Source: a virus (Duplodnaviria > Heunggongvirae > Uroviricota > Caudoviricetes). Taken from it: 20,308 bases of DNA. This document shows, one piece after another, positions 1 to 20,308 of this stretch. A model generated the notes under the pieces. It was not told the DNA's origin and searched no databases. It saw only the letters and a program-made list of their open reading frames with translations. Location: positions 92,950 through 113,257 of the IMG/VR virus record IMGVR_UViG_3300029582_000367; one strand, 5' to 3'. A program made the position numbers and the translations under genes. Numbering within the stretch: the first letter of the stretch is position 1; each line of letters opens with the position of its first letter.

Positions 1-49
1 TCGGCACAATGCAGTACCGCCCGACAGGTCTGTCAGACTTAAAGGTCAT
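1..49 (-). CDS. 5' end of a hypothetical protein running off the window edge (MTFKSDRPVGRYCIVP...)
   Basis: ATG at 49-47 preceded by GAAAGGAGAA RBS on the - strand; frame open to the window edge. Confidence 0.6.
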   Translation of the reverse strand, partial: MTFKSDRPVGRYCIVP

Positions 50-111
50 AATGTATTCTCCTTTCTTTTTTTTCGGGAGAGGGCGGGGAAGTCTCCGCCC
101 TCATTTGGGCC

Positions 112-774
112 TCAGTAGTCGATGCACTCGTCCATCACGTCCGCTACGGCCTTGATGTCCTCAAAGGTGACATTCTCCGTCACGGGGATGGCGACATACA
201 GTTCCCACTGGCAGAACGGGGTGTCCGTGTCCTTGGGGAACAGCACATCTGCGTGCAGTTTCCTCAGCTTCTCGTCCGCATTCAGCTTCTCAGCCAGCTT
301 GCGGCCAGAGTCCATCAGTGCCACGCGGACACCGACATCGCGCTTTCCTTTTTTGCTGGACATCTCCTCGCCGGCCTCTGCGATGACCAGCAAACACGGC
401 TGGCCGTTCACAGTGGCGATGTAGGTGGGGAAGTTCAGGCTGTCGGTCCAGCAGGTGAAATAACCCCAGCGCAGCAGGGGCGGCACCTTCGTGTACCAGT
501 CCATGTCTTCCACAGGAGGCTGATATTCGCCTTTCAGGAAGGCTTCGTACTTCGCCTTATCGTATTCGGCGAGCTTGGTATCGAAGCCGGCGGGGTACAG
601 TCCGGGCACGCCACGATAATCGGGAACGTTGATGCTGCACAGGGAAGCGGTGTCGTACCGCCCATCCCAGTCCTTAGGGGGCTTCTTGTCGGGGGTGTTA
701 AACTCCCACACGAATACCTCCCCGCAGCCGTTGCAGAAAAACTGAGTTTCGTCGATGCTGATGATTTTGAACAT
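112..774 (-). CDS. hypothetical protein, 220 aa
   Basis: ORF with AAAGGAG RBS, co-oriented with neighbours; no recognised family. Confidence 0.8.
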   Translation of the reverse strand: MFKIISIDETQFFCNGCGEVFVWEFNTPDKKPPKDWDGRYDTASLCSINVPDYRGVPGLYPAGFDTKLAEYDKAKYEAFLKGEYQPPVEDMDWYTKVPPLLRWGYFTCWTDSLNFPTYIATVNGQPCLLVIAEAGEEMSSKKGKRDVGVRVALMDSGRKLAEKLNADEKLRKLHADVLFPKDTDTPFCQWELYVAIPVTENVTFEDIKAVADVMDECIDY

Positions 775-802
775 TGTTTTTTTCTCCTTTCATTTTTTTG
801 AC

Positions 803-1051
803 TTACAAATCCATGAACGGGCCTTCGACCCGACATTGGTCCCATCTGCGATTGCGCGGCTCGTTGTGCCGCATAGCGTCGAGATAGCTCTGCGCCTGAG
901 CCCTATCGCCGAAGACGATGGGCTGCACGCCATCATGGTCGATTTTCGACCAGTAATAGGCGTAGCCGGATGCTCTGGGGTCAGCACAAAGCGTATAACC
1001 ATCGCTATCGCGGATAACAAACTTCCATGTGAGAACTCGTCCAATACCCAT
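803..1051 (-). CDS. hypothetical protein, 82 aa
   Basis: GAGAGG RBS before ATG; fills the gap between co-oriented genes. Confidence 0.65.
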   Translation of the reverse strand: MGIGRVLTWKFVIRDSDGYTLCADPRASGYAYYWSKIDHDGVQPIVFGDRAQAQSYLDAMRHNEPRNRRWDQCRVEGPFMDL

Positions 1052-1060
1052 AGCAGCCTC

Positions 1061-1645
1061 TCAATCCGCCGCAGACTCGCGGTAGACCAACACGTCGTGG
1101 CCGGCGTAAATAGCCTGCAGCTCGTCCTTGGTGATGCTCAGGCTGCTGAACAGCCAATCGTCGGCATCCTTCCAGTCGGAGAACTTGGGGCCGATTTCCT
1201 TCCGGAACAGCTCCAGCGTCTCAAACAGGAGGTCCTTGGCACGGGGGGAGAGGTCTTCCTCAGGGTCAGGTGTGGGCATCTTTATGTCGTTCACATCATT
1301 GAGTTCAACGTCTTCCAAGGAAGTCTCGTAGTCCTTCCAGAGATGGGCATTGTCCTCGAACCGCTTGACGATTTCGGCGATGGTGATGTCGGTCGTCGGC
1401 TTATCCGTGGTTTCCTCGAAGTAGCAGAACTCAAAGAAGGGATGGTCGGCTTCCGTTTCGCTGCCGAAGCGCTCGTCGTTCAGACCGAGAGGGCCGGGGA
1501 TGAAGTATTCGCCGTCATCGAGACTGGCGATAATACGCATCTTTTCTTCCTCCGACATCTGGCCGGCGAAAACGACCTCATGCCGGACCTTGTAGTTGTC
1601 CGCGTCACGATAGAGATAGGCGAGTCGGGTGTTGATGACACTCAT
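1061..1645 (-). CDS. acidic hypothetical protein, 194 aa (N-terminal YLYRDADNYK motif)
   Basis: GAAAGGAG RBS; first gene downstream of cassette copy 1. Confidence 0.8.
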   Translation of the reverse strand: MSVINTRLAYLYRDADNYKVRHEVVFAGQMSEEEKMRIIASLDDGEYFIPGPLGLNDERFGSETEADHPFFEFCYFEETTDKPTTDITIAEIVKRFEDNAHLWKDYETSLEDVELNDVNDIKMPTPDPEEDLSPRAKDLLFETLELFRKEIGPKFSDWKDADDWLFSSLSITKDELQAIYAGHDVLVYRESAAD

Positions 1646-1692
1646 TGTTTTTCTCCTTTCTCCCTGCCTGTAATAAGGACTTACGGGAACTC

Positions 1693-1847
1693 AAAATGTA
1701 TGAAAATATATAAAAAAGACAGCTACCCCAAGATTGGGATAACTGTCTGAATTTACGTATGGTGACTTGGAAAACGGAGATAATCTCCTTTATAAAAATA
1801 GCTTCGTAATTATAATTCTATACTACCACAACCTGATATTTTGTCAA
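1693..1847 (-). promoter_or_regulatory. promoter + leader + terminator cassette, copy 1
   Basis: TTGACA-N16-TAGTAT with extended -10 TG; GGAGA-TTA-TCTCC hairpin; GACAGTTATCCCAA/TTGGGGTAGCTGTC hairpin followed by a T-run; near-identical to 4770-4923. Confidence 0.8.
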
Positions 1848-1870
1848 CTATATGCACAACCGAAAATAAG

Positions 1871-1898
1871 AAAAAGAGCCGCCGAAGCGACTCTTTTT
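1871..1898 (-). terminator. intrinsic terminator
   Basis: GAGTCGC-TTCG-GCGGCTC followed by TTTTT, just after the stop of 1911..2876. Confidence 0.8.
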
Positions 1899-1910
1899 CC
1901 ATTGTGAAGT

Positions 1911-2876
1911 TTAGTTTTCGATGAATATGGGAATCATATCCTGCACGCAGGTATAACGACCACGGAGGGCGTCGATTTTTGCCTGAGCATCCTCGAAGGT
2001 GGCAAACTTCTGTGCGGAAGATGCAAATGAGGTTATGTGCATCCTGCTACGACTGATTTTCTCCAAATACTTGCCGGAAAAACCGCCTTTGGCGAACATC
2101 ACCGCATAGGGTTTCGGTGCCATCAGCTTGTCTGTGGCGGGTTTGACTTCCAGATTGAACCTCTGAAACAGGTCTCCGAGCTGTTCGGACGCATCTTCGG
2201 CGCTGGTAAACAACAGTGCATCGCACGCTTCCTTCACATAGTGGACCGTTCTTGAACCTCCGAACTTCTCGAACCCGCTTACGTAGCCATAGCTACGATG
2301 CTTCAGCACGACAGGCCCATCCACAGCCTTTGTATTCTTCGGGGCGGAGCGCAGGCGTTCGCCGCGCCGCGTTCCGCTGAACGACATGAAGATGTAGTGG
2401 TCCTCGTGGTCTTTCAGCATCTCACGCGCCTCATCCAGCCAGACCTCCAGCTCGTCCGTCGTTCTGACGTACTTCCACAGAAGGTGCTCACCGGAGGTGT
2501 AGGGCATCAGCGTTACGTTCAGGTCATTGACGCCGGGGTTGCCTGCGAGGATGTCCTCCAAAGAGGCGGCGTCCTTCACCGCACGAGCGAACCACTTCCG
2601 TGTCTGAGCCCCGTTGAGCCACTTGCTGCCGTACACCATGCACTCGGTATCGTTCTCAGCGAAGGTGTCATTTATCTTCGCCATGAACTCTTCTTCCGGC
2701 AGCTCCAGAGCGTTACGGCCCATCATAATGAACCAGTGACGCTCACGCACTTCACGGCGTTTGGAGTTTTTATCGTAGATAACCTCGGTGCAGTTGTTGC
2801 TGCCGCCCAGTGCCAAAGGAATGATGCCGCGAGTCGTCTTGATGAACGTGCGAGAATCAATGATAGTGTATCCCAT
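1911..2876 (-). CDS. hypothetical protein, 321 aa
   Basis: Long ORF, GAAAGGAG RBS, terminator downstream. Confidence 0.85.
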   Translation of the reverse strand: MGYTIIDSRTFIKTTRGIIPLALGGSNNCTEVIYDKNSKRREVRERHWFIMMGRNALELPEEEFMAKINDTFAENDTECMVYGSKWLNGAQTRKWFARAVKDAASLEDILAGNPGVNDLNVTLMPYTSGEHLLWKYVRTTDELEVWLDEAREMLKDHEDHYIFMSFSGTRRGERLRSAPKNTKAVDGPVVLKHRSYGYVSGFEKFGGSRTVHYVKEACDALLFTSAEDASEQLGDLFQRFNLEVKPATDKLMAPKPYAVMFAKGGFSGKYLEKISRSRMHITSFASSAQKFATFEDAQAKIDALRGRYTCVQDMIPIFIEN

Positions 2877-2907
2877 GATTTTTCTCCTTTCTTTGCATGA
2901 AGCAGCC

Positions 2908-3177
2908 TCACATCACACCATCGTCAACGACATCAATAAAACCGTATTTCAGGCTGTCGTTAATGCCGTGAACGCTGTGCCCGTTATCGAAATCCTTGCG
3001 GAGCTGAGAAGCAGAGGTCTTGGCATCGCCTTCGCCATACTCGAACATCTCCGTCTCGACGCAATTCGACACGATTTTCTTCAGCTTTGTGTGAGAGGTC
3101 GTTGCAGCGACCAAGCGCATGGAGTCTCTTGACTTCCATGCATCGCAGGAAAACACGATGTAAATTGGCTTATTCAC
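2908..3177 (-). CDS. hypothetical protein, 89 aa
   Basis: GTG start with AAGGAG RBS, overlapping the stop of the upstream toxin gene. Confidence 0.7.
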   Translation of the reverse strand: MNKPIYIVFSCDAWKSRDSMRLVAATTSHTKLKKIVSNCVETEMFEYGEGDAKTSASQLRKDFDNGHSVHGINDSLKYGFIDVVDDGVM

Positions 3178-3757
3178 AGTCCTTGCTCCTTTCTTTCCGG
3201 CCTTTACGGTCGATTTCAGCCACAGGATAGGGCGATGCCTTTCTCATGTTGCTGTCCATGATTCTCATTACATGAATGAGCATCTCGGAATAAGCACGAT
3301 GCATCGTCTCGTAGCGGGCACGCCATGTATTATCATCATTGTCGTTGACGCGGGAACTCAACCCCATGCTGTAATACAGCGCAGAGTCGATATCCACCAT
3401 CTCCGCATCTGTCAGATGGCAGATGTATGCGCCAAGCTCGTTCGTGGAGACTGCCATCGGCTGCTCACACAACGCCGTGCTGGGGCGGCTTGTGCTGGTG
3501 ATGAGTACATGAGAGGGAAGCTGCATCTTCGGGGAAGACGTGGTAAACACGACCTCCACGACACTGCTGTACCGATTCAGGTCATCAGCGGATACGACGA
3601 TAGCGGGACGGTGGCCCCTGATGACAGAGCTGTTAGAGGGCTGGCCGTCCTTGTCTCTGAACTGACTTCCTTCCGGTGCCCAAGGAGAATAAATCTCAAT
3701 CTCCTTGGCATTGACCCAGAACACATCACCCCTGCGGATGATGCCTTTTCTACCCAT
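3170..3757 (-). CDS. PemK/MazF-family endoribonuclease toxin with C-terminal extension
   Basis: RRGDVFWV, GHRPAIVVS (catalytic Arg), FTTS (Thr), HVLI, ALCEQ and L-x4-M-x2-ID-x-AL-x3-MGL match the PemK/MazF pattern. Confidence 0.85.
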   Translation of the reverse strand: MGRKGIIRRGDVFWVNAKEIEIYSPWAPEGSQFRDKDGQPSNSSVIRGHRPAIVVSADDLNRYSSVVEVVFTTSSPKMQLPSHVLITSTSRPSTALCEQPMAVSTNELGAYICHLTDAEMVDIDSALYYSMGLSSRVNDNDDNTWRARYETMHRAYSEMLIHVMRIMDSNMRKASPYPVAEIDRKGRKERSKDCE

Positions 3758-3965
3758 AGATGTGGACCTCCTTTCCGTCAGAATTGGTCACGCACAGAGG
3801 AACGCCGAAAAAAGACAGAACCGACTCAATCGGTTCCGTCTCCATGCAGCCAAGGTGACAACGCTTGTTTTCGTAAGTCGCCTCAACATATTTCTCGTTC
3901 ACCATGATGGGTTCGTGGCAAATGCAGCATTCGCCGGCGTAACGAATTTTCTTTTTTACTTTCAC
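3750..3965 (-). CDS. small putative zinc-finger protein, 71 aa
   Basis: CxxC...CHxxC motif; GTG start with AAAGGAG RBS; overlaps the toxin start. Confidence 0.65.
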   Translation of the reverse strand: MKVKKKIRYAGECCICHEPIMVNEKYVEATYENKRCHLGCMETEPIESVLSFFGVPLCVTNSDGKEVHIYG

Positions 3966-3986
3966 AATGAATTTACTCCTTTCTTT

Positions 3987-4190
3987 TCAATGTTGCCGAG
4001 ACAGTGTTACGGCTGCTTGCTGGCGTCGTCTTTCACAGATTTTTCGCTGCTCTTCGATAGCTTCGTGAGCCTTCGCAATACACTGCTTCGCACGCCTATC
4101 CTGTTCAGAAGAGAAAGAGGCATAGCGCTCGGAGTAGACGGAATCCATACGCTCGGCTCTCTCGATTAACTCATACAGCGGTGTAGACAT
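3987..4190 (-). CDS. hypothetical protein, 67 aa
   Basis: GAGGAGGAG RBS; lies within the operon. Confidence 0.65.
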   Translation of the reverse strand: MSTPLYELIERAERMDSVYSERYASFSSEQDRRAKQCIAKAHEAIEEQRKICERRRQQAAVTLSRQH

Positions 4191-4206
4191 AGCTTCTCCT
4201 CCTCGT

Positions 4207-4479
4207 TTATTGAATGTTCATGCCTACAGCGCGAGGCCCTTCTTTGGACCAAGTTTCCTTGAGCCAGTGATAGGTGATTGTGCTATCTTCAGGACTCTTG
4301 TCTGGATAACAGGGAAGGTATGCTGCGGAGTACAAATCTCTGCATTGACTGAAATACACATGATTCCAGTCAGCCCACACATCGCCAAGAGAACGGATAG
4401 CTCGCTTGAACGACCGAAAGCTCTGCGGCGTGTGAACTACGATGGCATTTGCTCCGTTCCACTTTCCATTCCACATCAT
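4207..4479 (-). CDS. hypothetical protein, 90 aa
   Basis: GGAGGTG RBS; ATGA overlap with the upstream gene. Confidence 0.7.
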   Translation of the reverse strand: MMWNGKWNGANAIVVHTPQSFRSFKRAIRSLGDVWADWNHVYFSQCRDLYSAAYLPCYPDKSPEDSTITYHWLKETWSKEGPRAVGMNIQ

Positions 4480-4742
4480 TGCGCTTCACCTCCGCGATAC
4501 GAAGGTCTCCGCTTGGACCTGAACGGCGGCATTATCGGTGCGTTGTAGCTGGTCAGCTCACCAGTCAACTTCACGGGCACACAGGCGAGCAGACCTCGCT
4601 GCTGTCTGTACTGATGCGCCAGATTGTTGCGGGCCTGACGCTCCGATACGGCCATGGTCGTACCACCCCACTTATTCGTGGAGATGTCGTCATATACACG
4701 GATAGGGCCGAGGTAGCGATAAACCTTTTTTGGCTGTGCCAT
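4476..4742 (-). CDS. basic hypothetical protein, 88 aa
   Basis: GAAAGGAG RBS; first gene after cassette copy 2. Confidence 0.7.
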   Translation of the reverse strand: MAQPKKVYRYLGPIRVYDDISTNKWGGTTMAVSERQARNNLAHQYRQQRGLLACVPVKLTGELTSYNAPIMPPFRSKRRPSYRGGEAQ

Positions 4743-4769
4743 AGTTCATTTCTCCTTTCTTTTTCTTGT

Positions 4770-4923
4770 AAAATGTATGAAAATATATAAAAAAAGACAG
4801 CCATCCCGAAAATGGGATAACTGTCTTGATTACGTATGGTGACTTGGAAACGGAGATAATCTCCTTTATAAAAATAGCTTCGTAATTATACTTCTATACT
4901 ACCACAGTTTGATATTTTGTCAA
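4770..4923 (-). promoter_or_regulatory. promoter + leader + terminator cassette, copy 2
   Basis: Direct repeat of 1693-1847; the terminator stem has substitutions that keep pairing (GACAGTTATCCC/GGGATGGCTGTC, then T7). Confidence 0.8.
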
Positions 4924-4944
4924 TTCTTTTTGGGCTTAAAATAT

Positions 4945-4973
4945 GAGGACGGATACTATTTGCATCCGTCCTC
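4945..4973 (-). terminator. hairpin after 4980..6173, probable terminator
   Basis: GAGGACGGAT/ATCCGTCCTC inverted repeat; T-tail is weak. Confidence 0.5.
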
Positions 4974-4979
4974 GTTTGC

Positions 4980-6173
4980 TTAACTGTTTTTCAACTCGTA
5001 CTCATACTGCGATACCCAGCAGTCGCAAAGTGCGTCAGAGATGATTTCATCTCTCTCTTCGCCGTTTTCGACCATCAAAAGGGCAGACAGCGTTTTCCTT
5101 GCATTATCATCCAACTTTACTTCTTTTGTCCGCTTTTCTGCGTCCGGCGTGTTTGTTCTGACCAGAATGGTGTTATATTTTGTGTAGTCAGGTGCTACAA
5201 AATAGTCTACCGCCATATTGAGCCCGATACTCAGTATCATCAGATTTCCAGTCGTTCCAAGCGGTTCTTTTTCCTCTTTTTTCTTCTTTTTGGGTTTCAA
5301 AGGTTCTCCAGCAATATCACAGAAAATAGCTTTGTCCGCTGCAGCAATCGCCTCGTTGGTAACATTGTAACATCTGTCAGAATAAATACGAAGCTGAGAA
5401 TTCGCTTCTGTTCCGAATAGGGTTACTGCGGTGGAACAATCGTCTTCCATCTTTTCTTTCAAACGTTTTATATACAATTCTTGGAAATCGACCGGAGCAC
5501 CTTTGCTGTTTCTATAAACAAAATTGTTTTCTTTGAAACCATCCGCTGTACCCTTTATCATATAACGGTCTTTTGCTTCGCAGTTAGCCTGAATTTCCGA
5601 CTGAATTTCGCGTGATTCGGCATAAGGCATAGCTGAAATTTGAGTAAACAGACAGGAATAGATGTTTGGCAGGTGGATGGGCGCACATTCATCGCCGAAC
5701 AGAACTTTTTCACATGACCTATCTAAGAAAAAGTACGCCAATTTATACAAGCCCTCAACAGAGACATAAAATCCTTCCGGTGCTTTTCTGTTTACCTGTT
5801 TTCCTGCATCTATTCCGTTGATTAAAAGTTCATACGGACCAACGACCGTAGGAGTTCCTTCATCCGGTTCCCTGAGTCGTGTCATCTTCGATTCATTTAC
5901 GCCGATTTCTGTCGCAAGGCCTCTCATATTCCACGAACCATATAGACGAGGGGCTTTAGTGATGGAATACAACTCCTCATAAACTCTTGCGGAAACAAGT
6001 CTGCGAACATTTGTCAGCTCCGTGCTAAACTCAGTATAGTTTTCATACGTCGAATTCCGAGGTATTCGGTTAGGGGAATTTAACTCACTATTATAAGAAT
6101 AACGAGTATTCAAGGTCTCAGCCCATTTTTCGCAGTCGATGTAGGCGTCCATTGTATTATTTATTCTTTTCAA
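4980..6173 (-). CDS. hypothetical protein, 397 aa, with degenerate XRE-type HTH-like segments
   Basis: TTG start overlapping the upstream stop, GGAGG RBS; LATEIGVNESKMTRL, SVEGLYKLA...SCEKVLFG and NLMILSIGLNMAVDYFV resemble HTH_XRE helices. Confidence 0.75.
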   Translation of the reverse strand: MKRINNTMDAYIDCEKWAETLNTRYSYNSELNSPNRIPRNSTYENYTEFSTELTNVRRLVSARVYEELYSITKAPRLYGSWNMRGLATEIGVNESKMTRLREPDEGTPTVVGPYELLINGIDAGKQVNRKAPEGFYVSVEGLYKLAYFFLDRSCEKVLFGDECAPIHLPNIYSCLFTQISAMPYAESREIQSEIQANCEAKDRYMIKGTADGFKENNFVYRNSKGAPVDFQELYIKRLKEKMEDDCSTAVTLFGTEANSQLRIYSDRCYNVTNEAIAAADKAIFCDIAGEPLKPKKKKKEEKEPLGTTGNLMILSIGLNMAVDYFVAPDYTKYNTILVRTNTPDAEKRTKEVKLDDNARKTLSALLMVENGEERDEIISDALCDCWVSQYEYELKNS

Positions 6174-7138
6174 TCTTCATCCGCCTCCATTCTTGCGATT
6201 TTTTCCTTGAATTTTTTTACGGCATTTCTGAATGTTGTTTTGTTGGCAGGAGACATGAAATAATAAGCGTCTATAATGTCTTCTGTCGTTGCGTTTTCCG
6301 CATACAATCGCAGTGTGCTTGGCATTCCCATTAGCCAGTGCAATGAGGTTCCAAACGCTTTCGCAATTTGTGGTAGCTGGCTTTCATTAGAAGTAGTTAA
6401 TGTTGCCCGTACAGCAAGTATATTAGCCAATTCATGGATAAGTTCTCTTTGTGCATCGCTTATATTGAAAACTTCCTCGTTTTCATGCAGGCGCTCGTCC
6501 AGAACCAAGATGTCTTTCCTTTTTATAGAGCAGCGTCTTGCAAACATATACCGGACTCTTGCTGCTGGTCGCCGCATAATCACTCTGGTTTGCTCATTCC
6601 AGAAATTGTGGTTCCACATTGTGCTTATCAGACTCTGTGCGGCCTCTCTTATATATCCATCTCTGGCTCTTTCCGGAAGACTATCTACCAATTCATACAT
6701 TTCCTGAACGTCTTCTGGCAAGTCTTGCATTTTGGGGAAATCCTTATAGCTGGGAGTCATCATATCTTCAAAAGAGCAGTCTACTTCAATCAGCATTCGA
6801 AACACGCATTCCCAGCTTATGCCTTGCCATCCTATAAATCTGCGGGTCTCGCCATTCGTTATAGGAGTTTTTTCGAAAATCATGCTCTCAAATTTTTCCT
6901 CTGGGCAGGTAAGTTGTTCAACAAACCTCTTCTGCTTAAATGCGGCACGATATGGCATTGTGTCCGTGATAACGTTTTTCACTCTTTCGAGTAAATCAGG
7001 TTTCTCCGCCAGCTTTTCACGGCGGAGAAATCTGATGAGCGCTAAATAGGCGGTCGCTGATAGGTTTTCCTCTAACTTGAGTTCTCCTGTCTGCGTTTTG
7101 TTTGCGACATAAGCGTCTCTTCTGTAGATTGCGCTCAT
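6170..7138 (-). CDS. hypothetical protein, 322 aa, with degenerate XRE-type HTH-like segments
   Basis: LPQIAKAFGTSLHWLMG matches the XRE HTH C-terminal pattern; AAGGGGGAG RBS. Confidence 0.75.
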   Translation of the reverse strand: MSAIYRRDAYVANKTQTGELKLEENLSATAYLALIRFLRREKLAEKPDLLERVKNVITDTMPYRAAFKQKRFVEQLTCPEEKFESMIFEKTPITNGETRRFIGWQGISWECVFRMLIEVDCSFEDMMTPSYKDFPKMQDLPEDVQEMYELVDSLPERARDGYIREAAQSLISTMWNHNFWNEQTRVIMRRPAARVRYMFARRCSIKRKDILVLDERLHENEEVFNISDAQRELIHELANILAVRATLTTSNESQLPQIAKAFGTSLHWLMGMPSTLRLYAENATTEDIIDAYYFMSPANKTTFRNAVKKFKEKIARMEADED

Positions 7139-7244
7139 AGTTTGAGCTCCCCCTTTTTAAGTAAATGCGGTCCTTGTGGTTCCTTTCTTAGTTGGGATAT
7201 TTAAGTTTTAACGTGTTTTCCTACATCAAATCTTAAATACCCTC

Positions 7245-9299
7245 TTAGTTGCCTCCCGCGCCGATGATGGAATCCACCATCTTACAAGAACCTTTTCCTC
7301 GGTTCAGTAGTTCTTTTGCGTCTTTTTTTGCTTCTTCATATTCCGCCGGATACGCCATCATGAGCGTCATATACCTATTCCAGCCAGACTGTTCTGTGCC
7401 AAGAAAATCGCCGGCGCCGCGAATGCGAAGGTCTGCCTCTGCGATTTCGAAGCCGTTGTTAGTCTGAACCATGGCGTTCAGGCGCTCCATGGCCGCCGGT
7501 GTGGGCGACGGACCTGCATCCAGCACGCAGTAGGACTGCACATTACTGCGTCCTACACGCCCCCGAAGCTGATGCAGGCTGGAAAGTCCAAACCTGTCCG
7601 CATTGACAATGACCATCATGGTAGCCGTAGGAACATTTACGCCGACCTCCACGACCGTTGTGCTGACAAGCACATCTACTTTACCGTTCTTGAAACGAGA
7701 CAGGATGTTGTCTGCCTCATCTTTCGGCGTCTTACCGGTAATCGTTTCGATGCGGACTCCATACGGCTCCAGTACGGAACGGTATTCCTCGCTGACTTCT
7801 TCAACGGACTGGACACCCTCCAGCTTCTCGCTCTTATCAATGAGAGGACAGACGACATAGGTCTGATAGCCTTTACGCTTCTGCAGCAGGATGAAACGGA
7901 AGATTTTCTCTTTGCTCGTTGCGATACCTGTAATCACAGGCAGCCGTCCGTTCGGCATCGTCTTAATGGTATGGAGCTGTACGGTGTCTCCGTACAAGAC
8001 CTGCGCCAGACTGCGAGGAATAGGCGTAGCCGACATAGTGATGGCGTGTACGCCTCCAGAGGCTTTTTCCACCAGTGCAGCACGCTGGTCAACTCCGAAC
8101 TTGTGCTCCTCATCCGTCACCGTAAGTGCGAGATTCTTGTACTCCACACTTTCTCCGATGATGGACTGGGTTCCGACGATGAGGCTCGCATCTCCGTCCT
8201 TGATGGCGGCGAGGACTTTTTTCTTCTCGCTGGCTTTTAGGTCACTGCCGAGCCACGCGACGTTCACGCCGAACGGTGCGGCCAACGCAGAGAGTTCCTC
8301 ATAATGCTGACGTGCCAGCACAAGCGTAGGCGCCATCACCGCTGCCTGATACCCGTTCTCGGCCATGACCATCATCATACAGAAAGCCACAATACTCTTT
8401 CCACAGCCCACGTCGCCTTGGACAAGCGCATTGATGCGATGTCCGTCTGCAGCAAACTGTATCATACTCTCTATGGCATCCACTTGGTCTTGCGTAAGAG
8501 AGTAGGGAAGTGAAGCCTTTATTTTCTCATACCAACCATGCGTCCGTATTGAGAACTGGCTGCCCTTGGATATCTTTCTCGCGGCCCATTCATTCGCCAT
8601 TGCAAAGTAGACGAGGTCTTCCTGCAGCAGTCGGGCTTGTCCCTCTTTAATATCCTGTTCAGAAGTAGGGAAGTGCAGCATTTTGAGGGAAGTCCAGAAG
8701 CTCTGTAATCCCTTTTTATCAAGGTAATCAATAGGAAGCGTTTCAATCATCCCGATAGTTCGGTCAGACGCTTCTTGAATTTTTTCTCTCAGGTAGGCAT
8801 CGCTCATCCCGCCGATTTGCGCGTAGATGGGGCGTATGCCCGGTGCTTGTCCGTATGACGGCTCGAATATCTCAGGGGCTGTCATGGTGAAGTTATTATA
8901 TTTAGTATTGTATCCGACCTTGCCGGCTACATATACAGTTTCTCCAACACAACTGGACACCTTCCGGAACAGGTAGTTCTGCCGGAACCACGTGATGACC
9001 AGCTTTTGACCACTTTGCGGCATCGTGCAGTAGGCGATGAGCATGGGCGTTTTGGAAGAAGTCTGAACGTATGAGCCCTTGTAGCGGAGTTCCTGTCCGA
9101 AGGACTTCACCTCGTCCACCGTGACAAGACAGGCCTGCTCAGCGCCATCTATTAAATAAGGAGCAAGCTGTCTGTAGTCCTTGTAGCTTTTCGGTATATA
9201 CCGCAGCAGGTCTTCGGCAGAACAGATGCCCTTTTTCTCAAATTGCTTTGCTTTCTGTGGCGTGATGCCCAGTGTTGATAGTTTGATAGTAATAATCAT
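7245..9299 (-). CDS. recG: ATP-dependent DNA helicase RecG, ~684 aa (start approximate)
   Basis: LVQGDVGCGKS Walker A, MAPTLVLARQH, DEEHKFGVDQR, MSATPIPRSL, TTVVEVGVNVP, RFGLSSLHQLRGRVGR, GFEIAEADLRIRGAGDFLGTEQSG; GGAGGTG RBS near 9300. Confidence 0.95.
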   Translation of the reverse strand: MIITIKLSTLGITPQKAKQFEKKGICSAEDLLRYIPKSYKDYRQLAPYLIDGAEQACLVTVDEVKSFGQELRYKGSYVQTSSKTPMLIAYCTMPQSGQKLVITWFRQNYLFRKVSSCVGETVYVAGKVGYNTKYNNFTMTAPEIFEPSYGQAPGIRPIYAQIGGMSDAYLREKIQEASDRTIGMIETLPIDYLDKKGLQSFWTSLKMLHFPTSEQDIKEGQARLLQEDLVYFAMANEWAARKISKGSQFSIRTHGWYEKIKASLPYSLTQDQVDAIESMIQFAADGHRINALVQGDVGCGKSIVAFCMMMVMAENGYQAAVMAPTLVLARQHYEELSALAAPFGVNVAWLGSDLKASEKKKVLAAIKDGDASLIVGTQSIIGESVEYKNLALTVTDEEHKFGVDQRAALVEKASGGVHAITMSATPIPRSLAQVLYGDTVQLHTIKTMPNGRLPVITGIATSKEKIFRFILLQKRKGYQTYVVCPLIDKSEKLEGVQSVEEVSEEYRSVLEPYGVRIETITGKTPKDEADNILSRFKNGKVDVLVSTTVVEVGVNVPTATMMVIVNADRFGLSSLHQLRGRVGRSNVQSYCVLDAGPSPTPAAMERLNAMVQTNNGFEIAEADLRIRGAGDFLGTEQSGWNRYMTLMMAYPAEYEEAKKDAKELLNRGKGSCKMVDSIIGAGGN

Positions 9300-9516
9300 C
9301 ACCTCCGTGGGTGAACACTTGTGTTTAGTTGGAATAGTCCAGAATATCCCGACCGAGAAAAAATCTACAATAAAGCCGCCCTCTTTTATTTGGATGTCTA
9401 AAAGGAGCGGGAATTCATTTGTTCTGACCAACATACACAGACTCCACGTGGAGAAAACGTTTTTCTGCGGTGGGAATACGTGGGATTTCCCCCCCCACTT
9501 CGTGCCTTCATGCACC

Positions 9517-9546
9517 ATTATAAACACGGATATAAAATTTTGTCAA
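9517..9546 (-). promoter_or_regulatory. sigma70/sigmaA-type promoter for recG
   Basis: TTGACA-N18-TATAAT on the - strand. Confidence 0.6.
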
Positions 9547-9708
9547 GTCTAAACCGCTGCAAAATAGAAAAAATTTTCATGGAAATCGCATAAATTATCC
9601 AAACATTTTGTCAAGTCTCAAACCCAGCACCACAACTGTGCCTTTGTCAGAAATGGCTATTTAAGGCGATTATCCTGTCAGTTAGAATTTTTGTCTTTAT
9701 AATTCGAC

Positions 9709-9737
9709 TTGACATTTTTCTACACTCGTGTTAGTAT
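9709..9737 (+). promoter_or_regulatory. sigma70/sigmaA-type promoter for the tRNA/ncRNA cluster
   Basis: TTGACA-N17-TAGTAT with extended -10 TG; same -10 hexamer as the repeated cassettes. Confidence 0.65.
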
Positions 9738-9926
9738 AAGACCGTGGACAGGGCAAGGAAATCGAAGCCGCAAAAGCTCGTTTTTAGTTGACAATTTTCC
9801 CTTTCGGGGAAGTGTAAACGTCAAGATTCCTGAACCCTCTCCGGTTTTCTTCTTTCTTTTATTAAACTCGTAAGCGCAACATAAAACCAGCCTCCTGAGG
9901 GAAGTGCGCGGAGGCTGCTTTGATAC

Positions 9927-9980
9927 CGTGCCGGCTCCGGTAGGGGAGCTTTGAATGGTTCGAATCCGTTCGGCACGCCA
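9927..9980 (+). ncRNA. minimal tRNA-like RNA lacking one arm
   Basis: Acceptor CGTGCCG/CGGCACG then CCA; T-arm AATGG-TTCGAAT-CCGTT; only one other hairpin, GCTCC-GGTAGG-GGAGC. Confidence 0.6.
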
Positions 9981-10134
9981 CCTGTTTTCACCGCTGTTGT
10001 CTTCACCTTCATCTTTTCCAACGTGCAGCGGACATGGAAACCTCTTTCTTCATCATGCAGTGCTGTTTGACCCCACGGTGCTGCAACACGGAGGGGCTGC
10101 GGCCATCTTAGTAGCCCCTCCGTCACCCCAAAAT

Positions 10135-10224
10135 GGCGATGTAGCACAAATGGTAGTGCATCCTGCCCAAGAGAGCTCCTTCGAGGGCCGTGGGATTATA
10201 TCGGTTCGAGTCCGGTCGTTGCCC
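10135..10224 (+). ncRNA. tRNA-like RNA with an 18-nt insertion in the anticodon loop
   Basis: Acceptor GGCGATG/CGTTGCC, D arm GCAC/GTGC, T arm ATCGG-TTCGAGT-CCGGT; anticodon stem TCCTG/TGGGA encloses 25 nt. Confidence 0.65.
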
Positions 10225-10321
10225 TTACCATCCTCAACCGAGGATGTGCCTTAACGGGGAGAATTGGGGCTTGGGCGACGTTGGTAAGGCTGCCGCCCAG
10301 CCTTAATTCTTCAAACCACAT

Positions 10322-10399
10322 GATGGCGTAGCATAATGGTAATGCCGTGCCTCTCTCACAGGCAACGTTATGCTGGTTCGACCCCAGCCGCTATCACCA
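10322..10399 (+). tRNA. atypical tRNA with anticodon CTC (Glu), possibly a pseudo-tRNA
   Basis: Acceptor GATGGCG/CGCTATC then ACCA; D arm GCAT/ATGC; TGCCT-CTCTCAC-AGGCA; T arm GCTGG-TTCGACC-CCAGC; extra nucleotides flank the anticodon stem. Confidence 0.65.
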
Positions 10400-10523
10400 A
10401 CCGGCGTTCCACCCACCCCGCCGGTATTCATGTCTCTCCGTGTTTCTCTTTTGAGAGAAACAGGCGGCCTCCGTGCAGGAGTGATTGACCTGCGAGGAGC
10501 GGAGGCCGCCATCGACCCAAAAT

Positions 10524-10599
10524 GCTGGTGTAGCTCAATCGGCAGAGCGGTTCATTCGTAACGAACAGGTTGTGGGTTCGATTCCCGCCGTCAGCTCCA
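10524..10599 (+). tRNA. tRNA-Thr(CGT)
   Basis: 76-nt cloverleaf, anticodon loop TTCGTAA, encoded CCA. Confidence 0.92.
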
Positions 10600-10730
10600 A
10601 TCCACACTTTTTCTCCTTTGCTTTTTTCATTTTTATCCCCCCTGTACGAAGCCCTCACAGACAACGCAGTTGAAAATTAAATTTCAGCCGCACTGCCTGT
10701 GGGGGCTTCAACCCCATCTATTGCCCATAT

Positions 10731-10806
10731 GCTGCTGTAGCTCAGTAGGTAGAGCAGCGGATTTGTAACCCGCAGGTCGGGAGTTCGAGCCTCCCCAGCA
10801 GCTCCA
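10731..10806 (+). tRNA. tRNA-Thr(TGT)
   Basis: 76-nt cloverleaf, anticodon loop TTTGTAA, encoded CCA. Confidence 0.92.
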
Positions 10807-10847
10807 TTTTCAATTTAACTCTCTACGGAGTCCATCTTATCATATAT

Positions 10848-10923
10848 GCGGATGTCGTCTAATTGGTGAGGCACCGGCCCTCCAAGCCGGTCATTGCGGG
10901 TTCGAGTCCCGTCATCCGCTCCA
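10848..10923 (+). tRNA. tRNA-Gly(TCC)
   Basis: GCGGATG/CATCCGC acceptor, anticodon loop CCTCCAA (C33 instead of U33), U73 and CCA. Confidence 0.88.
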
Positions 10924-10959
10924 AGGACGCCGTCGAGTGGCGTCCTTTCTTTATACCTG

Positions 10960-11525
10960 CTCACTGTCCGTTCATTGATTCGTTGCGGAAATCGGCGTCT
11001 CATGGACATCCTGTTCGCCGCAAGGCCTCGCTCTTTCGCTTGAGGCTACTGCGCCGAACCGCCTCGGACAGTATCGGCGAAATGCGAAAGTCTCCTGAAG
11101 CGTGAGAAGCGAACCGCCTGCGCCTATATGTAGGCGGTGGCGTGATAAGGGAGATACTCCGCATTGTTTCAGCCGCCGTGAGCGGGCATCAATGACAGGC
11201 AGAGGCTCCCGCCTACCGTGGTGCTAATTCACAGGCTGCTGTGATTGCCACGCTAAGATTCCAGAGGATTTAAGATTCCAGAGTTACGGTTCACTTTGAG
11301 CTGTGCTTATGGCATCTCTCGTACTTTGGAATCCCACTCCGTGAGGGGTGGGAGGAGTCAACTATGGGCACCTGCATTGCCCATGGGTACTGGGAAGCTG
11401 GGCAAATCTTAGGCACAGAAGCTCGTAGTCAAAGCCGACCCGCCGGACGCGGTGCGTCAGCTTTCAAATTGGGCTTTGTGGGGTCCAGTGTTCTTGCGGT
11501 TGGGTTGCCGCAGGGCCGGCAAAGA
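10960..11525 (+). ncRNA. candidate large multi-domain structured ncRNA
   Basis: No credible ORF; nested long-range helices at 10963-70/11065-72, 11075-86/11160-75 and 11301-09/11410-18; GNRA-capped hairpins. Confidence 0.5.
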
Positions 11526-11537
11526 ATAATTATCGGA

Positions 11538-11597
11538 TACGGCAAGGCGAGTCGGAATTAACGCCTGTAGAGACGAAATCCGTCGGTGAAACAGGAA
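11538..11597 (+). ncRNA. omegaRNA-like scaffold core, copy A, in the tnpB 5' leader
   Basis: TACGG...CGGAATTAACGCCTGTAGAGA...CGTCGGTGAAACAGGAA is homologous to 12754-12815 and 14443-14504. Confidence 0.65.
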
Positions 11598-11636
11598 TTT
11601 GGGGAACGCCAAAAAAATTGAAAGGACAAAAGAATT

Positions 11637-12695
11637 ATGGCGACGACATTTCAGGCTTTTAAGTATCGCATCTATCCCACAGATGAACAAATCGAGGTCA
11701 TCGAACGCACCTTCAAGTGCTGCCGCTTCGTGTGGAATCACTTTTTGGAGCGTACCAGCAAAATCTACGACCGCCGGCAGGAAAGTATGTCAAAGTTCGA
11801 CTGCATGAAGGTCCTGACCGAGATGCGTGAGCGCTGGCCGTGGCTGGAAGATTGCGGGTGTTCCGCAGAGCGATATGCTATCGTGAATCTGTTCGAGGCG
11901 CGTAAGGCCTTCTTCCGCCGTATAAAGGCAGGGGAGAAGCCCGGTTATCCCAAGTTCAAAAGTGCCCGTTGTCCGTCTCAGAGCTTTACTACCGCCGGAA
12001 CCATCTATGTGACGGACGAGTGCATCCAAGTCCCTTTCGGCAGTCAGTATCAGAAAATCAATAAGGTCAAGCGCGGCAGTGGCCGTCCCGCTGTGGGCAT
12101 CCCCCGCGAGGTCACGATATCCCGTTCCTCTACCGGTAAATACTGGGCATCCGTCTGTTGCATGGTGGAGCGCGAGGAACTGCCTGTCGCCGAGGGCGAA
12201 GTCGGTATCAGCCTCGGTCTGAAGGAGCTGGCTATCGACAGCAACGGCGTACACTATGAGAACCCGAAGCATCTGAGCAAGTCCGCAAAGCGTCTTGCTC
12301 GTGAGCAGCGTCGTCTGTCCCGCAAGCAGAAGGGTTCTGCCAACTATGAGAAGAACCGTAAGCTGGTGGCTGAAATCCATGAGCATATTGCCAACCAGCG
12401 GCGTGACTATCGACATAAAATCAGCCGCGAACTCGTCAACAGCAACCAGCTCATCGCTGTTGAAAAGGTGGCTGTCAAGTCTCTGGTTGAGGGCAACGAG
12501 CAGGCCAAGAGCATCCTCGATGCCGGCTGGTCTGAGCTGACCAGCATGATTAAGTATAAGGCTGAGTGGGCTGGACGCATTCTGGTGGACGTAGACACAG
12601 CCACCGTAGCGCCGGAAGCCAAGCATGACGAGGCGCTGGCACAGGTCGTGCTGTCCGAAGGTCAGCGCATGGCTTCCGAGCAGAAGCCTGCCTAA
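11637..12695 (+). CDS. tnpB: TnpB-family RNA-guided protein, predicted nuclease-dead (TldR- or dCas12f-like)
   Basis: AFKYRIYPT, CRFVWNHFL, GYPKFKS, ENPKHL, QRRLSRKQKGSAN and ILDAGW are IS605 TnpB hallmarks; RuvC-I reads VGISLG (S192 where D is expected); E276 kept; CxxC zinc finger absent; RuvC-III degenerate. Confidence 0.9.
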   Translation: MATTFQAFKYRIYPTDEQIEVIERTFKCCRFVWNHFLERTSKIYDRRQESMSKFDCMKVLTEMRERWPWLEDCGCSAERYAIVNLFEARKAFFRRIKAGEKPGYPKFKSARCPSQSFTTAGTIYVTDECIQVPFGSQYQKINKVKRGSGRPAVGIPREVTISRSSTGKYWASVCCMVEREELPVAEGEVGISLGLKELAIDSNGVHYENPKHLSKSAKRLAREQRRLSRKQKGSANYEKNRKLVAEIHEHIANQRRDYRHKISRELVNSNQLIAVEKVAVKSLVEGNEQAKSILDAGWSELTSMIKYKAEWAGRILVDVDTATVAPEAKHDEALAQVVLSEGQRMASEQKPA

Positions 12696-12705
12696 AGCCG
12701 AGCGA

Positions 12706-12734
12706 GAAAAGTGTGCAATGATTGCACACTTTTC
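12706..12734. repeat. perfect inverted repeat with 14-bp arms, between the tnpB stop and the scaffold
   Basis: GAAAAGTGTGCAAT-G-ATTGCACACTTTTC. Confidence 0.85.
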
Positions 12735-12753
12735 CAAGAAAACAATAATACGA

Positions 12754-12884
12754 GTACGGATGGTATGACCGGAATTTACGCCTGTGGAGATGCATGGTCG
12801 TCGTGGAAGCAGGAATACTCTGTAAGCTGGTTTTCATGTGAGAGATGATGCCGGCACCTTAGGGAACTGAATATGCCTGTGGCG
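12754..12884 (+). ncRNA. omegaRNA/tracrRNA-like scaffold, copy B, fused to CRISPR array 1
   Basis: ACCGGAATTTACGCCTGTGGAGA...GAAGCAGGAA resembles the tnpB 3' end/omegaRNA; highly similar over ~130 nt to 14443-14575. Confidence 0.75.
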
Positions 12885-13237
12885 GGTGTATGAGACCTGA
12901 AACGACAGGGTTGTATACCCAAATCGTGGAACATTTGTCTCAACCGACAGGTGTATGATACCCTGAAACGACAGGGTTGTATACCTGTGGGGCCGCTGTC
13001 GCTGACCGGTACGCCGGTATATAGGGCCCTGAAATAACAGGGTTGTATACCCCGGATGGGACGCGAGTAAGCCTCTATGTGGTGTATAAGGCCCTGAACT
13101 AACAGGGGTGTATACCAGAATATCCCGTCCTCATCGACCGACACAAGGCGTATAAGCCCCCGAAATAGCAGGGTTGTATACCAATGGCTCGTTCGGAATT
13201 TGGCATATACGGTTCTAAAATAACAGGGGTGTATACC
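12885..13237 (+). CRISPR. CRISPR array 1: 6 repeats, 5 spacers (strand inferred from tnpB)
   Basis: Repeats close to GGTGTATAAGGCCCTGAAATAACAGGGTTGTATACC at 12885-12919, 12950-12985, 13016-13051, 13081-13116, 13147-13182 and 13202-13237; unique spacers of 30, 30, 29, 30 and 19 nt. Confidence 0.9.
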
Positions 13238-13292
13238 GTTTGCAAATGAGTCTACATAACTATTGAAATCAAAAAGAAAGGAATATAAAAAC

Positions 13293-13871
13293 ATGGAACC
13301 TTCTATCAACCGAACCCTTACCGTCAGTGTCGTCAGCTATGGCGTCGTATCCGTCGTCAACGGAGTCATCAACGTTGACAATCAGGCTCCCATCGAGTTT
13401 CCCGCCGTGCTGGACGAGGCATCCGCTGCCAAGCTGCTGAAGAGCAGATACGGCGGCAAGCTGTTCCCCGTGGATGCGAATATCGTCGTGTCTTCCATCC
13501 GGCACGAGAAGTGGAAGTTCTCTATGGACCTGAGCCAGTTCGTCGCTACCGCTGCCCGCAGCCGCGTGGACGGCACCGCATCCGAGGCCGACGATGCCCC
13601 CGCAGAGGACATCCCCGCCACCGAGCCTGCTGCTCCTGCGCCTGAGACGGCACCCGCTGCTTCTCCTGCTATCCCCATGCCTTTGGTCTCTGAACCTGAG
13701 GAGGATTTTGCGCCTGTAGCTCCCGAAGCGCCTGCTCCCGCCGGTGGTTTCGCTCCTGAGACCCCCGTTTCTGCGCCCGCTGCTCCCGCAAAGGAAGTCC
13801 CCTATGGCGGCAACTTCGATTTTCCCTCTGGCTTCGGTGGCGACTTCGGTTCCGGCTTCTTCGGCGGTTAA
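13293..13871 (+). CDS. phi29 p6-like dsDNA-binding protein with a Pro/Ala/acidic tail
   Basis: GAAAGGA RBS before ATG 13293; the first ~90 aa follow the p6 pattern (R-x-LT...VNGVINV...F...L...A...LKSRYGG...IVVSS...FSMDLSQFVATA); similarity recalled, not searched. Confidence 0.65.
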   Translation: MEPSINRTLTVSVVSYGVVSVVNGVINVDNQAPIEFPAVLDEASAAKLLKSRYGGKLFPVDANIVVSSIRHEKWKFSMDLSQFVATAARSRVDGTASEADDAPAEDIPATEPAAPAPETAPAASPAIPMPLVSEPEEDFAPVAPEAPAPAGGFAPETPVSAPAAPAKEVPYGGNFDFPSGFGGDFGSGFFGG

Positions 13872-13877
13872 TAACCG

Positions 13878-14045
13878 ATGGATGTCGTGAACGTTGGACG
13901 TGGATGTCCTGATTGCATCAATAAGGAAACTCCGACGAATAAAGAACCCTGTAAGAGCTGTTCCCGCTGGAATAGGTGGGAACCTGACGAAAAGTGTAAG
14001 GAAAAGATGGCGGTCAAAGCCGCCCGTGAAAGGACAAAGAAATGA
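13878..14045 (+). CDS. small Cys-rich protein, 55 aa (not in the ORF track)
   Basis: MDVVNVGRGCPDCINKETPTNKEPCKSCSRWNRWEP...; CxxC-x11-CxxC; ATGA overlap with the next gene. Confidence 0.7.
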   Translation: MDVVNVGRGCPDCINKETPTNKEPCKSCSRWNRWEPDEKCKEKMAVKAARERTKK

Positions 14046-14359
14046 GTAATACCAAGGCATCTGAAAAGCCCGTCGTCGTATTCATCAGTAATGACAACGA
14101 TACCGTCATTGGTGTGATGGTCATTAAGAACGACGATGAAAACCTGCAGAACAATCTCGAAATCATTGAGAAAAACTGGGTTGCTGCTCGTAACGAGTTG
14201 CTCCAGCGGGCTCGTGAGGACGATAGCATTGAAGCAGACGAGGACGAGCTTCACATCGCATTCATCGCACACGAGTTGGAGATGTTCGACGAGCCCTATG
14301 AGACTATCGACATCTCCGGCGTTTACTCCGTCTCCAATGGGAATGTGGACCGCATCTAA
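14042..14359 (+). CDS. acidic hypothetical protein, 105 aa
   Basis: GAAAGGA RBS; hairpin downstream. Confidence 0.75.
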   Translation: MSNTKASEKPVVVFISNDNDTVIGVMVIKNDDENLQNNLEIIEKNWVAARNELLQRAREDDSIEADEDELHIAFIAHELEMFDEPYETIDISGVYSVSNGNVDRI

Positions 14360-14382
14360 GTTGGTCTTGGAGACACCCACAC

Positions 14383-14419
14383 AGCGGCGCAGGCCCTACT
14401 CCGGCGCCTGCGCCGCTTT
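14383..14419 (+). terminator. GC-rich hairpin, probable terminator or processing site
   Basis: AGCGGCGCAGGC/GCCTGCGCCGCT with a short T tail. Confidence 0.55.
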
Positions 14420-14442
14420 CCACTAAAAATCTTAAAAGTTAG

Positions 14443-14575
14443 GTACGGACGGTATAACCGGAATTAACGCCTGTGGAGATGCTTGGTCGTCGTGGAAGCA
14501 GGAAAGACTCTGTTAGCTGGTTATCATGTGAGAGGTGATACCAGCACCTTTAGGGAACTGAATATGCCTGTGTTG
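14443..14575 (+). ncRNA. omegaRNA/tracrRNA-like scaffold, copy C, fused to mini-array 2
   Basis: Direct repeat of 12754-12884 with substitutions that preserve the stem (GCTGGTTATCAT/GTGATACCAGC). Confidence 0.75.
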
Positions 14576-14678
14576 GGTGTATGGGGCCCTGAAATAACAG
14601 GGTTGTGTACCCGCACTTACCGTGATATCGAGCATTGTGTTAGGTGTATGGGGCCCTGAAATAACAGGGTTGTGTACC
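14576..14678 (+). CRISPR. CRISPR mini-array 2: 2 identical repeats, 1 spacer
   Basis: GGTGTATGGGGCCCTGAAATAACAGGGTTGTGTACC at 14576-14611 and 14643-14678; 31-nt spacer. Confidence 0.85.
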
Positions 14679-14744
14679 AGATTATATATGATATGTGTGT
14701 AGGTATTCGTTTAGGACAACTTGAAGTTGAAAGGAGGTCTCTGG

Positions 14745-15266
14745 ATGGCCTCAAAAAAAATATATAGTTCCCCTGAACTCTATGAGGACAAGTTGGTGCG
14801 CGTAATGGCGCGGCTTGGTATCGAAGAAGGCGACTACAACTACGACTGGAGTCGTCAGGAGTGTTGGGTTGAGTTCAGGTACAAGGGTGAGATTTACCGC
14901 TTCTCCCATAGCGTGAAGAACGCCCAAGAGCACGGCATCTCCCTGCAGTACGGCTCCGATGCCTTCGCACAGGTCGTGCTCTCCTTGGAAGACCTCGCCC
15001 GCATGGTCGAACGTGGTATCTACGACCTGTCCACATGGGTGGCCGGCATGAAAGCCCTGCCGGAGCGCTCCAAGCCTTTAGATGCCTGCTTTATTGCTCT
15101 CGGTTTCGTAGAGCCTCCCACATCCAAGGAAGAAATCACACTCCACTACCGCCGGTTGGCGAAGGTGTATCACCCTGATGCCGGCGGCGATAGCTCCTCA
15201 TTTGATGCGCTGTCTAACAACTATGCGAAATGTATGAAGATTTTCGAGGAGGTTGCCGACAAATAA
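14745..15266 (+). CDS. protein with a C-terminal DnaJ-type J domain
   Basis: AAGGAGG RBS before ATG 14745; LGF...EEI...YRRLAKVYHPDAGG (HPD motif). Confidence 0.85.
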   Translation: MASKKIYSSPELYEDKLVRVMARLGIEEGDYNYDWSRQECWVEFRYKGEIYRFSHSVKNAQEHGISLQYGSDAFAQVVLSLEDLARMVERGIYDLSTWVAGMKALPERSKPLDACFIALGFVEPPTSKEEITLHYRRLAKVYHPDAGGDSSSFDALSNNYAKCMKIFEEVADK

Positions 15267-15775
15267 TGTATATGTCTCAGAAAGAGTTCAACGCTATGAT
15301 GAAGAAAAATCCCCGCCTCCGTGTTCACGGTGCAAACAGCAACACCCGCGAACATCGCTCCAAAGCGAATAAGGCGGCAAAATATAGAAACGTAAAGGTC
15401 TACGAGTACGCCGATGGGCTGGCCTTTTTCGGTAAGCCCCGCAACAATGGTGAAATCCCCATCGCTGTCTATGACAGCAAGAAGGAATACCATCGCTGGA
15501 AAGAGCTTCAGATTTTGGAGCGCGGCGGTCATATCCACGACCTCCGCCGGCAGGTGCCTTTGACCATCATTACCGAGTTTGAGTATCGTGGTCAGAAGGT
15601 CTCCGGTATTACATACAAGGCCGACGCAGTCTATGTACGTGATGGAAAGCGTGTGGTCGAGGATGTAAAGCCCTTCGATACCACAACGCAGACGTATCGG
15701 ACCACCAAGGATTTCAACCTCAAGTGGAAGTTGCTGAAGGCAAAATATCCTACTTGGTCCTTTGAAATCTATTGA
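15266..15775 (+). CDS. DUF1064-like phage PD-(D/E)xK nuclease
   Basis: KYRN, YDSKKEY, LRRQV, ITYKADAVY, VVEDVK, F-x-LK-x-KLL motifs; start overlaps the upstream stop. Confidence 0.8.
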   Translation: MYMSQKEFNAMMKKNPRLRVHGANSNTREHRSKANKAAKYRNVKVYEYADGLAFFGKPRNNGEIPIAVYDSKKEYHRWKELQILERGGHIHDLRRQVPLTIITEFEYRGQKVSGITYKADAVYVRDGKRVVEDVKPFDTTTQTYRTTKDFNLKWKLLKAKYPTWSFEIY

Positions 15776-15851
15776 AAGGCTATTTAAGATTTGATGTGGG
15801 GAACCCACAAAAGGGTTAATATCCCTCCGCAAATTTGTTCGCTCCAAGAAC

Positions 15852-15928
15852 TTGACAAAATATCATACTGTGGTAGTATAGAATTATAAGGAAGGACAGT
15901 CTAACACAGACTGTCCTTCCGCTTTTTT
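15852..15928 (+). promoter_or_regulatory. third copy of the conserved promoter, directly followed by a terminator hairpin
   Basis: TTGACAAAATATCA...TGTGGTAGTATAGAATTATAA, then GGAAGGACAGTC-N7-GACTGTCCTTCC-GC-T6. Confidence 0.75.
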
Positions 15929-15953
15929 ATGCTCAGAAAGGGGATGACAATTT

Positions 15954-16748
15954 TTGGAAAGCACAAGCAAAAAACAAGTAAAATGGGGGATTTTCAAGAC
16001 TGCACTCTTTACGTTCCTGTTCGTCGCAGTATCCGTTTTCTATTTTCACTCCAGTAACGTGACACTCGCACAGGCCGAAGAACGCTCGAACCACGAATCA
16101 CCTCCTGCAGCAGCGGTTGCCGCCCAGATGGACGACACCAAGCTGTCGGAAGAAGCGCAGCAAGATGTTTTGGTGCTGAAAGAAGGAATCCTCGACCCGC
16201 TTTCCGACATCACGGAAGCAGAGAACTCCGAAGATGACCCCAACGCCGTTGAAGAAGTACAGGAGGTTGTTCCTGCTGTCTGTTCCTACTGCGGCTCTGA
16301 GAACCACAGTTCTTCAATCTGTGCAAAGAAGTCTATTGCCAATGGCGCCTATGGGCGCTGGGTGATTCCGTCTGTTGGCTGTAATGTAGCGACCTACTCG
16401 TGTAACTGGGATGCAGACCAATCCTATGTTCAGGAAATTACTGACAGTTCCGACAGTGCAGCTTTTTTGACTTGCGGCGGCGTTGGTGTTCTTGCAGACC
16501 ACAATAACCAAGGTTTCTGGGGACTTTCCAATGTTTCTGTTGGCACGAAAGCCTACATGGACTTTGGTGATGGCGCAACTTACTACGAGTGCTATCAGGT
16601 TGAATACGGACACAATACCGGCGAAAAGATGCTCGATGGAAATGGAAACATAATGAGCTACAGCAACTATTCTTCCGGCACTGTGATTTGTTACACCTGC
16701 CTTGACCACTGGACCAACATTTACATCACTTACTGGACGCCGGTATAA
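15954..16748 (+). CDS. membrane-anchored zinc-knuckle + sortase-fold protein, paralog 1
   Basis: N-terminal hydrophobic helix, acidic linker, CSYCGSENHSSSIC, GRWVIPSVG, ADHN, VICYTC. Confidence 0.75.
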   Translation: MESTSKKQVKWGIFKTALFTFLFVAVSVFYFHSSNVTLAQAEERSNHESPPAAAVAAQMDDTKLSEEAQQDVLVLKEGILDPLSDITEAENSEDDPNAVEEVQEVVPAVCSYCGSENHSSSICAKKSIANGAYGRWVIPSVGCNVATYSCNWDADQSYVQEITDSSDSAAFLTCGGVGVLADHNNQGFWGLSNVSVGTKAYMDFGDGATYYECYQVEYGHNTGEKMLDGNGNIMSYSNYSSGTVICYTCLDHWTNIYITYWTPV

Positions 16749-16792
16749 GCGCCAGACACCCACTCTCTACTCCTCTTAGAAAGGACAAAACC

Positions 16793-17593
16793 ATGAAAAC
16801 GAAATTCAAAATCCCTCAGTGGGCACTCTTCACCGTTATCATTCTGGCCTTTATCGGTGGTCTCTTTGCCATCTCCATGCTGCCTGCTTTCGCATCACGT
16901 GAAAGCTCTCCGCCTTTGGCAGTAGCAGAAGCCGCGCAGAACGAGGAAAAGGACGCAAATTCTGATGCTCAGACTCCCGAAGCAGACAAGACGACAGATG
17001 AACAGGGAAGTGCTGAAGCCCCCGTAGAGGCCGAGTCTCAGGCAGACGACGCCGTCGTTGTCGAAGAAACTCCCGCCGAAGAGCCTGTTCAGGAAACCCC
17101 GACTACCTGTTCCTACTGCGGCAGTGCAGAACACACCAGAGACTACTGCGCCGTTCGTGCCGTTGACAATGGTGCCGTTGGCCGGCTCCGGATTCCCTCT
17201 GTCGGTGTTGACGTGGCTGTCTACGACGTTACTTGGTACTCTCTGCAGCATACCACCGAGAGTGACAACTACACGCAGGCCGTTACAGATGCATGGGACA
17301 GCGCAGCACAAATCGTCTATCTCGGCCAGACCGTTATTGGCGACCATAATAATCAGGGCTTCTCCGCCATCAACAACTGCTCCGAAGGCACCTACGCTTA
17401 CATCGACATGGGCGACTCTGTCCTGACCTATGTTTGCACCGGCATCCAGCATGGTCGTAACCCCGGTGGCTATCTCACCGGTGCCGATGGCGATAGCATC
17501 TATACCTCTTACTTCAATCCCAACGGTCTGACGCTGTATACCTGTCTCGACCACAACTTCAATGTTGCCCTCGTGACATTCCAGCCTGCTTAA
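16793..17593 (+). CDS. membrane-anchored zinc-knuckle + sortase-fold protein, paralog 2
   Basis: Transmembrane helix, CSYCGSAEHTRDYC, GRLRIPSVGVD, GDHN, LTLYTC. Confidence 0.8.
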   Translation: MKTKFKIPQWALFTVIILAFIGGLFAISMLPAFASRESSPPLAVAEAAQNEEKDANSDAQTPEADKTTDEQGSAEAPVEAESQADDAVVVEETPAEEPVQETPTTCSYCGSAEHTRDYCAVRAVDNGAVGRLRIPSVGVDVAVYDVTWYSLQHTTESDNYTQAVTDAWDSAAQIVYLGQTVIGDHNNQGFSAINNCSEGTYAYIDMGDSVLTYVCTGIQHGRNPGGYLTGADGDSIYTSYFNPNGLTLYTCLDHNFNVALVTFQPA

Positions 17594-17609
17594 AGGAGGT
17601 GCAGCTTTA

Positions 17610-18383
17610 ATGAAAACAAAGAAAATTTCCCGCCGCGCTGTTACGCTGGCTGCCTTTTTGCTGGTAAGCGCATCATCTTTACATATGGCTTGTGCAGAGG
17701 CTTCGGTGCCGTTCGATTACTTTACTGATGACCTCTCTGTGTCCGCTGACGCCGTTGCGAAGGAAGATAAATACCTGCCTCCTGAGTGGTTTACAAAAGG
17801 AACTGCCGTAAGTGGAGTGGACTCAGACACGCCCACGGAGGAGATTCCTACCCCTGCGGGCGAACCCTCTGTGGCGACCCCCGTGCCTGAGCCCGCACCG
17901 GAAACCGCAGCAGTCTGCAGCTATTGCGGCAGCGCAGGGCACTCGCAGAATAGGTGTTCCGTTTACGCTGTCGAACAGCGAGGTGCCGTTGGGCGTTGGT
18001 CTATCCCTTCTATTGGAATAGATGTCGCTTGCTTCACCTATGTGCTTGGAAGCGATTCTTTCGAGTACGGACAGGCAATTTGTGACGCTGCCGATAGTGC
18101 TGGCTACAGTGCGTATGGGAGCCAGTATCTCATTGCAGACCACAACTATCAGGGCTTTTCTGCCATAGCCAACTGCGCGGTTGGTGCGGTGGGATATATG
18201 GATTACGGAAACAGTCGAACAGAATATGTTTGTACTGGGGTGGAGTATGGGCACAATGAAGGCACGGAACTGACTGATAATGACGGAAACGATGTTGCGT
18301 ACAACAACAGTGGAGGAATTACCCTTTACACCTGTTACAACGGTTGGCAAAACGTCGTTATCGTTTACTTTACTCCGACTTAA
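17610..18383 (+). CDS. secreted zinc-knuckle + sortase-fold protein, paralog 3
   Basis: Signal peptide, CSYCGSAGHSQNRC, GRWSIPSIGID, ADHN, ITLYTC. Confidence 0.8.
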   Translation: MKTKKISRRAVTLAAFLLVSASSLHMACAEASVPFDYFTDDLSVSADAVAKEDKYLPPEWFTKGTAVSGVDSDTPTEEIPTPAGEPSVATPVPEPAPETAAVCSYCGSAGHSQNRCSVYAVEQRGAVGRWSIPSIGIDVACFTYVLGSDSFEYGQAICDAADSAGYSAYGSQYLIADHNYQGFSAIANCAVGAVGYMDYGNSRTEYVCTGVEYGHNEGTELTDNDGNDVAYNNSGGITLYTCYNGWQNVVIVYFTPT

Positions 18384-18420
18384 CTGTCGGTATCCAAAAC
18401 GCCGAGAGGAGGCATATAAA

Positions 18421-18609
18421 ATGGCACGTCCCGTAAAGAATAAGGCCCCCAAACTGAAAGCAATTTACTATCGGAACGGGGTGCGCGAAGATGATGATGT
18501 TTCCTACGATGGAATGGAGATAACCAGTCCGACACTGGCAACGCTCATTATTGAAGTCAGGAGACGTCTTGAAAAGCAAAACACCACCCCTCAGGAAGTT
18601 GTTTCCTGA
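18421..18609 (+). CDS. small hypothetical protein, 62 aa
   Basis: GAGGAGG RBS before ATG 18421; hairpin over the stop codon. Confidence 0.65.
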   Translation: MARPVKNKAPKLKAIYYRNGVREDDDVSYDGMEITSPTLATLIIEVRRRLEKQNTTPQEVVS

Positions 18610-18621
18610 GGGGCCCTTTTT
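18587..18621 (+). terminator. intrinsic terminator
   Basis: CCCCTCAGGAA/TTCCTGAGGGG followed by CCC and a T-run. Confidence 0.6.
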
Positions 18622-18709
18622 CGGGATGGAGACTTGTCATTTTTTTATGTTTACTTTATAATAGATGCGAGCGTCTGTGCAGAGGACGTACCATAAAGAA
18701 AGGAGAAAT

Positions 18710-20308
18710 ATGACTACTGAAAGAAAGAAGAAAACAACAGAAGAAAAAGTAAAGAGAAATACAACAAAGAAAGCGAGTAACACAACACGAAACACACAAC
18801 CCAAGAAGAATAGCAAGAAGAAAACCAACAATTTACCATTAGCACTTCCTGATTTTCAGACTTTTCTTGAGAGTGATAAGCCTCTTGATGAGTTCTTAAA
18901 AATCACGGCCTGTTATGTCCGAGTCTCGACGGATGCACAGGCGGAACAAGGATATTCAATTCCCGACCAGACCGCAAAGCTACAGGCGTTTTGCACTGTG
19001 AAGGGATGGGAGAACGTGAAGTTCTACACCGACCCCGGCTTCAGTGGCAGCAACCTCAACAGACCGGCAATGCAGGAGTTAATAGCTGATGCTATGGCAG
19101 GGCGCCTGAAGGCAGTAATCGTATTTAAGCTGGACCGATTATCACGAAGTCAGAAGGATACACTCTACCTGATAGAAGATGTATTCCTTCCAAACGAAGT
19201 GGATTTCGTCAGTATCTCTGAATCCCTCGACACAAGTACCCCCTTTGGCCGAGCTATGATAGGTATTTTGAGCGTTTTCGCGCAGTTGGAGCGTGAGAAC
19301 ATCTACTTACGTACACGTATTGGCATGAAGGGACGTATAAGTTCCGGATTTTGGAGAGGTGGCGGCAATATTCCGTTCGGCTACGATTACGACAAAGACA
19401 AGAAAACGCTTGTCCCTAACGCCGACGCGCCTAAAGTGCAGCAGATATTCAACCTATATATCAAAGGGTATAGTTGCCAGAAGATTGCAGATATGTTAGG
19501 TCTCTGCAATGATATGATGGTACGGAATATTCTGAAACGACGTACTTACTGTGGGTATGTCAACTACAAGGAAGAAGAATATCCGGGCGTCCATGAGCCA
19601 TTGATTTCCGAGGAAACCTTCGATATTGCTGCGGCTGAGTATGACCGCAGGAGTCGTGCTGGTCTTAATGCGTGTGGCACAAACACGTATTATCTTTTGG
19701 CAGGACTTGTCTATTGCGGCGATTGCGAAGCGCGGATGCGTTATATGAAGTGGGGTAAATACTTCAAAATCATATGCTATTCTCATACCAGCAAAGCCTC
19801 GATGGTTAAGAACCCTGATTGTCCCAACATGGGCTTTCTTGCTTCTGACATAGAAGAGCTTGTTATCAATAAGCTCTTTGGAATTGGTTCCGGTGTTCCC
19901 CTCGAAGAATTTGAGGTAAAGTGGCATTCACCCAATACTCGTGAGATTATTGAGAAGCGCATCTCAGATGCGACTACAAAACTCAAGCGGCTGTACGGGC
20001 TTTATTCTGAGTCCGGTGACAGTGTCATCCACGAACGCATCTTTGCCGTCCGTAACCAAATTCGCACGTTACAGCAAGAACTCGACAACGAGGACAAGCA
20101 TAGCATTAGGGACAGCCATGTGAGCTATGTTCGAGACCGTATTAAAAACGTGGGTGACATCTGGCCGCATTTAACACCTATGGAACGGCAGACTCTCATT
20201 CGTGATTGTGTTGATAAGATTATTATTCATCACGATGGAAGCGTCAAGATTTTCTTTTCTTTCTCTACTTTCGATGAGGACAAGCAGTGTATCGAAGAAG
20301 AAAATTGA
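18710..20308 (+). CDS. large serine recombinase (integrase type)
   Basis: YVRVST (catalytic Ser), DPGFSGSNLNRP, KLDRLSRS, PFGY recombinase domain, CGDC zinc ribbon, coiled coil; AAAGGAG RBS before ATG 18710; Lys-rich N-terminal extension. Confidence 0.93.
   Translation: MTTERKKKTTEEKVKRNTTKKASNTTRNTQPKKNSKKKTNNLPLALPDFQTFLESDKPLDEFLKITACYVRVSTDAQAEQGYSIPDQTAKLQAFCTVKGWENVKFYTDPGFSGSNLNRPAMQELIADAMAGRLKAVIVFKLDRLSRSQKDTLYLIEDVFLPNEVDFVSISESLDTSTPFGRAMIGILSVFAQLERENIYLRTRIGMKGRISSGFWRGGGNIPFGYDYDKDKKTLVPNADAPKVQQIFNLYIKGYSCQKIADMLGLCNDMMVRNILKRRTYCGYVNYKEEEYPGVHEPLISEETFDIAAAEYDRRSRAGLNACGTNTYYLLAGLVYCGDCEARMRYMKWGKYFKIICYSHTSKASMVKNPDCPNMGFLASDIEELVINKLFGIGSGVPLEEFEVKWHSPNTREIIEKRISDATTKLKRLYGLYSESGDSVIHERIFAVRNQIRTLQQELDNEDKHSIRDSHVSYVRDRIKNVGDIWPHLTPMERQTLIRDCVDKIIIHHDGSVKIFFSFSTFDEDKQCIEEEN

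Follow-up and report, generated by a model that had tools for sequence, protein, structure and literature searches.

A predicted nuclease-dead TnpB with fused omegaRNA-scaffold and array cassettes on a conjugative element, a candidate CRISPR-like silencer of integrative islands

The window analysed here, a stretch of 20,308 nucleotides, encodes a TnpB derivative of 352 aa (11637..12695, + strand; Pfam HTH_OrfB_IS605 and OrfB_IS605), and the locus is flanked by genes for a RecG-like helicase (7245-9527) and a DUF1064 protein (15266-15775). As stated in the original prediction, the tnpB gene is followed by a scaffold (12754..12884, +) that runs straight into an array of six repeats (12885..13237, +), the first of 35 nt and the rest of 36 nt. 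This tracrRNA-like scaffold 1 starts with an omegaRNA part, in which a stem and pseudoknot loop (12757-12771, +) precede the omegaRNA core, and continues into anti-repeat segments (12817-12823, 12858-12864 and 12871-12877, +) flanking an inserted hairpin. The spacers of array 1 (12920-12949, 12986-13015, 13052-13080, 13117-13146 and 13183-13201, +) measure 30, 30, 29, 30 and 19 nt. The unit recurs, again as originally described, with a different spacer at 14443-14678. Scaffold 2 (14443..14575, +) is about 90% identical to scaffold 1 and folds with its first repeat at a z of -2.8, and array 2 (14576..14678, +) has two repeats around a single 31-nt spacer (14612-14642), for which no target was found. 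A third omegaRNA-like unit, shorter and array-less, lies in the 5' leader of the tnpB gene (11538..11610, +). The loop of this mini-omegaRNA pairs with its end over 4 bp, and where a guide would follow stands the ribosome-binding region of tnpB; autoregulation of the gene is possible. The leader RNA is restricted to the clade of the window (10/43 loci) and missing from the 87-88% clade. No CRISPR or omegaRNA family was found by an Rfam search at E up to 1, and the absence of tnpA, cas1 and cas2 from the window held among the 12 window proteins scanned.

Alignment to the TnpB catalytic triad showed that the RuvC-I Asp is replaced by S192, whereas E276 and D331, the RuvC-III Asp, are retained. 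Furthermore, the C4 zinc finger is deleted and both R and N of the DRDxN motif are gone. The protein had originally been called nuclease-dead; the substitution and the losses are consistent with this, but two of the three RuvC acids remain, and the loss of cutting is therefore a prediction only. On this basis the protein is predicted to be nuclease-dead, and it is referred to below as dead TnpB. In all 43 loci recovered the reading frame is open, the RuvC-I Asp is replaced by Ser and the zinc finger is absent, and across all clade members the position is Ser or Cys. The gene is under purifying selection (dN 0.08 vs dS 1.1-1.2; dN/dS ~0.07). The nearest structure to the modelled protein is ISDra2 TnpB (TM 0.82), in line with the Pfam assignment to a TnpB fold and domains, but, unlike an OMEGA nuclease, the protein does not have a complete D-E-D triad or a C4 zinc finger. 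Nor does the locus resemble a mobile IS200/IS605 element with one flank-derived guide, as its context is fixed in the 43 loci and arrays replace the right end. In a quick IQ-TREE analysis, computed without bootstrap and on TnpBs without TranC, TldR or Cas12 rows, dead TnpB formed a separate clade nested within intact TnpBs. A wider search for the dead clade recovered only P0003 (88%), the chimeric P0004, a fragment, P0112 (64%), and short fragments.

The retention of E276 and D331 could also mean that dead TnpB serves for targeting only, and that the target is damaged or removed by residual RuvC activity or by a partner protein that the element encodes. The RecG-like helicase and DUF1064 genes of the region are candidate partners. 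We regard this as unlikely, considering the uniform Ser or Cys at RuvC-I, the missing zinc finger, the dispersal of cassettes with no accompanying partner gene, and the concentration of DNA-level spacer matches in leader and xis regions, as a roadblock predicts.

The scaffold and array are kept 3' of the gene in 40 of the 43 loci, as foreseen in the original prediction; two of the others terminate within the scaffold and one has no downstream DNA. Among 28 loci of other TnpB homologs, none has an array downstream of the gene. Each of the seven long records carries 5-10 scaffold and array cassettes, and in five of them dead TnpB is the sole TnpB. Outside the window, its contig holds three more such units, two intact TnpBs (52-53% identical) and one IscB, and a further intact TnpB is present in record G006. 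The possibility that a complete cas locus elsewhere explains the repeats found no support, as Cas1 and Cas2 are encoded in none of five near-complete records.

The carrier of dead TnpB is a 180-190 kb element with T4SS, ParAB and RepL genes, and by this gene content it is judged a large conjugative element, resident in gut bacteria, in agreement with the mobile carriage originally proposed. A phage carrier, as the viral classification of the record would have it, was rejected: among the 149 of 191 called ORFs checked, G001 has no capsid, terminase or portal family and encodes VirD4, a VirB4-type ATPase, ParA/ParB, RepL, topoisomerase, adhesins and a serine recombinase. From VirD4 neighbours (33-36%) we infer a clostridial gut bacterium as host. 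A VirD4 search of GTDB contigs returned nothing, no plasmid record matched the window, and three possible RNA runs yielded scattered short contigs, which speak neither for nor against expression.

Each cassette consists of the 5' half of an omegaRNA and an interrupted anti-repeat, followed by an array of 36/30 repeat/spacer geometry, which resembles that of type II and VI arrays. Between scaffold and repeat 22-26 pairs are predicted. Scaffold-repeat dimers form on average 22 intermolecular pairs at -19.3 kcal/mol, against 10 pairs and -10.6 kcal/mol for shuffled repeats, and in 42 of 49 units the dimer energy is better than in all 40 shuffles. The proportion of paired cells is 96% in the scaffold-repeat model vs ~40% in slid controls. 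The type of scaffold co-varies with the type of repeat in 48/49 units, and over seven RNA types the loop and the 3' end change together, with only 12 of 5040 permutations equally good. Within the family, where only two pairs had changed on both sides, covariation was not above shuffles. Pairing in trans brings little net gain (-5.2, against -4.1 in shuffles; not significant), because the free repeat folds strongly on itself (-16.8 kcal/mol). By computed pairing, one strand of the pseudoknot comes from the repeat, as in a split tracrRNA/crRNA. Together, pairing and co-variation support the proposal that the omegaRNA is kept as an in-cis tracrRNA, and the scaffold indeed looks like one.

The presence of intact TnpBs raises the question whether they, or a Cas effector of the host, read the arrays, leaving dead TnpB as a regulator or passenger. 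The array geometry is reminiscent of type II and VI arrays, and there are hybrid RNAs in which the 5' half of the scaffold is joined to the 3' half from an insertion element (L068). Nevertheless, this seems very unlikely: many cassettes with fresh spacers occur in the five records with no other TnpB, the loop of the intact TnpB's RNA forms 5 bp with its own end but no more than 2 bp with that of the repeat, a target-flanking motif is seen 5' of the match and not 3' of it, and the degenerate pattern of the array repeat has no exact match among GTDB genomes.

New 30-nt spacers mostly enter at the scaffold end, and the last repeat is degenerate. In array 1 the last three spacers are common to relatives, whereas the leader-side spacers vary; one array family is an exception, varying at the second spacer rather than the first. 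The arrays show the features of adaptive CRISPR arrays, namely regular repeats, unique spacers, polarised gain and protospacers with a flanking motif.

At the DNA level, 11 of 111 spacer lineages match the leader, xis or integrase of a family of integrative islands, on both strands. Two island fragments, both first located via a spacer or scaffold match, received 14 matches from 137 spacers, all in leader or xis, where 20 shuffles each gave 0; the integrase is matched by three additional lineages. A G directly precedes the match (-1) at 10/11 target sites (p ~6e-6), and several matches carry mismatches at positions 1-5. Spacer 5 of array 1 (13183..13201, +), an old spacer common to relatives and shortened to 19 nt, has a 19/19 match in the xis leader of island L234, within the first of the mini-omegaRNAs there, directly preceded by G. 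Spacer 3 (13052..13080, +), when translated, equals residues 27-35 (9/9) of P0379, an integrase related at 84% to that of the targeted island; no shuffle exceeded 7 matches (5 x 108 shuffles), and the match is one at the protein level, the target DNA itself not being seen. For about 98 of the 111 lineages, among them window spacers 1, 2, 4 and 6, no target in the islands was identified, so that other classes of target may exist beside the islands. Spacer u76, for example, matches sister elements and not islands.

Some matches were set aside as chance. These are a match of 25/30 between spacer u66 and a gene for an ABC transporter, and four of the five non-family matches of window spacer 5, which share a single homologous site in phages of an unrelated group that has no other spacer match. 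Other spacer scans gave only arrays or nothing, array BLASTs gave no convincing matches, and no further islands were found among viral contigs or additional records. Regulation of the element by its own spacers was rejected, as 5'-anchored self matches were not clearly above shuffles; for three elements the counts were 49 vs 17-42 at 11 nt and 14 vs 1-14 at 12 nt.

Complete mini-omegaRNAs that have a compensated pseudoknot of their own are present in the leaders of both islands. No TnpB lies within 28 kb in G007, where the island is cut off after xis and no match to the L101 integrase was found, and no relaxase was seen in the two island fragments. All seven elements encode a homolog (25-29%) of the regulator of the island. 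These observations would suit a helper-satellite circuit, in which the system tunes or licenses island excision and the leader RNAs sense the protein. The many independent new spacers, on both strands and in part within coding sequence, fit conflict better, and mismatches on the seed side suit conflict more than a fixed circuit. A cooperative circuit is thus quite improbable. As a tentative extension of the conflict reading, a complete RNA-level arms race may be under way as a CRISPR system first emerges, with an array-programmed silencer of 352 aa, made by the conjugative element from an IS-derived TnpB, opposed by island mini-omegaRNAs acting as decoys or sensors of the protein. In that speculation the scaffold-array cassettes would spread over the replicon by self-copying, and the mini-omegaRNAs of the islands would be the first RNA anti-TnpB.

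Spacers match excision genes of other integrative elements, and silencing of rival mobile DNA is therefore likely. We favour, with a probability of roughly two thirds, a small CRISPR-like system on a conjugative element, in which dead TnpB silences the leader, xis and integrase of rival islands without cutting. The anti-repeat is predicted to pair with the first repeat in cis via a short loop and with later repeats in trans. The last 5 nt of the repeat would close the omegaRNA pseudoknot, so that the spacer would occupy the TnpB guide position. Maturation of the RNA is probably due to host RNases. The matched sites are DNA on either strand, and the G directly 5' of them may serve as the TAM, perhaps together with an A/T at -5. 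Guided binding across the xis-int leader and genes would block transcription, and therefore excision, of islands that may otherwise exploit or compete with the element. New spacers would be added at the scaffold end by host Cas1-Cas2 in trans.

If so, this may represent a recent, independent TnpB-to-CRISPR transition, in which intermediate RNA forms persist on one replicon: an intact insertion element, array-less omegaRNAs, hybrids and fused tracr-arrays. Since these forms are preserved, the origin of tracrRNA and repeats, and the tapping of foreign Cas1-Cas2, become testable. Unlike most candidate type V groups, the system comes with natural targets that have been identified and with a TAM predicted to be a single base. 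The system also points to conjugative elements that may police gut integrative islands through silencing. Should binding be confirmed, a protein of 352 aa with a minimal TAM and a natural single-guide form would be a chassis of very small size for CRISPRi or editing.

Among known systems, the TnpB-sized TranCs are described as transposon-CRISPR intermediates in which tracrRNA and crRNA arose by a split of the right-end RNA. According to the available accounts, their arrays are short, with 32-38 nt repeats and no cas accessory genes of their own, and they reside on mobile elements, the characterised members being active nucleases (Jin et al. 2025, as described in bioRxiv 10.64898/2026.03.27.714800, 10.1101/2025.09.28.678669 and PMC13639567). 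Dead TnpB shares the size, the split RNA, the short arrays, the missing cas accessories and the mobile carrier, and its array likewise lies beside the gene with no adaptation module of its own. Unlike TranC as described there, it has lost RuvC-I and the zinc finger, with predicted loss of cleavage, and each array is fused to a scaffold of its own, in 5-10 cassettes dispersed over one replicon. Structural-alignment identity is 19% to LaTranC, a weak match and the one TranC compared directly, vs 30-34% to ISDra2 TnpB.

Cas12m (type V-M) has a RuvC triad of non-canonical make-up, leaves DNA uncut, is enriched on plasmids and silences by binding, and its published text nowhere mentions a tracrRNA (PMC10442227, PMC11656645). 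An altered triad and a mobile carrier are common to both. Cleavage-free silencing of mobile elements is predicted for dead TnpB, and the target positions and both-strand matches are compatible with silencing of this type. Cas12m, however, has a REC2 insertion and solved chains of 516-604 residues (TM 0.57-0.65 to dead TnpB, of 352 residues), where dead TnpB combines TnpB architecture with a fused scaffold. TldRs, in the account of PMC10705468, were mined as having at least two DED changes and rely on a guide RNA beside the gene, aimed at a promoter target that is conserved. They resemble dead TnpB as domesticated TnpBs with no transposase, an omegaRNA-type scaffold and predicted RNA-guided repression. 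Here there is one DED substitution plus zinc-finger deletion, and instead of a fixed guide there are renewable arrays against foreign elements (111 spacer lineages, with no enrichment of self-matches over shuffles). Type IV-A systems on conjugative plasmids are reported to lack nuclease and adaptation genes, to use host Cas1-Cas2 in trans and to repress transcription of rivals (PMC11656645); the ecological logic is alike, whereas the machinery, a Class 1 multi-subunit complex with DinG, is unrelated. The V-U6 to V-U45 candidate Cas12s, reported along with standalone omegaRNAs, are independent TnpB-array associations with downstream arrays and in some cases altered catalytic sites (PMC10691335), and share with dead TnpB the array 3' of the gene and, in those cases, the altered site. 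The sections of PMC10691335 consulted do not describe fused scaffold-array cassettes or island targets, and an unannotated entry in its tables is possible. Because TranC, Cas12m and IV-A have already been published, the dead-TnpB array system is not a new category, and of the new system or TnpB-to-Cas12 intermediate originally proposed, it is a distinct variant that stands. It is best read as an independently evolved, predicted nuclease-dead silencer of TranC/type V-like kind, with spacer acquisition borrowed from the host.

The association of a predicted nuclease-dead TnpB with scaffold-array cassettes is real and well supported. The TnpB derivative of 352 amino acids (window 11637-12695) is followed by a 131-nt scaffold (12754-12884) running directly into an array of six repeats and five spacers that ends at 13237. 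Another scaffold, this one followed by two repeats, lies at 14443-14678; both arrangements are as first noted. A shorter omegaRNA-like unit occupies the tnpB leader (11538-11610). Beyond the window, the 113-kb contig (G000) carries three further scaffold-array units, two intact TnpBs and one IscB. Homologs keep the arrangement: a scaffold and array lie downstream of dead tnpB in 40 of 43 loci, versus 0 of 28 for other TnpB homologs. Seven of the 40 have an insertion of about 1.8 kb in between, which in the long record G001 holds an IscB gene. Each of seven long records contains 5-10 cassettes, and in five of the seven the dead TnpB is the sole TnpB. That some other effector reads the arrays, for instance the intact TnpBs on the window's own contig, is thus very unlikely.

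Upstream of tnpB, a strong promoter (9709-9737) precedes four to five tRNA genes and a terminator-like hairpin (10923-10947), all within 9709-10947. A geneless IS605-type right-end hairpin (11329-11361), with two other copies on the contig, lies in the region 11090-11361, where one relative's contig skips 165 nt; the region is therefore probably a small polymorphic insertion. At 15800-15824 is the right-end remnant of an intact TnpB element, a site occupied by a third scaffold-array unit in many relatives. Three tandem paralogues (15954-18383), secreted or membrane proteins, carry CxxC and, at the C terminus, an LYTC-like motif; a Pfam scan of one of them gave no match.

In the alignment, Ser192 replaces the RuvC-I Asp and the C4 zinc finger is deleted; all 43 of 43 loci show both losses with the reading frame still open. 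Two clades differ by dN 0.08 and dS 1.1-1.2. The predicted model (pLDDT 83) matches ISDra2 TnpB best (TM 0.82), above LaTranC, Cas12f and Cas12m. In a quick tree of 76 sequences the three dead rows form a single clade (SH-aLRT 100), nested with support of 99 among intact TnpBs, one of them the insertion-sequence TnpB of the element itself; homolog searches found no wider dead family. Of the other acidic residues, E276 is retained and D331 aligns to the RuvC-III Asp, without the flanking R and N. Residual or partner-assisted nuclease activity is accordingly conceivable, if unlikely. Two TnpBs are chimeric (P0004, the N-terminal half of an intact TnpB joined to the C-terminal half of the dead protein, and one at locus L017), which may reflect recombination or assembly artefact.

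The scaffold was proposed to be an omegaRNA-derived, tracrRNA-like part, and computation agrees. Homology to the omegaRNA of intact TnpBs covers its first 62 nt, and the remainder is an interrupted anti-repeat of three 7-8 bp segments flanking an inserted hairpin; furthermore, the last 5 nt of the repeat are complementary to the scaffold's first-stem loop. Across 41 aligned units 96% of cells pair versus about 40% in slid controls; almost every change affects one side, and changes on both sides are no more frequent than in shuffles. Dimers of scaffold and repeat form on average 22 intermolecular pairs, versus 10 with shuffled repeats, and their energy beats all 40 shuffles in 42 of 49 units. 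The net gain is small once the repeat's own hairpin is opened, so pairing in trans probably needs the protein. A 2-nt scaffold deletion and a shift in repeat type go hand in hand in 48 of 49 units, to which linked inheritance contributes, and loop and 3' end co-change across seven RNA types (12 of 5040 permutations equally good, one end read one base off). Homology, pairing and co-change together indicate, at the sequence level, that the repeat has replaced the omegaRNA 3' strand. Hybrid or array-less omegaRNAs (L068:9014-9165; L073 near 17443; G001:C1:77071-77197; G000:C1:61606-61740), in which the scaffold 5' half continues into the 3' half of an insertion element or into other stems and a single guide, resemble intermediates. 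Insertion elements with an intact TnpB but lacking transposase were also seen (G000:C1:31640-33060 and 37870-39280; L051, L054, L061). Compared with the empty site in G001, one of them has a 9-bp direct duplication on its flanks, an unusual feature for IS605-type elements.

Spacer turnover is polarised. An early count gave 107 distinct units; the completed set supplied 137 usable spacers, most often 30 nt long, that fall into 111 lineages. Window spacers 3-5 are the common trailer of four arrays with four different leader sets, and another trailer is common to six arrays. Of 35 arrays, 22 have a shared last spacer and 14 a shared first one, short spacers sit at the last position in 15 cases and at the first in 5, and the most diverged repeat is the last; one array family, exceptionally, varies at its second spacer. 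Translations of u2/u45, u49/u115, u48/u54 and u65 resemble what we take to be relaxase, rolling-circle Rep, RhuM-family and P-type ATPase motifs.

The spacers point to a family of integrative islands. L101 (MT835962.1) has a divergent regulator, a leader, an HTH_17 excisionase (xis) and a tyrosine integrase, and presumably ends at the 3' end of rpsI; its relative L234 (in G007; regulator 55% identical) adjoins a prophage and is cut after xis. The 137 spacers gave 14 matches on these fragments versus 0 in each of 20 shuffles, all confined to leader-xis stretches of about 310 and 400 bp; each fragment was discovered via one spacer or scaffold match, the remaining matches being independent. One further spacer matches 17 nt of the integrase gene, and translated window spacer 3 (9/9) and u100 (8/9) match members of the integrase family, which brings the count to 11 lineages at DNA level and two at peptide level, of 111. 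Matches fall on both strands, which argues that the target is DNA. A G lies directly 5' of the match at 10 of 11 sites (p about 6e-6), position -5 is A or T, again at 10 of 11, and no shared 3' motif was seen at these sites. u76 matches a promoter-like region of sister elements with 2-6 mismatches. The long-kept short spacers u5 and u62 preserve the G-adjacent end, consistent with the 12-bp duplex that TnpB reads (PMC10442227); other shortened spacers lack the 5' end.

Both island leaders hold one or two complete 82-83 nt mini-omegaRNAs with their own, compensated pseudoknot pairs (L234:2790-3030, minus strand; L101:12543-12625), with an A-run and a strong hairpin downstream. Window spacer 5 is among three spacer lineages that match them, and no TnpB was found in G007. 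These RNAs may serve as decoys or sensors for TnpB. They would fit a control circuit shared with the islands, which we rate as rather improbable.

Carriage by a mobile element was predicted and is confirmed. Relatives of the contig are as long as 170-192 kb, and two of them end in direct terminal repeats. Among 149 of 191 called ORFs scanned, G001 encodes VirD4, a VirB4-type ATPase, ParA, ParB, RepL, topoisomerase, RecD2, adhesins and a serine recombinase, and no capsid, terminase, portal or cas families; judged by gene content, the carrier, although catalogued as viral, is either a conjugative plasmid or an integrative conjugative element. A complete cas locus elsewhere on the element, which could have explained the arrays, is not indicated: neither Cas1 nor Cas2 turned up in any of 5 records searched, while positive controls were detected. 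All seven elements encode a 25-29% homolog of the islands' divergent regulator (G001:C1:100680-101408; G000:C1:53816-54487). Several cassettes begin a few bases past a tRNA-Ser gene (G001:C1:37812, 108720; G004:C1:38091, 108421), so that maturation of the tRNA at its 3' side could free the 5' end of the cassette.

Beside anatomy, conservation, spacer polarity, targets and 5' motif, which are direct observations, we propose a mechanism in which scaffold and repeat RNAs would pair in vivo, host RNases would process the array RNA, dead TnpB would bind targets without cutting, island xis-int would be repressed, and spacers would be acquired via host Cas1-Cas2. We put this whole chain at a probability of about 0.68.

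At the level of literature listings and abstracts, neither omegaRNA decoys nor fused scaffold-array cassettes accompanying a dead TnpB were found described, though the sequence tables of PMC10691335 could list the clade. Defining features of TldR (PMC10705468) and Cas12m (PMC10442227, PMC11656645) are absent here, whereas the proposed working mode resembles that of Cas12m and type IV-A (PMC11656645). In construction the system is, by description, most comparable to TranC, for which a like splitting of the RNA is described (PMC13639567, bioRxiv 10.64898/2026.03.27.714800 and 10.1101/2025.09.28.678669).

Follow-up and report, generated by a model that had tools for sequence, protein, structure and literature searches.

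A RuvC-inactivated TnpB encoded next to omegaRNA-like scaffolds and CRISPR-like arrays on a large gut element: a candidate for RNA-guided silencing

The window analysed here, a stretch of 20,308 nucleotides that forms the end of a 113-kb viral-collection record (G000), includes a tnpB gene whose reading frame is intact and whose product lacks catalytic and zinc-finger elements of the family. The question that this locus raises is whether such a gene is a remnant of a transposon or has been kept for a function and, if so, for which one. A first-pass annotation made from the sequence alone proposed domestication; its claims about the sequence stand, as detailed below, while the guide scaffold and the repeat arrays located downstream of the gene had been overlooked and no function was offered.

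The inactivated tnpB gene and its copies

The 352-amino-acid protein, P0001, is encoded without internal stop codons, in agreement with the intact, frameshift-free frame noted previously. It scored 252 bits against the TnpB profile NF040570, above the cut-off, and 301 bits against NF038281, below the cut-off of 425 for that profile. Its domains are PF12323 and PF01385, i.e. the TnpB HTH and OrfB domains, and the TNB domain is present only as a 24-residue remnant. PADLOC matches to Cas12f and Cas12u (best E 1.6e-40) were weaker than those to TnpB models (E 1.3e-89), and the similarity to ISDra2 TnpB (E 4e-51) compares with one to LaTranC of E 2e-13 over an 83-residue stretch only. The AlphaFold model of P0001 (pLDDT 83.7) had a TM score of 0.82 to ISDra2 TnpB (8exa).

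Alignment with ISDra2 TnpB (8bf8, 8h1j) placed Ser192, within the motif VGISLG, in the column of the RuvC-I aspartate; its AGC codon is two changes away from GAC. The RuvC-II glutamate is retained as E276 and the next residue is a lysine. In the place of the C4 zinc finger of RuvC-intact relatives there is a short linker, with about 26 residues missing and no cysteine pairs, and their RuvC-III sequence DRDxNAAxNI reads HDEALAQVVL, D331 occupying the column of the RuvC-III aspartate. These are the lesions that the first-pass annotation had described (the loss of the RuvC-I aspartate by two substitutions, ED changed to EK with E276 kept, a linker instead of the CxxC...CxxC domain, and a RuvC-III degraded to DEALAQVVL in which D331 might survive), and the alignments with ISDra2 TnpB and with RuvC-intact relatives bore out all of them. 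In an alignment of 265 proteins the triad is D-E-D in 241, S-E-D in P0001 and P0003, and C-E-G in P0112. P0001 therefore has the fold and domains of the IS200/IS605 TnpB nucleases and lacks their D-E-D triad and C4 zinc finger. Six other TnpBs without the RuvC-I aspartate and the zinc finger (P0205, P0228, P0258, P0286, P0296, and P0309) were located on separate branches of the tree. The features of the locus are collected in Table 1.

Table 1. Features of the dead tnpB locus, with coordinates in the window.
Feature	Coordinates	Strand	Basis or remark
Scaffold 5' half only, in the 5' untranslated region of dead tnpB	11537..11597	+	Sequence homology
RuvC-inactivated, zinc-finger-less TnpB (putative effector, 352 aa, P0001)	11637..12695	+	ORF, profiles, alignment, model
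Ser192 codon at the RuvC-I Asp position	12210..12212	+	AGC in 12/44 copies, AGT in 32/44
RuvC-II Glu276 retained, followed by Lys277	12462..12467	+	Alignment
Zinc-finger-replacing linker and remodelled RuvC-III helix (D331 at 12627-12629)	12597..12659	+	Purifying selection
Perfect palindrome, 14-bp arms	12706..12734	.	Several copies just upstream of scaffolds
OmegaRNA-like scaffold 1 (131 nt)	12754..12884	+	Abuts repeat 1 without gap; 5' half homologous to omegaRNA of intact tnpB
CRISPR-like array: six ~36-nt hairpin repeats, five spacers (30, 30, 29, 30, 19 nt)	12885..13237	+
OmegaRNA-like scaffold 2, stand-alone cassette, no tnpB alongside	14443..14575	+	Sequence homology
Second mini-array: two repeats, one 31-nt spacer	14576..14678	+

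Copies of the gene were taken from 26 viral-collection and 17 metagenome loci, which together with the window make 44 copies and 31 alleles; a chimeric locus (L137) and distant matches (3/29 and 24/42) were excluded. No stop was found in codons 1 to 348 of any of the 44 copies, and Ser192, E276, Lys277, and D331 are invariant among them. Comparison of the two allele groups gave a dN/dS of 0.062-0.076 at a dS of about 1.2, and copies within the window's group gave 0.04-0.10; for the two intact TnpBs of the window's own record the value was 0.10. The remodelled C-terminus (residues 317-348) accumulated six synonymous and zero to one non-synonymous changes. Given 44 stop-free copies and a dN/dS of about 0.07, the dead tnpB is a domesticated gene rather than a decaying transposon gene, and the test of dN/dS across orthologs proposed in the first-pass annotation came out in favor of purifying selection. 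Close relatives with an intact RuvC, which that annotation had named as evidence against domestication, were not found, since the nearest RuvC-intact proteins are about 50-56% identical to P0001.

In a quick tree the dead TnpBs P0001, P0003, and P0112 form a single branch (SH-aLRT 100) nested among RuvC-intact TnpBs and located near the intact TnpB of the element itself (support 100 and 86). The loci of P0112, a 65% relative, were searched for and not found. The protein clusters of the dead TnpB hold 147 and 370 member sequences, and the element is thus not rare in gut data. A chimeric protein (P0004; L137) consists of the N-terminal half of an intact TnpB and the dead C-terminal half, and a chimeric RNA (L026, 10031-10190) of an array-type 5' half and an intact-type 3' half; as judged from their sequences, both appear to point to recombination between the dead and the intact systems.

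Carrier element, scaffolds, and arrays

The relatives of the window's record, G001 to G004, are 172-192 kb long, and two of them (181 and 192 kb) carry terminal repeats. Since G001 codes for VirD4, a VirB4/TraG ATPase, pilin, a CHAP hydrolase, RepL, ParAB, topoisomerase, and large TQ/SpaA adhesins, the element, which was filed as a virus, is by its gene content a conjugative plasmid or ICE of about 170-190 kb from the gut. Its identity as a phage was rejected on the basis of these conjugation and replication genes, no capsid or terminase family being found among the ORFs scanned. G001 to G004 have one TnpB each, the dead copy, while the window's own record includes two intact tnpB genes (53% identity to the dead copy) and two iscB genes; G004 has neither, and IscB was consequently rejected as the effector. 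Profile searches for Cas1, Cas9_PI, and Y1 TnpA were negative in all five records, the Cas9 control being weak (no control genome scored above the cut-off). The dead tnpB shows no sign of IS200/IS605 mobility: a Y1 transposase is absent from five of five records, and the gene is found as a single copy with a constant downstream cassette.

Other features of the element include a 27-29-bp perfect palindrome present in about 8 to 10 copies per element, which are clustered around parAB and beside several scaffolds (e.g. G001 71467-81702) and could, from sequence and position, be parS-like sites, operators, or terminators. A hairpin with a TCAA end, which we take to resemble an IS200/IS605 end, occurs three times in G000 (window 11329-11362; G000 33852-33883 and 48961-48992) with no adjacent transposase. 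Five tRNA genes, for Glu, two Thr, Gly, and one atypical (10135-10224), are clustered at window 10135-10923, and an Rfam scan returned tRNAs only and no omegaRNA family. The window also includes, at 15954-18383, 18665-20308, 7245-9527, and 3170-3757, three paralogous sortase-like genes with a CxxC knuckle, a large serine recombinase located 6 kb from the dead tnpB, a RecG helicase, and a PemK/MazF-like gene.

Scaffold 1 starts about 60 nt past the stop codon of the dead tnpB, and the scaffold 5' half is common, by sequence homology, to the omegaRNA found behind the RuvC-intact tnpB genes of the element. The first downstream cassette consists of scaffold and repeat in all 40 loci that were long enough to be scored (3 of 43 were too short), at a distance of at most 100 nt in 33 and beyond an insert of about 1.75 kb in 7. 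This insert (IscB in L001, 7050-8800; also in L136 and L138) lies within the final codons of the gene in these seven loci and leaves gene and cassette undisrupted. Nine cassettes were found in G001 and eight in G004, both near-complete, and five in G000, two of them in the window and three elsewhere. With few exceptions a scaffold motif of the TnpB type precedes the array start by about 114 nt. Cassettes without a dead tnpB were found in G006, which is uninformative on the link of gene and cassette because the 13-kb region around the gene is missing there altogether. The half-scaffold preceding the gene is present in the allele group of the window and was not seen in the inspected loci of the other group. 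Repeat-less scaffold 5' halves joined to other 3' ends are located at G000 C1 61605-61690, G001 77180 and 37521, and G004 37678, one of them directly behind a tRNA-Ser gene.

In 261 of 267 units the loop of the scaffold 5' hairpin is complementary at six of six positions to the end of the first repeat (its last six bases); this count is redundant, and it is not independent evidence for a pseudoknot because the 5' arm of the repeat pairs with the same six bases. The RNA of the intact TnpB has a different loop and a correspondingly different matching end. Folding of single sequences or of the alignment did not predict the pseudoknot (z -1.1), which has the geometry expected for the guide-placing pseudoknot of TnpB, as given in excerpts of PMC13639567. 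A scan for sigma-70 promoters and terminators stayed at chance level and yielded no promoter for the cassette, and three RNA-labelled runs, two of them flagged as probably DNA, contained scattered contigs only. The locus shares with those of TldRs a RuvC-inactivated TnpB conserved outside a transposon and an adjacent omegaRNA-type scaffold, the latter recognised by sequence homology.

The arrays comprise 110 distinct spacers, 74 of which are 29-31 nt and 60 exactly 30 nt long. Scaffold-proximal spacers are rarer than distal ones, being common to a mean of 1.8 versus 3.6 array types (32 arrays with at least three spacers; Wilcoxon p=0.0004), and the length of 29-31 nt was found for the proximal spacer in 24 of 33 arrays and for the distal one in 14 of 33. 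The shortened spacers q75, q80, and q40 have lost their 5' end. Turnover of spacers takes place at the end next to the scaffold, and the arrays behave adaptively. Unique, polarised spacers beside a TnpB-derived effector are the arrangement expected of a type V (V-U-like) system. The repeat pattern occurs in 66 viral-collection stretches on 27 contigs, 26 of which carry the dead gene while the 27th is without the whole region; a repeat-like tandem pattern was absent from the 165 genomes searched. On another viral contig (L288, 5791 onward) a distant TnpB with an intact RuvC-I is followed by four regularly spaced repeats.

Spacer targets and possible acquisition in trans

Credible targets were found for 3 of the 110 spacers; the other 107, including all five of the first array of the window, had none. 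In 45 of 47 loci, from Faecousia and other Oscillospiraceae, further Clostridia, and Collinsella, one spacer of the array L130 is identical over 30 of 30 positions to a P-type ATPase gene of the chromosome, a match also present in many Collinsella genomes, and the next spacer of L130 matches an SPFH gene of Oscillospiraceae at up to 28 of 30. Both matches lie deep in coding sequence, not in promoters, and both spacers come from a recently expanded array; they may be unselected acquisitions. The third, a spacer of L004, matches 18 of 18 positions counted from the spacer's 5' end; the match spans a TTGACA box located upstream of the gene for the large adhesin in G004 (17 of 18 in G001; rough chance estimate 0.002-0.02). 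Matches of the promoter type amount to one of 110 spacers, at a -35 box of a sister element, as compared to two in coding sequence, and no TAM was established at these sites. Another spacer matches a repeated leader of the element at 18 of 20, which is borderline. Among 81 spacers 11 were coding-like, 5 sense and 6 antisense, which indicates no strand bias.

Targets were absent from GenBank phages and PLSDB plasmids, from 165 genomes of one Oscillospiraceae genus for the window array, from 401 genomes of the family for spacer q72, and from 61 genomes for the L020 array; for the third L130 spacer none of the genome sets searched contained a full-length match, and four single-spacer scans of viral contigs returned the arrays themselves or nothing. 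Two sets of partial matches were rejected: spacer q11 matches 16/18 positions close to a host cas locus but drops to chance level over its full length, and the 15/16 matches of spacers q10 and q36 to element genes are within the estimated chance. Independent spacers overlap on opposite strands, and one such pair spans a ribosome-binding site and ATG; these overlaps would point to acquisition hotspots, whose source was not found in searches of viral contigs and genomes of the family Oscillospiraceae. Three independent spacers (L006 7379-7450, L127 7280-7300, and L020 8440-8470) tile one site of about 60 bp with a ribosome-binding site and ATG, and in many relatives one of them is the only spacer that the first cassette contains.

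As there is no Cas1 on the element, we infer that the integrase must come in trans. A type II cas1 was found over the cut-off in 14 of 201 Oscillospiraceae genomes, and a II-C-type repeat is common to 8 of the 14 arrays recovered from Oscillospiraceae genomes with a type II cas1; the II-C gene order was checked in L265 (Cas2, then the array), as opposed to L263, which has Csn2. Read away from cas1/cas2, the II-C repeats are identical to the plasmid consensus at 16-21 of 36 positions, as compared to 14-16 when reversed, with shuffle p values down to <1e-4 from shuffles that do not preserve palindromy, and one of them shares 11 consecutive bases in register with the plasmid repeat; II-A repeats reach 14-18 of 36. 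These comparisons are suggestive of a relationship of the plasmid repeat to the Oscillospiraceae II-C repeat in the variable-end orientation. No identical host repeat was found, the best of the 14 arrays reaching 21 of 36, and the true host is perhaps unsampled. The host Cas1-Cas2 may add spacers to the arrays; according to excerpts of PMC8092290, a II-C Cas1 can feed a foreign array and the PAM is then reversed upstream. The ATPase and SPFH target sites are both antisense and have much of their 5' flank in common (TCTTGGTNRC). A reversed N4-type II-C PAM has its fixed bases at -5 to -10 and looser bases nearer the spacer. The shared flank would fit such a motif, with two sites compared and in genomes that are maybe not those of the host.

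Proposed mechanism, alternatives, and relation to known systems

The dead TnpB is the sole recognised candidate effector, with no other TnpB on G001 to G004 and no Cas1 in the five records searched. It probably loads scaffold-repeat-spacer RNA and silences matching DNA by steric block without cleavage. The protein would bind the adjacent omegaRNA-type scaffold-repeat-spacer RNAs and be guided by them to matching DNA. Scaffold and first repeat would act as one unsplit omegaRNA with the spacer as its 3' guide, and the 5'-hairpin loop would pair with the last six repeat bases to form the TnpB pseudoknot. The later repeat-spacer units might be loaded in turn or serve as an archive, which would explain the copying of the scaffold to many cassettes; the presence of a whole scaffold in each cassette suggests that each mainly serves its own adjacent spacer, in an unsplit state. 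The loss of the 5' end in the shortened spacers is a counterpoint, as it is not favored by a 5' seed model. A host Cas1-Cas2 of type II, probably II-C, would add the new spacers from outside the element, in trans; chromosomal spacers would be tolerated because the effector cannot cut, and those repressing rival elements or host genes would be kept by selection. We tentatively consider a wider possibility, in which a conjugative plasmid has built an adaptive CRISPR interference out of an unsplit omegaRNA with a captured II-C repeat as its 3' end and a dead TnpB, the host II-C Cas1-Cas2 writing spacers, including those from the host chromosome, into up to nine cassettes, so that the plasmid could sample and select repression of host and rival genes.

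The 36/30 geometry, the identity of up to 21/36 to host II-C repeats, the many plasmid ORFs with no assigned family, and the mini-arrays of mobile elements known to borrow host Cas proteins (excerpts of PMC11656645) could all be accommodated if the arrays served as mini-arrays for another effector (host Cas9 reading them oppositely, host Cas13, or a plasmid protein that escaped recognition), in which case the dead TnpB would be an RNA chaperone or an independent TldR with a single guide. This is unlikely: the 25-nt repeat pattern has no match in the GTDB genome collection whereas the repeats of known mini-arrays are exact copies of those of the host, G000, G001, and G004 have no anti-repeat outside the arrays, the arrays keep their distance to the TnpB-type scaffold motif, and no Cas profile was detected in the 30 proteins scanned besides P0001. 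In addition, a perfect chromosomal spacer such as that of L130 should be toxic in combination with an active Cas9. The output of an RNA-guided DNA binder could also be recruitment (activation, recombination, or partition) instead of repression, as in dCas12f-sigmaE and Cas12k, dead TnpB descendants that recruit (excerpts of PMC13472631 and PMC11656645); conservation is higher in the new C-terminal helix than elsewhere in the protein, and the large serine recombinase is not far away. However, the upstream sequence of the dead tnpB differs between allele groups and no partner gene is conserved next to it, and the element proteins scanned include neither a sigma factor nor a Tn7 gene product, so that we regard recruitment as distinctly unlikely.

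That the arrays guide RuvC-intact TnpBs in trans as a plasmid immunity, with the dead copy as a decoy that sequesters omegaRNA or blocks cutting, is very unlikely, since the arrays of G001 to G004 occur without any intact TnpB, the intact elements possess a loop and a 3' end of their own, and a 30/30 chromosomal spacer is carried, even though two intact TnpBs at 53% identity are encoded on the window's own record and chimeric genes and RNAs exist (P0004; L026). A residual nuclease or RNase activity through a rearranged site formed by E276, D331, and another acidic residue, used for instance in guide trimming, might be read from the invariance of both residues in 44 copies and from the rearranged RuvC sites of some TnpB clades (excerpts of PMC10691335). 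Such an activity is highly improbable in a protein without the zinc finger and with serine at the RuvC-I position, which is cysteine in P0112 where the RuvC-III position is glycine, and TldRs show the same pattern (excerpts of PMC13622181). Finally, a decaying IS605-family remnant, on an element that bears other IS200/IS605-type genes (IscB, intact TnpB), has next to no probability; neutral decay was rejected on the stop-free copies and on a dN/dS of about 0.07 at a dS of about 1.2.

The proposed silencing by the dead TnpB can be compared with several published systems, the likenesses and differences being those that appear in excerpts of the papers cited. TldRs (PMC10705468, PMC13622181) also have the TnpB fold with the first RuvC acid replaced and the zinc finger and RuvC-III lost, are non-mobile, and keep an omegaRNA-type scaffold. 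The TldR clades described there (fliC, csrA, oppF) have fixed guides to promoters, and the word array does not occur in PMC13622181, whereas many cassettes with changing 30-nt spacers are found here on a conjugative element. CRISPR-associated TnpBs of V-U6 to V-U45 (PMC10691335) are likewise small, with an array downstream and no cas1/cas2; a scaffold fused to the first repeat in dispersed cassettes does not appear in the excerpted descriptions with which our locus was compared. TranC, an intermediate from TnpB to Cas12 with a TnpB-like RNA and an array (PMC13639567, bioRxiv 10.1101/2025.09.28.678669, PDB 9jfo), consists of active nucleases with an RNA split into tracrRNA and crRNA, whereas in our locus no active RuvC is present and scaffold and repeat are contiguous in the DNA. 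Cas12m (type V-M) and array-linked dCas12f are nuclease-dead type V-like proteins on mobile elements that silence by binding and have arrays without adaptation genes (PMC11656645, PMC13472631); their folds are distant, with about 10-15% identity in structure matches, and the Cas12m chains among the PDB matches are 516-604 aa long versus 352 aa here. The VI-B array of Flavobacterium columnare has no cas1, is transcribed from the variable end, is fed by II-C with a reversed upstream PAM, and holds many spacers from its own chromosome (PMC8092290). Its effector is the RNA-cleaving Cas13b, and acquisition in trans, described there, is here only inferred.

Dead TnpB or Cas12f proteins with arrays are already in print (PMC10691335, PMC13472631, PMC11656645), as are other, larger conjugative megaplasmids of the gut (PMC12934698) and an active phage Cas12r (bioRxiv 10.64898/2026.04.20.719267), all according to excerpts. 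A literature search that covered few subscription papers gave no account of this element or of dispersed cassettes in which a scaffold is joined to a II-C-like repeat. Taken by its sequence features, the dead TnpB likely works like a TldR, in a locus likely organised like a minimal V-U type V system.

While the TldRs in the excerpts cited above have fixed guides, this dead TnpB appears coupled to spacer-acquiring arrays and, if so, would be a natural self-reprogramming CRISPRi of 352 amino acids. The locus represents a recent and tractable case of a TnpB gaining an array, with the intact ancestor type, 53% identical, on the same element. Two routes for the origin of arrays, duplication of the omegaRNA and capture of an existing array, are named in excerpts of PMC10691335; this locus makes it testable whether the array arose by omegaRNA duplication or by capture of a host repeat, and whether a split into tracrRNA and crRNA is needed. 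If the adaptive interference proposed above were true, it would represent a step from TnpB to CRISPR that preceded RNA splitting and in which nuclease activity was never needed.
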